Origin: Solirubrobacterales bacterium
Lineage (GTDB): Bacteria; Actinomycetota; Thermoleophilia; Solirubrobacterales; Solirubrobacteraceae
Reading direction: 5' to 3'
Assembly (NCBI GenBank): GCA_019240655.1
Contig: JAFAXX010000154.1
Coordinates: 6,400 to 70,399, forward strand
Length of the DNA: 64,000 nt
The number at the start of each line of letters is the position of its first letter. The stretch's first letter is position 1. Below, one piece after another: positions 1-64,000 of this stretch. The translations under genes and the position numbers were made by a program. Under the pieces are notes generated by a model that was not told the origin of the DNA, ran no database searches, and saw only the letters and a list, made by a program, of their open reading frames with translations.

Positions 1-78
1 ACCCGTATGCGCACGCGCGCAGGGCGTCTCACCCTCAAGCGCCGGCGGGCAAAGGGCCGTAAGCGACTGACGGTCTGA
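1..78 (+). CDS. rpmH: 50S ribosomal protein L34, C-terminal part (gene runs off the 5' edge)
   Basis: Frame 1 reads TRMRTRAGRLTLKRRRAKGRKRLTV-stop, the conserved basic L34 tail. The TGA at 76-78 overlaps the rnpA ATG at 78, the classic rpmH-rnpA arrangement. Confidence 0.85.
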   Translation, partial: TRMRTRAGRLTLKRRRAKGRKRLTV

Positions 79-527
79 TGGCTTTTGCGCCAGGCGTCCG
101 GCCGAGGCCAGGACGAGGCCGGTTGTCGCGCAGCGCCGACTTCGACCGGGTCTTTCGCAGTGGCCGCGCTCACGCCGGTCGTGAGTTCGTGCTGTACGTG
201 TTCCCGCGCGGCGAGGCGGCACCGCCGCGGCTCGGGCTCTCGGTGTCCCGGAAGGTTGGAGGTGCGGTAGACCGAAATAAGGTTAAACGCCTTCTCCGCG
301 AGGCTTTCGCGGTCGAGAGCGCCGCTCTCCCGCCAGGTATCGATGCGGTGGTGGTCGCTCGCCAGGATGCCCGTACGTTGGCCGAGCGGGAAGGGCTGGC
401 CGGCGTCCGCCGAGCCCTCCGGGAGTTGATCGCGAGGGCCAGCTCGGGCGGCGGGATGTCCGCGGATACCGCCGAGCCGACGGGTGCGCCGGCCGGCTTG
501 AAGCCGCATGAGGCGGCGCTCAGATGA
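78..527 (+). CDS. rnpA: Ribonuclease P protein component
   Basis: 149-aa [18 protein letters not shown]...EFVLYV...[26 protein letters not shown] matches the RnpA signature region. It lies directly after rpmH. Confidence 0.9.
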
Positions 528-784
528 CCAGCGTCAGGAGGCTTCCGATCGGCGTCATCCGGCTCTATCAGCGTGCGATTGCTCCGGCCTTTGGCCCACG
601 GTGCCGGTACTACCCTTCGTGCTCTGAGTACGCCGCGCAGGCGATCGAGAGATTCGGCATACTGCGCGGACTCCTCCTGGCCGGGTGGCGACTGCTTCGC
701 TGCAACCCTCTGAGTCACGGGGGCTTCGACCCCGTCGACGATCAGCGGCTGTTCAAGTCCCGAGCCCCCGCCGCGAGCGTTTGA
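524..784 (+). CDS. yidD: Membrane protein insertion efficiency factor YidD
   Basis: 86 aa. [49 protein letters not shown] is the YidD consensus. ATGA overlap with the rnpA stop. Confidence 0.9.
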
Positions 785-786
785 GC

Positions 787-1770
787 ATGTTCATCGCCGC
801 CAACATCTTCCAGCCGCTGATCGATGTCTTCGAAGCGGTCCTGAACTTCTTCCACAACAGTCTCGGCGTTCCATGGGGCTGGGCGATCGTGTTGCTCACC
901 GTGGTGGTTCGTGCGGTGCTGCTACCGCTGACGCTCAAGCAGTTCCACTCGATGCAGCGCCTCCAGCGCCTGCAGCCCGAGATGAAGGCGCTTCAGCAGA
1001 AGTACAAAGACGACAAGCAGCGCCAGCAGCAGGAGCTCATGAAGTTCTACCGGGAGAACCAGGTGAATCCGTTCGCCTCCTGCCTCCCGCTGGCGGCGCA
1101 GATTCCGGTGTTCATCTCGCTGTTCTACATGCTGCGATCGACGCTGCGCCACGACATCTGTCCCGCGCTGAATCCAGCCCACGCGGCTCACACCGTTCCC
1201 TGCGGAGCCAACCACGGCGCGAGCTTCCTATTCATTCCGGATCTCACCGACAAGGCCACGGGCGCCGTGCTCGTCGTGCTGATCCTGCTGTACGTCGGCA
1301 CACAGCTGGCTTCCACGGTGATGATGTCGAGCCCGACGATGGACAAGACCCAGCGTCAGATCATGATGCTGATGCCGCTGTTCTTCGTGATCTTCATCAT
1401 CAGCTTCCCCGCCGGGGTGATCGTCTACTGGATCACGACCAACACGTGGACGATCCTTCAGCAGTACTTCGTAAAAAGAAGACTTGGACCGATGACACCG
1501 CCGGTCCCCGTCCCCGCCGTCACAAACGACGTTGGCCCGCCACGGGCGACGACACGCGACGGGGCCGGTAGCGCCTCGGGGGCGAACGGGGCCGGCAGCG
1601 GCGGGCTCGGCGCACTGCTCCGCAGCCGCCTGAAATCGGAGGACGAGAAGGAGGCACCGGCAGCCGAGCGGACGGGCGCCGTGGCCAGCGGCCGTCCGCG
1701 CGAGCGGCGCGCCACCGCGCCACCGCCACCGCCGCGCAAGAAGAAGAAGCGTTCCGGCCGGCGCAGGTAG
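787..1770 (+). CDS. yidC: Membrane protein insertase YidC
   Basis: I chose ATG 787, 3 nt after the yidD stop; the 685-start ORF overlaps yidD. The multi-TM core contains LLPLTLKQFHSMQRLQRLQPEMKALQQKYKDDKQRQQQELMKFYRENQVNPFASCLP and has a basic C-tail (PPPPPRKKKKRSGRRR). Confidence 0.9.
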   Translation: MFIAANIFQPLIDVFEAVLNFFHNSLGVPWGWAIVLLTVVVRAVLLPLTLKQFHSMQRLQRLQPEMKALQQKYKDDKQRQQQELMKFYRENQVNPFASCLPLAAQIPVFISLFYMLRSTLRHDICPALNPAHAAHTVPCGANHGASFLFIPDLTDKATGAVLVVLILLYVGTQLASTVMMSSPTMDKTQRQIMMLMPLFFVIFIISFPAGVIVYWITTNTWTILQQYFVKRRLGPMTPPVPVPAVTNDVGPPRATTRDGAGSASGANGAGSGGLGALLRSRLKSEDEKEAPAAERTGAVASGRPRERRATAPPPPPRKKKKRSGRRR

Positions 1771-1781
1771 GTGAACGCGGT

Positions 1782-2237
1782 GTGACTGAACCAGCCACTC
1801 GGCTGTACGACCTGCTGCAACGAATCGTCGCCGACACGGATATCGAGGCGAGGGTCGAGGTTCACGAGGACCCCGATGGGCTGATCGGCGAGTTCTTTGG
1901 TGAAGACCTCGGGCGCCTGATCGGCCATCACGGCCAGACCATCGATGCGATCCAGCACCTCGCCTACCGGATCGCCTACCGCGGGACGCAGGCGCGCAAA
2001 CGGGTCATCGTCGACGCGGCGGGATATCGCGAGCGGCGGGCGGTAGCGCTACGCGCCGCCGCCGATCAGGCGGCGGAGGCGGCCGTGCACGACGGCCGCC
2101 CGGTCGCGCTCGAGGCGATGTCGGCGCTCGAGCGCAAGGTGGTGCACGAGCACCTGAAGGCCCGGCACGACGTCGAAACGTACAGCGAGGGCGAGGAGCC
2201 GGGTCGTCGTCTCGTCGTGGCGCCGCTCGTCGGCTGA
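1782..2237 (+). CDS. jag: Jag/KhpB-like RNA-binding protein (KH + R3H)
   Basis: 151 aa with a KH-like segment (LIGHHGQTIDAIQHL) and an R3H-like segment (LERKVVHEHL...ETYSEGEEPGRRLVV). It holds the conserved position after yidC. Confidence 0.8.
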   Translation: MTEPATRLYDLLQRIVADTDIEARVEVHEDPDGLIGEFFGEDLGRLIGHHGQTIDAIQHLAYRIAYRGTQARKRVIVDAAGYRERRAVALRAAADQAAEAAVHDGRPVALEAMSALERKVVHEHLKARHDVETYSEGEEPGRRLVVAPLVG

Positions 2238-2277
2238 CTCCCCGCTGTCGCGGACGGCTTGCACGGACGTCTCCGAC

Positions 2278-2304
2278 GTTTCACGTTTTTCTTGACGGTG
2301 AAAC
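2278..2304. promoter_or_regulatory. parS-like half-sites as an inverted repeat (GTTTCAC-13 nt-GTGAAAC)
   Basis: GTTTCACGT (2278-2286) and GTGAAACA (2298-2305) match the two halves of the canonical parS TGTTTCACGTGAAACA, but a 13-nt T-rich spacer separates them. They sit in an unusually AT-rich intergenic patch upstream of the parAB operon. Confidence 0.3.
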
Positions 2305-2321
2305 ACTTCACGCGATAGAAC
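2292..2321 (+). promoter_or_regulatory. Candidate sigma-70 promoter (TTGACG-18 nt-TAGAAC)
   Basis: -35-like TTGACG at 2292-2297 and -10-like TAGAAC at 2316-2321, in the only AT-rich stretch between jag and the next ORF. Confidence 0.3.
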
Positions 2322-2340
2322 GCCCTGCATGACAAAACCC

Positions 2341-2400
2341 CTCTGCCGAGGTGATGGCGAGGCCTCTAGCGAGGCGATGGCGAGGCCCTCTGCCGAGGCG
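2341..2400. repeat. Imperfect tandem repeat, about 23.5-bp period, about 2.5 copies
   Basis: CTCTGCCGAGG recurs at 2341 and 2388. GAGGTGATGGCGAGGCCTCT is followed by GAGGCGATGGCGAGGCCCTCT. Confidence 0.8.
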
Positions 2401-2461
2401 CGGGCCAGTGCTGTGCCGAGGCGCGAACATTGCGGCACGCCACTGTCACAGTGAGCCGGCG

Positions 2462-2824
2462 ATGACGGACCTGAACGACTTCGACCGTGGCCTCGTACTC
2501 GGGCTGCTGATCGGGGAGGGCTCGTTCGGCGGCGACGGCAAGCAGCCCCAGGTCACGCTTCGCATGCATACCCGGCACGAGGCGGTGTTTCGGTGGCTCG
2601 TCGATCGCTTCCCGGGCTCACGGTTGTACGGGCCATACCACCACGGGGGACGCTCCTACTTCCAGTGGATGGCGCGGGGGCCTGTCTTGGTCCGAGACCT
2701 GCTGCCGTTGCTCGACTGCGAGCTGCATGACGGACTGGACGGCCACGCTGCGGAGCGTTTCGCCGCGATGCGGACGCGCTATGCGGCGTACATCGACCGG
2801 GAGCGAGCCCGGGCCGAGCCGTGA
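2462..2824 (+). CDS. Free-standing LAGLIDADG homing-endonuclease-like protein (single motif, about 120 aa)
   Basis: From ATG 2462: MTDLNDFDRGLVLGLLIGEGSFGGDGKQPQVTLRMHTRHEAVFRWLVDRFPGSRLYG...YFQWMARGPVLVRDLLPLL. GLLIGEGSF is a LAGLIDADG dodecapeptide, and the downstream pattern fits the LAGLIDADG fold. The stop overlaps the rsmG ORF start (GTGA). Confidence 0.7.
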   Translation: MTDLNDFDRGLVLGLLIGEGSFGGDGKQPQVTLRMHTRHEAVFRWLVDRFPGSRLYGPYHHGGRSYFQWMARGPVLVRDLLPLLDCELHDGLDGHAAERFAAMRTRYAAYIDRERARAEP

Positions 2825-3633
2825 GCGGATCTCGGGCCCAGGCCTCGGATGGTCGCTCCGCGCCGAGCGCCGGCCTTGGGTCTCGCGATGCCGGTGTGGG
2901 CGAGTCTCGCGATGCCGGTGTTCGAGAGCCTCGCACCGCGCGCGAGATCGAGCGGCTGGGTGGCCGCTACGGCCTGGACCCGCAGGCCGGCGCGCAACTT
3001 GCCTGCCTGGTTGACTCGCTCGTGTCCGATACCCATGCCCCCACCGCGGTACGCGAGCCGTCGCGGGTGGTCGACGATCATCTCGCCGACTCGCTCGTCG
3101 CCATCGAGCTCGAAGAGATCCGCGTCGCCGCGTCGATCGCTGACATCGGGTCGGGCGCGGGGCTACCCGGGCTGCCCCTGGCGGTCGCTAGGCCGGAGGC
3201 GCGGGTGTTCCTGGTCGAGAGCGCAAGCCGCAAGTGTGCGTATCTGGAGGGTCTGCTGGCGCGGTGTTCGATCGCCAATTGCGAGGTGATCCACGCCCGC
3301 GTGGAAACGTGGACGAGCGGGCGGAACCGCCTCGACGTCGTCACCGCCCGAGCCGTGGCCGCGCTACCGGTCGTGCTCGAGTACGCCGCTCCGTTGCTCA
3401 GAGTCGGTGGAACCCTCGTAGCGTGGCGTGGTCGCCGTGACCCGGACGAGGACCGGGCAGCCGCCGATGCGGCGGCTGCACTCGGGATGGGCGCGGTGGC
3501 GATTCATCGCGTGCATCCCTACCAGGACGCCGAGCACCGTCACCTCCACGTCTGGGTCAAGGCTCTGGAAACACCGGCGCGCTTCCCGCGACGGCCCGGA
3601 ATGGCCGCCAAGCGCCCACTCGGCGGCCGCTGA
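2821..3633 (+). CDS. rsmG: 16S rRNA (guanine527-N7)-methyltransferase RsmG/GidB
   Basis: HLADSL...IADIGSGAGLPGLPLAVARPEARVFLVESASRKCAYLE...VIHARVE is the RsmG SAM-methyltransferase core, upstream of parAB. The start is uncertain: GTG 2821 (GTGA overlap) or GTG 2896, which lies within the 24-bp repeat at 2880-2921. Confidence 0.85.
   Translation: MSGSRAQASDGRSAPSAGLGSRDAGVGESRDAGVREPRTAREIERLGGRYGLDPQAGAQLACLVDSLVSDTHAPTAVREPSRVVDDHLADSLVAIELEEIRVAASIADIGSGAGLPGLPLAVARPEARVFLVESASRKCAYLEGLLARCSIANCEVIHARVETWTSGRNRLDVVTARAVAALPVVLEYAAPLLRVGGTLVAWRGRRDPDEDRAAADAAAALGMGAVAIHRVHPYQDAEHRHLHVWVKALETPARFPRRPGMAAKRPLGGR
2880..2921. repeat. Two exact 18-mers (GTCTCGCGATGCCGGTGT) with a 24-bp period
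   Basis: Copies at 2880-2897 and 2904-2921. If translated they give SRDAGVGE/SRDAGVRE in the rsmG N-terminal extension. Confidence 0.9.
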
Positions 3634-3791
3634 GCTGCCCGTGTGTCCGGGCCGCGCCGGGGCTTTCTGTGGCCCGGACCCAGCAAACGCCGGCGAGGTA
3701 CGTCCCGTCGCAATCGCGCAAGCATCACCGTGCAAGCCGGGGTTCGCGGCGGAGCGATCTGACCGCCGGCGGCGCTAGCTTGACGCACCGT

Positions 3792-4550
3792 ATGGGGACC
3801 GTGTACGCGATCGCCAACCAGAAGGGCGGGGTTGGCAAGACCACGACGGCCGTCAACCTCGCGGCGTGCGTGGCCGAAGCCGGATACGAATCGCTGCTCA
3901 TCGACATCGATCCCCAGGCCAATGCCACCATCGGCCTCGGGATCGCCAAGGACGCGCACCCCAACGTGTACGACCTGTTGGTCGGCGACGTTGAGCTCGC
4001 CGACATCGTGGTCGAGACGTCGATCGGGAGTTTGGCGCTGGCCCCCGCCAGTCCGGATCTCGCCGGCGCGACGGTGGAGTTGCCGAGGATTGCCGGCTCC
4101 GAGACCCGGCTGCGTGATGCGCTGGCGGGGGTCCGGTCCCGCTATACGTTCACGCTCCTCGATTGCCCTCCGTCCCTCGGGCCGCTCACGGTCAACGCGC
4201 TCGTCGCCGCCGATCGCGTAATCGTCCCGGTCCAGGCCGAGTACTTCGCCCTCGAGGGACTGGCTGGCCTCCTCGATACGCTTTCTCTGGTGCAGCGCGA
4301 GCTGAATCCGCGGCTGACCGTGGCCGGGATGTTGCTCACCATGCACGACCACCGGACTCGGCTCGCACAGGACGTCGAGCAGGAAATCCGTGAACACTTT
4401 CCCGAACTGGTGTTCGATACGGTGATCCCGCGTAACGTGCGGGTCGGCGAAGCGCCCAGCTTCGGCAAGCCGGTAATCCACCACGACCCACACTGTGCCG
4501 GCTCGGACGCCTACTTCGCGCTCGCCAAGGAGGTCGCCGCCCGTGGCTGA
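3792..4550 (+). CDS. parA: Chromosome partitioning ATPase ParA/Soj
   Basis: From ATG 3792: MGTVYAIANQKGGVGKTTTAVNLAA (deviant Walker A), then IDIDPQANAT and VPRNVRVGEAPSFGKPV. Confidence 0.9.
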   Translation: MGTVYAIANQKGGVGKTTTAVNLAACVAEAGYESLLIDIDPQANATIGLGIAKDAHPNVYDLLVGDVELADIVVETSIGSLALAPASPDLAGATVELPRIAGSETRLRDALAGVRSRYTFTLLDCPPSLGPLTVNALVAADRVIVPVQAEYFALEGLAGLLDTLSLVQRELNPRLTVAGMLLTMHDHRTRLAQDVEQEIREHFPELVFDTVIPRNVRVGEAPSFGKPVIHHDPHCAGSDAYFALAKEVAARG

Positions 4551-5433
4551 ACGATCCAAAGGCATGGGACGGGGGCTGGCGGCGATCCTGTCGGTGGCTC
4601 CGCGCGACGACCTCGAGGAGCTTCGTCAGATTCCTGTCGACCTGATCGCACCGAGTCCGCACCAGCCCCGGCGGACGATCGACGAGGACGGGCTGATCGC
4701 GCTGGCGGAGTCGATCCGCGTCCGCGGTGTGCTCCAGCCGGTCTTGGTACGTCCTCTGGCCGGCGGGCGCTACGAGCTGGTCGCCGGTGAGCGACGCTGG
4801 CGTGCCGCGACTGCGGCCGGACTGGCGGCGATTCCGGCGCTGGTCCGGCACCACGACGATGCGGCGTCACTCGAAGTGGCGCTGATCGAGAACATGGCGC
4901 GGGAGGATCTCAACCCGGTCGAGGAGGCACGAGCCTGCGCCGCGCTCATCGAGGAGCTCGGCCTGACACGAGAGGACGTCGGACTAAGGGTCGGGCGCAG
5001 CCGCGTGGCGGTCTCGAACTTGATCCGGCTGCTTGACCTGCCCGACGACGCTCTCGAGCTGATTGAACGCGGTGAGTTGAGCGAGGGCCACGGCCGCGCG
5101 CTGCTGTTGGCCGAGGACCATGCCGCGCGCCGTAGCCTGGCCCGCTCCGCCGCCCACGGACACTGGTCAGTCCGGGAGCTGGAAGCGCGAGCACGGCAGA
5201 CGGTCGCCGGACCCGCGCCGTCTCGCTCTCGCCGGCGCCCGCGCGCGAGCCCGCTTCACCCCGATCAAGAGGCGGCGATCGAGCGCATCCTCGACGGCCT
5301 CGGGTCCGCGCTCGGGCGCGAAATCGAGGTGACTCCCGCACGGGCGGGCGGCTACCGGGTCCAGGTGACCTTCGATTCGCTCGACGACGCGCTCGAGTTG
5401 GCCCGTCGCCTTAATGTGCGGCCAGCCGCCTGA
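4543..5433 (+). CDS. parB: Chromosome partitioning protein ParB/Spo0J
   Basis: Contains GRGLAAIL, PHQPRR, LAESIRVRGVLQPVLVR, YELVAGERRWRAA and an HTH (LTREDVGLRVGRSRVAVSNLIRLL). The start is GTG 4543 (overlaps the parA stop) or ATG 4564. Confidence 0.9.
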   Translation: MAERSKGMGRGLAAILSVAPRDDLEELRQIPVDLIAPSPHQPRRTIDEDGLIALAESIRVRGVLQPVLVRPLAGGRYELVAGERRWRAATAAGLAAIPALVRHHDDAASLEVALIENMAREDLNPVEEARACAALIEELGLTREDVGLRVGRSRVAVSNLIRLLDLPDDALELIERGELSEGHGRALLLAEDHAARRSLARSAAHGHWSVRELEARARQTVAGPAPSRSRRRPRASPLHPDQEAAIERILDGLGSALGREIEVTPARAGGYRVQVTFDSLDDALELARRLNVRPAA

Positions 5434-5438
5434 GAGGA

Positions 5439-5460
5439 GGTGGGCACCCGGCGGCCCACC
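5439..5460 (+). terminator. Hairpin after parB (GGTGGGC-8 nt loop-GCCCACC)
   Basis: Perfect 7-bp GC-rich stem 6 nt after the parB stop. There is no U-tract. Confidence 0.4.
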
Positions 5461-5513
5461 GGCTCATCGCGCCGCATCCGCGGGTTCGCCGCCCCGGGTA
5501 GAATCGGCGGTAC

Positions 5514-5587
<74 letters not shown>

Positions 5588-5762
5588 CTCATCAATTTCC
5601 CCGCATTTCGCGACGTTTACCCTCGGCGTCGGCGACGAGCTTGTCGAGGATCTCCCGAAGGCGCCGCTGGCCGCTCCACGAGCTCAGAGGATCTGCTGCT
5701 GCGGCCCGCGTTGATGCCCCGCCCCAACCATGATGGCTTCGATTCGCCTGGCCAACGGCGTC

Positions 5763-6083
5763 CTACTCCAGCCATTCGCCGATCACGGTGGGGTTGGCGT
5801 GGATGCAGACGAGTTGCGAGGGACCTGGACCCTCGTTGGTGAACTTGTGGGGGGCGCCGGCCGGGATGATCACGACGTCGCCTGGGCCGGCGCGATGGCG
5901 CCCGTCGCCGGCCTGGAAAGCGACGTTGCCTTCGACGACGACCCAAGTCTCGTCATAGGGGTGGCGGTGGAGCCGTGGTCCCATACCGGCGTCGCTGTAA
6001 TCGAGGATCAAGGAGATCGTCGCTCCATGCGCGGCACCTTCGATCTGCGCCGTTTCGAGCGGGTTGGTGTTGATCACCGACAT
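5763..6083 (-). CDS. Cupin domain protein
   Basis: 106 aa. GPRLHRHPYDETWVVVEGNVAF....GDVVIIPAGAPHKFTNEG is the two-motif cupin signature. Confidence 0.8.
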   Translation of the reverse strand: MSVINTNPLETAQIEGAAHGATISLILDYSDAGMGPRLHRHPYDETWVVVEGNVAFQAGDGRHRAGPGDVVIIPAGAPHKFTNEGPGPSQLVCIHANPTVIGEWLE

Positions 6084-6201
6084 CGTTCCTCCTGCTCGTC
6101 GTGGTTCGTGGAGAGCTCACCGGCCGGAGCGATGAAACCCTGGGTTGACCGCCGTGAAGACGCCTCGTGATAATCCGCCGTGTCACGTCGGAAGGGGTTA
6201 C

Positions 6202-6522
6202 ATGCCGAAGTATCTCGTCCAGGGCGCCTACACGTCCGCGGGGGCGAAGGGAGTCATCTCGGAGGGTGGATCGAGCCGCCGGGAAGCAATCGTCAAGGCC
6301 GCCGAGGCTGCGGGCGGGAGCGTCGACTGCCTGTACTTTGCGTTTGGCGACGACGACGTTCTCGTGATATTCGATGTTCCCGATAACGTGTCAGCCGCAT
6401 CGGTGAGCATGACGGCCGCGGCGAGCGGGCTGGTCAACCCGAAGACCACCGTACTGCTCTCAGCGGAGGAGATCGACGAGGCGGCGCGCAGGTCGGTGTC
6501 CTACCGGGGCCCCGGCGAGTAG
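6202..6522 (+). CDS. GYD-family protein
   Basis: From ATG 6202: MPKYLVQGAYTSAGAKGVI..GGSSRREAIVKAAEAAGGSVDCLYFAFGDDDVLVIFDVPDN, typical of the GYD domain. Confidence 0.8.
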   Translation: MPKYLVQGAYTSAGAKGVISEGGSSRREAIVKAAEAAGGSVDCLYFAFGDDDVLVIFDVPDNVSAASVSMTAAASGLVNPKTTVLLSAEEIDEAARRSVSYRGPGE

Positions 6523-6855
6523 CACGGGCGGCCGTCCAGGGTCGGTCAAACCGCCGCGCGCGGATCACCGCAGCGAGCCTACGCACCTGCCGCGGCCGAC
6601 GGCGTCGTCGTCGTTTCGGGCCGTTCGCCGATACCGACCGTGGCTAAGGTTCCGCTGTGGCCAAGCGGCGGGACGCACGGCGGTTCGGACCGGGCCCCGG
6701 CCAAGCAGGTCAACTCGATCCAGGCGTCGTTCATCCTCGACGCGGCGGATGAGCTGCCGGTCACCACCACTGCGCTGAACCTGCGCCCACCCCTTACCCG
6801 CGCTCATCCCCGCTCAGCAGCGAGTTGCCTACCCCCGGGGGTGTCGCCCGCTATT

Positions 6856-8328
6856 TCAGCGGATGCCGTCCCAAAGCCGCCGCTGTTCGGCGCGCGGGTC
6901 GGTGACCGTCTCGGTCGGCGCCGCGAAGCGGCGCACGCGCCGGTCGGGTAGGTAGGGGCTCCACCCCGGGTCGCCGTCGCGTACGAACGCGACCCAGGCG
7001 CCGTGCATCTCGTCGGCGATCTCCTGTGGCGGTCGTTCGGGTCCGGCGATCCAGGCGGTCTCCGGGTTCTCGAGGTCGTCGAAGACAAACGGGATCTCGA
7101 GGCCGTGGCACGCCCCGAGCCGTCCGCCGAACAGCGACGAGCGCCAGGCGAACTCGTACATGAACGTCGTCGCGCCGAGCTCCGCGCGGGCCTCGGCGAG
7201 CCGGATCGCGGGCACCCGGAAGAACCAATCGGTGAGCGCGCCGAGCAACACCTCGCCCGGTGCTCGATCCCTGCCGTAGGCGGCGCGAGCCTTCGCCGGA
7301 TCCGCCTTGTGCAGGGCGAGCGAGTAGCCGAGCAGCTGGTCGTTGACCAGGTCGACGAGGCCGTTTGGAACCAGGAACAGCGCGTGCTCCTCGGCCGTCG
7401 TGCCGATCAGGACGTCGACATCCCGCCCGGCGCCGGCGCGGATCGCCTCGAGCGGTAGCGTCGGCAGCACCTCGCCGTCGATCACCGGCTCGAACGGCAT
7501 TAGGTTGGTCGCGATCTCGCCCCACTTGTCGGGCAGCGGTTCGCCGCCGATCTGCTGGCTGAGTGCGGCCTGCTCGGCCACGAGCCGCTCGATCGGCACG
7601 CTGGCGAATCCCTCGGCGGTAGCCGGCACAGCGAGCCGCTCGGCCAGCGCGGCCGTGACCTTCTGCGCCGTCTGGGGCAGAATCGCATGGTTGCCGGCCC
7701 CGCTCTCGAGCACTGCCCGCCGGAAGAGCCCACGGGCGCGCGGCATGGCCATCAGCGTCGCGACGCTCATCGCCCCCGCCGATTCACCCGCGATGGTCAC
7801 CTGCGCTGGATCGCCCCCGAACGCCTCGGCGTTGTCGCGCACCCACTCGAGCGCCGCGATCTGGTCGAGGAGGCCGCGGTTGGCCACCTGACCGCCGATC
7901 AGCGCGAACCCGTCGACGCCGAGCCGATAGTTGATCGTGACGCAGACGACCCCGTCACGAGCGAACGCCGTGCCGTCGTAGCCGCTCACCGCGCCGCTGC
8001 CGTTCACGAACGCGCCACCGTGGATCCAGACCAGGACCGGCAGGCCCCGTGTGCCCGGATCGGGTGTCCACACATTGAGGTTCAGACACTCCTCGCCCGG
8101 GATCACCGGCTCCGGCAGGATCGTGTCGATCGGAGCTGGGTACGGGGGCTTGGGCGCCGTGGGCCCGTAGCGGGTCGCGTCCCGCTCGCCCTCCCAGGAC
8201 GGCGGCTCACCCGGCGCGGCGAACCGCCGCGCGCCGAACGGAGGCGGCGCATATGGCAGCCCCTTGAACGACGCCACGCCGTTTTGCCGCGATCCGCACG
8301 CCAGTCCTTGCGAGAGCTTGACACGCAT
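6856..8328 (-). CDS. Carboxylesterase type B (para-nitrobenzyl-esterase-like)
   Basis: 490 aa. Contains EDCL-like GEECLNLNVWTP, WIHGGAF and the nucleophile elbow GESAGAMS. Confidence 0.9.
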   Translation of the reverse strand: MRVKLSQGLACGSRQNGVASFKGLPYAPPPFGARRFAAPGEPPSWEGERDATRYGPTAPKPPYPAPIDTILPEPVIPGEECLNLNVWTPDPGTRGLPVLVWIHGGAFVNGSGAVSGYDGTAFARDGVVCVTINYRLGVDGFALIGGQVANRGLLDQIAALEWVRDNAEAFGGDPAQVTIAGESAGAMSVATLMAMPRARGLFRRAVLESGAGNHAILPQTAQKVTAALAERLAVPATAEGFASVPIERLVAEQAALSQQIGGEPLPDKWGEIATNLMPFEPVIDGEVLPTLPLEAIRAGAGRDVDVLIGTTAEEHALFLVPNGLVDLVNDQLLGYSLALHKADPAKARAAYGRDRAPGEVLLGALTDWFFRVPAIRLAEARAELGATTFMYEFAWRSSLFGGRLGACHGLEIPFVFDDLENPETAWIAGPERPPQEIADEMHGAWVAFVRDGDPGWSPYLPDRRVRRFAAPTETVTDPRAEQRRLWDGIR

Positions 8329-8346
8329 CCGGTGCCGGCGCCGTCG

Positions 8347-8535
8347 CTACGCGCCACCCATCCCCTCGATCACGCGCCCCGTGCCGGCACACGTGATGCA
8401 CTTCGACCCGTCGTTGGCCTTTCCGGATCCGCTGCAGGCGGGGCACAGGTTCTCGCCCACGTCCTCGGACCCTGGAGGCGCCTGGTCGCCGGGACGGAGG
8501 CCGGTTGGCGATTGCGTCGGTGAGCTCTCGGTCAT
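8347..8535 (-). CDS. Small (62 aa) protein with a DnaJ-type CxxCxGxG zinc-finger pair
   Basis: From ATG 8535: MTESSPTQ...ENLCPACSGSGKANDGSKCITCAGTGRVIEGMGGA. No obvious SD. The upstream part of the 119-aa ORF runs through the tandem repeat and looks non-coding. Confidence 0.55.
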   Translation of the reverse strand: MTESSPTQSPTGLRPGDQAPPGSEDVGENLCPACSGSGKANDGSKCITCAGTGRVIEGMGGA

Positions 8536-8565
8536 GGCGGCGCGATACCCGCGGCGGAGAGGGCT

Positions 8566-8650
8566 GAACCACGCGGCCGAAGTGATCCGAACCACGCCGC
8601 CGAAGTGATCGGAACCACGCGGCCGAAGTGATCCGAACCACGCCCGGCGA
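8566..8650. repeat. 23-bp tandem repeat, about 3.6 copies (GAACCACGCGGCCGAAGTGATCC)
   Basis: Units at 8566-8588, 8589-8611 and 8612-8634, plus a partial unit from 8635. Full units differ from each other at 1-2 positions. They lie in the divergent region between the Zn-finger ORF and the kinase. Confidence 0.9.
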
Positions 8651-8714
8651 CCTCCTCCAAGCGCGACGAGCGCCCTTCGCCGCCGGCCGTTCGCTCTGTG
8701 GCACACTCGCCGGC

Positions 8715-10250
8715 GTGGCCACTCTGGCAGCAGGGAGCGAACTGGCCGGCTATCGCATCGACGAGGTCCTCGGCCGCGGCGGCATGGGGGTCGTGTATCG
8801 CGGGACCGATGTCCGGCTCGGCCGCACCGTGGCGATCAAGCTGATCGCGGCCGAGCGAGCCTCTGAGCCGACGATTCGCCGGCGCTTCGAGCGGGAGGCT
8901 CGACTCATGGCGGCGATCGACCATCCCCACGTGCTCCCGGTCTACGCCGCCGGAGAGGAGCACGGCTGCCTCTACCTGGTGATGCGCTACGTGGCCGGGA
9001 CCGACCTCGCGGCGTTGCTGAAGGAGCAAGGCTGGCTTGCACCGGCGCGGGCGGTCCACATCACCGATCAGCTGGCCGACGCACTCGATGCCGCCCATCG
9101 CGCCGGGCTTGTACATCGGGACATCAAGCCCGCCAACGTGCTGATCGCGGGCGACCGCGACCATGTCTATCTCAGCGACTTCGGTATCGGCCGGGCGGTG
9201 GAGGCGGCCACGCGGCTGACCGATACTCACGACTGGCTAGGGACGGTCGACTTCTGCTCGCCCGAGCAGCTCCGCGGCGAACCCACCGACGCCCGCAGCG
9301 ACGTCTACTCGCTTGGCTGCGTGCTGTACACGCTGCTCACCGGTACGCCGCCGCATCACCGGGAGACCACGCACGCCACGATGTTCGCGCACCTCAACGA
9401 GCCCTCGCCGCCTCCGTCGCGCATCGGGGGCGTGCCCGTGAGCTTCGACGCCGTGCTGGCGCGCGCGCTCGCCAAGCGGCCCGCCCGGCGATACGCCGCT
9501 GCCGGCGAGCTGGCCGCCGCGGCCCGCGCCGCGCTCCCGGGTGGCGACCACGGCGATCCGGCTGTTTCCGGCGGTGCGCGTCAGCGGCGGCCGCCGCTGA
9601 GACCACGCCGACCGCGCCGGGCGGATCTGACGCGGCGGCACGGACAAACTGCGCCGTCAGCCACGCGGCGGCTGCGCGGCGCGACGCGCACGTGGCTCGA
9701 CCTCCGGCCTCGTCCGGAGGACCAGGATGAACGGGCCGCGGGTACGCACGCGGCCGCGGCCGCGCGCGGGCCGGCGCGCGCGTGGCTGGCGGCTCTGCTG
9801 CTGGCGGGCCTGGTGGCGACGATCGCCGCTGCGGGGTGGGTGCTGGCGTCGTCGTCCAGCTCGGGCAAGGCCTCCCCGCCCGCGGGCCCGCTCACGCAGG
9901 GGGAGATCGCCGGAGTCGTGCAGCGGTTTGCCGCCGCGTACGGGCACCGGGATCCACGGGCGCTCACCGCCCTGCTGGCCCCGACCGTCACCCGGGTGAC
10001 CGGTAGCTCGGTCGAGCACGGCCGGCCGGCGGTCGTGGCGCAGTACGACGCACAACTCGCGGACCGCTCGGTCGTCGGCTATCGGCTCACCCGGCTGCAG
10101 TTCGAGCCCGGCTGGATCGGCCGGGCGGCGGGCTCTTACGAGATCCTCCGCACCGGTGAGGCAAACCTGGTCGGCGGCGTCACGTTCGCGGTCGAGCGGA
10201 TCGGCGGTCGCGCGGAGATTGCCCTGATCGCGACGCACCCCGCCGGCTGA
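8715..10250 (+). CDS. Ser/Thr protein kinase with one TM and an NTF2/SnoaL-like ectodomain
   Basis: Hanks motifs LGRGGMGVVY, VAIK, HRDIKPANVL, DFG and SPEQ. Pro/Arg-rich linker, TM (WLAALLLAGLVATIAAAGWVLA), then a C-terminal ~125 aa (IAGVVQRFAAAYGHRDPRAL...) with an NTF2-like pattern. The start is uncertain: GTG 8715, while GTG 8628 lies inside the repeat. Confidence 0.85.
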   Translation: MATLAAGSELAGYRIDEVLGRGGMGVVYRGTDVRLGRTVAIKLIAAERASEPTIRRRFEREARLMAAIDHPHVLPVYAAGEEHGCLYLVMRYVAGTDLAALLKEQGWLAPARAVHITDQLADALDAAHRAGLVHRDIKPANVLIAGDRDHVYLSDFGIGRAVEAATRLTDTHDWLGTVDFCSPEQLRGEPTDARSDVYSLGCVLYTLLTGTPPHHRETTHATMFAHLNEPSPPPSRIGGVPVSFDAVLARALAKRPARRYAAAGELAAAARAALPGGDHGDPAVSGGARQRRPPLRPRRPRRADLTRRHGQTAPSATRRLRGATRTWLDLRPRPEDQDERAAGTHAAAAARGPARAWLAALLLAGLVATIAAAGWVLASSSSSGKASPPAGPLTQGEIAGVVQRFAAAYGHRDPRALTALLAPTVTRVTGSSVEHGRPAVVAQYDAQLADRSVVGYRLTRLQFEPGWIGRAAGSYEILRTGEANLVGGVTFAVERIGGRAEIALIATHPAG

Positions 10251-10263
10251 CCACCCCCGGCCG

Positions 10264-10881
10264 CTAGCAGAGCTTCGCGACCTGGACCTGCACCTCGCTG
10301 CCCGGCGCGACCCGGCGCCCGGCCGGCGGCGCGGTCTGGCACACCTGGGTCGAGGCCGGGATCAGCGCTTGCCAGAAGCCGCCCGTGTCGTTCACCTTGG
10401 CGGTCAACCCCACGGCCCGAAGCCGGGCCGAGGCGGACGACGGACTTACTCCGGTGAGGTCGGGCACCGCCACGGCGGTCTGCCGGTAGACACGCACCGC
10501 AGCCACGGCCCCGGCGGCGTGAGGGGCCGCGGCCAGCACGTCAATTACGTTCTCGCCGGGACTGATCGACACGCTCGTCCGGAAGCCGCCTTGCGTCACG
10601 GGAACCTGACGGCCCTCCACCAGCACGGTTGCGCTCGCCGGTGCCACCGTGCCGCTGACCACGACGTCGCCGGCCAGCGTGGCCAGGTCGTCGCTCGGGC
10701 CGGTGACGAAGAGGTGCACGGGTGGCGCGGTCGCAGGGCGGGCCGGCGGCGACGCGCTCCCGCAGCCGGCGAGCAGCGTTCCGGCGACGAGCAGCCTTCC
10801 GGCGATGGGCAGGGTTCGGGCGATGGGCACGCCGAGCGCTGCGCTCGACCGACGCGCTTGGTGCAGCGAGCCGACGGTCAT
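10264..10881 (-). CDS. Lipoprotein with a C-terminal PASTA domain
   Basis: From ATG 10881: lipobox LLAGC, an Ig-like middle region, then VPDLTGVSPSSASARLRAVGLTAKV....APPAGRRVAPGSEVQVQV (PASTA pattern). The upstream part of the 327-aa ORF overlaps rbsK out of frame. Confidence 0.7.
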   Translation of the reverse strand: MTVGSLHQARRSSAALGVPIARTLPIAGRLLVAGTLLAGCGSASPPARPATAPPVHLFVTGPSDDLATLAGDVVVSGTVAPASATVLVEGRQVPVTQGGFRTSVSISPGENVIDVLAAAPHAAGAVAAVRVYRQTAVAVPDLTGVSPSSASARLRAVGLTAKVNDTGGFWQALIPASTQVCQTAPPAGRRVAPGSEVQVQVAKLC

Positions 10882-10891
10882 GCGGGCGATT

Positions 10892-11725
10892 CTACGGCGG
10901 CGCGGACTCGGCGATCGCCGCGTCGAGCTCGTCCGCGCGGGGCAACGATGGCTGGGCGCCCCTGCGCGAGGCGGCCAGCGCTCCCGCGGCACAGGCGCGC
11001 GTGAGCGCCTGCGCTCGCGAGCGTCCCTCGAGCAGCGAGACCACGAGCGCCGCGCAGAACGCGTCCCCGGCGCCGGTCCCGTCCACCGCCTCGACCTGCG
11101 GCGGGCGCGCGCGGGCGACCTCCTGCCCGTCTTCGAGCAGGACGGCGCCTTCGGGCCCGAGCGTGAGCGCGACCAGGCCGCGCCGTCTGCCCACCACCTC
11201 GTGCTCGTACCGGTTGACAACGAGCAGGTCGGGCTCGAGCTCGACATCGCGACGGGCCGGCGCGGCGTTCAGGCAGAAGAACCGCGCGCCGGCCGCGGCC
11301 GCGGCCACCGCCTCGAGGGGGATCTCGAGCTGGCAGATCACGGCGTCGGCGTCGCCGACGTTGACCTCGGAGGCGCTCAGCCGCCGGTTGGCGCCAGGGG
11401 CGACGACGATCACGTTCTCGCCACCGGACTCGACCAGCACCACCGCCGTGCCGGTCTCCCCGTCGTCGCGGACCACGCCGCCGACGTCGACTCCCTCGCG
11501 CTCCAGCGCGCGCAGCGGCAGCTCGTCGCGACCGAGCTTGCCGACGAAGCGAACCTGCGCGCCGAGCCGGGCCGCCGCCAGGGCCTGATTTGCCCCCTTG
11601 CCGCCAGGGACGCGTTCGAGCACCGCGTCGCTCACCGTCTCGCCGGGTCGGGGCAGCCGGTCACACTCCACGACGAGGTCCACGTTGGCTGAGCCGACGA
11701 CGGTGATCCGGGGCGGGTGTGGCAT
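10892..11725 (-). CDS. rbsK: Ribokinase (PfkB family)
   Basis: Contains ITVVGSANVDLVV, GGKGANQALAAARLG and DGTGAGDAFCAAL. Confidence 0.85.
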   Translation of the reverse strand: MPHPPRITVVGSANVDLVVECDRLPRPGETVSDAVLERVPGGKGANQALAAARLGAQVRFVGKLGRDELPLRALEREGVDVGGVVRDDGETGTAVVLVESGGENVIVVAPGANRRLSASEVNVGDADAVICQLEIPLEAVAAAAAGARFFCLNAAPARRDVELEPDLLVVNRYEHEVVGRRRGLVALTLGPEGAVLLEDGQEVARARPPQVEAVDGTGAGDAFCAALVVSLLEGRSRAQALTRACAAGALAASRRGAQPSLPRADELDAAIAESAPP

Positions 11726-12102
11726 CGCGTCGGGATGCTATGGGGCGATGCGCTTGACCGGAATACGGTGCGGGTAGGCGCGTCTCACGGAGGCAGAGTG
11801 CCCGAGTCGTCTTCGACCATCGATCGGCCCGCCGTTGCCGAGACCGGCGATGCGTCTGCCGACGCCCTCGCGCTCCAGCGGACCGCCGTATTCTCCGGCC
11901 TGGTCCGGGCCGGCTTCATCGTCCGCGGCGTCACCTATGGAGTGATCGGCGGGCTGGCGGCGGCGTTCGCGGTCGGCGCGGGCAGCCAGGGCACGCCGAC
12001 TCAGGAGGGTGCGCTCGAGCTGATCTCGGGGGCGCCGTCGCCGCGGGCCTGCTGACCTTCGCGGTGTTCTCGTTCCTCGAGGCGCGCTACCGGCGGCTGT
12101 AG
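11717..12102 (+). pseudogene. DUF1206-like membrane protein, single repeat, apparent frame break at a G5 run
   Basis: VFSGLVRAGFIVRGVTYGVIGGLAAAFAVGAG...GALELI fits DUF1206. The frame stops at 12055, but the +2 frame from 12031 continues GAVAAGLLTFAVFSFLEARYRRL-stop (12102), the expected second helix. The break is at GGGGG, 12028-12032. Confidence 0.4.
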
Positions 12103-12167
12103 GAGGATTTCCGGCGGCGTTTGCGGCGCTCGAGTCAGACCGGCCCCCGCTCCGGACAGACGAAGGC

Positions 12168-12191
12168 GGCGATGCTCTGAGGAGCATCGCC
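12168..12191. terminator. Perfect 10-bp hairpin (GGCGATGCTC-TGAG-GAGCATCGCC) between convergent genes
   Basis: Read directly. It lies between the DUF1206 ORF (+) and the sigma gene (-) and is followed by a T-rich stretch, GGCTTATACAAACATTT. Confidence 0.5.
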
Positions 12192-12220
12192 GGCTTATAC
12201 AAACATTTGGTGAGCTTTGG

Positions 12221-13288
12221 CTACGCCGCCCGGCGGAGCTGCTCGAGCTCCCGGCTTCCGGCCAGCCGGCGCAGGCCCTGCTCCTCGAGCTCGCGGGCCC
12301 GCGACAGCGAGATCCCGAGCTCGGTGCCGGTCTGCCTGATCGTCATCGGCTCCTGTCCGGCCAGGCCAAAGCGCAGGCGGATGACGTTACGCTCGGGCTC
12401 CGGTAGCCGCTCGACGACCTCCGCCACGCGGTTGTCGCGATCGGCGTCGGCAACCTGCTGATCGGGCTCCGGCGTGTCGCTCGCGAGCAGGTCGCCGAAG
12501 GCGGTCTCGCCGTCGTCGCCCACCGGCTGATCGAGGCTGGCCAGCCCGCGGCTCAGCTCGCGGAGCTCGGCCACTTCCTCGACCGGAAGGTCGGCCACCG
12601 CCGCGATCTCCTCGTCGGTCGGCTCGCGCGAGAGCTTGGTGTTCAGCTCACTTTCGATCTTGCGGATCTTCACCTGGCGCTGCGCGACGTGCACCGGCAC
12701 TCGGATCGTCCGGCCGTGATTCTGCAGGCCGCGCTGGATCGCCTGGCGAATCCACAGCGTCCCGTAGGTCGAGAACTTGAAGCCCCGGCGCCAGTCGAAC
12801 TTCTCGACCGCGCGGATCAGGCCGAGCATGCCCTCCTGGACGAGGTCCTCCATCGGCAGGCCGTGGCCCTGGTAGCGCCTCGCCTGCGAGACCACCAGCC
12901 GCAGGTTCGAGTTGATCATGCGGTCCTTGGCCTCGAGGTCTCCGCGTTCGATTCGCTTGGCCAGCTCGACCTCCTGCGCGGCGGTCAAGAGCGGGTGCGC
13001 CCGCGCGCGGCGGAGGAACAGGTCAAGTGAGTCGCCGGAGCCGACGATGTGCTCAACCTCGCGGAAGCGCGCGTCCTCGCCGTGGTCCAGGCGTCCGGCG
13101 ACATGGGCGGACTGCCGGCGGTTCTGGCGCCGATTGCCCACCGCGGACGCGCGGCCGCGCGAGCGGTGCGTCCGGGGTCGGTCGGTTGGGTCGTGAGGGT
13201 CGGGACGCACTTCGGGCACGGCGTCTCGCTCCTCGAATTCAAAGGTGTTCAGGTCTGTCTCCCGATATCTCGAGCGTTCTTTTTCCAC
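12221..13288 (-). CDS. RNA polymerase sigma-70 factor, group 1/2 (primary-like)
   Basis: 355 aa with regions 1.2 to 4.2: LFLRRARAHPLLTAAQEVELAKRIE, NLRLVVSQARRYQGHGLPMEDLVQEGMLGLIRAVEKFDWRRGFKFSTYGTLWIRQAI, IRVPVH and TIRQTGTELGISLSRARELEEQGLRRL. Confidence 0.9.
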   Translation of the reverse strand: MEKERSRYRETDLNTFEFEERDAVPEVRPDPHDPTDRPRTHRSRGRASAVGNRRQNRRQSAHVAGRLDHGEDARFREVEHIVGSGDSLDLFLRRARAHPLLTAAQEVELAKRIERGDLEAKDRMINSNLRLVVSQARRYQGHGLPMEDLVQEGMLGLIRAVEKFDWRRGFKFSTYGTLWIRQAIQRGLQNHGRTIRVPVHVAQRQVKIRKIESELNTKLSREPTDEEIAAVADLPVEEVAELRELSRGLASLDQPVGDDGETAFGDLLASDTPEPDQQVADADRDNRVAEVVERLPEPERNVIRLRFGLAGQEPMTIRQTGTELGISLSRARELEEQGLRRLAGSRELEQLRRAA

Positions 13289-13295
13289 AGTCAGA

Positions 13296-13304
13296 ATTGT
13301 AGCA
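13296..13304 (-). promoter_or_regulatory. Extended -10 element (TGcTACAAT) 7 nt upstream of the sigma-gene GTG
   Basis: The minus strand reads ...AAATGCTACAATTCTGACTGTG. There is no SD, and the spacing implies a leaderless mRNA. Confidence 0.4.
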
Positions 13305-13471
13305 TTTGTACGACGATTATCGAACCTTCTCGGTTCGACAGAGGCATGCGTCGGCCTCCCCGGAAATCGCCGCAGCGATAACCGGGTACCCCATTCGGCT
13401 GCGCCGTCAACCCTGCTCTAAGTACCCCATCCAGGGATGACCGTTTCGCGGAAGCGATAGCGTGCCGCGGG

Positions 13472-14824
13472 ATGAGCGCACACACGGGCGAGAACGGACT
13501 GTTTGCCGGGCTCTTCGCTCGTGGTCGGGCGGCGCCGGAGACCGGAGATCAGGCGTTTCTGCAGGCAATGCTCGATGTCGAGCTCGCCCTGACCCGTGCC
13601 CTCGCGGACGCCGGCCTGGCCGCATCGGACGCCCCGGAGGAGGTGGCCGCCGCCTGCGACGCCGCCGACTTCGACATCGCCGCGATCGGCCGCTCGACCG
13701 GCGAGAAAGGCACACCGGTTCCCGGAGTATTGAGCCAACTGCGCGATCGCCTGAGCGATGCAGCCGCCGCCGACGTGCACAAGGGCGCCACCAGTCAAGA
13801 CATCCTCGACACCGCGATGATGCTGGTCGCCCGCCGGGCGCTCGCCGCGATCATCGAGGACCTGGCCGCCGCGGCGGACGCCTGTGCGGGCCTGGCCGAC
13901 GCCCATCGCCGGACGCTTGCCCCCGGGCGCACGCTGCTCCAGCAGGCGCTGCCGCTCACCTTTGGCCTGAAGGCGGCCGAGTGGCTCGCCGGCCTCGACG
14001 GCGCCCGCGCCGAGCTCTCCGAGGTCGACGAGCGGACCCTCGCCGTGCAGCTCGGGGGCGCCGTCGGCACCCTGGCCCTCTACGGCGAGCGCGGCCTCGA
14101 GATCGTCGCCCGGGTCGCCGCGCAGCTCGAGCTCGCCGAGCCGGGGCTGCCCTGGCACACGGTCCGCCTGCGCCCGGCTCGCCTGGCCGGAGCGCTCGGG
14201 TCCGTGCTGGGGGTGATCGGGAAGGTGGCCCGCGACGTGATCCTGCTCGCCCAGACGGAGGTAGGCGAGGTGATCGAGGGCGGCGGCGAGGGCCGGGGCG
14301 GCTCCTCGACCATGCCACACAAGCGAAACCCGGTCGGGGCGGTCGCGTCGCTGGCCTGCGCCCAGCGGGCCCCCGGGCTGGTCGCGACGATCCTCGGCGC
14401 GATGGTGCAGGAGCACGAGCGCGCCGCCGGCGCCTGGCAGGCCGAGTGGGAGCCGATGCTCGAGCTGCTGCGCCTCGCCGGCTCCGGCGCCGCAGCGATC
14501 GGCGAGTCGCTCGCCGGCCTCGAGATCGCCGGCGAGAAGATGCTTGCCGACCTCGGGCTGACCGGTTCGCTGCTGATGAGCGAGAGCGTGGCCGGAGCTC
14601 TCGGCGACTGGGTCGGGCGCCCGGCGGCCCAGCAGCTGGTCGAGCGCGCCGCCCGGCGCTCGGTCGAGCAGTCGCGCCCGTTCCGCGACGTCCTGCTCGA
14701 AGTTCCGGAGATCGAAGATTCGCTCGGCGCCGACGGGGTTGAGCGGGCACTCGACCCGAGCCACTATCTCGGAGTGACCGACCAGCTGATCGATCGGGCG
14801 CTCGCCGCCCACAGGGGTGGCTGA
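13472..14824 (+). CDS. pcaB: 3-carboxy-cis,cis-muconate cycloisomerase
   Basis: Fumarate-lyase superfamily (GATSQDILDT, GSSTMPHKRNP) with a PcaB-type N-terminus (FLQAMLDVELALTRALADAGL). pcaD and pcaC follow. Confidence 0.85.
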   Translation: MSAHTGENGLFAGLFARGRAAPETGDQAFLQAMLDVELALTRALADAGLAASDAPEEVAAACDAADFDIAAIGRSTGEKGTPVPGVLSQLRDRLSDAAAADVHKGATSQDILDTAMMLVARRALAAIIEDLAAAADACAGLADAHRRTLAPGRTLLQQALPLTFGLKAAEWLAGLDGARAELSEVDERTLAVQLGGAVGTLALYGERGLEIVARVAAQLELAEPGLPWHTVRLRPARLAGALGSVLGVIGKVARDVILLAQTEVGEVIEGGGEGRGGSSTMPHKRNPVGAVASLACAQRAPGLVATILGAMVQEHERAAGAWQAEWEPMLELLRLAGSGAAAIGESLAGLEIAGEKMLADLGLTGSLLMSESVAGALGDWVGRPAAQQLVERAARRSVEQSRPFRDVLLEVPEIEDSLGADGVERALDPSHYLGVTDQLIDRALAAHRGG

Positions 14825-15597
14825 TGTCGGTCGCGCTGCATCATGAGCTGAGCGGACCCGCCGATGCGCCGGTGCTCGTGCTGAGCGGCTCGCTCGGCAC
14901 CGACCTCTCGATGTGGGATCCACAGGCGCAGGCGCTGTCGGCCCGATTCCGCCTCCTGCGCTACGACCAGCGCGGCCACGGGCGCTCGCCCGTCCCTCGC
15001 GGGCCGTACTCGATCGCCGAGCTCGGCCAGGACCTGCTCGCGCTGCTCGACCGTCTGGAGATCGACCGGGCGCTGATCTGCGGCCTCTCGATCGGCGGCA
15101 TGACCGGCATGTGGGTGGCGGCCCACGCCCCCGAGCGGGTGCAGCGGCTCGTGCTGCTCTGCACCTCGGCGCTGCTCGGCCCGGCCGAGATGTGGCGGGA
15201 ACGGGCCGAGACGGTGCGGACGAGCGGCGTCGAGGCGATCGCCGACGCCGGCCTCGAGCGCTGGTTCACCGAGGGCTTTCGCCGCCGGAGCCCCGAAATC
15301 GTGGCGCGACTGCGGGCGGCCCTCGTCGCCACCCCGCCCGAGGGCTACGCGAGCTGCTGCGAGGCGATCGCCGCGATGGACCTGCGCGGCGATCTGGCCT
15401 CGATTGCGACTCCGACCCTGGTCGTCTCCGGCGCGGACGATCCGGCCACGCCGCCCGAGCACGGGCGGCGGATCGCGGATGCAGTCGCCGGCGCGCGGTT
15501 CGAGGTCATCGGGCCGGCCGCGCACCTGGCCAGCGTCGAGCAGCCGGAGCGGGTCACCGAGCTGATCCTGGGGTTCCTGAATGAGGAGGCGGTGTAG
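14824..15597 (+). CDS. pcaD: 3-oxoadipate enol-lactonase (alpha/beta hydrolase)
   Basis: Contains VLVLSGSLGTDLSMWDPQ, GLSIGGM and a C-terminal ...AAHLASVEQPE. It lies between pcaB and pcaC. Confidence 0.8.
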   Translation: MSVALHHELSGPADAPVLVLSGSLGTDLSMWDPQAQALSARFRLLRYDQRGHGRSPVPRGPYSIAELGQDLLALLDRLEIDRALICGLSIGGMTGMWVAAHAPERVQRLVLLCTSALLGPAEMWRERAETVRTSGVEAIADAGLERWFTEGFRRRSPEIVARLRAALVATPPEGYASCCEAIAAMDLRGDLASIATPTLVVSGADDPATPPEHGRRIADAVAGARFEVIGPAAHLASVEQPERVTELILGFLNEEAV

Positions 15598-15977
15598 TGG
15601 ACGAGGCGTACGAGACCGGGATGAAGACGCGCCGCGAGGTGCTGGGTGACGAGCACGTCGAACGGGCGACCGCCTCGGCCGGGGAGTTCGGGACCCCGTT
15701 TCAGGAGTTCATCACCCGCTGTGCGTGGGGGGGCCCATGGTCGCGCCCGGGCCTCGACCGGCGGATGCGCAGCGCGATCACCCTCGCAGCGCTGGTGTCC
15801 GTTCGGGCCGAGAACGAGGTCGGCATGCACGTCCGCGCCGCCCTCGGCAACGGCCTGACGCCCGAGGAGATCGGCGAGGTCCTCCTCCACACGGGCATCT
15901 ACGCCGGCGTTCCGGCGGCCAACGCCGCGTTTGCGGTGGCCAGCCGCGTGCTGCGCGAGGAGGGCGCAATCGAATGA
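15597..15977 (+). CDS. pcaC: 4-carboxymuconolactone decarboxylase
   Basis: 126 aa. FQEFITRCAWGGPWSRPGLDRRMRSAITLAALV...EVGMHVRAALGNGLTPEEIGEVLLHTGIYAGVPAAN (CMD family). Confidence 0.85.
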   Translation: MDEAYETGMKTRREVLGDEHVERATASAGEFGTPFQEFITRCAWGGPWSRPGLDRRMRSAITLAALVSVRAENEVGMHVRAALGNGLTPEEIGEVLLHTGIYAGVPAANAAFAVASRVLREEGAIE

Positions 15978-16044
15978 GCATCGACCGGGGGAGGGCTCGG
16001 GCAACCCCGGATCCGCTGCCTATACTTGCCAGACCGTGCAGGAG

Positions 16045-16524
16045 ATGGTCATCTACGGCGTGAGCTTCGACATGGTCGGCAAGCAGCCGATCGTGCTCCT
16101 GAAGACGGTCGAGAGCAACAAATTTCTTCCCATCTGGATCGGTCATCCCGAAGCGGCGGCGATCTTGATGAAGCTGCAGGGCGCCTCCACCCCGCGCCCG
16201 ATGACCCACGACCTCCTCTCCGACATGCTCGGCGAGCTCGACGTCGAATGCACCCGGGTGGCGGTCACCGAGCTGCGGGAGAACACCTTCTACGCCTCGA
16301 TCAGCCTCCGTGTGAACGGCCGCGACCTCGAGATCGACTCGCGCCCGAGCGACGCGCTCGCCCTCGCGGTCCGCGCCGGCGCCCCGATCTTCGCCGCCGA
16401 CGACGTGATCGCCGAGTCGGCGATCGAGTTCGAGCACGAGGTCGAGGACACCGAGGACGTGGTCGAGAAGTTCAAGGATTTTCTCGACCACGTGACTCCC
16501 GAGGACTTCGCGAGCGACGAGTAG
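16045..16524 (+). CDS. Bifunctional nuclease (BFN/DUF151) family protein
   Basis: From ATG 16045: PIVLLK...NKFLPIWIGHPEAAAI....PRPMTHDLL...F.A......IDSRPSDALALAVRAGAPIF. Confidence 0.8.
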   Translation: MVIYGVSFDMVGKQPIVLLKTVESNKFLPIWIGHPEAAAILMKLQGASTPRPMTHDLLSDMLGELDVECTRVAVTELRENTFYASISLRVNGRDLEIDSRPSDALALAVRAGAPIFAADDVIAESAIEFEHEVEDTEDVVEKFKDFLDHVTPEDFASDE

Positions 16525-16590
16525 GGGCCGCCTGCGGCGGCATCCATGGGGCCGGTCGTCCGGACGCCCGGGCCGGCGAGCGCCGCCGGC

Positions 16591-17631
16591 TTACGCCGCC
16601 GGTGCGCCCACCGCGCCGAGAATCCGCCCGATCAGCTCGTCGAAGCCGATTCCGGCGGCGTCGGCGGCCTGCGGCAGCAGGCTCGTCTCGGTGAGCCCCG
16701 GGATCGGGTTGAGCTCGAGCACGTAGAGCCCGCCTGCCTCGGGCTCCGCGCCCGCTCGGCGTCCGGCCTCGCCTGGATTCGCGCCCGCTCGGCGTCCGGC
16801 CTTGCCCGGATTCGCGCCCGCTGAGTCATCCGGCTGCTCGAGCAGCAGGTCGACCCGGGCGAAGCCGGCGCAGCCGAGCAGCCGGTAGACCTCGAGCGCG
16901 GTCTCGCTGGCCTGGGCGGCCACCCCCTCGTCGAGCTCGGCCGGGCACACGAAGCGGGTACGCCCGATCTCGTAGCGGGCCTCGAAGTCGTAGAAGTCCT
17001 CCTGCTCGGGGACCGCTTCGACGATCGGCAGGGCCCGCGCCGCGCCCCGCTCCTCGATGATCGAGACGGCCAGCTCACGGCCCGCGATGTGGCGCTCGAG
17101 CAGCACCTTGCGGTCATACGAGAAGGCGGCGACCAGGGCGCCGGCGATGTCGGTGGGCCGGCGGGCGAACTTGATCCCGAGCGCCGAGCCCTGCGAGGCC
17201 GGCTTGACCACGATCGGGAACTGCAGGCGCTCCTCGATCGCCGGCAGCGCCTGGGCGGCGCCCAGTTCGCGGAACGCGGTCTCGTTGAAGGCGAAGAAGT
17301 CCGGCGTGGGGACCCCGGCGTCGAGCATCGCGTACTTGGCCAGCACCTTGTCGGCCGCGCGGATGCAGGCCGAGACCCGGGAGCCCGTGTACGGGATCCC
17401 CATCACCTCGAGCAGTTCCTGCACGGTGCCGTCCTCGCCGTCCCGGCCGTGGAGCGCCACGAAGGCGAGGTCAGGCCGCTCCTCGGTGAGCCGGCCGACC
17501 AGGTCGGCTCCGACGTCGATCGCCACGACCTCGTGACCCAGGCGCTCGAGCGCATCCTCGACCCGCGCCCCCGACCTCAGGGAGACCTGTCGCTCGAGCG
17601 AACGCCCGCCCTTGAGCACCGCGACGCGCAC
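16591..17631 (-). CDS. ddl: D-alanine--D-alanine ligase, with an internal repeat insertion
   Basis: Contains RVAVLKGGRSLERQVSLRSG, VALHGRDGEDGTVQELLEVMGIPYTG, VVKPASQGSALG and ELNPIPGLTETSLLP. Confidence 0.9.
   Translation of the reverse strand: MRVAVLKGGRSLERQVSLRSGARVEDALERLGHEVVAIDVGADLVGRLTEERPDLAFVALHGRDGEDGTVQELLEVMGIPYTGSRVSACIRAADKVLAKYAMLDAGVPTPDFFAFNETAFRELGAAQALPAIEERLQFPIVVKPASQGSALGIKFARRPTDIAGALVAAFSYDRKVLLERHIAGRELAVSIIEERGAARALPIVEAVPEQEDFYDFEARYEIGRTRFVCPAELDEGVAAQASETALEVYRLLGCAGFARVDLLLEQPDDSAGANPGKAGRRAGANPGEAGRRAGAEPEAGGLYVLELNPIPGLTETSLLPQAADAAGIGFDELIGRILGAVGAPAA
16747..16823. repeat. 33-bp tandem repeat, 2.3 copies, inside ddl
   Basis: Units at 16747-16779 and 16780-16812 (3 mismatches), plus 11 nt more. 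On the minus strand they encode GANPGKAGRRA-GANPGEAGRRA-GAEP. Confidence 0.9.
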
Positions 17632-17641
17632 GTCGCGCGGG

Positions 17642-19081
17642 TCAGCCGGCTCGCGTCCGCTTGGCCGGCAGGGGAACGACCTTCGCCACCGCGGCCGGGC
17701 GCTCGCCGGCCGGCTGGCGCGTCGGCTGGCTCACCGCCGCGCCGCGGGTCGCCGCGCGCGCCGGCGGCGCCCCCGGCGCCGCACCGGTGAGTGTCCCGTA
17801 CAGGTCGACCTGCTCGCGGACCACTTCGCCGAGGCGGCGAATGCCCTCGCGGATCAGCTCCTCGGTGACGCCGGAGAAGTTCAGCCGCATCGACGACCCG
17901 CCGCGGCCGTCCAGGAACGCCGCCCGGCCGGGCACGAAGGCCACCCGTTCCTCGAGCGCGCGGGCCAGCAGGTCGGTGGTGTCGATGTACTCGGGCAGCA
18001 TCGCCCAGATGAACAGGCCGCCCTCGGGGTGGGTCCACTGCGCCTCCCGGGGGAAGTGCTCGGCCAGTGAGTCGAGCATCACGTCCCGCCGCCGGCGGTA
18101 TATCTCGATCAGCGAGCGCACGTAGGCTTCCCACGGCCCCGACTCGAAGTACGCGCTGACGAAGAACTGTGAGATCGAGGAGGAGCAGAGATCCGATCCC
18201 TGCTTGCCGATGTTCATCTTCTCGAGCACGGGCGGCGGTGCGGCCGCCCAGCCGAGCCGCACGCCCGGTGAGAGGATCTTCGAGAACGTGCTCGCGTAGA
18301 TCACGAACTCGCCGCCGTCGAGCGCCCGCAGCGTCGCCAGCGGGCTGCCCTCGTAGCGCAGCAGGCCGTAGGGGTTGTCCTCCAGCACCAGGAGCTCGCG
18401 CTCGCCCGCGATCCGCACGAGCTCACGCCGGCGCTCGAGGGCCAGCGTCACCCCGGCCGGGTTGTGGAAGGTCGGCACGGTGTAGATGAACTTCGGCCGC
18501 CGGCCGTCCCGCTCCAGCTCGTCGAGCGTCGTCTCGAGCTCATCGGTGCGCATGCCGTCGTGGTCCATCGTGATCTGAACCACGTCCGCCTGGTAGGCGC
18601 AGAAGGTGGGGACCGCGCCCGGGTAGGTCGGCGCCTCGGTGACCACGACGTCGCCGGGGTCGAGCAGTGTCTTGCAGACCAGGTCGATGACCTGCTGGCC
18701 GCCGGTGGTCACGAGCACCTCGTCGGTGTCGATCTCCATGCCCTCCGAGCGCATCACCTCGGCGATGCAGGACTTGATCACCGCGAGACCCTCCGTGGGG
18801 CCGTACTGCAGGGCGCGGGCGCACGAGTCGGCCGCCACCGAGGTCATCAGCGAGGCGTAGGAGTCGGGCGGGAACGTCGAGGTGTCGGGCATGCCGCCGG
18901 CCAGGGAGATCACGTCCTCGCGCTCGGTCAGCGCCATCAGGTCCCGCATCGCCGAGGACTTCATGACTTTCGTCCGCTCGGCGAACAGCGCGGCGTAACG
19001 TTCGAGGTCCCTCGCCGTCGACCTGGGCCGCCTGAACCCGGAGGTCATGCTGCCCTCTCGTCTATCGTCACGGTTCTCCAC
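17642..19081 (-). CDS. PLP-dependent aminotransferase, class I/II (2-aminoadipate/aromatic aminotransferase-like)
   Basis: Contains FIYTVPTFHNPAGVT, STFSKILSPGVRLGW (Lys in SKxL) and RLNFS. It has a ~50-aa low-complexity C-tail and lies 10 nt upstream of ddl. Confidence 0.85.
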   Translation of the reverse strand: MENRDDRREGSMTSGFRRPRSTARDLERYAALFAERTKVMKSSAMRDLMALTEREDVISLAGGMPDTSTFPPDSYASLMTSVAADSCARALQYGPTEGLAVIKSCIAEVMRSEGMEIDTDEVLVTTGGQQVIDLVCKTLLDPGDVVVTEAPTYPGAVPTFCAYQADVVQITMDHDGMRTDELETTLDELERDGRRPKFIYTVPTFHNPAGVTLALERRRELVRIAGERELLVLEDNPYGLLRYEGSPLATLRALDGGEFVIYASTFSKILSPGVRLGWAAAPPPVLEKMNIGKQGSDLCSSSISQFFVSAYFESGPWEAYVRSLIEIYRRRRDVMLDSLAEHFPREAQWTHPEGGLFIWAMLPEYIDTTDLLARALEERVAFVPGRAAFLDGRGGSSMRLNFSGVTEELIREGIRRLGEVVREQVDLYGTLTGAAPGAPPARAATRGAAVSQPTRQPAGERPAAVAKVVPLPAKRTRAG

Positions 19082-19092
19082 GGTACACGACC

Positions 19093-19683
19093 TTGCATCT
19101 CGTCTTCGACATCCTCACGGGCATCGGCGTAGCCGCCGCCGTCGGCATCCGCCCGTTCCTCGCCGCCTTTGTCGTCGGCCTCCTCGCCGCCGCCGATATC
19201 CAGATCCATTTCAACGGCACGACGTACTCTTTTCTGCAGCGCTGGCCATTCCTCCTCGCGCTCGTCCTCCTCGCGCTGCTCGCGACGTTCCTCGAACGGC
19301 GGTTGGGGCGCGATCGCGGCTTGCGCAGGCCCGAGGTGATTGTCCTGGCGCTGGCGGCCGCGGCCCTCGGCGCGTTGCTGTTCGCCGGCTCGCTGGCGCG
19401 CGGTCACTTCGAGTCCTGGCCGGGGTGGATCGCAGGCGTGCTGTGCGCGGCTGTGGGGATGTTCGCGACGGTCCCGCTGTTCGCCCGCGTGCGGGCTCGG
19501 CTCGACGCCGAGGCGGCCGGCGCCGTGCCCCTGTACGCCGAGGCCGCGGCGGTGCTGCTCGCCGCCCTGTCGGTGATCGCGCCGCCGATCGGATTGATCG
19601 GCCTGCTGCTGCTCGGGTGGCTCTACCTCGCCGGCCGCCGGCGCGAGGGCCAGAAGTACGCCGGGCTGCGGATCCTTCGTTGA
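19093..19683 (+). CDS. DUF4126-like integral membrane protein
   Basis: 196 aa, multi-TM. The N-terminus GIGVAAAVGIRPFLAAFVVGLLA is typical of DUF4126. Confidence 0.65.
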   Translation: MHLVFDILTGIGVAAAVGIRPFLAAFVVGLLAAADIQIHFNGTTYSFLQRWPFLLALVLLALLATFLERRLGRDRGLRRPEVIVLALAAAALGALLFAGSLARGHFESWPGWIAGVLCAAVGMFATVPLFARVRARLDAEAAGAVPLYAEAAAVLLAALSVIAPPIGLIGLLLLGWLYLAGRRREGQKYAGLRILR

Positions 19684-19690
19684 CCGTCGC

Positions 19691-21187
19691 GTGAGCCGGC
19701 CGAAGAAGCTTGTCCTGGTCGTGATCGACGCGCTCAAGCCCGCGATGCTCGAGCGCGCGATCGCCGCCGGGCGCGCCCCGGCGCTGGCTCGGATCCGGGA
19801 CGAAGGCGTCTACGTCGACGACAGTGTGGCCGCCTTCCCCTCGGTCACGCCGGTCTGCGCGGCCACGATCACCACCGGCGCCGGCCCGGACGGCCACTGG
19901 ATCCCGTCGATGAACTGGTACCACCGCGAGGAGGGCCGTTACGTTGAATACGGCTCGAGCTTCTCGGCCAGCCGCCAGTTCGGGGTCCTGCGGTCGCTGA
20001 CCGACACCGTCTACCGGATGAACGCCGAGCATCTCTCCACCGGGGTGGAGACCGTGTTCGAGACGCTCGACGACGCCGACGTGCGCACCGCGGGAACCAC
20101 CTATCTCATCTACCGGGGCCGCCACCACCACGAGGTCTCCAACGAGAGCGCGCTGGCCCGGATCGTCACCTCGACGCTGTTCCGGCGCACCATCGACGGG
20201 CCCCGCGAGCTGTTCTACGCCGACCTGTACGCCAGCCGGAAGACCGGGTGCCGCGGCCAGCTCGGGATGCCCGGCATCCGCGACCAGCACACCGGATGCG
20301 TCGGCGCCTACCTGGTCGAGAACGACCTCTTCGACTTCCTGCTGTTCTCGCTGCCCGACAACGACGCCTGGTCGCACAGGAACGGCCCGCATGCGCAGGT
20401 GACCTCGATCGCCGCCGCCGACCGCCAGCTGGAGCGGTTGATGCACGCGGCAGGTGGTCCGGATGCGTTTCTCGAAGACCACGCCGTGATCGTCACCTCC
20501 GACCACTCCCAGGCCGCCATCGAGGAGCGGATCCGCCTCGACCGGGCCTTTGCCGGGTTCGACGTGGCCACGCGGAATGCCACCCGCTCGATCGGAGCCG
20601 AGGTCGCCCTCAGCCCCGCGCAGCGCGCCGCCATGGTCTACGTGCTCGACCCCGAGCGGCGCGAGCAGGTGCTCGCGCGCGCGGTCGCCGCCGTCCGTGA
20701 GCTCGACGGCGTCGACCTGATCCTGTGGCGGGCGGGTGAGGAGGCCGCCGTGGTCAGCCGGCGCGGCGAGCTTCGCTTCGCACCCGGCGGGGAGCTCGAG
20801 GACGAGCGCGGCCGGCGCTGGAGCGTCGCCGGCGAGCCGGCCACACTGGCGGCGCAGACCGCCGACGGCCGCTTCCGGAGCCTCGAGTACCCCGACGCGC
20901 TCGCGCGGATCTGGTCCTCGCTCAGCTGTCCGACCGCCGGCGATGTGCTGCTATCCGCCGCGCCCGGATATGAGTTCGTCGACTGGGGTGGCGCTGACCA
21001 CGTCGGCGGCGGAAGTCACGGGTCGCTTCACCGCTCGGACTCGCTCGGGGCGCTGCTGTGGTGCGGAACCGGTCCCGGCGCGCGCAGCGAGCGAGCCCAA
21101 TGGTCGCTCGCCGACGTGGCGCCGATGGTCTGCGCACACTTCGGGCTAACCTCGGGAAACGGGTCGTCCCTCCAGGCCGCGGATTAG
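19691..21187 (+). CDS. Alkaline-phosphatase-superfamily enzyme (nucleotide pyrophosphatase/phosphodiesterase-like)
   Basis: Contains LVVIDALKP, FPSVTPVCAATITTG (nucleophile Thr region), VTSDHSQ and GGSHGSL. Confidence 0.8.
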   Translation: MSRPKKLVLVVIDALKPAMLERAIAAGRAPALARIRDEGVYVDDSVAAFPSVTPVCAATITTGAGPDGHWIPSMNWYHREEGRYVEYGSSFSASRQFGVLRSLTDTVYRMNAEHLSTGVETVFETLDDADVRTAGTTYLIYRGRHHHEVSNESALARIVTSTLFRRTIDGPRELFYADLYASRKTGCRGQLGMPGIRDQHTGCVGAYLVENDLFDFLLFSLPDNDAWSHRNGPHAQVTSIAAADRQLERLMHAAGGPDAFLEDHAVIVTSDHSQAAIEERIRLDRAFAGFDVATRNATRSIGAEVALSPAQRAAMVYVLDPERREQVLARAVAAVRELDGVDLILWRAGEEAAVVSRRGELRFAPGGELEDERGRRWSVAGEPATLAAQTADGRFRSLEYPDALARIWSSLSCPTAGDVLLSAAPGYEFVDWGGADHVGGGSHGSLHRSDSLGALLWCGTGPGARSERAQWSLADVAPMVCAHFGLTSGNGSSLQAAD

Positions 21188-21247
21188 GTAGCCGTTAGCG
21201 GTCGTGACCCTTAGCTTGCTCCGACACGACGCGAATAGATTGCGCTG

Positions 21248-21697
21248 ATGCCCGAAGAGCTGAGCACCGCCGTCGAGCTCCCCCTCCGGGTCCGCGTCCG
21301 GCACGGCGTGCGGCGCACCCACAACTGGATGCAGCTGCTGCGCTTCGCCGCCGTCGGCGCGAGCGGATACGTGGTCAACCTGACGGTGTTCGCGGTCTGT
21401 GTGCACGTGCTCGGGCTCGATTACCGCGTCGGCTCGGTGATCGCCTTCGTCGTCTCGGTGGTGGGCAACTTCTGGCTGAACCGTCACTGGACGTTTTCGG
21501 CCAGGCAGCGCCATCCGTTCCGGCAGGGCGTGCGATTCTTCGCCGTATCTCTGATCGCCTTCGGCTTCACGTACGTTCTTCTGGTCGCGCTGGTCGACGG
21601 GGCGGGGATGATCAAGGTGCTCGCCCAGGCGATCGCGGTCGCCGCGAGCACGCCGCTGTCCTTCGTCGGGCAGAAGCTTTGGAGCTTCAAGGCCTGA
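21248..21697 (+). CDS. GtrA-family membrane protein
   Basis: Contains LLRFAAVGASGYVVNLTVF and SVVGNFWLNRHWTF. 4 TM. Confidence 0.8.
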   Translation: MPEELSTAVELPLRVRVRHGVRRTHNWMQLLRFAAVGASGYVVNLTVFAVCVHVLGLDYRVGSVIAFVVSVVGNFWLNRHWTFSARQRHPFRQGVRFFAVSLIAFGFTYVLLVALVDGAGMIKVLAQAIAVAASTPLSFVGQKLWSFKA

Positions 21698-23436
21698 GGG
21701 TCAAGCGTGCCGCGCTCCTGCTTGCGCTCGCCCTAGCGCTCCCGGCGGCTCTCGGCACCGTTCCGGCCGGCGCCCGCGCCGCCACCACCACCACGGCGGT
21801 CGACCCCAACGCGCCCGCCCTCGTCACCGCCCAGGACACCCCGCCGAGGGGCTACCGGCTCACCGCCGCGCAGGTGCTCGCGATCGCCTCGCGCAACCCG
21901 GCGGTCCGCCGCGAGCTCCGCCGGCATCCCGCGGCGACGCCCTACCAGTACACCAAGGGTCCCGGCCGCTGGCAGGTGAGCTGGTTCGCCGCCGGCCGCC
22001 CCGAGCGCGAGCTGATGCAGGTGTACGTCGACGACGCCTCCGGTCGCGTAACCGAAGTTTGGACCGGCTTCCAGGTCGCCTGGACAATGGCGCGCGGGTA
22101 CCCCGGGGCGTTCGGGCGCGTGGTCAACGCCTGGTACGTGTGGGTGCCGCTGTGCATCGCGTTCGTGGCCCCCTTCCTCCCCCGGCGACGGCGCCTGTCG
22201 CTGCTCCACCTCGACCTGCTCGTGCTCCTCGGCTTCTCGATCTCGCTGGCGCTGTTCAACCACGCGAAGATCGGCCTCTCCGTACCGCTCGTGTATCCGT
22301 GCCTCATCTATCTGCTCGTGCGGATGCTGCTGCTGGCGTTCGGCCGCGGCCGGCCACGGCGCCCGCTCTCACCGCTCGTGCCGACTCCCTGGCTCGTCGT
22401 CGGGATCGTCTTCCTGGTCGGTTTCCGCGTGGGCCTGAACGTCACCGACTCGAACGTGATCGACGTCGGCTACGCCGGCGTGATCGGCGCCGACAAGCTG
22501 CTGCACGGGAGCGATCTCTACGGCAACTGGCCCCGTGACAATGCCAGCGGGGACACCTACGGCCCGGTCAACTACTACGCCTACGTTCCCTTCCGCGCGA
22601 TCTTCGGCTGGAGCGGATCGTGGGACGATCTCCCGGCGGCGCACGCGGCGGCGATCGCCTTCGATTTGCTCACGCTCCTGGCGCTGTTCGCGCTCGGGCG
22701 GCGGATCCGCGGCCCGACGCTCGGGGTGGCGCTGGCCTACGCGTGGGCCGCGTATCCCTTCACCCTGTGGACGCTCAGCTCGAACACCAACGACTCGCTG
22801 GTGGCGCTGCTGGTCACGCTCACCCTGCTGGTCCTCGGCGCCGCCCCGGCGCGCGGCGTCGGCGCCGCCCTGGCTGGCCTCAGCAAGCTCGCGCCGCTGG
22901 CGCTTGGCCCGCTGTTCATACGCGGCGCCGGCGAGCGCCCCGGTCGGCGCTCCGCGGTGCTCTACCTGCTCGCCTACGCCGTCACGATCGCGGTGGCGAT
23001 GCTGCCGGTGCTCCTCGACCACAACCTCCACGCCTTCTGGCGCGACTCGATCGCCTACCAGTCCTCCCGGGTCACGCCGTTCTCGGTATGGGGTCTGTGG
23101 GGAGGGCTCGGCTTCGAGCAGCATCTCCTCGAGGGAGCGGCCGTCGCGCTCGCGCTCGCGGTCGCGGTGATCCCGCGCCGCCGGACGGTGGTCGAGGTCT
23201 CGGCGCTCGCCGCAGCGGTGGTGATCGCGCTGCAGATATGCGGCAACTACTGGCTCTACTCGTACATCGTCTGGTTCTTTCCGCTGGTCATCGTGGCCCT
23301 CTTCGCGGCCCATCCGTCGACGCTGGGCTGGGCGATCGCGGTGGCCGAGGATGAGCGTGTCGAGCGGCTGCCGCTGGTGCCCGCCGGCGCGGCGGGGCCA
23401 CGTTGGTCCGATCGGAGCGCCCCCGGGAGTCAGTGA
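21679..23436 (+). CDS. Polytopic membrane glycosyltransferase-like protein (GT-C/DUF2029-like) with a PepSY-like N-terminal segment
   Basis: Signal/TM, then YRLTAAQVLAIASRNP...WQVSWF....VYVDDASGRVTEVWTG (PepSY-like), then at least 10 hydrophobic helices. It overlaps the GtrA end by 19 nt. Confidence 0.65.
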   Translation: MELQGLRVKRAALLLALALALPAALGTVPAGARAATTTTAVDPNAPALVTAQDTPPRGYRLTAAQVLAIASRNPAVRRELRRHPAATPYQYTKGPGRWQVSWFAAGRPERELMQVYVDDASGRVTEVWTGFQVAWTMARGYPGAFGRVVNAWYVWVPLCIAFVAPFLPRRRRLSLLHLDLLVLLGFSISLALFNHAKIGLSVPLVYPCLIYLLVRMLLLAFGRGRPRRPLSPLVPTPWLVVGIVFLVGFRVGLNVTDSNVIDVGYAGVIGADKLLHGSDLYGNWPRDNASGDTYGPVNYYAYVPFRAIFGWSGSWDDLPAAHAAAIAFDLLTLLALFALGRRIRGPTLGVALAYAWAAYPFTLWTLSSNTNDSLVALLVTLTLLVLGAAPARGVGAALAGLSKLAPLALGPLFIRGAGERPGRRSAVLYLLAYAVTIAVAMLPVLLDHNLHAFWRDSIAYQSSRVTPFSVWGLWGGLGFEQHLLEGAAVALALAVAVIPRRRTVVEVSALAAAVVIALQICGNYWLYSYIVWFFPLVIVALFAAHPSTLGWAIAVAEDERVERLPLVPAGAAGPRWSDRSAPGSQ

Positions 23437-24227
23437 ACCCCGGGCGCAGGCTCGAGCAGCAACTCGATCGCGTGCGCCCGCATCGGCTCCGCGGCGGTGA
23501 TCAGCACTCCGTTCAGCCACGGGTCCTCGGTCGAGGTCTCGAAGCGGACGGGCATCCGGGTGAGCATCGCCTCGATCGCCTGCTCGCGCTTGACCCCGAT
23601 GACCCCGCCGCGGGGCCCGGTCATCCCGACGTCGGTGACGTAGGCGGTGCCGCCGGGCAGGATCCGTGCGTCCGCGGTCGGCACGTGGGTGTGGGTGCCG
23701 AGCACCGCGGTGACCCGGCCGTCGAGATACCACCCGATCCCGACCTTCTCGCTGGTCGCCTCGGCATGCATGTCGACGAGCAGGTGGTCGACCTTTTCCC
23801 GGAGCGCGTGCAGCACCGCGTCGGCTTCGCTGAAGGCCGGCCGGCTTGCGTTCATGAACAGGTTCCCGGACAGCGAGACGACTCCGAGCCGGACCCCGCC
23901 GCGGTCGACCACGCACCAACCGTGGCCGGGCTGGCTACGGAGGAAGTTGGCCGGCCGGAGGATCCGCGGCTCCTCGTCGAGGTAGGGATAGATCTCCCGG
24001 TGCCGATAGGTGTGGTTGCCGAGCGTGATCACATCGACGCCGGCGGCGAACATCTCGACGGCGATCTTCGGGGTGATCCCGATGCCGCCGGCTGCATTCT
24101 CGCCGTTGACGACGACGAAGTCGGGGCAGTGGCGCTCGCGTAGCGCGGGCAACAGCGAGAACAGCGTCCGCTTGCCGATTCCGCCGACGACGTCGCCGAC
24201 GAAGAGGATCTTGACCGCTCTGACCAT
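23430..24227 (-). CDS. ymdB: YmdB-like metallophosphoesterase (2',3'-cyclic-nucleotide phosphodiesterase family)
   Basis: From ATG 24227: KILFVGDVVGGIGKR, VVVNGENAAGGIGIT, LGNHT and GTHTHVPTADARILPGGTAYVTDVGMTG. Confidence 0.85.
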   Translation of the reverse strand: MVRAVKILFVGDVVGGIGKRTLFSLLPALRERHCPDFVVVNGENAAGGIGITPKIAVEMFAAGVDVITLGNHTYRHREIYPYLDEEPRILRPANFLRSQPGHGWCVVDRGGVRLGVVSLSGNLFMNASRPAFSEADAVLHALREKVDHLLVDMHAEATSEKVGIGWYLDGRVTAVLGTHTHVPTADARILPGGTAYVTDVGMTGPRGGVIGVKREQAIEAMLTRMPVRFETSTEDPWLNGVLITAAEPMRAHAIELLLEPAPGVH

Positions 24228-24392
24228 GGCGCTTCGGCGCTCATCCTTCCAGGTCAGCCGAATGACCATCCCGCTGCATACCGCCCCGCTCGCCGGGTAT
24301 CAGATTCGCATGTCCCCGTCGAAGATCCGCGACTCGAGCGACAGGGACGGCGGCTGTCCGGCGCAGGCGTTCGCTGGCTGGTCGCCGGCCTC

Positions 24393-24572
24393 GTGGTCGG
24401 CACTCCCGGCGTCGCCATGGTGGTGGTCGGGCTGATCACCGCGATTCGTTGGATGTGGCCGGTCGGCATCGCGCTGCTGTTGCTGGCCAGCGCGCCGCTG
24501 TTCGTCGCCTTCGCGCTGCTGTCCTCCGGCGCGGTCTCGCGCTGGGCGGCGCGGCGAAAGCTCTTCGCCTGA
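24393..24572 (+). CDS. Possible small (51-59 aa) two-TM membrane protein
   Basis: It falls below the ORF-track cutoff. Read by hand from GTG 24393 or ATG 24417: (V)[58 protein letters not shown]-stop. Support is hydrophobicity only. Confidence 0.3.
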
Positions 24573-24684
24573 GCACCGGGTGTGGGTCCGTGTCGCTCCG
24601 GTCTCTCGGTTGTGCTGCGGCGGGCGAGGCGCCAGCCGACCGCACCGAAGCACGACGATGTCGCGACGGACCCGCGCCCGCCGA

Positions 24685-24733
24685 GCGCTACGCGGCGTAG
24701 TCGCCCCGGAACGCGCTACGCGGCGTAATCGCC
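24685..24733. repeat. Direct repeat, 21 bp x2 (GCGCTACGCGGCGTARTCGCC), 28-bp period
   Basis: Copies at 24685-24705 and 24713-24733, with 1 mismatch. Confidence 0.85.
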
Positions 24734-24806
24734 TCGGACTGGTCGCACTCGCCCTTCGGTGCGGCGAGCGAGGTCGTGGTGAAAAAGTCCGGCTATACCG
24801 ACAACT

Positions 24807-24962
24807 TTCGCCACGCGGGGGTGGCGATGAGCAAGTTCGCCACGCCGTGGGTGACGATGAGCGAGTTCGCTCACGCGGGCCCTGGCGAGGGAGCGAGTTC
24901 GCCCAGCGCGGGCGGCTGGCGAGGAGCGAGCTGGCTGAGTGCGGCGACGCGCACGCGACGAG
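24807..24962. repeat. Degenerate tandem array, 29-33-bp period, 4-5 copies
   Basis: Units start at 24807, 24836, 24866 and 24898, with a weak one at 24931. Consensus is about TTCGCC-ACGCGGG-n-GGCGAKGAGCGAG. The region is apparently non-coding. Confidence 0.8.
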
Positions 24963-25029
24963 GTCCGGACGGGCCCGCACGGCCCCACGGACGCCGAGCG
25001 CAGCGAGGCCCCTCAGCGAGAACCGCCGG

Positions 25030-25248
25030 CTAGCGCCCGGACACGGTCTGGCGGAACAGCACCAGGCAGATCGCCGCGACGATCAGCGCGATCACCGGGA
25101 TCGCCGCTCCGATCACCCCGGCGACCGCCAGCACGAGGGTGACGACGCCGACCGCTCCGGCGACGCCGCCGGTCACCACCAGGCGGTAGGCCCGCTGTTC
25201 CCGAACCCGGCGCGGCGTATAGCCGCCTCGTTTCTGGATATCGGCCAC
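25030..25248 (-). CDS. Small (72 aa) hypothetical membrane protein
   Basis: GTG start. A basic N-terminus ([17 protein letters not shown]) is followed by two hydrophobic helices. It is divergent from hemB. Confidence 0.4.
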
Positions 25249-25338
25249 GGACGCAGCGTACCGCAGGACGCTCTCCGGCTGCGCCGCCCGGGCTCAGACT
25301 CTCGGCCGGGCGCGGCCCTGGCGGTATCCTCAGCTTTG

Positions 25339-26313
25339 ATGCCGTTTCCTCAGACTCGCCTGCGCCGCCTTCGCGCCACCGGCGCCTTGCGCGGGCTCGT
25401 CCGAGAGACTCGGCTGGACGCGGGCGACTTCATCTACCCGATGTTCATCGCCCACGGCAGCGACCGGCGTGAGCCGATCGACGCCATGCCCGGGATCGAC
25501 CGCCTGTCGATCGCGCATGCGGTCGACGAAGCCGGCGAGGCGGGCGCGCTCGGGATACCCGCGGTGCTGCTGTTTGGGCTGCCGGCGGCGAAGGACGAGG
25601 AAGGCTCGGGCGCGTGGGACGACGAGGGCGTGGTGCAGCTCGCCACCCGCGCGATCAAGCAGGCCCACCCGGACCTGCTCGTGGTCGCCGATCTCTGCCT
25701 GTGCGAGTACACGAGCCACGGCCACTGCGGCGTGGTCAGGCCCGACGGCCGCGTCGACAACGACGCCACCCTCGAGCTGCTCGCCCGCACCGCCTGCTCA
25801 CAGGCCCGAGCCGGCGCCGACATCATCGCGCCGAGCGACATGATGGACGGCCGCGTCGCGGCGATCCGCGCCGCGCTCGACGACGACGGCCACCACGACA
25901 CGCCGATCCTCGCCTATTCGGCGAAGTTCGCCTCCGCCTTCTACGGCCCGTTCCGCGAGGCCGCCGACTCCGCCCCCGCCTTCGGCGACCGCCGCAGCTA
26001 CCAGATGGACCCCGCCAACGCCGACGAGGCGATCCGGGAGGCGCGCCTGGACGTCGAGGAGGGGGCCGACCTCGTGATGGTCAAGCCGGCGCTGCCCTAC
26101 CTGGACCTCATTCGCCGGATCAAGGACGACACCGCGATGCCGCTCGTGGCCTACAACGTGAGCGGCGAGTACGCGATGGTCAAGGCCGCCGCCGCGGCGG
26201 GGTACCTCGACGAGCGATCGGCGGTGCTCGAGTCCCTCACCGGGATCCGCCGCGCCGGTGCGGACATCGTCATCACCTATCACGCCAAGGAGGCCGCCCG
26301 GTGGCTGCGCTAG
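25339..26313 (+). CDS. hemB: Porphobilinogen synthase (delta-aminolevulinate dehydratase), Zn-type
   Basis: From ATG 25339: [24 protein letters not shown]...DFIYPMF. Cys-rich Zn site [14 protein letters not shown], plus PSDMMDGRV and VKPALPYLD. The upstream 250 codons of the 577-aa ORF cover the repeat region and are not coding. Confidence 0.92.
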
Positions 26314-26342
26314 GCGGATCCCCACGCCCCGACGACATAGGC

Positions 26343-27440
26343 GTGGTCGCCGGCAGCGAAGCGGGCTCGCACTACGGCCCCAAGCTGCGCAGCCGCAAGC
26401 AGGGCGCCGCGGTCGCGCTCGACGACCTCGACAAGCGGCTGCTCAACCTGATGCAGGGGCGCTTCCCGATCGCCGAGCGCCCCTACCGGCAGGTGGCCGC
26501 GGCGGCGGGCATCACCGAGGAGGAGGCGATGGCGCGGGTGAAGCGTCTGCTGGCCGACCGGATCATCCGCCAGGTGACCCCGATCTTCGACACGCGCGCG
26601 CTCGGATACTCCTCGATGTTGGTGGCCGCGAAGGTCGATCCCGAGAACCCGTGGCGCGCGGCACAGGTGATCAACGAGCACCCCGGTGTCTCGCATAACT
26701 ACCTGCGCAACCACGAGTTCAACATCTGGTTCACGATCGCCACCGAGCCGGACTCGTCGCTCGGCCTCGAAGGCACGCTCGCGCTGCTCGCCCGCCTGGC
26801 CGGCGCGGAGTCGATCCGGCAGCTCCCGACGCTGAAGCTGTTCAAGATTCGCATGGACCTCGAGATGGAGGGTGACACGCGCGACCTCGCGCGGGCGGCG
26901 GAGGCGCTCGAGCCGGCCGAGACCGAGCCGCAGCCCTACGACGAGCTCGACGTCGCGGTGATCCGCGCGCTCCAGGGGGACCTGCCCGTGGTGCCCGAGC
27001 CCTACGCCCCCGCGGCCCGAGCGGTCGGCCTGGCCCAGCCGCGCTTCCTCGCCCATCTCGAAGGCATGCGCGAGCGGCGGCTGCTGCGCCGGGTGGCGGC
27101 GATCCTCTACCACCGTCGCGCCGGCTTCAGCGCCAACGGGATGGGCGTCTGGAAGGTCCCGGACGAGCGGATCATGGAGCTCGGCCCGCGGATGGCCGCC
27201 TTCCGCGGGATCTCCCACTGCTATCAGCGGCCGACTTACGCGGACTGGCCGTACTCGGTGTTCACGATGGCCCACGGCCGCTCTAAGGAGGAGTGCGACG
27301 CGATCCTCGACTCGATCGCCGAGGCCACCGGCGTCCACGAGCGCGCCACGCTCTACTCCTCGACCGAGTTCAAGAAGATCCGGCTGCTCTACTTCACCGA
27401 GGATCACCGCGCCTGGGAGCGTAAGCACGCCGGCGTGTGA
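26343..27440 (+). CDS. Fused siroheme decarboxylase-like protein (AhbA/AhbB = NirD/L/G/H family, two AsnC-like modules)
   Basis: Module 1: LDDLDKRLLNLMQGRFPIAERPY...GVSHNYLRNHEFNIWFT. Module 2: LDVAVIRALQGDLPVVPEPY...GISHCYQRPTYADWPYSVFTMAHG. The start is GTG 26343; upstream codons overlap hemB out of frame. Confidence 0.8.
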   Translation: MVAGSEAGSHYGPKLRSRKQGAAVALDDLDKRLLNLMQGRFPIAERPYRQVAAAAGITEEEAMARVKRLLADRIIRQVTPIFDTRALGYSSMLVAAKVDPENPWRAAQVINEHPGVSHNYLRNHEFNIWFTIATEPDSSLGLEGTLALLARLAGAESIRQLPTLKLFKIRMDLEMEGDTRDLARAAEALEPAETEPQPYDELDVAVIRALQGDLPVVPEPYAPAARAVGLAQPRFLAHLEGMRERRLLRRVAAILYHRRAGFSANGMGVWKVPDERIMELGPRMAAFRGISHCYQRPTYADWPYSVFTMAHGRSKEECDAILDSIAEATGVHERATLYSSTEFKKIRLLYFTEDHRAWERKHAGV

Positions 27441-27484
27441 GCACCCGGTCTGTGAGCACCCGGTCTGTTGTGAGCACCCGGTCG
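27437..27484. repeat. 15-bp unit GTGAGCACCCGGTCT repeated 3 times at the hemL start
   Basis: 27437-27451 and 27452-27466 are exact. After a GTT spacer, 27470-27484 has 1 mismatch. Each unit begins with an in-frame GTG. Confidence 0.9.
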
Positions 27485-28750
27485 GCCGATCTCTACCGCC
27501 GCGCCCTCCGGCTGCTGCCCGGCGGCGTCAACTCCCCGGTGCGGGCGATGCGCGCGATCGGGCGCGACCCGGTGTTCGTCGCCTCCGGCCACGGGTCGCG
27601 GATCCGTGACGCCGACGGCCGCGAGTACGTCGACTGGGTGAGCTCGTGGGGCCCGCTGATTCTTGGCCACGCCCATCCGGCCGTGGTCGCGGCGGTGAGC
27701 GCGGCGGCGGGGCGGGGAACGAGCTTCGGCGCCCCCACCGAGGGTGAGGTGCGGCTGGCCGAGGCGGTGACCGCTCGAATCCCGTCGGTCGAGATGCTTC
27801 GCATGACCTCTTCGGGGACGGAGGCGGCGATGAGCGCGATCCGGCTGGCGCGGGCGCTGACCGGGCGTGAGCTCGTGCTGAAGTTCTCCGGGGCCTACCA
27901 CGGCCACGTCGACGGCCTTCTCGCCGACGCCGGCTCGGGGCTCGCGACCCAGGGCATCCCGGCCAGCCCGGGGGTCACCGCGGCGGCCGCGGCGGCGACG
28001 GTGATCGTCCCCTGGAACGACCCCGAGGGGCTGATCGAGGCGACCGAGCGCCACGAGCTCGCGGCCATCCTGGCCGAGCCGGTCGCGGCCAACATGGGCG
28101 TGGTGCCGCCGGCGCCCGAGTTTCTCGCGCTGCTGCGCGACCGGGCCGACCGGACGGGCGCGCTGCTGGTCTTCGACGAGGTGATCACCGGCTTTCGCGT
28201 GGCGCCCGGTGGGGCTCAGGAGCTCTACGGCGTGATGCCGGACCTGACGATCCTCGGCAAGGTGATCGGCGGTGGCCTCCCCGCCGCCGCCTACGGCGGT
28301 CCGCCCGCGCTGATGGAGCGGATCGCCCCCGCCGGCGACGTCTACCAGGCCGGAACGCTGTCCGGCAACCCGCTGGCCGTCGCGGCGGCGCTGGCCACGC
28401 TGGCCGAGCTCGACGCGCCGGCCTACGCGCGGCTCGCGGAGATCACCGCGGGCCTCGCGGGCGGCCTGGCCGACGCCGCCCGCGCGGCCGGCGTCCCGCT
28501 GCAGGTGCAGAGCGTGCCCGGGCTCCTCACCCCGTTCTTCACCCACGGCCGCGTGCAGCGCTACTCGGACGCGGCGGCGTGCGACCTGGAGGCCTACGGG
28601 GCGTGGTGCCGGGCATTGCTGGCCCGGGGGGTGTACCCGCCCGCGTCGCAGTTCGAGGCCTGGTTTCCGTCGCTCGCGCACACCGACGCTGACGTCGAGA
28701 CCACGGTGCGGGCCGCGGAGGAGGCATTCGCCGAGGTGGCTGCGCGGTGA
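27437..28750 (+). CDS. hemL: Glutamate-1-semialdehyde 2,1-aminomutase
   Basis: Contains LLPGGVNSPVRAM, SWGPLILGHAHP, FDEVITGFRV and LGKVIGGGLP. The true start may be GTG 27470 (VSTRSADLYRRA...). Confidence 0.92.
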   Translation: MSTRSVSTRSVVSTRSADLYRRALRLLPGGVNSPVRAMRAIGRDPVFVASGHGSRIRDADGREYVDWVSSWGPLILGHAHPAVVAAVSAAAGRGTSFGAPTEGEVRLAEAVTARIPSVEMLRMTSSGTEAAMSAIRLARALTGRELVLKFSGAYHGHVDGLLADAGSGLATQGIPASPGVTAAAAAATVIVPWNDPEGLIEATERHELAAILAEPVAANMGVVPPAPEFLALLRDRADRTGALLVFDEVITGFRVAPGGAQELYGVMPDLTILGKVIGGGLPAAAYGGPPALMERIAPAGDVYQAGTLSGNPLAVAAALATLAELDAPAYARLAEITAGLAGGLADAARAAGVPLQVQSVPGLLTPFFTHGRVQRYSDAAACDLEAYGAWCRALLARGVYPPASQFEAWFPSLAHTDADVETTVRAAEEAFAEVAAR

Positions 28751-29295
28751 GAAGTGCCCGTGAGGGGGCGGCTCGGCTGCACACCGCGCTGCGCGCCGAG
28801 GGCGGCACGGTCGCGGAGGTGCTCGGCGAGGCTCCCGACGGCGAGCGGGCGCTCGCCGCTCCCGGCCCGGCCCAGGTGGCCGCTGCGGGCCCGCGCGCGC
28901 GAGGGCGCGAGGACGAGTACGAGCTGCTGCTGGAGATGATCCTCGAGGGCTCGCGGCTTCATTACGGACAGGCGCTGGTCGTCCGTCCCCGCGACCGCGA
29001 TCTCGCGCTGCTGCTGGGCGACCAGCTGTATGCGCTCGGACTCGCGCGCCTGGCCGCGCTCGGCGACATCGCCGCGGTGGCCGAGCTCGCCGATGTCATC
29101 TCGCTGGTCGCTCAGGCCCACGCAGCCTCCGATCCGCGGCTCGCCGAAGCCGTCTGGGAGGCCGGCGCGGTCGCGGTGGGCTGGGGCACGAGCGAGCGCC
29201 ACGCGGCCGCCAAGGCACTGGCCCGCCGCGGTGACCCGGGCGCCGAGGCGGCCCTCCGCCACGCGGCGGCGGCGCCCACGCGCTCGGCGCGGTAG
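28747..29295 (+). CDS. Hypothetical all-alpha protein, translationally coupled to hemL
   Basis: 182 aa with a GTGA overlap with the hemL stop. EYELLLEMILEGSRLHYGQ...LALLLGDQLYALGLARLAALGD faintly resembles polyprenyl-synthase helices but lacks DDxxD. Confidence 0.55.
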   Translation: MRSAREGAARLHTALRAEGGTVAEVLGEAPDGERALAAPGPAQVAAAGPRARGREDEYELLLEMILEGSRLHYGQALVVRPRDRDLALLLGDQLYALGLARLAALGDIAAVAELADVISLVAQAHAASDPRLAEAVWEAGAVAVGWGTSERHAAAKALARRGDPGAEAALRHAAAAPTRSAR

Positions 29296-29340
29296 CCTTT
29301 GCGCACGCTAAAGAATGCGCTCGTGACTCTCGCCTCTTTG

Positions 29341-29369
29341 TTGACGAAAAGCTCAACGAGGCGTTCAAT
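29341..29369 (+). promoter_or_regulatory. Candidate promoter of qcrABC (TTGACG-17 nt-TTCAAT)
   Basis: -35 at 29341-29346 and -10 at 29364-29369, in an AT-rich 106-bp gap. The GAGG SD precedes GTG 29402. Confidence 0.45.
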
Positions 29370-29401
29370 GAATTCAATGTCACCCGCGACCGAGGCCTCC
29401 C

Positions 29402-30076
29402 GTGCCAGACCGACGTAGCGCCCCCAAGCCCAAGTACACCGCGGAGCGGAACATGCCGGGCACGTTCGAGGGCGAGACGGTCAACCGGCGGCGCTTCATG
29501 AACCTGGTCACCAACGGCGCCGGCGGCGTGGCGGCCGTCGCGATCACGCTGCCGGTGCTCGGCTTCGCCGCCGGCCCGATCTTCAGCCGCGTGCCGTTCG
29601 AGTGGCAGACGATCGGCATGCCGGCCGACTTCCCCAAGAGCACCTACCAGACGAGGGTCGTCGAGATCGTCCAGGGCATCGGCGAGGCCGGCAAGACCAC
29701 GGCCTACGTCCGGGCCCGCGATCCTTCGATCGACACCGAGCCCGAGGACCAGTACAACCAGTTCGTGGCGCTGTCCTCGCGCTGCATGCACCTCGGTTGC
29801 CCGGTGCGGTTCGTGGCCGCGGCCGAGCGCTTCATCTGCCCGTGTCACGGCGGCGTCTACGACTTCCGCGGGATGGTCGCCGGCGGCCCGCCCGTCCGGC
29901 CGCTGGACCGCTTCTACACCCGGTTGAAGGACGGTTACGTCCAGATCGGCCCACGCTACTCGGTCAACAGCGAGCTGCGCCGGTTCTCCCCGCGTGACCC
30001 CGGCGAGCCGCTGGACGGCGTTGGGCAGTACCTGTACCCCGCACGCTTCTCCACCTCCCAGATCCCACAGAGCTGA
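29402..30076 (+). CDS. qcrA: Menaquinol-cytochrome c reductase Rieske iron-sulfur subunit
   Basis: Tat-like RRRFMNLV signal/anchor. Rieske boxes CMHLGCP and CPCHGGVYD. Confidence 0.85.
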   Translation: MPDRRSAPKPKYTAERNMPGTFEGETVNRRRFMNLVTNGAGGVAAVAITLPVLGFAAGPIFSRVPFEWQTIGMPADFPKSTYQTRVVEIVQGIGEAGKTTAYVRARDPSIDTEPEDQYNQFVALSSRCMHLGCPVRFVAAAERFICPCHGGVYDFRGMVAGGPPVRPLDRFYTRLKDGYVQIGPRYSVNSELRRFSPRDPGEPLDGVGQYLYPARFSTSQIPQS

Positions 30077-30081
30077 ACGCC

Positions 30082-30882
30082 ATGCCCCGTCTCCCCGCAC
30101 CCCCACTCCCGAAAGCGCTCATGCCCCGGCCGAAGCGGCCGGGCGAGGCGCAGGACGTCGGTGCATTCCCGCCGGCGGAGGCGGGGATCACCGTGGTCGA
30201 CTGGATCGACGAGCGGACCTCGCTCTCGCCGGGCATCCGCTGGATGCTCTTCCGGAAGGTCCCCAAGGGGATCAACTGGGCCTATACGCTCGGCTCGGCG
30301 ACGCTGTTCGCGTTCCTCGCGCAGGCCGTGACCGGGGTCTTTCTGGCCATGTACTACCGCCCCGACGCCGCCGGCGGCGCCTACGAGTCGATCCGCTACA
30401 TCACCGATGACGCGTTCCTCGGACAGTTCGTGCGCGGGATGCACAAGTGGGGCGCCTCGGTGATGATCATCCTGATCTTCCTGCACATGGCGCGGGTGTT
30501 CTTCTACGGCGCCTACAAGTACCCGCGGGAGCTGACGTGGATCATCGGCGTGGTGCTGCTGATCCTCACGCTCGTCATGGGCTTCACCGGCTATCTGCTG
30601 CCGTTCGACCAGCGGGCGTACTGGGCGACGATCGTCGGCGTGAACATCAACGGCACCGGTCCGTTCGTCGGCCCGTTCCTGTCCGACTTCCTGCGCGCGG
30701 GTCCCGAGTTCGGCGCGACCACGCTCTCGCGCTTCTACGCCATCCACATGCTGCTCGTCCCCGGCGCGATCGGCGCGCTTATCGGCGCCCACCTGTACCT
30801 GGTCTCGAAGCTCGGGATCACCGCGCCTCCGTGGCTCAAGGCCGAGCCCGAGCCCGAGCTGCTCGAGCACTCCGAAGTGTGA
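30082..30882 (+). CDS. qcrB: Cytochrome b6-type subunit (short, 4-helix cytochrome b)
   Basis: Helix B His pair in MHKWGASVMIILIFLHM (13 residues between). Helix D pair in AIHMLLVPGAIGALIGAH (14 between, the b6/Bacillus spacing). Also GYLLPFDQRAYWAT. Confidence 0.9.
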   Translation: MPRLPAPPLPKALMPRPKRPGEAQDVGAFPPAEAGITVVDWIDERTSLSPGIRWMLFRKVPKGINWAYTLGSATLFAFLAQAVTGVFLAMYYRPDAAGGAYESIRYITDDAFLGQFVRGMHKWGASVMIILIFLHMARVFFYGAYKYPRELTWIIGVVLLILTLVMGFTGYLLPFDQRAYWATIVGVNINGTGPFVGPFLSDFLRAGPEFGATTLSRFYAIHMLLVPGAIGALIGAHLYLVSKLGITAPPWLKAEPEPELLEHSEV

Positions 30883-30892
30883 GGCGGCTCAG

Positions 30893-31630
30893 GTGAACCA
30901 GGCTCAGAAGGAGCAGTACCTCCGGGAGTACTCGATCCTCAAGAGCCAGGGGAAGCCGTTCTTCCCCTACGCGGTCGCCAAGGACTCGATCATGGCGATG
31001 ATCGTCATCCTGGTGATCATCTTCCTCGCGCTGATGTTCGGCGCCGAGATCGCCCCCAAGGCCGATCCGACGACGACCACCTACGTACCGCGACCGGACT
31101 GGTACTACTTCTTCCTGTTCGAGGTCCTGCGCGTGATGAAGAACGTGCCGAAGTTCACGCCGATGGCCACGATCGGGGTGCCGACGATCTGCATGATCCT
31201 GCTGTTTCTGCTGCCGTTCTACGACCGCAGCCCGGAGCGGCGGATCGAGCGCCGGCCGATCGCGCTGGCCGCGGGCATCACCACGATCGCGGCGATGGCG
31301 TTCCTCACCTACTCCGGCGCCAACACCGGCTCGCCCAACTCTGTCGACCTCCAGCCGCCCTCGAGCCTGAGCGCCTCCCAGGCGCAGATGTTCCGGGCCG
31401 GCGAGCTCGTCGTCGGCGAGTCCGGGTGCCTGGCCTGCCACGTGATCGGCGACAACGGCAACAACGGACCGGGGCCGGTGCTGACCCACATCGGCTCGAA
31501 GCTGCCCTCGCAGGCGATCGCGTCGACGTTGCGCAATCCGACTCCCCCGATGCCCTCGTTCCGCAACCTCGCCGCGCAGTCCCCGCAGAAGTTCCAGCAG
31601 CTGGTCGGCTTCCTGTCTGAGCTGCAGTAG
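30893..31630 (+). CDS. qcrC: Subunit-IV-like domain fused to a mono-haem cytochrome c (Bacillus QcrC type)
   Basis: PRPDWYYFFLFEVLR (PEWY-type motif) and 3 TM, then a C-terminal CLACH haem-c site and PPMPSF. Confidence 0.85.
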   Translation: MNQAQKEQYLREYSILKSQGKPFFPYAVAKDSIMAMIVILVIIFLALMFGAEIAPKADPTTTTYVPRPDWYYFFLFEVLRVMKNVPKFTPMATIGVPTICMILLFLLPFYDRSPERRIERRPIALAAGITTIAAMAFLTYSGANTGSPNSVDLQPPSSLSASQAQMFRAGELVVGESGCLACHVIGDNGNNGPGPVLTHIGSKLPSQAIASTLRNPTPPMPSFRNLAAQSPQKFQQLVGFLSELQ

Positions 31631-31639
31631 CACGGCGGC

Positions 31640-32392
31640 ATGGGGGCGCGCGCACCTTCGGCGCCCGCAGGCGCGACTCCGTCCGCCCCGGGGGTGCTCG
31701 AGGAGGCGCAGGTGCGGGCGATGTTCGATCGCATCGCCGGCCTCTACGACCGCATGAACACGGTGATGACCGCCGGGCTTCACCACCAGTGGCGCCGGCG
31801 GGCCGCCGATCTGGCCGCGCTTGCACCGGGCGGCCGCGCCCTCGACGTGGCCACCGGCACCGGCGACCTGGCGCTCGAGCTCGCCGCGCGGGTCGGGCCG
31901 GCGGGCGAGGTCGTGGGGACCGACTTCTCGGAGCGGATGCTCGCGCTGGCCCGGGAGAAGGCGGCCGGGCGCGCCGGCGCCCCGGTTCGCTTCGAGCCCG
32001 CCAACGCCCTCTCCCTGCCCTACGCCGACGCCGAGTTCGACGCCGCCACCGTCGGCTTCGGCGCGCGGAACTTCTCGGACCTGAGGCGCGGCCTCGGCGA
32101 GATGACGCGGGTCGTCCGGCCGGGGGGGCGGGTCGTCGTGCTCGAGATCACCACCCCGCGACGGCCTCCGCTGTCGAGCTTCTTCGGGCTCTGGTTCGAC
32201 CGGATCGTGCCCGCCCTCGGGCGGCTGGCCGACACCCAGGCCTACAGCTACCTGCCGAGCTCGGTGCGGCGCTTCCCGGGGCCCGAGGCGTTGGCCGGGA
32301 TTATGTGGGAGGGCGGGCTACGCGAGATCCGCTGGGTCCTCACCGCGGGCGGGATCATCGCGCTGCACGTCGGCGAGGTGCGGCGCGCTTGA
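31640..32392 (+). CDS. menG: Demethylmenaquinone methyltransferase (UbiE/MenG)
   Basis: Contains VRAMFDRIAGLYDRMN, SAM motif LDVATGTGDLA and YSYLPSSVRRFP. Confidence 0.88.
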   Translation: MGARAPSAPAGATPSAPGVLEEAQVRAMFDRIAGLYDRMNTVMTAGLHHQWRRRAADLAALAPGGRALDVATGTGDLALELAARVGPAGEVVGTDFSERMLALAREKAAGRAGAPVRFEPANALSLPYADAEFDAATVGFGARNFSDLRRGLGEMTRVVRPGGRVVVLEITTPRRPPLSSFFGLWFDRIVPALGRLADTQAYSYLPSSVRRFPGPEALAGIMWEGGLREIRWVLTAGGIIALHVGEVRRA

Positions 32393-33348
32393 GCGCGACG
32401 GTGCAAGCGGTGCTCGACGCCGGGGGCGAGGCCGTCTCGAGGCTGATGGCGCAGGCCGAGCTGCGGATGGCCGAGCTGGCCGCCGGCCACGGACCGGTGC
32501 TGGCTCGTTACGCCGGCGAGACGATCGCCGCGGGCGGCAAGCGGCTGCGGCCGCTCCTCGTCTACCTGGCGGCCGGCGTCCCGCCGCCCGAGACCGACGC
32601 CCTCGTGCGAGCCGCGGTGGCGGTCGAGCTCGTCCACGGCGCGACGCTCGTCCACGACGACGTTCTCGACGGCTCCGATCTGCGGCGGGGTCGCCCGACC
32701 GTGGTCGCCACCGGCGGGCGGTGGATGGCCACCGCGACCGGCGACCTGCTGTTCGCGCGGGCGTTCGCCGAGTTGGCCCACGTCTCGGTCGCGGCGGTCC
32801 GGGTCCTGGCGCGCGCGAGCACCGAGCTCGCCCGCGGCGAGCTGATGCAGCGGCGCGACGCCTGGAAGGCGGAGGTGAGCGTCGAGCGCTACCTGGCGCG
32901 CTGCCGGCTGAAGACCGCGGTGCTGTTCCGTGCCGCCTGCGAGCTCGGCGCGCTCGAGAGTGCGTCCAGAGCGTCGCTGGCGCCGTTCGGCGAGGGCATC
33001 GGGCTGGCGTTTCAGATCCTCGACGACGTCCTCGACGTCTCCGGGCCGCCGGAGCGCACGGGTAAGCCGCGCGGTGCCGATCTGCTCGACGGCACGGTGA
33101 CGCTTCCGCTGATCATCGCGCGTTCCCGGGATCCGGAGCTGGCCGCGCTCGACCTCCGCACCGTCCGCGCCCCTGACGACGCCGCACGGGTCTGCGAGCG
33201 AATCGCCGCCACGGGCGCGCCCGGGGTGGCCCGGGGCCGGGCGATGGACCTCGTCGCCGAGGCCAAGTCCACGCTACCGTCGCTGCCCGGGCGCCAGCGC
33301 TCGGCGCTCGAGCTGGTCGCCGACGGCGTCGTCGAACGCTACGCCTGA
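32389..33348 (+). CDS. Long-chain trans-polyprenyl diphosphate synthase (HepT/IspB-like)
   Basis: Contains GGKRLRPLLV, the first Asp-rich motif LVHDDVLDGSDLRRGRPT and the second, FQILDDVLD. The start is uncertain: TTG 32389 overlaps the menG stop. Confidence 0.85.
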   Translation: MSATVQAVLDAGGEAVSRLMAQAELRMAELAAGHGPVLARYAGETIAAGGKRLRPLLVYLAAGVPPPETDALVRAAVAVELVHGATLVHDDVLDGSDLRRGRPTVVATGGRWMATATGDLLFARAFAELAHVSVAAVRVLARASTELARGELMQRRDAWKAEVSVERYLARCRLKTAVLFRAACELGALESASRASLAPFGEGIGLAFQILDDVLDVSGPPERTGKPRGADLLDGTVTLPLIIARSRDPELAALDLRTVRAPDDAARVCERIAATGAPGVARGRAMDLVAEAKSTLPSLPGRQRSALELVADGVVERYA

Positions 33349-33358
33349 GCCCGCGGGT

Positions 33359-33772
33359 CTAGAAGTCCTCAGGCAGGATGAGGTCGGCGTGAAGCGCGGA
33401 GGTGAAGCGCTCGACGTGGTCGGCCATGTTGGCCTGGGTCAGGCGCTTGAGGTCCCGGAGCATGTCGGCCAGCCCCTCGTCGAGCTGGTCCTCGAGGTTG
33501 TGCACCTGCGCCTCGGTGTAGGTGCCCTCGGTGCTCCAGTGGCAGTTGGGGCAGCTCAGGACGAGCTCCCAGCGACCGTCGGAGGCCTCGCACCAGTCGA
33601 TCGGCTGCACGAGGTTCGAGTCGCAGACGGGGCACATGTGCAGCCCGCGCTCGGTCTCGGTCTCGGGGTCCACGAAGCGGACGACCTCGATCGACCGGCC
33701 GCTGGGGAGGACGATGCGGCGCACGGAATGGGGATTGCGGCTCTGGGAATGGGGATTTCGGTTCTCGTTCAC
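33359..33772 (-). CDS. Hypothetical zinc-ribbon protein (CxxC...CxxC)
   Basis: From GTG 33772: VNENRNPHSQSRNPHSVRRIVLP...HMCPVCDSNLVQPIDW...LSCPNCHW..., with an acidic helical C-terminus. The upstream part of the 252-aa ORF looks non-coding. Confidence 0.5.
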   Translation of the reverse strand: MNENRNPHSQSRNPHSVRRIVLPSGRSIEVVRFVDPETETERGLHMCPVCDSNLVQPIDWCEASDGRWELVLSCPNCHWSTEGTYTEAQVHNLEDQLDEGLADMLRDLKRLTQANMADHVERFTSALHADLILPEDF

Positions 33773-33902
33773 GGATAATCGGTGTTGCTCGGTGTCTGAG
33801 CTGTATATCGGCCGCCGGACGCCACACCTTGAGCGCCTTTGTTTCTGACCGCCGGGATGGCGGTCGGTAACCTTCGAAGCCCTAGACGGAGGCCTCACGC
33901 GA

Positions 33903-34172
33903 ATGTTCCGCAACCCCACCACCGACCTCATCGTCATCCTGGTCATCGTGCTGTTGATCTTCGGCCCCAAGCGGCTGCCGTCGCTCGGCAAGCAGCTCGG
34001 CTCGGGAATCCGCGAGTTCAAGGATTCGATCACCGGTGATTCCAAGGACGATGACGTCGAGCCACCGCAGCTCCAGAGCACCAGCACCACAACGCGAGCC
34101 GACGCCGCGTCGGTCAACCTCAGCGCCGAGCGCGATTCGGCCGAGGTCGGATCCTCAGAGCGCCGCGGTTAG
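33903..34172 (+). CDS. tatA: Twin-arginine translocase subunit TatA/E
   Basis: DLIVILVIVLLIFGPKRLPSLGKQLGSGIREFK. Confidence 0.9.
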   Translation: MFRNPTTDLIVILVIVLLIFGPKRLPSLGKQLGSGIREFKDSITGDSKDDDVEPPQLQSTSTTTRADAASVNLSAERDSAEVGSSERRG

Positions 34173-34193
34173 CGCCCGCTCTGGGCTGACGGC

Positions 34194-35186
34194 ATGGCGA
34201 AGGTCCTGCGGCCCATCGGGCACGACGATGAGCTGAGCATCGTCGAGCATCTCGACGAGCTGCGCTCGCGGTTGATGATCTGCGGCGCGGTTCTGGTCGT
34301 CGCCTTTGGGATCTGCTTCTGGCAGAACCACGCGCTGCTCAGCGTGCTGAACCGCGCCCTGCCGCACACCTCGAGCAGCGAAGTGCGCCGCGGGCTCGCC
34401 GGGGTGCCGAGTCAATCCGCGCAGGAGCGCGACGCGTTCCTGAAGATGGCTTCCGCCGCCGCTGCGCTGGCCGCCTCGCACCACCTCTCCGCGGCCGACC
34501 GCGCCGCCGAGGCCCAGTTCGAGCAGGCGGCCCTGCAGGCCGCTCGGGCGCTGCCTCGCACGCCCACCACCGCCCAGGAGAGGCCGATCACAATCGGCGT
34601 GGGTGAGCCGTTCATGACCACGCTGACCGTGTGCGCCTACTTTGCGCTCCTGTTCTCGCTGCCCGTGCTGATCTACGAGGGATACGGCTTCGTGATCCCC
34701 GCCCTCAGCCGGGAGGAGCGCCGCGCCGCCCTGCCTCTGATGACCGTGGCGCCGGTGCTGTTCATCGCCGGCGTCGTCTTCGCCTACGCGGTCGTGCTCC
34801 CGCCGGCGGTCCACTTCCTCCAGGGCTACAACAGCGAGCAGTTCGACATCCTGGTGCAGGCGAAGAGCTACTACACCTTCCAGATCCTGACCATGCTGGG
34901 GATCGGACTGGCCTTCCAGCTGCCGCTCGGCCTGCTCGGCCTCCAGCGCCTGGGGGTGATCAACGGCAGCACCCTGACCCGGCACTGGCGCTACGCTACG
35001 GTGATCATCGCCGTGATCGCCGCGGCGATGCCCGGGGCGGACCCGGTGACCACCGGGCTCGAGACGGCCCCGCTAGTCGTGTTGTTCCTCGCCAGTATCG
35101 TGTTACTCAAGATCGCCGACCGCCGGGCGGCCGCTCGCGCCGCCGCTGAGTTGGCGCAGGCCGACAACGGCCTTGATTTGACCTGA
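34194..35186 (+). CDS. tatC: Twin-arginine translocase subunit TatC (with an insertion of about 65 aa)
   Basis: LSIVEHLDELRSRL, TM1, then the extra segment HTSSSEVRRGL...ARALPRTPTTAQER before the EPFMTTL region. Six TM overall. Confidence 0.88.
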   Translation: MAKVLRPIGHDDELSIVEHLDELRSRLMICGAVLVVAFGICFWQNHALLSVLNRALPHTSSSEVRRGLAGVPSQSAQERDAFLKMASAAAALAASHHLSAADRAAEAQFEQAALQAARALPRTPTTAQERPITIGVGEPFMTTLTVCAYFALLFSLPVLIYEGYGFVIPALSREERRAALPLMTVAPVLFIAGVVFAYAVVLPPAVHFLQGYNSEQFDILVQAKSYYTFQILTMLGIGLAFQLPLGLLGLQRLGVINGSTLTRHWRYATVIIAVIAAAMPGADPVTTGLETAPLVVLFLASIVLLKIADRRAAARAAAELAQADNGLDLT

Positions 35187-35188
35187 AA

Positions 35189-35866
35189 ATGCTTTTCGAT
35201 CTCCGCAGCCGCGGCCGGCGGCGCACCGTCCAGACCGTCTACCTGGGCCTCGCCATCCTGATGGGCGGCGGGCTGGTGCTGTTCGGCGTCGGCGCCGGCG
35301 GCGGCGGCGGTGGGCTGCTCAACGCGTTCACCGGCAATGGCTCGAGCAGCGCGCAGAAGCAGGTGGTCAACCAGCAGGAGACGGCTGCGCTGCGCCAGAC
35401 GCAGCAGGAGCCGAACAATCCCCAGGCGTGGGCCAACCTCCTGCAGGCGCGCTGGACCTCAGCCGGCCAGGGCAGCAACTACAACCCGAACACCGGAACC
35501 TTCACCGCGTCGGGTAAGCAGGAGCTGACCCGCGCCACCCAGGCGTGGCAGCGCTACCGCCAGCTCGTCAGCAGCCCCGACCCCAACCTCGCGGTCCTCG
35601 CCGCCCGCGCCTACGCCGCGCTGGGCGACTACGGCCAGTCCGCCGACGCTTGGGAGCAGATGACCGTGGCCAGCCCGAACGAGTCCAAGGCCTTCGAGTG
35701 CCTGGCCGTGACCGCGTACGCCGCCGGTCAGACCCGCAAGGGCGATCTCGCCACTGCCAAGGCGCTGAACCTCATCCCCAAGGCGCAGCAGGCGAGCGCC
35801 AAGCAGTCGCTGAAGCAGGCCAAGACGAGCCAATCCTCGGCCCAGCAGCTCGCCCAGGGCTGCTGA
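35189..35866 (+). CDS. Membrane-anchored Q/N/S-rich, TPR-like hypothetical protein
   Basis: 225 aa, starting 3 nt after tatC. N-terminal RSRGRRRT + TM + G8 run, then a helical region (AWANLLQARW..., LAARAYAALGDYGQSADAWEQM). Confidence 0.6.
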   Translation: MLFDLRSRGRRRTVQTVYLGLAILMGGGLVLFGVGAGGGGGGLLNAFTGNGSSSAQKQVVNQQETAALRQTQQEPNNPQAWANLLQARWTSAGQGSNYNPNTGTFTASGKQELTRATQAWQRYRQLVSSPDPNLAVLAARAYAALGDYGQSADAWEQMTVASPNESKAFECLAVTAYAAGQTRKGDLATAKALNLIPKAQQASAKQSLKQAKTSQSSAQQLAQGC

Positions 35867-35979
35867 GCCCGGCGGCGGAGGCAGTCGGCGACCTCGTGCC
35901 GGGGCGATCGGGCGACGGTCCCGGGGGCGATCGGCGGCCGGCCGCATCCGCGGCGGACGGCTAACATCGGGCGCAGACC

Positions 35980-36052
35980 GGGCCGTTAGCTCAACTGGTA
36001 GAGCAGGGGACTCTTAATCCCAAGGTTGGAGGTTCGAGTCCTCCACGGCCCA
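35980..36052 (+). tRNA. tRNA-Lys (anticodon CTT)
   Basis: 73-nt cloverleaf: acceptor GGGCCGT/ACGGCCC, anticodon loop CTCTTAA, T-arm GGAGG-TTCGAGT-CCTCC. One G-A mismatch at the top of the anticodon stem. Confidence 0.92.
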
Positions 36053-36055
36053 CTC

Positions 36056-36081
36056 GAGAAACCCCGCCAAGAGGGGTTCTC
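36056..36081 (+). terminator. Hairpin after tRNA-Lys
   Basis: GAGAA(A)CCCC-GCCAAGA-GGGGTTCTC: 9 bp with one bulge. No U-tract. Confidence 0.35.
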
Positions 36082-36125
36082 GTCTCGGCCCTCTGACGCC
36101 TACGGTGATTGGCGCGGGATAGTCA

Positions 36126-37703
36126 GTGAGTATTCGGACCGGAGCAGTAGCGGCGGTAGCAGCGGATCATGAGGTCGCGTTTACGCGGTGGTTACGCGGG
36201 GCGGCCGGGTGCCTGGTGTTCGCCGCGCTCTACTACATCGCGGTGCAGGGCGGTTACGCCGTCAAGTTGACTGGGGCGATCTCGGCGGTCTGGCCGCCCG
36301 TCGGGCTGGCCGCAGGCGTGTTGTATCTCGCCGGGCTGCGGTGGTGGCCTGGAGTCGTGCTCGGAAACCTGGTCGCGACCGACAGCGCGCTCCCCAACGT
36401 GACCATACTCGGGCAGACCGCGGGCAATCTCGCCGAGGTGCTCGTGATCGCCGTCCTATTGCGCCGGTTGCTCGGCAGTGCTGCGACGGTCGACAGACTC
36501 GATCGGGTGCCGCGGATGTTGCTCGCGATCGCAGTCGGAACCGCGGTCAGTGCGCTAGTGGGCAACCTGTCGCTGCTTGCCGGCGGCGTGATCGGGTGGC
36601 GTACGGTTCCGACTACGTTCAGGACGTGGTGGCTGGGCGACTCCTGCGGAGCACTGGTGCTCCTCCCGCTGATCCTGGCCTGGGCACGGCCGCCAGATCC
36701 GGCGTGGCGCCGCTCATGGGAGGTGGTGGCGCTCATCTGTGTGGTCCTCGGCGTTAGTGCGCTGGCGTCCTCCGGACATCAACCGCTGACATATCTGGTC
36801 TTCCCGGCGCTGATCTGGGCGGCGCTGCGGTTCGGGACTCAGGGCGGTACCGTCGCGGTCGTGCTGGCGGTCGCCGTGACCGTATGGCGGACCGCGCATC
36901 ACGTCGGTCCGTTCGTCCTGCATTCGATTACCGACAGCGTGCTCAGCACCCAGCTGTTCGTCGCCGTGGCCGCGCTCACGACTCTGTGCCTGGCGGCGAT
37001 CGTGACGGAGCGTCGGCGGGCAGCTGTGGAGCTTTTGGTGGCGCGCAGGCGGACGGCAGAGCGCGGCACGCTCGAGCGCCAGCGCATCGCACGGGACCTA
37101 CACGATTCCGTCTCGCAAACGCTGTTCTCGATGACGCTGCACGCCCGCGCCGCGCAGCGGGCGATCGCAGGCGCCGCCGTGGTCAGCGACGGCGGCAAGC
37201 GCGAGCTCGGGCAGGTCGTCGATCTGTCGCGCAGCGCGCTGGCCGAGATGCGCTCGCTGATTTTCGAGCTGCGGCCCGAGGGCCTGGCCGACGAGGGGCT
37301 CGTCTCGGCAATCCGCAAGCATGCGGCGGCACTCTCGAGCCGCGAGGGCATCCGGATCGAGGTGCACGGACCCGAGGACCGACTGCCGTTGACGCCCGGT
37401 TCGGAGGAGAACCTCTACAGGATCGTCCAGGAGGGACTTGCCAACGTGATCAAGCACGCGCGGGCGCGTAACGCGTCGGTCACGATCACTGTCAGCGGGA
37501 CCGAGGTGAGCGTCGAGATCACGGACGACGGCCGAGGGTTCGTCGGGCCGGCTCCGAGGCCGGGGCACATGGGCCTCGAGTCGATCAACGACCGCGCACG
37601 CGAGCTAGGCGGCACCATCGCGATTCACGGCCGCGCGGGCGGCGGCACCCGCGTCGTCGTCGTGGTCCCGGCCGTGGCGGCGGAAATCACCGAAGATGCC
37701 TGA
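36126..37703 (+). CDS. Sensor histidine kinase (MASE1-like membrane domain + HisKA_3 + HATPase_c)
   Basis: About 290-aa polytopic N-terminus, then ERQRIARDLHDSVSQTLFSM (HisKA_3 H-box), LYRIVQEGLANVIKHA (N-box) and DDGRGF (G1 box), with GGT further downstream. Confidence 0.85.
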   Translation: MSIRTGAVAAVAADHEVAFTRWLRGAAGCLVFAALYYIAVQGGYAVKLTGAISAVWPPVGLAAGVLYLAGLRWWPGVVLGNLVATDSALPNVTILGQTAGNLAEVLVIAVLLRRLLGSAATVDRLDRVPRMLLAIAVGTAVSALVGNLSLLAGGVIGWRTVPTTFRTWWLGDSCGALVLLPLILAWARPPDPAWRRSWEVVALICVVLGVSALASSGHQPLTYLVFPALIWAALRFGTQGGTVAVVLAVAVTVWRTAHHVGPFVLHSITDSVLSTQLFVAVAALTTLCLAAIVTERRRAAVELLVARRRTAERGTLERQRIARDLHDSVSQTLFSMTLHARAAQRAIAGAAVVSDGGKRELGQVVDLSRSALAEMRSLIFELRPEGLADEGLVSAIRKHAAALSSREGIRIEVHGPEDRLPLTPGSEENLYRIVQEGLANVIKHARARNASVTITVSGTEVSVEITDDGRGFVGPAPRPGHMGLESINDRARELGGTIAIHGRAGGGTRVVVVVPAVAAEITEDA

Positions 37704-38475
37704 ACCGGCGCCAATCAGACTGCTGATCGTCGATGATCACAAGGTAGTTCGCGAAGGCCTCAGGAGCTTCCTCGGGACCGAGCCCGGAATCGAAATCGTC
37801 GGCGAGGCGGCTGACGGCCGACAGGCACTGGACCGGGTGATGGCCCTTGGCGCTGAGCGGCTCGGGCCAGACGTCGTGCTCATGGACCTCGAGATGGAGC
37901 CCATGGACGGAATCGAGGCGACACGAGAGATCCGCTCGCGCTACCCAGAGGTGGAGGTTGTAGCGCTGACCTCGTTCGTCGAAGAGGATCGTGTGCACGC
38001 CGCCCTGGATGCAGGCGCCGCGGGTTATCTGCTCAAGGACGCTGACGCCGACGAGCTCGTCGCCGCGGTGCGCGCCGCGCACGACGGCGAGCTGACGCTC
38101 GACCCCGCCCTAGCCCGACGGCTGATGGCTTCGCTGCGCGCTGCGCGAACTCCCTCCCCGGCGGACGAGCTGACCCCGCGCGAGCGCGAGATTCTCGCGC
38201 TGGTCGCTCGCGGCAGCTCCAATCGAGAGATCGCCACAGAGCTGGTGATCAGCGAGCGCACCGCCCGGACCCACGTCTCGAACATCCTACGAAAGCTCGA
38301 CCTGCGCTCCCGCACGCAGGCCGCCCTCTGGGCTACCAAGCACGGCCTCGCGCCACCGGACTCGCGGACCACCGATCCCTCAAGCGCGAGCGATCCGCGG
38401 CGCAGCTCGACCGGGCGAGATGCGAGCCCGGCGCCCAGGTCCAGCGCCCTGCCGCACCGCAGCCGCGACGGATGA
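37696..38475 (+). CDS. NarL/LuxR-family response regulator
   Basis: Contains IRLLIVDDH and DVVLMDLEMEPMDG. GerE HTH: LTPREREILALVARGSSNREIATELVISERTARTHVSNILRKL. 8-nt overlap with the kinase. Confidence 0.9.
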   Translation: MPEPAPIRLLIVDDHKVVREGLRSFLGTEPGIEIVGEAADGRQALDRVMALGAERLGPDVVLMDLEMEPMDGIEATREIRSRYPEVEVVALTSFVEEDRVHAALDAGAAGYLLKDADADELVAAVRAAHDGELTLDPALARRLMASLRAARTPSPADELTPREREILALVARGSSNREIATELVISERTARTHVSNILRKLDLRSRTQAALWATKHGLAPPDSRTTDPSSASDPRRSSTGRDASPAPRSSALPHRSRDG

Positions 38476-38590
38476 CGTAGCCGGAGTGCGCGGCAGTCGC
38501 GGCTGAGTGCCGTCGACAGACCGATGTCCAACCGTCACCGTCCGGCGACTATCTCCTCCATCGCTTGTAACCATCCCTCCAGGAGGAGAT

Positions 38591-39178
38591 ATGTCAGCCA
38601 CCACCGTCACCCAGACCACCACAACGAGCCCCAAGCGCAGCTTCCGCCGCCGCTACACCGTCGCACGAGGGACGGCGTACCAAATGTGGGGTGTGATCAG
38701 CGGATCCGCACTCCTGGCTCTGGCCACGCAGCTGAAGACCGGTGCCGGCGCCTCCGCCCTCATGATCGCCGGGTTCGTCACCGTCTACCTCAACTGTCAC
38801 GCGCTTGCCCACTACGTTGCCGGCCGCGCGGTCGGTCTCCGCTTCCGCGGCTACGGCGTCCGTGGCAGCGACCATCCCGAGGTCTACCCCCCCGGCATCC
38901 GCCAGCTCATGCAGGCCGCCCCGTTCTACGTCGCCCTCTCGACAAAGGAGAGCCGCGAGCAGGCAAGCGGACGGGCCAGGGCGATCTATTACGCCGCCGG
39001 CGAGACCTCGACCGCGGTCTGCTCGATCGCTTACGCGGCAATCGCCGCCGCCGCCAACATCCCCGGTGGGCAACTGCTGCTCGTCGTGATGATCGTCTTC
39101 AACGTCATCTCGACGATCGTCACCACCCGCAACCCGACCGGCGACTACGGCAAGGCGCTTCGGGCGCTGCGGAGCTGA
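38591..39178 (+). CDS. Hypothetical polytopic membrane protein
   Basis: ATG 38591 is preceded by a strong SD (AGGAGGAG). 4-5 hydrophobic helices. NCHALAHYVAGR resembles an HExxH site-2-protease motif without the Glu. Confidence 0.55.
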   Translation: MSATTVTQTTTTSPKRSFRRRYTVARGTAYQMWGVISGSALLALATQLKTGAGASALMIAGFVTVYLNCHALAHYVAGRAVGLRFRGYGVRGSDHPEVYPPGIRQLMQAAPFYVALSTKESREQASGRARAIYYAAGETSTAVCSIAYAAIAAAANIPGGQLLLVVMIVFNVISTIVTTRNPTGDYGKALRALRS

Positions 39179-39202
39179 CCGCCATAGCAATTCGCGGTTC
39201 AC

Positions 39203-39234
39203 AGGGCTCTCGGCGATCGCCGGGAGCCCTTTAT
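39203..39234. terminator. Long perfect palindrome plus TTAT (likely bidirectional terminator)
   Basis: AGGGCTC-T-CGGCGA|TCGCCG-G-GAGCCCT followed by TTAT. It lies between convergent genes at 38591-39178 (+) and 39340-40914 (-). Confidence 0.55.
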
Positions 39235-39339
39235 GTGACACGGTGAGCGGGCTCGTCGGCAGGTCGCGCGCGAGCTCCGCCTCGTTGTACGTACGCGACC
39301 CGCGCGAGCTATGGCCCCGCCGTCCGCCTCGGGGCGTCG

Positions 39340-40914
39340 CTACGGCGCCGCGGTCGCGACGGCCAGCTCGGGCGCGGACTCGGGCGGGCGGCGGTGGTGG
39401 GTGGCCTGCTCGAAAGCATAGCCAAGGCGGAAGACCGTCGGCTCGTCGTATGGCTTCGCGACGAACTCAAGCCCGACCGGAAGGCCCGAGTTGGTGAATC
39501 CCGCGGGCACGGTCATCGCCGGCATCCATGTCTGCGAGGCGATCAGCGTGTTGGTCGGGAAAGTCAGCACGGTCCACTGCTTGCGCCCGTCCATCGTTGG
39601 CGCCGGCACCTGCACACTCGGGTAGACGAGCGCGCCGAGCCGGTTGGCGGCCATGACGTTGACCGCCTCGCGGGTAAAGGCCTCTCGGGCCGCAAAGCGG
39701 CGGAAGTAGTCGGGGTCCTCCTCGGGCTGATCTGGCCCTTCCATGACCGCGTCGATCAGGTCGAGATCGGGATGCGACAGTCCCGCCTCGACGATCTCCT
39801 GGAGGGTGCGGCCGCCTGCCTGCGGGCGCTCCGAGAGGAACGCGTTGATGTCGTGCTTAGTGCGTGCGACGTACTGGGAGGTCGCCTCAATGTGCTCCAT
39901 CAGGTTCGGGATGGTCACCTCAACGACGTCGGCGCCTTGGCCGGCGATCGCGTCGATCGCAGCGCGGACGACCTCGTTGACGGCGGCGCTATCGGCGTCG
40001 TCGTCCGAGCCGAGCGCATTCATCACAAGTCCGAGCCGCGCGCCCTCGAGCGCGCCGGCGTCGAGCTGCTCGCGATAGCTCGCGGGCGCTCGGGCAATCG
40101 CGTAGGCGGCTGTGTAGGGATCGGAGTTGTCGTAGCCGACGATGGCGTCAAAGACGATCGCCGCATCGGTAACCGTCCGCGTCATAGGACCGATCGTGTC
40201 CTGGAAGATCACCAGGTACGACGAGCCGGTCCGCGGCACGACCCCGGGCGTACTGCGAACGCCCACGAGGTTGCAGAACGAAGACGGAACGCGGATCGAG
40301 CCGCCGCAGTCGGTGCCGATTCCCACCGTGCCGAGGTTCGCGGCCACGGCCGCCCCCGTCCCGGCACTCGACCCGCCGGGATCGCGGTCGAGCGCGTACG
40401 GGTTCTTCGTCTCGTGGCTCACCGACGAAAATGAAAACCACGAGGTCGCGAAGTCCGGCAGCGTTGTCTTGGCGAGGATGATCGCGCCCGCCTCGCGCAG
40501 CTTGCGAACAACCACCGCGTCCCGGGACGGGCGGTAACCTCGGACGCCCGCCGAGCCGAAGGTCGTGTCGATCTCGCTGGTCTCAACGCAATCCTTCACG
40601 AGCACCGGAATCCCATGCAGCGGCCCGGACAGCTCACCCCGAGACAGCCCTTGGTCCAACTCATCCGCGCGCGCCAGCGCGCCCTCGTTGACGCCGAGAA
40701 TCGAGGTCAGCGCAGGCCCAGAACGATCGTAAGCATCGATCCGGCGCAGGTACGCCTCGACGAGCTCGCGGCTCGTGACCTCGCCGGCGCGCATCGCGCC
40801 ATGAACATCGCTGATCGTGGTCTCTTCGACGGTAAACGCTGACGGCGACAACGCGGGGCCTCCTCTGAGCGGCGGGATCTGAACGCAATCAACCACCAGG
40901 ACGCCAGAAGTCAA
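39340..40914 (-). CDS. Amidase-signature family amidase
   Basis: Contains GGSSAGTGAAVAANLGTVGIGTDCGGSIRVPSSFCNLVG. Confidence 0.88.
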   Translation of the reverse strand: MTSGVLVVDCVQIPPLRGGPALSPSAFTVEETTISDVHGAMRAGEVTSRELVEAYLRRIDAYDRSGPALTSILGVNEGALARADELDQGLSRGELSGPLHGIPVLVKDCVETSEIDTTFGSAGVRGYRPSRDAVVVRKLREAGAIILAKTTLPDFATSWFSFSSVSHETKNPYALDRDPGGSSAGTGAAVAANLGTVGIGTDCGGSIRVPSSFCNLVGVRSTPGVVPRTGSSYLVIFQDTIGPMTRTVTDAAIVFDAIVGYDNSDPYTAAYAIARAPASYREQLDAGALEGARLGLVMNALGSDDDADSAAVNEVVRAAIDAIAGQGADVVEVTIPNLMEHIEATSQYVARTKHDINAFLSERPQAGGRTLQEIVEAGLSHPDLDLIDAVMEGPDQPEEDPDYFRRFAAREAFTREAVNVMAANRLGALVYPSVQVPAPTMDGRKQWTVLTFPTNTLIASQTWMPAMTVPAGFTNSGLPVGLEFVAKPYDEPTVFRLGYAFEQATHHRRPPESAPELAVATAAP

Positions 40915-41008
40915 GCGCTCATCCGAGCGGCTGCCGGGACCCTTCCGGGAGCTCGCGCGGCGTTCCGGCCAGGCCGCCCTGGCTCGGGGGGATCTCGTCA
41001 GGTGCAGC

Positions 41009-42139
41009 TCAGCGGTCGCTCGACGGGTCGATGAGGTACTTCGTCCCGGTGCTGCGGCGCGCGAAGACGGCGAGGACCTCGGGCTCCAGGACGTCGCGCA
41101 GCCCGATGGTCTGGGCGTAGCCCGAGGCGAACGTCGTCTTGGCCTCGGCCAGCACGCGGGCGCGCATCCGGCCGGCGGCCTCGCCGCCCAGGCGGCCCAG
41201 CGCGGTCGTCACGAGGTATCCGCCCACGCTCCATGTCAGACCGAACTTGCGGTCAATGACGGTGGGTGAGAAGTCGAGCGAGCCGTAGATGTACACCTGC
41301 TTGTGCACCGTGGTTCCGTAGGGCGTGTACGACGTGAGCGGCGGCTGCGCACGTTCCATCGCGGTGAGGATCTCGCCGGCCAGTGAGCCGCCGCCAATGG
41401 CGTCGAAGGCCAGGGTTGCGCCGGTTTCGCGGATGGCCTCGGTGAGCCGGTCGGCGAAGTCCGGCTGAGCGGAGTCGACGACGTGGACCGCGCCGAGGTC
41501 GCGCAGCAGCCGGGCCTGCTCGGCGCGGCGCACGATGTTGACCAGACCGATGCCGTCGGCGGCGCAGATCCGCACGAGCATCTGCCCTAGATTGGAGGCA
41601 GCGGCGGTGTGAACGAGGGCGCTGTGGCCCTCGGCGCGCATCGTCTCGACCATCGACAGCGCTGTCAGCGGGTTGACGAACAGCGCTGCGCCCTCGGCGG
41701 TGCTGACATCGTCGGGCAGCTCGACGACGGCGGCCGCGTCGACCACACGATAGTCGGCCCACATCGACCCGCCCAACACCGCGACGCGACGGCCGATCAG
41801 CGCGGCCGCCTCCGGGCCCGCCCCGACCACGGTGCCGGCGCCCTCGTTGCCGACCGGCAGCGGCGTGTCCAGCCGGTCGCGATACAGCGGAAGCGCCGCC
41901 TCTGGAACGGTGCCGACCAGATCCCGCCCGTCCGGCCGCAGCGTGCCAGGGGCGACCGCACCCAGCAGCACGCCGAGATCGGAGGGGTTGATCGGCGAGG
42001 CCTCGACAGCCACGACAACCTCGCTAGCGCCAGGCTCCGGGACGTCACGCTCGGCCAACTCCAGCCTCAGCTCGCCGGTAGAGGAAATCGTGGATCGCAC
42101 GCTGCGGCCGCGGGTGATAGTCGCGTCGGGAGACCTCAT
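41009..42139 (-). CDS. MDR-family (quinone oxidoreductase / Zn-ADH-like) oxidoreductase
   Basis: Contains EASPINPSDL, the nucleotide fold HTAAASNLGQMLVRI and the GroES-like N-domain pattern. Confidence 0.8.
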   Translation of the reverse strand: MRSPDATITRGRSVRSTISSTGELRLELAERDVPEPGASEVVVAVEASPINPSDLGVLLGAVAPGTLRPDGRDLVGTVPEAALPLYRDRLDTPLPVGNEGAGTVVGAGPEAAALIGRRVAVLGGSMWADYRVVDAAAVVELPDDVSTAEGAALFVNPLTALSMVETMRAEGHSALVHTAAASNLGQMLVRICAADGIGLVNIVRRAEQARLLRDLGAVHVVDSAQPDFADRLTEAIRETGATLAFDAIGGGSLAGEILTAMERAQPPLTSYTPYGTTVHKQVYIYGSLDFSPTVIDRKFGLTWSVGGYLVTTALGRLGGEAAGRMRARVLAEAKTTFASGYAQTIGLRDVLEPEVLAVFARRSTGTKYLIDPSSDR

Positions 42140-42218
42140 GGGGAGCCTTTCGAGTCGGAGAACGCAGCCTATCGAGCGAGGGGCAGCTACTGAAATGGCT
42201 CACCCGCCGAACGCTTTC

Positions 42219-42434
42219 TCACGCGCTGTCCCGGCACTTCTGTTGCCCGTGCCAGAACCACACCGGGGTGGGCACCGGCTCGCCCGAGCGGCGGAAGGTG
42301 ACCAGCAAAGCAAACTCCTCGCCGATCAGCGCATCGAACGTATCGGGCGTCCCGGGGCCGCCCGCCGCGCCGGCGCTGAGGGATCCCGGAGACGGTCGAG
42401 CAGCCGGTCCTGCTGGCGGCTGATCCGATGCGCG
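42219..42434 (-). pseudogene. Remnant of a PPOX-class (F420/FMN) oxidoreductase N-terminus
   Basis: An open stretch with no start codon reads ...FDALIGEEFALLVTFRRSGEPVPTPVWFWHGQQ then stops. It matches only the first ~35 aa of pyridoxamine-5'-phosphate-oxidase-like proteins. Confidence 0.3.
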
Positions 42435-42529
42435 CTACCGAAGCGCTCCACGCCCAGGATGATTCACCGACCCACCCGGTGCCAAACCGACCGAGCCATG
42501 CCCCCGCCCGGATGCGATCGCTTCACACA

Positions 42530-43402
42530 TCAGAACAGGATCGACGGCAGGTAGGCACCGGCCGGCTCGTTGTAGAGGCCGATCGTCATGAGCGTGCTCT
42601 GCTGGACGATCCGCAGTCCGTTAGCGAGGCACCATCCAAGCAGCTCGCGGTTTCGCGACGGCACCAGCACGCCGAGGCCGATGAACGCGTCCGCCGAGGA
42701 AAGCAGCGCGAACAAGTCGTCGTTGGTCTCAGCGACTGCGTGCCAGCCGTAGCCGAATCCGGTCGCGTAGCCGCAGACCCCCTCGGGGCGCTCGGCGACG
42801 CGGGCGGTGCCGGCGGCGATCGCATCGCGCAGCTCACGCTCGCGGTCGTGGCCATGCACGCGCACACACAGCTCGGCACACGCGGGGAGATCGTGCTCGG
42901 CGCCCGGCCGCACGGTTCGTCCGGGGATGGTGAGCGCCGGCGGGGCTCCTTGTACGACCGACAGAGGCTCGCGGATCGCGAACCCGAGCTTGGCGTATAA
43001 AGCGAGCGAGCGATAGTGGTAGGCGGTTTGGATGAGCCGCACGCCCGCGGCGGCTCGATCGCGTTCGCGCTCGAGCGCGGCTTCCATCAGGGCCCGGCCG
43101 ATCCCATCGTCCTGCGAGCAGGGATCGACGGTCACGGGCCCGACGCCCGCGATCAGCGAGCGCTCGTCGATGAACGCGCTCCCGAGTAGCTCACCATCGC
43201 GCTCCGCGACGAGCCCCGCGAAGCGGTTGGTTGAGAGCATCTCGAGCACCTTGAAGCGCGTGAACTCGCGCGACGGCGGCTCGACGGGGAAGCTGTGCGA
43301 CTGGGCAATCGACTCGAATGCGTCGTAGAAGATCTCGGCCAGGCGCTCGCCGTCCGCCGCGCTCGCGTCTCGAATCGTGAGCTGAGTTGTGGCTGTCCGC
43401 AT
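42530..43402 (-). CDS. GNAT-family N-acetyltransferase (two-domain)
   Basis: From ATG 43402: LTIRDASAADGERLAEIFYDAF...VDPCSQDDGIGRALMEAAL (acetyl-CoA Q/RxxGxG/A motif). The rest of the 599-aa ORF is antisense to the LuxR gene. Confidence 0.8.
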   Translation of the reverse strand: MRTATTQLTIRDASAADGERLAEIFYDAFESIAQSHSFPVEPPSREFTRFKVLEMLSTNRFAGLVAERDGELLGSAFIDERSLIAGVGPVTVDPCSQDDGIGRALMEAALERERDRAAAGVRLIQTAYHYRSLALYAKLGFAIREPLSVVQGAPPALTIPGRTVRPGAEHDLPACAELCVRVHGHDRERELRDAIAAGTARVAERPEGVCGYATGFGYGWHAVAETNDDLFALLSSADAFIGLGVLVPSRNRELLGWCLANGLRIVQQSTLMTIGLYNEPAGAYLPSILF

Positions 43403-43454
43403 CAACTGCCTCCTGGTGCGTGGGGAAGCCGATCGTGATCCACGGCACGCAGCG

Positions 43455-44336
43455 ATGACATCCCAAATTTGTGGGGGTACGCTGCCGCATGGACATGCGA
43501 TGACCGGCGGCGGAGGGATATGGGCGGCCGAACGCGTGCTCGCCGATCTCGAGCGGCTTGTGCTGCACGCCCGGCCCCGGGTCGAGTTCTTCGACGAGGC
43601 GGCCGCGCGGCTCAAGCGGGCCGTCCAGTTCGACGGCGCCTGCTGGCATACCTTGGACCCGGGATCCGGCCTGATCACACAGCACCGGCTCCAGGATCTG
43701 CCCGACCGCTTCCCGGTGCTCGCGCATAACGAGTACGCGGTCGAGGACGTGAACAAGTTCGACCAGCTCGCCCGGGCGAAGCGTAAGGCGGCGACGATGG
43801 CGCACGCGACCGGCGGGCATCCTGAGCGAAGCGCGCGCTTTCGCGATCTGCTCACCCCCGCCGGGCTCGGGCCCGAGTTGCGCAGCGCGTTCGTGGCCGA
43901 TGGCTGCGCATGGGGATCGCTGATCGTCGTGCGCCGAGCGGGGGAGCCGGAGTTCACCGAGCGCGAGGTCGAGCTCTTTGACCGCGCGTCCGGGCTGTTC
44001 GCACGCGCGGTGCGGCGCGGGCTCGTCGCCGAGGCGTGCGACTCCACCGTGCCGCTGCCGGACGCCCCGGGTGTGATCGAGCTCGACCGCTCCGGCGGGG
44101 TGCTCGGCCTGTCCTCATCCGCCGAGCCGCTGCTGGCCGAACTGTCCGGCGGCACAGTCGTCGACCACCTCAAACAGATCTTCGACAAGACTGGCGCCCG
44201 CACCCGCGGCGAGCTGTCCGCAACCCTGTTCTTCGGCGAGCACCTTCGCCGCATCGCGGAGCGAATGCCGGTCGGCGACGACGCGTCATTCGTCGACGCC
44301 CCGCGACCGCGAGGGATCGACGCAGACACGCCCTAA
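43455..44336 (+). CDS. LuxR-family-type regulator with a sensor-like N-domain and a truncated GerE HTH
   Basis: The C-terminus keeps only TVVDHLKQIFDKTGARTRGELSATLF (recognition helix onward). The usual LTxRExEVLxLxAxGxSNxEIA part is absent. Confidence 0.65.
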   Translation: MTSQICGGTLPHGHAMTGGGGIWAAERVLADLERLVLHARPRVEFFDEAAARLKRAVQFDGACWHTLDPGSGLITQHRLQDLPDRFPVLAHNEYAVEDVNKFDQLARAKRKAATMAHATGGHPERSARFRDLLTPAGLGPELRSAFVADGCAWGSLIVVRRAGEPEFTEREVELFDRASGLFARAVRRGLVAEACDSTVPLPDAPGVIELDRSGGVLGLSSSAEPLLAELSGGTVVDHLKQIFDKTGARTRGELSATLFFGEHLRRIAERMPVGDDASFVDAPRPRGIDADTP

Positions 44337-44558
44337 GCAGCGCGCGGGTCGCCGGCGTCAGCTGTCTCATCATTCGTACTCACTCTCGATCGCGCGGCAA
44401 AGGGACGGTCGTGGCCGGCGTCGGGATCTCACGCGGCAGCCGGACGGGTGACCGGCTCAGTCGACCGGGTCCAGGAACCCATCCAGGTGGGCCCCGACGA
44501 GGTGAGTGCAGGTGCTGCTGGTCATCGGCTCTCCGTCGGGGGTTGTTTGTTGGGACGG

Positions 44559-45995
44559 TCAGGTGGCGGTTTGGCTGGCTAGAGCCGGAGCGCCGGCGCG
44601 AGTCGGTGCCGGGAGCAGCCGGGTGGCGAGCAGCACGCAGGCGCCGAGCGCGGCGAGCTCGAGTAGGGAAAGGACGAAAGCGTGGGCGATCCCGTGCCGG
44701 CGGGCGGCGAAGAAGATCACCCCCGTCAGCGCGACGCCGACGGCATAGCCGACCTGCTGGACGGTGGTCATGGCACCCGACGCGGCGCCGGCCCCATTAG
44801 GATCGAGGCGGCTGAGCACGATGGAGGTCAGCGGCGTGTAGCACAGGCCGATCCCCGCGCCGACAAGCATCAGCCCGGGCACCAGTTCGCCCCAGCTGCC
44901 GCCGCGGCCGATATCGGCCACGACGACGGCGAGAAGACCGAGGCCACCGGCCAGGCAGACGCCGCCGGCCGCCACGACCCGGCGTCCGAAGCGAGCGGTC
45001 AAGGCGGGAGCCGGGCCGGACACGGCGACGTAGGCGACGGCGAGCACGGTGAACAGCAACCCGGCGGCCAGCGCGCTCATCCCGCGACCCTGCTGCAGGT
45101 ACAGGGCGAGATAGACGAAGAACGCCGCCTGCGCGCAGGCCAGCGCGACTTGAGCCAGCAGCCCGGCCGAGAAGGCCCGCTGCGCGAACAGCCGCAGGTC
45201 CAAAAGCGGTATGCCGCCGCGCCGGATCACGCGCGACTGGCGCAACGCGAACGCCGCGAGCACGGCGGGCGACAGCGCCAGCGAAACCCACGTCCACAGA
45301 GGCCAGCCGGTGCTCTGACCCTCGCTGAGCGGAACCAGCACGGCGAGCAGGCCGACAGCGAGCAGGCCTGCTCCTGCGAGGTCCAGCGGGGCCCGTATCG
45401 GAGCCCGTGACTCGGGAACCGGGCGTCGCCCGGCCAGCGCGATCAGGCCGACCGGTACGTTGATGAGAAAGCAGGCGCGCCAGGACAGCCCGGCCGGATC
45501 GAGCGCCACCAGCGCGCCGCCGATGATCTGCCCGCCGACCGCGGCGAGGCCGAGGACCACGCCGTAAATGCTCAGCGCTCGGGGGTAATCGTCGCCGGTG
45601 AAACTCGTCCCGATGATCGACAGGACCTGCGGCATGACGATCGCGCCGGCGGCGCCCTGCACGACCCGGGCGGCGACCAGGGCGACCGGGTCTCCCGCCG
45701 CACCGCACGCGGCCGAGCTGGCCGCGAACAGGCCGATGCCAAGCAAGAACAGGCGCCGGCGGCCGAGCTCATCGCCGAGGCGACCGGCGAGCACCAGGCA
45801 GACGGCGAAGCTGAGACCGTAGCCCGCGACGACCCAGATCAGCGTGCTCGAGCCGGCATGCAGGTCCACCTGCATGGTCGGCAGCGCGACATTGACGATG
45901 AAGAAATCCAGGACGACCATGAACGCCCCGGCCAGCAGCACCGGCAGGGCCGCCCACGGCGAGGACGAAGAGGGAGTTGTGTGGGTGTCGTTCAT
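44559..45995 (-). CDS. MFS transporter, DHA2 (14-TMS, EmrB/QacA-like)
   Basis: From ATG 45995: VLDFFIVNVALPTMQ, LAGRLGDELGRRRLFL, about 14 helices. Confidence 0.88.
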   Translation of the reverse strand: MNDTHTTPSSSSPWAALPVLLAGAFMVVLDFFIVNVALPTMQVDLHAGSSTLIWVVAGYGLSFAVCLVLAGRLGDELGRRRLFLLGIGLFAASSAACGAAGDPVALVAARVVQGAAGAIVMPQVLSIIGTSFTGDDYPRALSIYGVVLGLAAVGGQIIGGALVALDPAGLSWRACFLINVPVGLIALAGRRPVPESRAPIRAPLDLAGAGLLAVGLLAVLVPLSEGQSTGWPLWTWVSLALSPAVLAAFALRQSRVIRRGGIPLLDLRLFAQRAFSAGLLAQVALACAQAAFFVYLALYLQQGRGMSALAAGLLFTVLAVAYVAVSGPAPALTARFGRRVVAAGGVCLAGGLGLLAVVVADIGRGGSWGELVPGLMLVGAGIGLCYTPLTSIVLSRLDPNGAGAASGAMTTVQQVGYAVGVALTGVIFFAARRHGIAHAFVLSLLELAALGACVLLATRLLPAPTRAGAPALASQTAT

Positions 45996-46083
45996 GGCCG
46001 GCCACGATCCCCGCCAGGGCGACGATCGGCAACGACCTCCGAGGTAATGGCAGCGCCGCAGCCACGCGGTATACGGTGCCACC

Positions 46084-46893
46084 ATGCCCGCACCGCTCAC
46101 TGCCGCCCGCCCTGACATCGGCCCGCTCTTGCGCCAGTGGCGAGCGCGCCGCCGGCTCAGCCAGCTCGACCTCGCGCTCGAGGCCGGCATCTCAGCCCGC
46201 CACCTCAGCTTCATCGAAACCGGCCGCGCTCGCCCGAGCGCGGACATGGTGGACCGGCTGAGCGAAGCGCTCGGCGTGCCGCTGCGCGAGCGCAACAGCC
46301 TGCTACTGGCGGCCGGTTTTGCCCCCGCCTACCCCGAGCGCGACCTCGACGAGGATGCCATGGCGCCGGTGCGCGAGGCGATCGAGCGCCTGCTGGCCGC
46401 CCACGAGCCCTACCCCGCGCTCGTCGTCGACCGCCAGTGGGAGCTGATGGCCGCGAACCGCGCCGTCGCCGTACTCACCGCCGCCGCCGCGCCGGCCCTG
46501 CTCGAACCGCCGGTCAACGTTCTGCGGCTCAGCCTCCATCCCGAGGGCCTCGCACCGCGGATCATCAACCTCGCTCAATGGGGAGAGCACATCCTCGCCC
46601 GGCTGCGCCGCCAGGCGATCGCCACCGGCGACCCGGCGCTGTTCGCCCTGCACGACGAGCTCAGCAGCTACCTGCCAGGCGGCCCCAGCCACGCCGACCA
46701 CGACGCCGGCATGATCGCCGTGCCGCTCCGCATCGACACCGACATCGGCCAACTGAGCTTCCTCAGCACCGCCACCCACTTCGGCACCGCCACCGAGCTC
46801 ACCCTCGCCGAGCTGGCGATCGAGGCGTTCCACCCCGCCGACACCGCCACCGCGCAGTACATGGCCGCCGCCGTTCCGCCCGCTGGCGGATGA
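46084..46893 (+). CDS. XRE-family HTH regulator with an MmyB-like C-terminal domain
   Basis: Contains LRQWRARRRLSQLDLALEAGISARHLSFIETGRARPS and EPYPALVVDRQWELMAANRA. It is divergent from the MFS gene. Confidence 0.85.
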   Translation: MPAPLTAARPDIGPLLRQWRARRRLSQLDLALEAGISARHLSFIETGRARPSADMVDRLSEALGVPLRERNSLLLAAGFAPAYPERDLDEDAMAPVREAIERLLAAHEPYPALVVDRQWELMAANRAVAVLTAAAAPALLEPPVNVLRLSLHPEGLAPRIINLAQWGEHILARLRRQAIATGDPALFALHDELSSYLPGGPSHADHDAGMIAVPLRIDTDIGQLSFLSTATHFGTATELTLAELAIEAFHPADTATAQYMAAAVPPAGG

Positions 46894-46920
46894 AGAGCGC
46901 TCCGAAGCCGCCGGGCCCGC

Positions 46921-46980
46921 GGGGCGCCGGCTGTGGGGCGCCGGCTGTGGGGCGCCGGGCTCGCGGGGCGCCGGGTCGCG
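46921..46980. repeat. G-rich tandem repeat, 14-16-bp units, 4 copies (GGGGCGCCGG core)
   Basis: 46921-46934 and 46935-46948 are identical (GGGGCGCCGGCTGT). 46949-46964 and 46965-46980 are variants. They lie 30 nt upstream of the ECF sigma start. Confidence 0.9.
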
Positions 46981-47009
46981 TGTCACATTTGCGGTTCCCG
47001 CGGTGCTAA

Positions 47010-47561
47010 GTGGGTGCGATGGGCTTGCAGGCGCGACGTGACGAGCGGTGGGACCGCCCCGAGGGCGGATCCCGGCTGCCCGAGTTCGAGGTGTTCTTCC
47101 GCGCTCACTACCGAGCCGTCGCGCGCCTCGCCCATAACGTGCTCGGTGATTTCCAGGCCGCGCAGGACGTGGCTCAGGAGGTCTTTCTCGCCGCGTACCG
47201 TCGATTCCCGGGCGATTACGAGCAGGCTGCGGGTTGGGTCAGGGTCGCGGCCGTGCACTCGGCGCTCAACGTGCTGCGCGGGGACCGGCGTCGGGACAAG
47301 CGTCAGCTGCTGGTGCAGATGGTTGGTTCACCGCCCAGCGTCGAGGACACGGTGATCGAGCGAGAAGCTCGAGCCGAGCTTCGCCGCGTCCTGGCTCGCC
47401 TGCCGCGCCGCTCGGCTGCCGTGCTGGTGATGCGCCATGGCGGCATGAGCTACGTGGAGATCGCCGAGGCGCTCGGGGTCAAGGCTGGACACGTTGGGAC
47501 TCTGCTGAGGAGGGCCGAGTCCGCGCTTCGAAAGGAGATCGATCGTGAGACACATTCCTGA
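47010..47561 (+). CDS. ECF-type RNA polymerase sigma factor
   Basis: Region 2: FFRAHYRAVARLAHNVLGDFQAAQDVAQEVFLAAY. Region 4: MSYVEIAEALGVKAGHVGTLLRRAESAL. Confidence 0.88.
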   Translation: MGAMGLQARRDERWDRPEGGSRLPEFEVFFRAHYRAVARLAHNVLGDFQAAQDVAQEVFLAAYRRFPGDYEQAAGWVRVAAVHSALNVLRGDRRRDKRQLLVQMVGSPPSVEDTVIEREARAELRRVLARLPRRSAAVLVMRHGGMSYVEIAEALGVKAGHVGTLLRRAESALRKEIDRETHS

Positions 47562-48660
47562 CGGGGTGCTTCGCCGGCTCGACGACGAGCCTCTGGCGGT
47601 CCCCGACAAAGTCATCGATCACGTGAGCGCCTGTGAGCGCTGCGGCGCTCGGCGAGCCGAGATCGCCCGCGACACGGAGCTCGCGGCCCGGCTCCTCTCG
47701 GCGCCGCAGCTTGTGCACGACACCGACATCGCCTGGGCTCGGCTCCGGCGTGAGCTTCACCGCCGTCCGGACGAGGAACCCGGCCGGCGCCGGCGGCCGA
47801 CGTCCGTTGGCCGGCGAGGTACACGGCTGCCGAGAGTGTCGCTGCGCACCGGGATGGTCATCGCCGCGCTCGGGATCGTGCTTGCCGGCAGCGCCGTGGC
47901 GGCCAGCCTCACCACCGTGTTCGCGCCGACCCACGTCGCCCCGCTATCGCTGAGCCAGAGCGACCTCCAGTCGATCACCGCCTTTATGGGGCTCGGTGAC
48001 CGCCGTCCGCTCGGGGGCTTCGCAACCCCGAGCGGATCGACTACGTTCCGGTTCGGAACCATCACATGGTCCTCGGGCCCCGCCCACCCGGCGCCCTCGC
48101 GTGCCGCCGCCGCCGCGGAGGCGGGGTTTCCGGTGTCATTGCCCGCTCGCCTGCCCGCCGGAGTGGGCGCTGTCCGGCAGTTCATCGTTCAGCCGCGTGC
48201 GAACGCCACCGTGAAGTTCAACTCCACCGCCGCGAGCCTCGGCGGGAGCTCGGTGACTCTCGACGCCGGCCCAGCCGTCGTCGCGGAGTACAGCGGCGCG
48301 ACGAGCGGGACCGACGTGCCCACGCTCGGCGTGGCGACGATGCGTCGCCCGACGGCGCTCTCGAGTGGTGCCAGCCTGAGCCAGATCGAAGCGTTCCTGC
48401 TCGGCCAGCCCGGCATTCCGGCGCAGCTGGTGGAGGAGGTGCGCCTTCTCGGCGACCTTCGGACGACCCTCCCGGTGCCGGTTCCGCCGGGCGCCTCGGT
48501 CCACTCGGTACAGGTCGCCGGGTGGCCCGGCGTGGTCCTCGCCGACTCCTCGAACGCGGCCGCCGCGGTGGTCTGGGAGGACGGCCGGGGCATGCTCCAC
48601 GTCGTCGCCGGACTCCTCGATACGCGAGATGTGCTGAATGTCGCGGACCAACTCGGCTGA
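47545..48660 (+). CDS. Putative anti-sigma factor (zf-HC2, single TM, large extracytoplasmic domain)
   Basis: 17-nt overlap with the sigma gene. HVSACERC is H-x3-C-x2-C. TM is MVIAALGIVLAGSAVAASL. Confidence 0.7.
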   Translation: MRHIPDGVLRRLDDEPLAVPDKVIDHVSACERCGARRAEIARDTELAARLLSAPQLVHDTDIAWARLRRELHRRPDEEPGRRRRPTSVGRRGTRLPRVSLRTGMVIAALGIVLAGSAVAASLTTVFAPTHVAPLSLSQSDLQSITAFMGLGDRRPLGGFATPSGSTTFRFGTITWSSGPAHPAPSRAAAAAEAGFPVSLPARLPAGVGAVRQFIVQPRANATVKFNSTAASLGGSSVTLDAGPAVVAEYSGATSGTDVPTLGVATMRRPTALSSGASLSQIEAFLLGQPGIPAQLVEEVRLLGDLRTTLPVPVPPGASVHSVQVAGWPGVVLADSSNAAAAVVWEDGRGMLHVVAGLLDTRDVLNVADQLG

Positions 48661-49666
48661 GCGGACCACGATCGACGGGGCCGAGCCGTCCACGACCGAC
48701 GCGGCCGGCTGGCCGTCAGACGATGCGGGTTCGCCCTCGCCGAGCCGCTTTCCGCGGACCCCGGCATCGCCCGCGATCCACGCGGTCGGGCTCAGCAAGC
48801 ACTTCGGCGGCACGATCGCCGTGAACTCGCTGTCGATGACAGTGGAGCGAGGCGAGGTGTTCGGCTTCCTCGGCCCGAACGGGGCCGGTAAGACCACGGT
48901 CGTCAAGCTCCTGCTCGGGCTCGCGCGGCCCACTGGGGGCGAGGCGCTGGTGCTCGGGGCGCCGTTGGGCGACCGCGAGACGAGGCGGCAGATCGGATAT
49001 CTGCCCGAGCTGTTCCGCTTCCAGGCCCTGCTCACCGCCAGAGAGGTGCTGCGTCTGCATTGCCGGCTCCTCGCACTGCCCAAGGACGCGTGGGAGGATG
49101 AGGCGCGCAGCGCCCTCGAGACGGTCGGGCTGCTCGCGCGGGGCGACGACCGGGTCGGCACCTTTTCGAAGGGGATGCAGCAGCGACTCGGGCTCGGCGT
49201 CGCGCTGCTCGGCAACCCGACGCTGGTGGTGCTCGACGAGCCCACCAGCGCGCTGGACCCGGTTGGACGCCACGACGTGCGCGAGATCATCCGCGGGCTT
49301 CGTGAACGGGGGAGCACCGTGTTCCTGAACACGCACCTGCTCGAAGAGGCCGAGCACGTGTGTGATCGCGTGGCGGTCATCGACAAGGGGACGGCCGTCG
49401 CCACCGGTAGCCTCGACGAGCTGCTCGGCCGGGGCAGCCGCGTCCGCCTCAAGGTCGGAGGGCTCGGTGAGCCTGGGTGGAGGACGCTGGGCCGGTTCGG
49501 CCGGTGCCAGGCGGGCGACGGGTGGGTCGTGGTCGAGGGCCTCGAGCCGTCGCGGATCCCCGACCTGGTCGACGCGCTGGTTGCCCTCGGCGGCCGGGTC
49601 GAGGCAGTGATCCCCGAGCAGCAGAGTCTCGAAGCGCGCTTCCTCGAGCTGCTGAGCGAGCGATGA
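48638..49666 (+). CDS. ABC transporter ATP-binding protein (ABC-2/DrrA-like)
   Basis: Walker A GPNGAGKTT, signature FSKGMQQRL, Walker B LVVLDEPTSALD. The N-terminal ~45 aa are low-complexity, so the start is uncertain. Confidence 0.88.
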   Translation: MSRTNSAERTTIDGAEPSTTDAAGWPSDDAGSPSPSRFPRTPASPAIHAVGLSKHFGGTIAVNSLSMTVERGEVFGFLGPNGAGKTTVVKLLLGLARPTGGEALVLGAPLGDRETRRQIGYLPELFRFQALLTAREVLRLHCRLLALPKDAWEDEARSALETVGLLARGDDRVGTFSKGMQQRLGLGVALLGNPTLVVLDEPTSALDPVGRHDVREIIRGLRERGSTVFLNTHLLEEAEHVCDRVAVIDKGTAVATGSLDELLGRGSRVRLKVGGLGEPGWRTLGRFGRCQAGDGWVVVEGLEPSRIPDLVDALVALGGRVEAVIPEQQSLEARFLELLSER

Positions 49667-50505
49667 ACCCGACCTTGACGATCGCCGCTCTGACGATCAA
49701 GGAGGCGGTGCGGCGACGTCTGCTCCTCGCCTTCGTCGCGATCACCGTGGTCATCGCCGGACTCAGTGCCTGGGGCTTCGACCGCTTGAGCAACACCCAC
49801 AGCCTGACCTCGGGCGAAAGTCACCTCGCCGTACCGGACGCGCTCATCCTGTTCATGTTCATGTTCAGCTTCGTCCTCGCCCTGAGCGCTTCGGCGATCG
49901 CCTCTCCGTCGATCTCGGCGGAGATCGAGTCCGGCGTACTGATGACGGTCGTGACCCGTCCCATCCGCCGGATGGAGGTGCTGCTCGGCAAATGGCTCGG
50001 GCTCGCGGCGCTGCTCGCCGGCTACGCCGCCGCCGTCTGCGCCCTCGAGTTCGGAGTCGTCCGGTGGGTGAGCGGGTTCCTGCCACCGAGCCCCGTGCTC
50101 GCGAGCGTATACCTGTTCGCCGAGGGAGCGTTGCTGCTGACCCTGTCTCTGTTCCTGAGCACGCTGATGCCGGCGATCGCCGCGGGTGTCATCGCCGTCG
50201 CCGTCTTTGGCGCCGGATGGCTGGCCGGAGTCGTGGGGACGCTGGGGACGAGCCTCGACATCGCTGGACTACGGACCGTGGGCCACGTGGGACGATTGCT
50301 GCTGCCCACCGATGGGCTATGGCACGCCGCGATCTACTACCTCCAACCACCCTCGGTCGTCTCCGAGCAGTTGGCGGGGGGCGGGAGGGCGAATCCGTTC
50401 TACGCCCAGGCAGCACCGTCCTCGCTATATCTCCTGTGGGTGGCCTGCTGGTTCCTGATCGTCTTGATCGCCGCGGTGGCGAGCTTCGAGCGTCGCGAGC
50501 TCTGA
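49663..50505 (+). CDS. ABC-2-type transporter permease
   Basis: ATG 49663 with ATGA overlap to the ATPase stop. 6 hydrophobic helices. The N-terminus is MNPTLTIAALTIKEAVRRRLL. Confidence 0.75.
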   Translation: MNPTLTIAALTIKEAVRRRLLLAFVAITVVIAGLSAWGFDRLSNTHSLTSGESHLAVPDALILFMFMFSFVLALSASAIASPSISAEIESGVLMTVVTRPIRRMEVLLGKWLGLAALLAGYAAAVCALEFGVVRWVSGFLPPSPVLASVYLFAEGALLLTLSLFLSTLMPAIAAGVIAVAVFGAGWLAGVVGTLGTSLDIAGLRTVGHVGRLLLPTDGLWHAAIYYLQPPSVVSEQLAGGGRANPFYAQAAPSSLYLLWVACWFLIVLIAAVASFERREL

Positions 50506-50641
50506 CGCCGCTCCCGGCCCGGCGAGGCCCGCGACGGCGTCTCAGGCCACGACGGCCCCCTTTCAGCACCTCCTTCACAGCGCTGCCGGAAGCGCTGCCG
50601 CGGGCACCTCTCTCCGCGCCGCGCGTCACAATCTGGCCGGC

Positions 50642-51238
50642 ATGACCGAACCGACGGCGCCTGCGGCGGCAACGGACTTCACTCAGCTCCCCGACGGGTT
50701 GCCCGTACCCGTCGACGACGGCGCGGCGAAGCACGTCCCCGGCCGCCCGATGCCGCCGCTGGTCCTGCCCGGCACCGACGGCAGCACGGTCTCGCTTCAC
50801 GAGCTCGGGCCCGGGCGAACCGTTGTGTACATCTATCCGCTCACCGGCCGGCCCGGCGTCGCGCTACCCGAGGGGTGGGACGAGATTCCGGGTGCGCGCG
50901 GCTGCAGCACCGAAGCGTGCGACTTCCGCGATCACTACGCGGAGCTGCTGGACGCCGGAGTCACGGCGGTGTTCGGCCTCTCGAGTCAATCCGTCGACTA
51001 TCAACGCGAGGCTGTGCAGCGGCTCGGCCTGCCCTACGCGATGCTGTCCGACCCCGCGCTCGAGCTCGCTGCGGCGCTTGGCCTCCCGACGTTCACGGCC
51101 GGCCGGGTGACGCTGTACCGCCGTCTCACGCTGATCATCGCCGGCGGGCGGATCGAGCATGTGTTCTATCCGATCTTCCCGCCGAACCGGCACGCCGGCG
51201 AGGTCCTCGGCTGGCTGCGCGGCCACCCTCCGAAGTGA
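50642..51238 (+). CDS. Peroxiredoxin/redoxin (AhpC-TSA/BCP-like)
   Basis: Contains VVYIYPLTGRPG and the GCSTEAC active-site region (TxxC), and MLSDP. Confidence 0.75.
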   Translation: MTEPTAPAAATDFTQLPDGLPVPVDDGAAKHVPGRPMPPLVLPGTDGSTVSLHELGPGRTVVYIYPLTGRPGVALPEGWDEIPGARGCSTEACDFRDHYAELLDAGVTAVFGLSSQSVDYQREAVQRLGLPYAMLSDPALELAAALGLPTFTAGRVTLYRRLTLIIAGGRIEHVFYPIFPPNRHAGEVLGWLRGHPPK

Positions 51239-51318
51239 GCCCGGGCGCGGCTACCCGCTGACCGGGGGGTGGCCGAGAGCCTCTGAGTTGGGCGCCGACG
51301 TCACTGCGCGCCTCTGAA

Positions 51319-51540
51319 TCACCGGTAGGGCGCGTAGCGGTGGTGGAACATCAGGTCGTTGCCGTCGGGGTCGGTGAAGAAGGCCATCAGGCAAACGCCG
51401 GTATCGAACGTGTCGCCGGCGAAGCCGACGCCCTTGGCCTCGAGCTCGCGACGGGCGGCCGCGACGTCATCGACGGCGGCGGGTGGTCGGGGATGGGCGA
51501 CGAGGCCGGGTGGCCGGTCGAGCGTCCAGACCGGTTCACC
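51319..51540 (-). pseudogene. C-terminal fragment of a VOC/glyoxalase-family protein
   Basis: Open frame bounded by stops and with no start codon: ...AAVDDVAAARRELEAKGVGFAGDTFDTGVCLMAFFTDPDGNDLMFHHRYAPYR. This is only the last beta-alpha-beta-beta-beta module, and there is no room for the N-terminal half before the next gene. Confidence 0.45.
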
Positions 51541-51572
51541 TCACGGCCGAGGTGACGGATATTGCCGCCGAT

Positions 51573-51626
51573 TGCGGTCAGCCACGGACCTACTTCTGTT
51601 CATCGCACGAAAATGCGGTCAGCCAC
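51573..51626. promoter_or_regulatory. 13-bp direct repeat TGCGGTCAGCCAC x2 (41-bp spacing) upstream of the WYL regulator
   Basis: Exact copies at 51573-51585 and 51614-51626, 30-85 nt upstream of ATG 51657. Candidate operator. Confidence 0.35.
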
Positions 51627-51656
51627 AGTCCGCGTTCTGTGTCACGCTCCGCGGCG

Positions 51657-52622
51657 ATGGTGCAGACCTCCGCTCGCCTGCTGGCCCTGCTCGGGCTGCT
51701 TCAGGTGCGCCGCGAGTGGACCGGCCGCGAGCTCGCCGAGCGCCTCGAGGTGGGGCCGCGCACGATCCGCCGCGACGTCGACCGCCTGCGCGGCCTCGGC
51801 TATCCGGTCGAGGCCTCGCCGGGCGTCGCTGGGGGCTACCGCCTCGGCTCGGGCGCCCGGCTGCCACCGCTGCTGCTCGACGACGCCGAAGCCGTCGCCG
51901 TCGCGGTCGGGCTCCGGACGGCCGCGGGGGCCTCGATCACCGGGATCGAGGAGACCTCGGTCCGGGCCCTGGCCAAGCTCGAGCAGGTGCTCCCCGACCG
52001 CCTGCGGCGACGCGTCCGGGCGGTCGGCGACGCCACTTCCGCGTTCGTCGTCGACGGGCCGCGCATCGATCTCGATGTGCTGGCGACGATTGCCGGCGCC
52101 TGCCGCGACGGCGTCCGTCTGCGCTTTGGCTACGTCGCCCGCGACGACGCCGTCAGCCGCCGGCACGCCGAGCCCGCCGCGCTCGTGCACTCGGGATGGC
52201 GGTGGTACCTGGTGGCCTACGACCTCGAGCGCCAAGCCTGGCGCACGTTCCGCGTCGACCGCATCACCGGCCGGCTGTTCCTCGGCGCTCGGGGCGCACG
52301 GCGTGCGGTCCCCGGCGGCGACCCTGCCGGCTTCGTCGCGCGGTCTATCCGGGCGCCGAACGCCGACCCTGCTCGTGCTCGCGTTCGGGTTCGCGCGCCC
52401 GCCGACCGAGTGGCGTCCCGCCTGCCCGCCCGCTTCGCCACCGTCGACGCCGACGGCGAGGATGCCTGCATCGTCACCACGGTGCAGGGTTGGTCGACAA
52501 GCTTCCTCATCTGGATGGCCACGCTGGACGTCGATCTCGAGATTCTCGACCCCCCAGAGCTGGCCGAGCGCGCACAGGCCATCGCCGCCCGGCTTGCGCC
52601 TACGCAGCCGGCCGGTGAGTGA
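51657..52622 (+). CDS. YafY-type transcriptional regulator (wHTH + WYL domain)
   Basis: Contains RLLALLGLLQVRREWTGRELAERLEVGPRTIRRDVDRLRGLGYPVEA and GWRWYLVAYDLERQAWRTFRVDRI. Confidence 0.85.
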   Translation: MVQTSARLLALLGLLQVRREWTGRELAERLEVGPRTIRRDVDRLRGLGYPVEASPGVAGGYRLGSGARLPPLLLDDAEAVAVAVGLRTAAGASITGIEETSVRALAKLEQVLPDRLRRRVRAVGDATSAFVVDGPRIDLDVLATIAGACRDGVRLRFGYVARDDAVSRRHAEPAALVHSGWRWYLVAYDLERQAWRTFRVDRITGRLFLGARGARRAVPGGDPAGFVARSIRAPNADPARARVRVRAPADRVASRLPARFATVDADGEDACIVTTVQGWSTSFLIWMATLDVDLEILDPPELAERAQAIAARLAPTQPAGE

Positions 52623-52794
52623 GCTGAGTAAGCACGACCCGCTGCGCGGCGGCGAATCTCCATAACAGTTGACGAGAGTTTCTTCTACAGCCTGTTCGCA
52701 CGCGTGGTTCGTGGGTAACAGCGAGCCTGCCAGTCAACTGGCTAATGCTGGGACTCTGTCCTCGATTGCACCCGTCAACCGGCAGGAGCGACAC

Positions 52795-53004
52795 ATGAAC
52801 AACTGGCTCGATACCGCCGCCGTGGCGCTGGCAGGAGTGGGAGCGGTGAATTGGGGTCTGGTGGCGGCCCGCCGCTTCGACCTCGTCGCCAAGCTGACCG
52901 GAAGCGACTTCGGCGAGACCAACGCCGTCAGCCGTTTGGTCTACGGCCTGGTGGGCGCGGCGGGAGCCTACGGGCTCGCACGGCTGATCACCGCCGGCCT
53001 GTAG
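52795..53004 (+). CDS. DUF378 small membrane protein
   Basis: From ATG 52795 (SD GGAG): LAGVGAVNWGLVA..FDLVA........VSRLVYGLVGAAGAYGL. Confidence 0.8.
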   Translation: MNNWLDTAAVALAGVGAVNWGLVAARRFDLVAKLTGSDFGETNAVSRLVYGLVGAAGAYGLARLITAGL

Positions 53005-53155
53005 ACGCGCGGCCCGCCGGCGCCGCACCGGTCGCTTAACCGCGTGCGCTCGCCCGGTCCGCTCGCCGCCGGCCGCCGCACCGGTCGCTGAACTACGTTG
53101 GCCCGCTCGTAGGCGAACGACCGGGCACGATCCCACCCCGCGGGGGATTCGAGGA

Positions 53156-53584
53156 CTACTTGATCGACCGCCCCGAGGCGGCGATCGCCGGCCAGTAGCC
53201 ACCCGACTGATAGATGTTGATGTTCCTGGTCTCGCCCGCGGCATGATCGCCGATGTAGGTGTAGAGCGGATGGCCGGCGTAGGTCACCTGCTTGCCGACG
53301 CCGGGGACGGTGATCGTGCCGATCAGGCGGCGATTGACCCCCCGGCCGGCGGTGGGGTGAGCGGAGGCGAGCGCCGGCCACACATACAGGCAGCCGGAGA
53401 GCTTGACGCAGACGTCGCGGTTGCGGCTGTCCCGGCTGAAGGTGTAGAGGGTGTACCCGCGGCTGTTGACGAGGATCGTTCCGACCCCGGTCTGGCGCAG
53501 CTGCAGCGTCGGACGTGCGCTGGCGAAGGCGGACCCGCCGGCCAGCGAACCGATGAAGACCAGCACCAGCAAGCGACTACGCAC
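53156..53584 (-). CDS. Secreted protein of the COG4315/PF03640 'secreted repeat' family
   Basis: GTG 53584, then signal LLVLVFIGSLAGGSAFASA. Two repeats of the G..L....G.TLY.F..D and G.PLYTY.GD pattern. Confidence 0.7.
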   Translation of the reverse strand: MRSRLLVLVFIGSLAGGSAFASARPTLQLRQTGVGTILVNSRGYTLYTFSRDSRNRDVCVKLSGCLYVWPALASAHPTAGRGVNRRLIGTITVPGVGKQVTYAGHPLYTYIGDHAAGETRNINIYQSGGYWPAIAASGRSIK

Positions 53585-53741
53585 GACACCCTCCTCAGAC
53601 TCGTAATCGGTGGCGCTCACCGGCCTCAGGCGCCTCTACACCTGCGCTCACACGGGCAGGCAGCGCCAACGCTATCAAGCGCCGCCTGGATAGCCGGGTG
53701 TTCCTAGCCGCGCGGGGAGCACGACGATGCCCGCGGCATGA

Positions 53742-55352
53742 TTGAATCCGCGCGGAACGGAGTCGAGCTTGGGAGCCGAGCTGAAACGGACGATCATCGG
53801 TGCGGCGATCGCCGTCGCCCTCACGTTGGCGATGCTGGTCCCGGCGGCCGCCGCCGCCTCAGACGGAGTCGAGCACCTGCACTTCGCGGCTGGGCCCTAC
53901 CGGGTGATACCGGGCGCCAACCTGATCCTCGATCAGCTGAACAACGTCCCGAAGCCGACGGTCAACGGCTTCATGGTCCGGATGAAGCCGAACCTGGTGT
54001 ACGCGCAGCCGAACGGGAAATGCTGCGGGAAGGTTCCGTCCACCTCGGTCATCCATCTCCATCACGGCGTCTGGTTGAGCAACGGCGCCGCCGGCCAGGG
54101 CGAGGGCGAGGGAACTTCCTACGGAGGCTTCTATCCGTTCATGGCCGCCGGCGAGGAAAAGACGACGTACGAGTTCCCACCCGGCTTCGGCTATCCGATC
54201 GGCGCCGGCGACAAATGGATCCTCAACTACATGATCCATAACCTCACCGACAAGCCGAAGTCCGTCTACATCACCTACGACATCGATTTCGTACCCGAGA
54301 CCTCCGCCGTGGCCTCGACGATCGCTCCGATCCACCCGATCTGGATGGACGTCGAGGACGATCACATCTATCCCGTCTTCAACGTGCACCGGCACAGCGG
54401 GCGCGACGGCAGGTTCACCTTCCCCGACATGGCGAAGAATCCGTACGGCGGCGGACGGCCGCTCAACCTGTTCACGGTCGACCATCCGGGCACACTGGTC
54501 GCCACGGCCGGCCACCTGCACCCGGGCGGCCTCTACGACGAACTCGATCTCCTGCGTCCGGGCGCGCGGCCGCGCCCCGGCACGACTCCGGGGAGCGTGC
54601 CCGGCTCGGTCCGCCTGTTCCGCTCTTACGCGAGGTACTGGGACCCACACCACGCCCCGGTGTCATGGGACGTGTCGATGACGGCGACGCGGGCAGACTG
54701 GCGACCGGCGGTCAAGTCGGGCGACGTCCTTCGCATCAGCGCGACCTACGAGACCAAGCTCGCCTCGTGGTACGAGGTGATGGGCATCATGGTGGTGTGG
54801 GAGCAGTGGAACAGCGACCAGGGCATCGATCCCTTCTCGCATCGACTCGATCAGGTCGGAGAGGTCACTCACGGTCACCTGCCCGAGAACTTCGACTACG
54901 GCGGCACGCAGTTCCTCGGTGTCAATCCCACCTCCGCGCCGCTGTGTGACACCCACAAGGTGCTGATCGCCGGGTTCAGCTACATCCCGGTCACCAGGGG
55001 CAACTCGAACTGCGATCCGACGATCAGGCGGGGTCAGTCGCTCACCTTCGTCAACGCGGATGCCAGCGCCAGCCCGCTGAGCAAGTTGAACCCGATCGCG
55101 CCGGACGCGCTATACCTGGCGTCGGTCTTCCACACGGTGACCTCGTGCGCCGGCCCCTGTCGGCTGAATTACGGCATTGCCTATCCACTCTCCAACGGAG
55201 CAGGCGATTACGACTCGGGCGAGCTCGGGATCGGAACGCCCGGCGTCGGGCGGGTGAGCTGGAGCACCCCGACGACGCTGGGGCCGGGCACCTACACCTA
55301 TTACTGTCGCATTCACCCGTGGATGCGCGGAGTGTTCCGCATCCTCGGATAA
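53742..55352 (+). CDS. Secreted copper protein: PHM/DBH-like Cu2-monooxygenase-type core plus a C-terminal amicyanin-like cupredoxin domain
   Basis: Signal peptide ...LVPAAAAAS. Motifs: VIHLHHGVW, FPPGFGYPIGAGDKWILNYMIHNL, GHLHPGG and WYEVMGIM. C-terminal VFHTV...YYCRIHPWM has C-x2-H-x2-M spacing. The start is TTG 53742 or TTG 53769. Confidence 0.7.
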   Translation: MNPRGTESSLGAELKRTIIGAAIAVALTLAMLVPAAAAASDGVEHLHFAAGPYRVIPGANLILDQLNNVPKPTVNGFMVRMKPNLVYAQPNGKCCGKVPSTSVIHLHHGVWLSNGAAGQGEGEGTSYGGFYPFMAAGEEKTTYEFPPGFGYPIGAGDKWILNYMIHNLTDKPKSVYITYDIDFVPETSAVASTIAPIHPIWMDVEDDHIYPVFNVHRHSGRDGRFTFPDMAKNPYGGGRPLNLFTVDHPGTLVATAGHLHPGGLYDELDLLRPGARPRPGTTPGSVPGSVRLFRSYARYWDPHHAPVSWDVSMTATRADWRPAVKSGDVLRISATYETKLASWYEVMGIMVVWEQWNSDQGIDPFSHRLDQVGEVTHGHLPENFDYGGTQFLGVNPTSAPLCDTHKVLIAGFSYIPVTRGNSNCDPTIRRGQSLTFVNADASASPLSKLNPIAPDALYLASVFHTVTSCAGPCRLNYGIAYPLSNGAGDYDSGELGIGTPGVGRVSWSTPTTLGPGTYTYYCRIHPWMRGVFRILG

Positions 55353-55506
55353 GGACCGGACCAGGCAGGCTGCGGCCGGCGCGCGCGACGCTACCGCGAC
55401 CGACGCCGATCCACGGCGCCCCTGGCGCGCGTTTTCGCACCGTAAATCACCGCACTATCGAGCGCTGACCGCTGCCGGGGGCTGCGATAGCCTATGCCCT
55501 CCACCG

Positions 55507-55707
55507 ATGAGAGGGGGGATCCCCGTGGCCAACGCCAAGTTCGTGATCTACAAGGACCACGCGGAGAAGTACCGCTGGCGCCTCGTCTCGACGAACGGCC
55601 AGACGACCGCCAGCTCGGGCGAGAGCTTCGCCTCACACGGCGACGCCAAGCGCGCCGCCGAGCACGTAAAGGAGCACGCCGCGACGGCGGACGTCGTCGA
55701 CGAGTAG
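55507..55707 (+). CDS. YegP/DUF1508 (UPF0339) family protein
   Basis: AKFVIYKDHAEKYRWRLVSTNGQTTASSGESFASHGDAKRAAEHVKE. The start may be GTG 55525. Confidence 0.8.
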   Translation: MRGGIPVANAKFVIYKDHAEKYRWRLVSTNGQTTASSGESFASHGDAKRAAEHVKEHAATADVVDE

Positions 55708-55850
55708 GCACCGGTCGCCGCCACACCAGCGGGGCCGCGCTTCGCGCGGCGTCCTTGGGGCCGGTCATCCGCACGCCTTGTCGGGCGGGCGCGCTCGGCT
55801 GGCGCCCGGTGTTGCACTCGGCCCCCGCCGCGGGCGTTGAGCTGCCGTTC

Positions 55851-56855
55851 TCAGAACGGCGAGGAGCTGGCGAGGCCGAGCGCGCGGCCGAGGTCGAGAG
55901 GCCAGCTGCCGTCGTCGAGCCACGGACGCCCGATCCACAGGTAGGCGTCGGCGTAGCGCGCGGCCAGCGCCCGGGCGCGCGCCGACAGCCGCCAGCGACG
56001 GTCGGCCACGTGCCAGGTCGGAGGGATGCCGAGGGTCGCGCAGACGGTGTCCGTGCGGTCTCGGCAGACGCGCGGGTTGTCGCGGTTGCCGCGGTACTGC
56101 CCGTAGAGGAACGGGGCTCCGTTCTCGGCGGTGTTGATCACCAGATGCTTGCCGGTGATTCCCAGGCGGCCGAGGCGCCGCTCGATCTGCGCGCCGAACC
56201 GGAGCTCGTTCGCGGTGCTGTCGTACTGCGTGGCGTTGAGCGCGAAGCCACGGACCTGGCCGATCCCGGCTTGGCGCAGCAGCCGGGCGGTCCGCGCCGG
56301 CGAGGTCCAGTAGGCGGCGCCGGCATCGATGTAGACAGTGGTGTGCGGCAGCGCGCTGAAACGAGCGGTGGCGTAGGCGACCAGCTCGAGGGGCGTGCGC
56401 GAGGGGGCGCAGAGTGCGAACGGGAGGTCCGGCTGGAGGATGAGCGCGACCCGCGCGGTCCCGATGCCCGCGGCGAAGTCGTCGATCCACTTCTCGTAGG
56501 CGCCCTGCTGCGCGGCGTTCGGCGTGCTCGAGCATGCCGCCGCCTCCCACGGGTCGAGGCGAAACACCGTAAGCTGGGCAAGCTCGTCGGGGTTGCCGCC
56601 CGTGTCCTGCGCGATGTACTGCGCCGCCGCGGCGCGGGCGGAGGCCTCCGAGTACCAGGCGCCGAACCAGTAGGCCAGGGGCTCGAGCGCGATCTTGGCC
56701 AGCAACGCGCGTTCCCGGCCGGTGGCCGCCTGATAGGCGGGGTAGACGCCGTCGATGCTGCCCGTGTAGTGGCCCCACCTCATGCCGGCCAGTGGGTTGG
56801 CGGCAACCGCGCCGCGCAGCCCGGCGTTGGCCGTGCCGGCGCGCGCCGCCGGCAC
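55851..56855 (-). CDS. Glycoside hydrolase family 6-like protein (divergent)
   Basis: From memory, the following match GH6 blocks: YEKWIDDFAAGIG..RVALILQPDLPFAL, VYIDAGAAYW, RGFALNATQYDST, LVINTAENG and YLWIGRPWLDDG. The RDC and EPD/PGESDG residues are substituted. See the finding on the missing start codon. Confidence 0.65.
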   Translation of the reverse strand: MPAARAGTANAGLRGAVAANPLAGMRWGHYTGSIDGVYPAYQAATGRERALLAKIALEPLAYWFGAWYSEASARAAAAQYIAQDTGGNPDELAQLTVFRLDPWEAAACSSTPNAAQQGAYEKWIDDFAAGIGTARVALILQPDLPFALCAPSRTPLELVAYATARFSALPHTTVYIDAGAAYWTSPARTARLLRQAGIGQVRGFALNATQYDSTANELRFGAQIERRLGRLGITGKHLVINTAENGAPFLYGQYRGNRDNPRVCRDRTDTVCATLGIPPTWHVADRRWRLSARARALAARYADAYLWIGRPWLDDGSWPLDLGRALGLASSSPF

Positions 56856-56942
56856 GGTCGCGGCCAGCGTCGTCCCGGTGAGGAGGAGGGCGACGGTTAG
56901 GGCGACGCGAAGGTGCGTTCCGAGCCGGCTGACGCTCGCAGG

Positions 56943-58259
56943 TTAACGCGGGCGAGCGTCGGCTCCGAGTGCGGCCAGCGCGTGGTCCATCGCCTCGGCG
57001 ATCTGGGCGAGGTGCTCCTCGCCGATCGTGAGCGGCGGCGACACCGCGACCGCTCGCCCGAGCGCGCGCACGAGCACGCCCCGCTCGCGGGCGTGCCCCA
57101 CCACGCCCGCGACCGCGTCGGGTCGGTGGGTGAGGATCTCATCGGTCAGCTCGACCGCCGCCAGCAGTCCGACGCCCCCGCGCACCTCGGCCACCGCCTC
57201 ATGCGCGGCGAGCGGTCGCAGGGCATCGAGCAGCCGCTGCTCGAGCCGCCGCCCGCGCTCCAGCAGCCCATCCCGCCCGAGCAGCGCGATGTTGGCCAGC
57301 GCCGCGGCGCAGCAGGTGGTGTGGGCGGCGTAGGTGGCGCCGTGGCGGAACGTCGGGCCGCCCGGCGCGTGCCAGAACGGCTCCGCCACCCGGTCCGAGA
57401 TGAGGACGCCCCCGAGCGGCAGGTAGCCGCTGGTCACGCCCTTGGCGAACACGATCATGGCCGGGGAGACGTCCCAGCGCTCGATTCCGAACCAGGTCCC
57501 GAGCCGGCCGAATCCGCAGATCACCGAGTCGACGATCAGCAGCACGCCGGTGCGCTCGCACAGGGCTGCCAGGCCCTCGATGTAACCCGGCACCGGGGGG
57601 TAGACGCCGCCGGCTCCGATCACCGGCTCGACGAACACGCCGGCCACCCGCTCGACCCCGACGCGTTCGAGCTCGATCTCCATCGCCTCGAGGGAATCGT
57701 GGGGAACCTGGATCGTCTCGACCTGGGGGCCGAAGCCCTCGCGGTTGGCCGGGATGCCGGCCAGCGCGGTGCCGAAGCCGTGGGTGCCGTGATAGGCGGA
57801 GGTCCGGCTGACCAGGAGCGTGCGCTCGGGCTGCCCAACCTCGAACCAGTAGCGCCGTGCCGCCTTCGCCGCCGTCTCGACGCCGTCGCCTCCGCCAGAG
57901 CCCAGAAACACCCGCGAGGGCATCGGCGCGAGGTCTGACAGCAGCTCGGCAAGCTCGAGCGCCGGCTCGCTGGCGAAGTCGCCGAAGGCCGAATACGCCT
58001 CGAGGCTTCGCATCTGCGCCGCCACGGCATCGGCGATCTCGGCGCGGCCGTGGCCGACGTTGGCATACCAGAGGCTCGCAGTGGCATCGAGGTAGCGGCG
58101 ACCGTCGCGATCCCACACCCAGACATCCTCGCCGCGCACCAGCACGAGCTCGCTACGGCGGACCGCGCCCATGTCGGCGAACGGATGCCAGAACCGGCTG
58201 TCGACGGCGACTGCCACGGGGTCGCACTCTACCCGCCGCTCCTGTGCCGGACCGTTCAA
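56943..58259 (-). CDS. Class-III (omega) aminotransferase
   Basis: Contains GSGGGDGVETAAKAARRYW, AYHGTHGFG, DSVICGFGRLGTWFG and FAKGVTSGYLPLGG. Confidence 0.88.
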   Translation of the reverse strand: MNGPAQERRVECDPVAVAVDSRFWHPFADMGAVRRSELVLVRGEDVWVWDRDGRRYLDATASLWYANVGHGRAEIADAVAAQMRSLEAYSAFGDFASEPALELAELLSDLAPMPSRVFLGSGGGDGVETAAKAARRYWFEVGQPERTLLVSRTSAYHGTHGFGTALAGIPANREGFGPQVETIQVPHDSLEAMEIELERVGVERVAGVFVEPVIGAGGVYPPVPGYIEGLAALCERTGVLLIVDSVICGFGRLGTWFGIERWDVSPAMIVFAKGVTSGYLPLGGVLISDRVAEPFWHAPGGPTFRHGATYAAHTTCCAAALANIALLGRDGLLERGRRLEQRLLDALRPLAAHEAVAEVRGGVGLLAAVELTDEILTHRPDAVAGVVGHARERGVLVRALGRAVAVSPPLTIGEEHLAQIAEAMDHALAALGADARPR

Positions 58260-58298
58260 ACCCCTCGCGCCGCCTGCTCCACGGCGTCCCCCGACGGG

Positions 58299-58760
58299 TC
58301 AGTCGGCGTCGTTGCCGGAACGGCCTCGGCGCGCGCGCCGGCTCGGCCGCCGCTCCAGCCCGGCCATAGCCTTGGCGAGCTCCGCCGGCTCCCGCAGAGC
58401 CCCGATCGTCCGGTCGAACAGGTCGGCCTGCGTCTTCATCAGGCTCGCCGTGTCCTGGAGCCCGCGCCCGGCCGCCTCGAGCGCCTCGGCCTGGCGGCGC
58501 AGCATCAGCCCGCTTTCCTCGAGCAGGTCGAATGCCGCGTCGAACGGCGCGAGCAGCTGTCCGGCCAGCCGTCTCTGCAGGCCCCGCTCCCGATCGAACA
58601 CCTCCTGCACTAGCTCGAGTTGGCGCTGCAACGGCTCGAGCAGCTGGCCCGGCACGTCGGCGCCCTCGCCGACCGTCCTGGCCGAGGCGACCACCGAGTC
58701 CATCAACTTCTGCCACTCGCGCAGCAGATCGCGGCCGCCGCGCTCAGCCAAGGCCGGCAA
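58299..58760 (-). CDS. Hypothetical coiled-coil protein
   Basis: 153 aa, helical and Leu/Glu/Arg/Gln-rich (phasin-like feel), with a basic tail. TTG start, uncertain. Confidence 0.45.
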   Translation of the reverse strand: MPALAERGGRDLLREWQKLMDSVVASARTVGEGADVPGQLLEPLQRQLELVQEVFDRERGLQRRLAGQLLAPFDAAFDLLEESGLMLRRQAEALEAAGRGLQDTASLMKTQADLFDRTIGALREPAELAKAMAGLERRPSRRARRGRSGNDAD

Positions 58761-59037
58761 CCCTGATCAGCACTCGCGCCGGACGTGCCGGCGACGCGAG
58801 CGAGAGGAACTCTCGTACGACCCCGTGGTGGCGGCAGAAGGGGCAGGCGAGCGGGTCCGAGAGCGACAGTGGCTCTGGCCCCGGCGCGACTGGAGCATCA
58901 CAACGGGCGCACGCCAAAGTCCCCGTGCCCAGCCGTCCGTCGCAGACCGCCGGCCGGAGTTCCCGGTGCTCGCGGACGGCACGGGCCTCCGGCGGCCAGC
59001 CGCTGGCAAGCGATGGGTCTCTGCTGCCGGGAAGCAT
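58744..59037 (-). CDS. Hypothetical small Cys-pair (zinc-ribbon-like) protein
   Basis: From ATG 59037: ...LACARCDAPV...LACPFCRHHGVVREF. It overlaps the downstream ORF by 17 nt. Weak. Confidence 0.3.
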   Translation of the reverse strand: MLPGSRDPSLASGWPPEARAVREHRELRPAVCDGRLGTGTLACARCDAPVAPGPEPLSLSDPLACPFCRHHGVVREFLSLASPARPARVLIRVAGLG

Positions 59038-59171
59038 CGCCTGAGCAGTGTAGGGCCCCCCGACGGTTGCCCCGATCGTCCCGGCCGCGCGGGCGCGCAC
59101 ACGCGGCGACCGGCGCGGAGCGCTCGGCAAGCCGGTCGGCACTTCGGTCGCGATCAGGCGATACTGCCGCG

Positions 59172-59564
59172 ATGAGCCAGCGCAACGTCCTCGGAGGGCG
59201 ACTCGAGAGCTGTGGGCACGACCCGCTCACCGGGTTCTACCGCGACGGCTCCTGCCACACCGGTCCCGAAGACAGCGGCAGCCACACGATCTGCGCCGTG
59301 GTCACGGCCGAGTTCCTCGATCATCAGCGGCGGATCGGCAACGATCTGACCACCCCGATCCCGGAATTCCGCTTCCCCGGCCTGGCCCCCGGCGACCGCT
59401 GGTGCGTCACCGCCGTCAACTGGCTGCGGGCTCACGAGGCCGGCGCGGCGGCCTACGTCGTGCTTGCCTCGACCCACGAGCGCGCGCTCGAGATCGTGTC
59501 GCTGGAGATCCTGCGCGAGCACGCCGTCGACGTGCCGGCCGATCCGGGCGCGCTCGGAACTTGA
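59172..59564 (+). CDS. DUF2237 family protein
   Basis: From ATG 59172: NVLGGRLESCGHDPLTGFYRDGSCHTGPEDSGSHTICAVVTAEFL...GDRWCVTAVNW. Confidence 0.8.
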   Translation: MSQRNVLGGRLESCGHDPLTGFYRDGSCHTGPEDSGSHTICAVVTAEFLDHQRRIGNDLTTPIPEFRFPGLAPGDRWCVTAVNWLRAHEAGAAAYVVLASTHERALEIVSLEILREHAVDVPADPGALGT

Positions 59565-59643
59565 GGCACAATCCGCGTTACGCGGGTAGCCTGCATGGAC
59601 GCGGCACCGTCGCACCCGAGACGCACCCGAGGAGGATTGAAAC

Positions 59644-61167
59644 ATGCAGACCCTGAGCCCGCTCGACGCCTCGTTCCTGCACATCGAGGACGCGGCGACC
59701 CACATGCACATCGGTTCGGTAGGCATCTTCGAGGGGCCGCCGCCCGGCCCCGGAGAGGTCAAGCAGGCGATCGCCGAGCGGCTGCCGCTCGTGCCGCGGT
59801 ACCGCCAGAAGGTGCGCTTCGTGCCGTTCGCGCTCGGCCGGCCTGCGTGGGTCGATGATCCGCACTTCAACCTCGACTACCACGTCCGGCGCACCGCCCT
59901 GCCGTCCCCGGGCGGCGACGAGGAGCTCCGCAACCTGGTCGGCCGCGTGATGTCCCAGCAGCTGGACCGCACCAAGCCACTGTGGGAGCTGTGGGTGGCC
60001 GAGGGGCTCGGTGACGGGCGGTGGGCGCTGATCTCGAAGTCGCACCACTGCATGGTCGACGGCGTCTCGGCGACCGACCTGCTCAGCGTGATCCTGAGCA
60101 AGGAGCGGCAGCCCGAGAGCCGCCCGGCTCCCGAGTGGCGACCCGATCCGGAACCTGGCGCGCCCGAATTGATCGCCCATGCGCTCGCGCTGCGTGCGCT
60201 CAGCCCGTACGAGGCCACGCGCACCCTCCTGTCGGCGGCGCGCGGGCCGCGGCGGGCCGCCCGCAAGGCCGTGGACACCACCCGCGGCCTGGTCAACTTT
60301 CGCTCGCTGCTCACCCCCAACCCCGCCAGCTCGCTCAACGGCCCGGTCGGTCCGCATCGCCGCTGGGACTGGGCGCGGGCGCGCCTGTCCGACATCAAGG
60401 AGATTCGCGCCGAGCACGGCGGGACGATCAACGACGTCGTGCTGGCGGTGATCGCCGGCGGCTTCCGCGAATTGCTCCTATCGCGGGGCGAGGACGTCGA
60501 GGGACGCTTCATCCGCACGCTGGTCCCGGTGTCGGTGCGCACCGAGGACGAGCGCGGCACGTACAACAACAAGGTCTCGGCGATGTTCGCCGAGCTGCCG
60601 ATCTGCCTCGATGACCCGGTCGACCGGCTGCGCTCGGTGCACGAGCAGATGCAGGAGCTCAAGCAGTCGGGCCAGGCGGTGGCGGCCGAACGCCTGACCG
60701 CGCTGAGCGGATTCGCGCCGGCGATGCTGCTCGCGTTGTCCGGCCGGGTCGGCACCCGGTTGCCGCAGGCCAGCGTCAACACCGTGACTACGAACGTTCC
60801 CGGACCGCAGCAGCCGCTCTACCTGGTCGGCAGGCGGATGCTCGAGGCGTTCCCGTTCGTGCCGCTGGGCGGCCACGTCAGGGTCGGCGTGGCGATCTTC
60901 TCCTACGACGGGGGGATCAACTTTGGGGCGACCGGTGACGCCGACACCGCACCGGATATCGCCGTCCTCTGCCGGGGGATCGAGCGGAGCGTCGGCGAGC
61001 TCCGGCGCAAGCCGCCGAGCCCGCCGGCCGAACGCGTCGATGGCCCCTCGGCCGAGAGCGCTCGCGGCCGGTCCAGGCGGCCGGGGAACCGGTCGGGCAA
61101 GGCCGGCGCTGCTGCAGCGTCCTCACGCCGGCGCGGCTCGAGCCAGGTCGAATTGCCCAAGCAGTGA
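59644..61167 (+). CDS. Wax ester synthase/diacylglycerol acyltransferase (WS/DGAT)
   Basis: Good SD (GAGGAGG). Contains MQTLSPLDASFLHIED, the active site HHCMVDGVSATDL and NVPGP. Confidence 0.88.
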   Translation: MQTLSPLDASFLHIEDAATHMHIGSVGIFEGPPPGPGEVKQAIAERLPLVPRYRQKVRFVPFALGRPAWVDDPHFNLDYHVRRTALPSPGGDEELRNLVGRVMSQQLDRTKPLWELWVAEGLGDGRWALISKSHHCMVDGVSATDLLSVILSKERQPESRPAPEWRPDPEPGAPELIAHALALRALSPYEATRTLLSAARGPRRAARKAVDTTRGLVNFRSLLTPNPASSLNGPVGPHRRWDWARARLSDIKEIRAEHGGTINDVVLAVIAGGFRELLLSRGEDVEGRFIRTLVPVSVRTEDERGTYNNKVSAMFAELPICLDDPVDRLRSVHEQMQELKQSGQAVAAERLTALSGFAPAMLLALSGRVGTRLPQASVNTVTTNVPGPQQPLYLVGRRMLEAFPFVPLGGHVRVGVAIFSYDGGINFGATGDADTAPDIAVLCRGIERSVGELRRKPPSPPAERVDGPSAESARGRSRRPGNRSGKAGAAAASSRRRGSSQVELPKQ

Positions 61168-62228
61168 AGGGGCCGCGGGGCGGAGAGCTCGAGACCGGCG
61201 CCGGCGAGCGGTTCACTCGCGTCGGAGAGATACGGCTCTGCTACGAGAGCTTCGGCGAGCGCGGGGCGCCGCCGGTGGTGCTCGTCATGGGGCTCGGATC
61301 ACAGATGGTCTTGTGGGACGACGACTTCTGCCGGGGCCTCGCCGATCGCGGCTTCTTCGTCACCCGGTTCGACAACCGCGACGCCGGCCGCTCGACGATC
61401 CTTCGCCATCTGCCGGTTCCGACGCGCGCCCAGGTGATCCTTCGCGACCCGCGGGCGGCCGCGTACTCGCTCGTGGACATGGCCGCTGACGCGGCCGGAC
61501 TTATCGAGCGGCTGGAGCTGGGCGCCGTGCACCTCGTCGGCGCCTCAATGGGCGCGATGATCGCCCAGCTCGTCGCGATTCACCATCCCGAGCGCGTCCG
61601 GTCGCTGGTCTCGATCATGTCGACGACGGGCGGCCACCGCGTCGGGCGGGCGCAGCCGCGGATGTACGCCAGGCTCCTCCGCCGGCCCCGCCGCGGCCGC
61701 GAGGGCTACATCGAGGACTTCGTGGAGACTCACCGGGCGCTCGGCTCGCGGCGTTACCCGGGCGACGAGCGCCGCCTGCGCGCCCGCGCGGCGCGCTGCT
61801 TCGCGCGGGGCTATCACCCGGCCGGGACCGCTCGCCAGCTGCAGGCGGTCGTCACCGCGCCCGACCGTACGGCCGCGCTCGGCCGGCTGCGGATGCCGGT
61901 CACCGTCATTCATGGCGGCGCCGACCCGCTCGTGTCGCCGTCCGGGGGACACGCGACCGCCGCGGCGATCCCGGGGGCGCGACTGCTGATCCTCCCGGAT
62001 ATGGGCCACGACCTGCCCCCCGAGCTGTGGCCACAGATCCTCGACGCGATCGTCGAGAACGCCCACGCGGCGAACGGCGGCCCTAGGCTCGGGTCGCTTT
62101 CGCGGGCGGCGCGCCCGCCGGCGCCTCTCGGCCGGCGCGGGCGCGCCTCAGAGCTCCGCGGAGGCGATCTCGGCGCCGTCGGCGAGCGATCTCAGCTTGA
62201 GCCAGGCGACGCCCGGATCGACCAGTGA
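61164..62228 (+). CDS. Alpha/beta hydrolase
   Basis: GTGA overlap with the WS/DGAT stop. Contains VVLVMGLGSQ, the nucleophile elbow GASMGAM and LPDMGHDLP. The last ~55 aa look non-native and overlap the convergent gene. Confidence 0.8.
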   Translation: MKGPRGGELETGAGERFTRVGEIRLCYESFGERGAPPVVLVMGLGSQMVLWDDDFCRGLADRGFFVTRFDNRDAGRSTILRHLPVPTRAQVILRDPRAAAYSLVDMAADAAGLIERLELGAVHLVGASMGAMIAQLVAIHHPERVRSLVSIMSTTGGHRVGRAQPRMYARLLRRPRRGREGYIEDFVETHRALGSRRYPGDERRLRARAARCFARGYHPAGTARQLQAVVTAPDRTAALGRLRMPVTVIHGGADPLVSPSGGHATAAAIPGARLLILPDMGHDLPPELWPQILDAIVENAHAANGGPRLGSLSRAARPPAPLGRRGRASELRGGDLGAVGERSQLEPGDARIDQ

Positions 62229-63284
62229 GAAGCGGATGAACGTGTCGAAGCCGCAGTCGGTGCCCGCGAGGAGGCGGTCCTTGCCGATCAGCTTCCCGAG
62301 GCGCACGAGCCGATCGGCAACCACGCGTGGATGCTCGACGCAGTTGGACTTCACGTCGATCACCCCCAGGATCACCGACTTGTCCTCCGGCAGGCGGACG
62401 TCCTCGAACACCCGCCACTCGTGGGCGTGACGGGGATTGGCGCCCTCGACGTAGATCATGCCGGCGTTGACCTTGAGCACCTCGCCGATGATGTTCTCGA
62501 GCGGGATGTCCTTGTGGTGCGGGCCGCCGTAGTTGCCCCAGCAGACGTGAAAGCGAACCTGCTCGGGCGGGATGCCCTCGAGTGCGGTGTTGAGCGCCGC
62601 GACGGCCAGCGGGAGGTGCGAGTGCCAGTCGCCGACGCTGCTCCCGACCGAACGGCAGTGGGCGGCCATCGCCATGTCCGGTGAGTCGATCTGGAGCCTG
62701 AAGCCCGCGTCGGTGATCGCGCGGTATTCGTAGGCCAGCTCGCCGCTCAGGGCCTCAAGGTACGCCTCGTGCGAGCCGTAGTGGCGGTCGGGATAGTTGA
62801 AGGCGATCTGGCCGGGACTGATCGCGCCCATGAACGCGTTGGCGGGATCGGCGTCGCCGAGGGCCTTCTTGAGGCGCTCGATGTCGCGGTGCACGGCCTG
62901 CTTGTCGGTGAGCTCGACCGGTCCGACGCAGTTCGAGAAGACGATATGCGCCATCGACGGAGTGTTGAACAGGCGCATGGCCAGCTCCGGGAAATCGGCC
63001 ACGTCGTCGGCCTGGAACTCCGAGCGCCCTTCGAAGCCCGAGAAGCGCTCGTTGACGTAGGTGCTGAACCCGGTCTTGCTGAGCTCGCCGTCGCTGACCA
63101 CGTCGATCCCGGCCTCGCGCTGCCTGGCCACGACGTCGGCCACCGCGGAGTCGATTCGGGCCTCCAGCTGTGCCTCGTCCACCTCACGGCCCTCCATCCG
63201 GGCCCAGATCAAGTCGGCCACGTCGTCGGGGCGCGGCAGGCTGCCCGCGTGCGTGGTCACGATTCGTCCCTCGCCAGCTGCCAT
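62148..63284 (-). CDS. Cobalamin-independent methionine synthase-like (MetE C-terminal/Meth_synt_2 family) protein
   Basis: Contains THAGSLPRP, DVVSDGE, HVCWGNYGGPH, YVEGANPRHAHEW and GTDCGF. Confidence 0.85.
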   Translation of the reverse strand: MAAGEGRIVTTHAGSLPRPDDVADLIWARMEGREVDEAQLEARIDSAVADVVARQREAGIDVVSDGELSKTGFSTYVNERFSGFEGRSEFQADDVADFPELAMRLFNTPSMAHIVFSNCVGPVELTDKQAVHRDIERLKKALGDADPANAFMGAISPGQIAFNYPDRHYGSHEAYLEALSGELAYEYRAITDAGFRLQIDSPDMAMAAHCRSVGSSVGDWHSHLPLAVAALNTALEGIPPEQVRFHVCWGNYGGPHHKDIPLENIIGEVLKVNAGMIYVEGANPRHAHEWRVFEDVRLPEDKSVILGVIDVKSNCVEHPRVVADRLVRLGKLIGKDRLLAGTDCGFDTFIRFSLVDPGVAWLKLRSLADGAEIASAEL

Positions 63285-63349
63285 CTCTCTCCTCCTGCAT
63301 CGGGATCGCCGGGCTGTGTTGTACCGCAGGGGCGCGGTAGGGTGCGCGG

Positions 63350-64000
63350 ATGTTCGAGGGCTTCAGCGAACGACGGCTCGAGTGCGAGCGAGGCACGATC
63401 TTCGCCCGCGTGGGCGGGACGGGGCCGCCGCTGCTCCTGCTGCACGGCTATCCCGAGAACCACCTGATGTGGCATGCCGTCGCACCGGTCCTGGGCGAGC
63501 GCTTCACGGTCGTGGCCGCGGACCTGACGGGGTACGGCGGGTCGCTGCGACCGCAGCCCTCCGCCGACCACGCCGCTCACGGCAAGCGGGCGCTGGCGCT
63601 CGATCAGCTCCAGGCGATGGGCTCGCTCGGATACGAGCGCTTCGCGGTGGCCGGCCACGACCGCGGGGGGCGGGTGGCGTACCGCCTCGCGCTCGACCAC
63701 CCTGGACGGGTCAGCGCGCTGGCCGTGCTCGACATCGTCCCGACGGCGGACGTGTGGGCGCGGGCGGATGACCGCTTCCCCCTGATCTACTGGCACTGGG
63801 GCTTCCTCGCCCAGCCGGCGCCGCTGCCCGAGCGGTTGATCGCCGGCGACCCGGGGGCGTACTTCGAGCACATGCGCGCGCTCGGACTCGGCCGCGAGCC
63901 CGGCCGGTATCCCGAGGAGGTCCTGGCCGCCTACCGGGCCCAGCTCGAGGACCCGGCCACGGTGGAGGCCATGTGCGAGGACTACCGCGCCGGGGCGAGC
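63350..64000 (+). CDS. Alpha/beta hydrolase (haloacetate-dehalogenase/epoxide-hydrolase-like), runs off the 3' edge
   Basis: Read by hand from ATG 63350: MFEGFSERR...GGTGPPLLLLHGYPENHLMWHAVAP, AGHDRGGRVAYRLALDHP and YWHWGFLAQP. It is not in the ORF track because there is no stop in the window. Confidence 0.85.
   Translation, partial: MFEGFSERRLECERGTIFARVGGTGPPLLLLHGYPENHLMWHAVAPVLGERFTVVAADLTGYGGSLRPQPSADHAAHGKRALALDQLQAMGSLGYERFAVAGHDRGGRVAYRLALDHPGRVSALAVLDIVPTADVWARADDRFPLIYWHWGFLAQPAPLPERLIAGDPGAYFEHMRALGLGREPGRYPEEVLAAYRAQLEDPATVEAMCEDYRAGAS

Follow-up and report, generated by a model that had tools for sequence, protein, structure and literature searches.

We find that a gene in the window, a stretch of 64,000 nucleotides of DNA from a Solirubrobacterales bacterium, encodes what is probably a Sec-exported, soluble three-copper monooxygenase, in which a catalytic core of the type seen in peptidylglycine alpha-hydroxylating monooxygenase (PHM) and dopamine beta-monooxygenase (DBH) is joined to a C-terminal cupredoxin and electrons would pass from type-1 (T1) copper to CuH and then to CuM. 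PHM, DBH and tyramine beta-monooxygenase (TBM) are type II, non-coupled binuclear copper monooxygenases, which are regarded as eukaryotic and ascorbate-dependent. The architecture of the window protein appears built to take its electrons through the attached blue-copper domain. This reading is carried by the predicted fold of the core, by homology over the whole cupredoxin domain and by the near-perfect conservation of ten candidate copper ligands; the features are listed in Table 1.

Table 1. Features of the gene, its product and its immediate neighbours (positions in the window; residues numbered from TTG 53742)
Feature	Position	Strand	Evidence or conservation
ORF of 536 aa from TTG 53742	53742-55352	+	Uninterrupted; stop 55350-55352
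Probable RBS GGAG (53759-53762) and probable true start TTG (53769-53771)	53759-53771	+	Sequence, gene callers, homologues
Sec-type signal peptide, residues 10-39	53769-53858	+	LKR n-region, hydrophobic core, AAAAA/S
N-terminal jelly-roll, counterpart of PHM CuH domain, residues ~42-200	53865-54341	+	Foldseek, hhalign
C94-C95 vicinal pair, loop before the CuH HLHH motif	54021-54026	+	All-or-none with C402 and C424
H105 beside the CuH pair (HLHH)	54054-54056	+	98%
H107-H108, proposed CuH ligands, HLHH motif	54060-54065	+	99.3% and 100% (284 relatives)
H166, proposed third CuH ligand, NYMIHNL	54237-54239	+	100%
Second jelly-roll, counterpart of PHM CuM domain, residues ~201-372	54342-54857	+	Foldseek; PF07712 matches of relatives
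H258-L-H260, proposed CuM ligands, AGHLHPGG	54513-54521	+	99.3% and 99.6%
M347, candidate CuM methionine, WYE-x-MGIM, immediately ahead of a beta-strand	54780-54782	+	98.9%
H377, conserved linker motif THGHLPEN	54870-54872	+	98.2%
Amicyanin-type cupredoxin, residues ~401-536	54942-55349	+	Profile vs PDB, hhalign, Foldseek, Cupredoxin_1 matches of relatives
C402 and C424, start of the cupredoxin	54945-54947, 55011-55013	+	Co-occur with C94/C95
H464, proposed N-terminal type-1 His ligand, FHTVT (VFHTV)	55131-55133	+	99.3%
C469-x3-C473 (TSCAGPC), directly after the T1 His	55146-55160	+	98%
C522-R-I-H525-P-W-M528, type-1 copper loop	55305-55325	+	99.3%, 97.5% and 97.1%
Divergent secreted PF03640 (Lipoprotein_15/COG4315) neighbour	53156-53620	-	Pfam E 5e-17
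DUF1508/YegP-family neighbour gene	55507-55707	+	

The original prediction described a 536-aa ORF with a Sec signal, and all motifs and residue positions that it quoted are present in that ORF. The ORF and the signal are real, but the likely start is the TTG at 53769, nine codons downstream, which is favoured by gene callers and homologues and would give a product of 527 aa. A 527-aa protein called on three public contigs (P0001) is 100% identical to this product, and the starts of homologues fall at the equivalent M-K/R-R position. Read from TTG 53769, the N terminus is a standard Sec signal: a K/R n-region is followed by a hydrophobic helix and AAA/AS, and the sequence holds neither a twin-arginine (RR) motif nor a lipobox. 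The region forms an N-terminal helix in both AlphaFold models, and a Sec-type N-terminal feature is also found in 40 homologues. On the opposite strand, we discarded an ORF of 264 aa (53859-54653) as a shadow of the true gene due to high GC. The gene is genuine and subject to selection.

The core was compared with known structures using an AlphaFold model of high confidence (pLDDT 89.8, pTM 0.87). The 30 best Foldseek matches in the PDB were PHM or DBH without exception (probability 1.00, E 3.5e-9 to 6e-7); an earlier, weaker model gave the same outcome, in line with the kinship originally proposed. TM-scores to PHM were moderate (TMt 0.40-0.58, rmsd 7-10 Å). The window protein thus has a double jelly-roll core of the PHM/DBH type by Foldseek, and it shares with PHM, DBH and TBM an extracytoplasmic location and a His-His...His set of candidate ligands in the first domain; the candidate His-x-His...Met set of the second domain would follow in the same order and secondary-structure context. 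In contrast to PHM and DBH, with which it has ~10% identity and whose sequence models fail to detect it, the window protein is bacterial (Actinomycetota) and has a type-1 copper domain covalently attached, which implies that its electrons come from a protein and not, as in the animal enzymes, from ascorbate. Its core is also longer than that of PHM (361 versus 310 residues, with several insertions), and the conserved cysteines of PHM have no counterpart among its seven cysteines, which lie at other positions. The predicted arrangement of the two domains is nearer that of the closed conformers 6ALA and 4ZEL chain A.

Detection by the Cu2-monooxygenase families, which had been put forward as a check, failed. 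Neither PF01082 nor PF03712 matched the window protein at E <= 10 or any of 29 divergent relatives, and 69 relatives yielded a single non-significant Cu2_monoox_C match (E 0.27). A search of PDB sequences with the family profile did not find PHM or DBH, nor did hhalign give a significant score when the family profile was compared with one PHM sequence alone. By these profiles, the window protein is not a sequence-level member of the PF01082/PF03712 family. Profile-profile scores against PHM were marginal, the best being E 5e-5 (probability 67%) for profile A2 against the PHM N-domain and the others P 0.007-0.08; a profile of 285 sequences against the same domain gave P 0.007, with a reversed control of 0.14. 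Enlarging the profile to 285 sequences weakened the hhalign scores, and those of the reversed-profile controls were weaker still. The block-by-block alignment of the original prediction was recovered independently by hhalign, at marginal scores, for H107/H108, H166, the HxH and the GDVLRI strand, but not for the Met block.

Within these alignments, hhalign places H107/H108 of the window protein on H107/H108 of PHM, and H166 falls on PHM H172 in every run, so that the putative CuH set of H107, H108 and H166 is present with modest alignment statistics (E 5e-5 to P 0.007). The HxH motif of the proposed CuM site lies on PHM H242-x-H244 in three of four runs, covering the whole core and sub-regions, with low confidence, while one run of the C-domain with the 285-sequence profile sets it in a different register; DSSP of the model places H258-H260 at a strand-turn-strand hairpin. 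In no run was M347 aligned with confidence to the PHM methionine; its secondary-structure context is compatible, and its position after the GDVLRI/GDILAA strand suggests that it may be the counterpart of PHM M314. Conservation was assessed in 284 full-length relatives, whose identity has a median of 51% and goes down to 39%. Each of the ten proposed ligands, namely the five His and one Met of the core and the His/Cys/His/Met of the T1 site, is 97-100% conserved in this set, in agreement with the original prediction, and in 29 divergent cluster representatives all ten are invariant or kept in >=90%. This conservation of the motifs is far above chance expectation.

The residues of PHM that bind its peptide substrate are not shared. 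Among 30 PHM-family sequences, R240, N316 and Y318 vary little or not at all, and the ligand-anchored positions in the window family hold Ala256, Ile349 and Val/Pro351. Since the peptide-binding residues are absent, the substrate should differ from that of PHM, and on this alignment peptidyl-glycine is not the substrate. Neither this point nor the sequence relation to SURNod19 described below figured in the original prediction.

The C-terminal domain had been predicted to be of the amicyanin type, and profile and structure comparisons agree over its whole length. A profile of the domain searched against the PDB with hmmsearch retrieved amicyanins at E 6e-6 to 2e-5, the top 16 matches all being cupredoxins; hhalign aligned it to amicyanin residues 23-104 with a probability of 95.7% (E 8.5e-9); Foldseek matched the amicyanin structure with probability 1.00 and TMt 0.52; and Cupredoxin_1 matches were found in 50 of 69 relatives. 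The thresholds of PF00127, PF13473 and TIGR02657 were not reached: the window protein gave only a TIGR02657 match (E 0.025, 15 bits where the cutoff is 110), and the best of the excised cupredoxin domains of relatives scored 17.9 bits against a threshold of 21.2. The YYCRIHPWM loop aligns residue for residue with the CTPHPFM loop of amicyanin (C92, H95, M98), and H464 lies next to an insertion, its register relative to amicyanin His53 being ambiguous by 3 residues. A putative type-1 set, His...Cys-x2-His-x2-Met, is present and 97-99% conserved. The domain therefore resembles amicyanin and the TIGR02657, PF00127 and PF13473 cupredoxins in its identical C-x2-H-x2-M loop and conserved upstream His; unlike amicyanin, it is the C-terminal part of a larger protein and not a free-standing carrier, it has an insertion of ~25 residues, bearing a conserved C-x3-C, downstream of the first His ligand, and it shows no link to methylamine dehydrogenase genes.

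All four type-1 ligands are kept in 29/29 divergent full-length representatives, and the fusion of core and cupredoxin is, across the sequences compared, constant in the family. Candidates for cupredoxin-less or cytochrome-fused variants among the representatives proved to be frameshifted or truncated sequences, none with a heme motif. The two halves of the protein may also be linked by cysteines. C94, C95, C402 and C424 are all present in 119 sequences, all absent from 161 and mixed in 4. Because C94/C95 and C402/C424 co-occur in this way, the CuH loop may contact the cupredoxin, and the four cysteines may form interdomain disulfides. The pair C469/C473 is probably a disulfide as well. Two further histidines conserved at ~98%, H105 and H377, and a GEEKT motif fall outside the PHM scheme.

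The gene belongs to a large unannotated family, with at least 3,879 homologous sequences that form 1,698 clusters at 50% identity and occur in at least 577 species-representative genomes; the best 80 relatives are Actinomycetota throughout. Direct searches of Pfam, NCBIfam and PDB sequences with the window protein gave a weak cupredoxin-loop signal only, with Pfam matching nothing in it, and the JGI label for many members is simply "plastocyanin". Thousands of soil-actinobacterial family members are at present called "hypothetical" or mislabelled "plastocyanin". The original prediction knew of no characterised enzyme with such an architecture, and our literature searches agree with it, having found no prior description of a fusion between a PHM-like core and a cupredoxin.

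Gene neighbourhoods were surveyed in 80 related loci. Both neighbours named at the outset, the COG4315 protein and the YegP-family gene, were correctly identified, but no conserved operon partner emerged. A PF03640 homologue occurs in 9/80 related loci, in 8 of them upstream on the opposite strand, and also in locus L004, and is only loosely associated. The other neighbours in the window (DUF1508, DUF378, WYL, redoxin, GH6 and aminotransferase genes) each recur in 0-1 of the 80. De novo clustering of neighbours returned CcmE/CcmF with a small Cys-rich ORF (34/80) and WS/DGAT (14/80) and nothing else; neither group adjoins the window gene, from which a WS/DGAT gene lies ~4 kb downstream, and their co-occurrence looks like lineage synteny. 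PhoD and GH1, which lie beside members of a divergent subfamily, were rejected as partners, being found in 0/80 related loci. In the neighbourhoods examined, no gene for a redox partner or a copper chaperone, and none related to a substrate, was consistently adjacent.

SURNod19/MtN19 is a secreted family of plants and fungi to which a function has not been assigned. Its Pfam family, PF07712, is the sole named family touched by the sequence of the N-terminal core, and this through relatives: matches over the HxH-to-Met region were found in 5/29 and 10/69 relatives (best E 1e-6), one of which (P0132) reaches the gathering score with 25.7 against 25 bits. These matches cover only model positions ~268-368 of 377, and the window protein itself has no PF07712 match at E <= 10. 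As far as these profiles define it, the relation is at superfamily level and not one of membership. At ~400 aa, Nod19 proteins would have no room for a cupredoxin domain, unlike the window protein. In bean, Nod19 is targeted by miR398, a microRNA of copper economy (PMC3882225), as would fit a copper protein.

Altogether, the data suggest the following scheme. The first ~360 mature residues would form a PHM/DBH-type catalytic core of two jelly-rolls, in which CuH (H107, H108, H166) would be the electron-transfer copper and CuM (H258, H260, M347) the O2-activating copper, and the last ~135 residues an amicyanin-like cupredoxin with a type-1 copper held by H464, C522, H525 and M528. An external one-electron donor would reduce the exposed type-1 copper, the electron would pass within the protein from T1 to CuH and then to CuM, and O2 activated at CuM would hydroxylate a C-H bond of an extracellular substrate, the tethered cupredoxin taking the role that ascorbate has in the animal enzymes. 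The data show the gene, its export signal, the fold, the conserved ligand sets and the kinship with cupredoxins, from which copper occupancy, the T1 to CuH to CuM route, monooxygenase chemistry and a contact of the CuH loop with the cupredoxin are inferred. In the three-domain copper nitrite reductase TsNirK (6hbe), a C-terminal tethered cupredoxin has been proposed as an inward electron feed (PMC6400189), which makes it an architectural precedent for built-in electron entry. TsNirK, matched through its cupredoxin by both sequence search and Foldseek, likewise has a further C-terminal type-1 domain added to its catalytic copper core; that core, however, is built of two cupredoxin domains, has its T2 site at the trimer interface and is unrelated to a PHM-type double jelly-roll. 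We put forward more tentatively, as a possibility to which we give somewhat less weight than to its contrary, that the protein is a self-sufficient member of the PHM/DBH class, the first of its kind, with the fused T1 replacing ascorbate, that soil Actinomycetota carry such enzymes widely and use them on an extracellular substrate other than a peptide, and that Nod19 is a cupredoxin-less branch of the same superfamily.

The main competitor keeps the copper sites and changes the chemistry, making the protein an oxidase or another redox enzyme and not a C-H hydroxylase; for example, a substrate might be oxidised at or through T1 with O2 reduced at the core, or the protein might handle peroxide or nitrogen oxides. 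Tethered or internal T1 coppers serve NirK and multicopper oxidases, both of which are among the Foldseek matches (6hbe, 9cck), the substrate-binding residues of PHM are missing, and H105, H377 and GEEKT could build a site foreign to PHM. The model also resembles the closed PHM/DBH conformers, in which a single copper is coordinated by residues from both sites. We nonetheless hold another chemistry to be unlikely, as the His3 plus His2Met pattern on a PHM-type fold is, to our knowledge, known solely from hydroxylating monooxygenases (PHM, DBH, TBM), and the methionine typical of the O2-activating CuM is 98.9% conserved.

Two readings without catalysis at copper carry less weight. A secreted protein rich in conserved His, Met and Cys, lacking a conserved operon partner and often labelled "plastocyanin" by JGI, might reuse the fold for extracellular copper buffering, copper trafficking or electron carriage; this seems improbable, as a two-domain core of 360 residues with two discrete, near-perfect ligand sets of the enzyme type exceeds the needs of buffering, and genes of the cop, cus or csp type were linked to it in none of the neighbourhoods examined. 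PHM and PNGase F share a common fold and Pfam clan (CL0612), of which PNGase F represents the bacterial branch (PMC8812541), so that one can imagine a double jelly-roll without metal, PNGase F-like or carbohydrate-binding, whose histidines resemble those of PHM by coincidence, with a GH6 gene nearby and a Foldseek match to PNGase F. That match comes only at rank 44 (E 1.6e-3), about six orders of magnitude behind the E-values of PHM/DBH; the His and Met at PHM-equivalent positions are 99-100% conserved, an obligatory fusion to a redox cupredoxin would be senseless for a glycosidase, and the GH6 neighbour recurs in just 1/80 loci, all of which leaves this reading with hardly any probability. 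A PHM/DBH-type monooxygenase fed by its own cupredoxin stays our preferred explanation.

How electrons cross the solvent gap of ~11 Å between CuH and CuM, and whether closed conformers are relevant, has long been an issue. It would be easier to test in a bacterial relative whose own T1 copper is spectroscopically distinct; if the T1 reading is true, a soluble protein with a 600 nm band would offer an optical handle to time electron entry and intramolecular transfer, and the predicted domain arrangement is already close to the closed state. Our results further offer a concrete, testable hypothesis for plant Nod19/MtN19. If true, the proposed reading would provide a fold and a likely cofactor for the thousands of soil-actinobacterial proteins that now go by the names "hypothetical" or "plastocyanin".

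By sequence, the window protein is not a member of the Cu2-monooxygenase families PF01082 and PF03712, as a Pfam search returned no match even at E ≤ 10. Its sole NCBIfam match was amicyanin TIGR02657 (E 0.025, residues 514-530), and among PDB sequences neither the protein nor its profile matched anything beyond the cupredoxin loop. When relatives were scanned singly (29 + 69), Cu2-monooxygenase models gave one match, non-significant at E 0.27, and Cupredoxin_1 was matched by 50 of the 69. Structure modeling recovered the Cu2-monooxygenase-type fold claimed in the original prediction. A first AlphaFold model, for which the input was 40 close homologues, reached only a middling pLDDT of 73, with the top 21 Foldseek places all occupied by PHM/DBH, the animal two-copper monooxygenases, at E about 1e-7. 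A second model, with 38 relatives at 36-50% identity added to the input, reached pLDDT 89.8 and pTM 0.87, with every segment at or above 50; its top 30 PDB matches were all PHM/DBH (E 3.5e-9 to 6e-7, probability 1.00). TM-scores against PHM were moderate (0.40-0.58), and model m0cd87536fb7a superimposed best on PHM 6ala_A, at TMt 0.58, and on chain A of DBH 4zel, which gave the lowest rmsd. Since both are "closed" conformers, with the C-domain turned ~18 degrees toward the N-domain (PMC6123673), and the predicted interdomain arrangement is closest to these, not to open PHM, domain orientation probably lowers the TM-score against open PHM to some extent.

The ten proposed ligands of the electron-transfer copper (CuH), the O2-activating copper (CuM) and the type-1 copper (T1) are conserved in 97.1-100% of 284 full-length relatives (39-100% identity, median 51%), while H45, H198 and H248, histidines not invoked by the prediction, are conserved in only 50-69%. 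The ten were also invariant or at least 90% conserved in 29 cluster representatives at 34-61% identity. Among the 284 relatives, FDSG, R523 and R529 are likewise ~98% conserved. H105, H377 (in THGHLPEN) and GEEKT (its EEKT being E138-T141), each ~97-99% conserved, lie outside the PHM ligand scheme without counterpart there, and might line a route for electrons, form a fourth metal site or help to bind the substrate.

Features of the copper-protein gene and its surroundings in the window, with ligand conservation among 284 relatives
Feature	Coordinates	Strand	Conservation
PF03640 (Lipoprotein_15/COG4315) secreted protein, divergent, upstream	53156-53620	-	
Copper-protein ORF	53742-55352	+	
Downstream TTG start	53769	+	
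Antisense ORF (rejected)	53859-54653	-	
C94-C95, loop directly before CuH HLHH motif	54021-54026		
H105	54054-54056		
CuH H107			99.3%
CuH H108			100%
EEKT of GEEKT	54153-54164		
CuH H166			100%
CuM H258			99.3%
CuM H260			99.6%
CuM M347			98.9%
H377	54870-54872		
C402, start of cupredoxin	54945-54947		
C424, start of cupredoxin	55011-55013		
T1 H464			99.3%
T1 C522			99.3%
T1 H525			97.5%
T1 M528			97.1%
GH6-family glycoside hydrolase gene	55851-56855	-	

The block-by-block alignment to PHM proposed earlier held, at weak scores, for the His pair, the third His, HxH and GDVLRI; the Met block was never confidently aligned. The reference was the rat PHM core sequence (verified against PDB 4e4z) with an alignment of 30 PHM sequences. 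When the N-domains of the family and of PHM were compared by hhalign (E 5e-5, probability 67%), H107/H108 were placed on PHM H107/H108 and H166 on PHM H172; a separate run with the tool's own alignment step singled out the PPGFGYPIG/LPKGVGFRVGG pairing of the prediction as its best local match. Whole-core and sub-region runs placed HxH on PHM H242/H244 and GDVLRI on GDILAA. A 285-sequence profile performed more weakly (P 0.007-0.08; reversed-profile controls weaker still, 0.14-0.6), and one such run mis-registered HxH. Because of the weak scores, this mis-register and the unaligned Met segment, the sequence alignment counts as corroboration, and the argument stands on fold and conservation. 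With the ligands used as anchors, the substrate-binding residues R240, N316 and Y318, nearly invariant in an alignment of 30 PHM sequences, are replaced in the window family by Ala256, Ile349 and Val/Pro351, which argues that its substrate would not be peptidyl-glycine.

The predicted amicyanin-type C-terminal domain was supported by hhalign, which covered residues 23-104 of amicyanin at probability 95.7% and E 8.5e-9 and set CRIHPWM on CTPHPFM. A profile restricted to this domain, built from 24 divergent members, matched amicyanins in the PDB at E 6e-6 to 2e-5, and its top 16 matches were all cupredoxins; curated cupredoxin models scored below threshold. H464 lands no more than three residues away from amicyanin His53, FHTVT pairing by eye with PHNVH, and a ~25-residue insertion beside it carries a conserved C469-x3-C473. 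Foldseek also matched structures with cupredoxin domains, namely amicyanin (probability 1.00, TMt 0.52), TsNirK 6hbe and a multicopper oxidase from Nitrosopumilus whose cupredoxin is C-terminal. The cysteines C94, C95, C402 and C424 are all-or-none, with all four present in 119 sequences, none in 161 and a mixture in 4, which implies two subfamily-specific disulfides; the mature protein has 7 cysteines in the one group and 3 in the other, and in both cases the odd count is compatible with disulfides and a single unpaired Cys522. These disulfides may staple the CuH-side loop to the cupredoxin domain, and if the two touch, as we infer, electron entry via CuH would be favored.

The fusion of core to cupredoxin is constant: the four type-1 ligands are kept in 29 of 29 divergent full-length representatives. 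Candidates for altered or cupredoxin-less tails proved to be frameshifted or truncated sequences, and no heme motif was found in the representatives whose tails miss the profile. In one divergent representative, P0158 (1211 aa), the chain extends beyond core and cupredoxin into a beta-propeller of PQQ type (PF13360/PF01011) and another plastocyanin domain (PF00127, E 3.9e-8); this may be a naturally occurring fusion to a dehydrogenase-like partner. Two other homologues, P0418 and P0440 (L089 7001-8761), bear C-terminal RTX/HemolysinCabind (PF00353) repeats or extensions, suggesting that certain lineages export the protein or bind calcium differently.

The best-supported reading of model and sequence is a secreted three-copper enzyme. 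Electrons would enter at the type-1 copper of the cupredoxin and be relayed by the His3 CuH to the His2Met CuM, the putative site of O2 activation and C-H hydroxylation, i.e., the PHM scheme with a tethered cupredoxin in place of ascorbate; the cupredoxin of TsNirK, also tethered, has been proposed to work by the same logic (PMC6400189). Copper occupancy, transfer route, hydroxylase chemistry, external donor and substrate are all what we infer. The same copper sites might instead support oxidase or other redox chemistry, and a non-catalytic copper protein is a further rival. A metal-free PNGase F-like protein is disfavored: PNGase F is, like PHM, a double jelly-roll protein of Pfam clan CL0612, and a 2022 analysis described PHM as widespread in eukaryotes and PNGase F in bacteria (PMC8812541), but PNGase F appears only at Foldseek rank 44 (E 1.6e-3, second model), and ligand conservation and the obligatory redox (cupredoxin) fusion also stand against it.

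The gene is a single open frame of 536 codons from TTG, whose translation carries each motif quoted in the prediction at its residue. On three public contigs, among them one of MAG assembly GCA_019246535.1, the gene is called from 9 codons downstream (527-aa product), at a TTG six bases past a GGAG; the equivalent M-K/R-R position is also where homologues start. Either start yields a Sec-type signal peptide without twin-arginine motif or lipobox. A 264-aa antisense ORF was dismissed as a typical high-GC shadow of the real gene. Promoter and terminator scans, with a tool that does not cover organisms with other promoter types, gave no match, and the gene appears monocistronic.

Both predicted neighbors, the PF03640/COG4315 protein and a DUF1508/YegP-family gene, are present, and no universal partner was found among 80 related loci, where window neighbors recur in 0-1 loci, Lipoprotein_15 excepted. 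The latter occurs in 9 of 80 (among L007-L051; 8 of 9 upstream on the opposite strand), in closer Solirubrobacterales relatives only, and a homologue also lies at locus L004 (7419-7847). In 34 of the 80 loci (L005 4704-7901 and 33 among L007-L086), the gene has upstream of it a divergent cytochrome-c-maturation block, CcmE/CcmF, with a conserved ~100-aa Cys-rich ORF (CxC...CxxC, zinc-ribbon-like) in between; in 14, WS/DGAT lies downstream. Neither adjoins the gene in the window, from which the Ccm block is absent and where WS/DGAT lies ~4 kb downstream. Both look like lineage synteny; alternatively, the Ccm adjacency may hint at a c-type cytochrome as electron donor. The GH6 gene 500 bp downstream recurs in 1 of 80 loci only and is therefore probably unrelated. 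Neighbors of a divergent subfamily include secreted hydrolases (PhoD, GH1, sulfatase), with no pattern.

At least 3,879 homologues were found in a collection of 5.8 billion proteins; the top 120 span the full length at 63-79% identity, lack any Pfam domain and are named, if at all, "hypothetical protein" or "plastocyanin". An exhaustive profile search gave 1,698 clusters at E ≤ 0.001 (349 at E ≤ 1e-30), counted from representatives at 50% identity. The family reaches into at least 577 GTDB species-representative genomes, of which the top 80 are all Actinomycetota (Solirubrobacterales, Thermoleophilaceae, Acidimicrobiia, Actinomycetes), mostly soil MAGs. In agreement with the prediction, to which no characterized enzyme of this architecture was known, full-text literature searches turned up neither an account of a PHM/DBH-like core joined to a cupredoxin nor one of any bacterial member of the PHM/DBH class. 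The catalytic fold and ligand scheme are known; the domain architecture and taxonomic range are new, and the substrate, as read from the replaced residues, is different. For copper-enzyme specialists the relevance is fairly considerable, though tempered by the lack of a substrate clue and by the geometry of the ligand sites being a prediction.

The family also links to an uncharacterized plant one. By sequence, the nearest named relative is Nod19, whose function is not known (PMC9632046): SURNod19 (PF07712) is matched by 5 of 29 and 10 of 69 relatives (best E 1e-6). P0132 alone passes the gathering score (25.7 vs 25 bits), and its match, to model positions 276-368 of 377, falls in the region with the HxH and Met motifs; in alignment A5, P0132, P0421 and 8 others match over this region. 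The copper-economy microRNA miR398 has been validated as targeting Nod19 in bean, where Nod19 follows copper supply along with Cu/Zn superoxide dismutase (PMC3882225). On this evidence and that of the PF07712 matches, plant Nod19 may be a copper enzyme with the PHM fold that has gone unrecognized.
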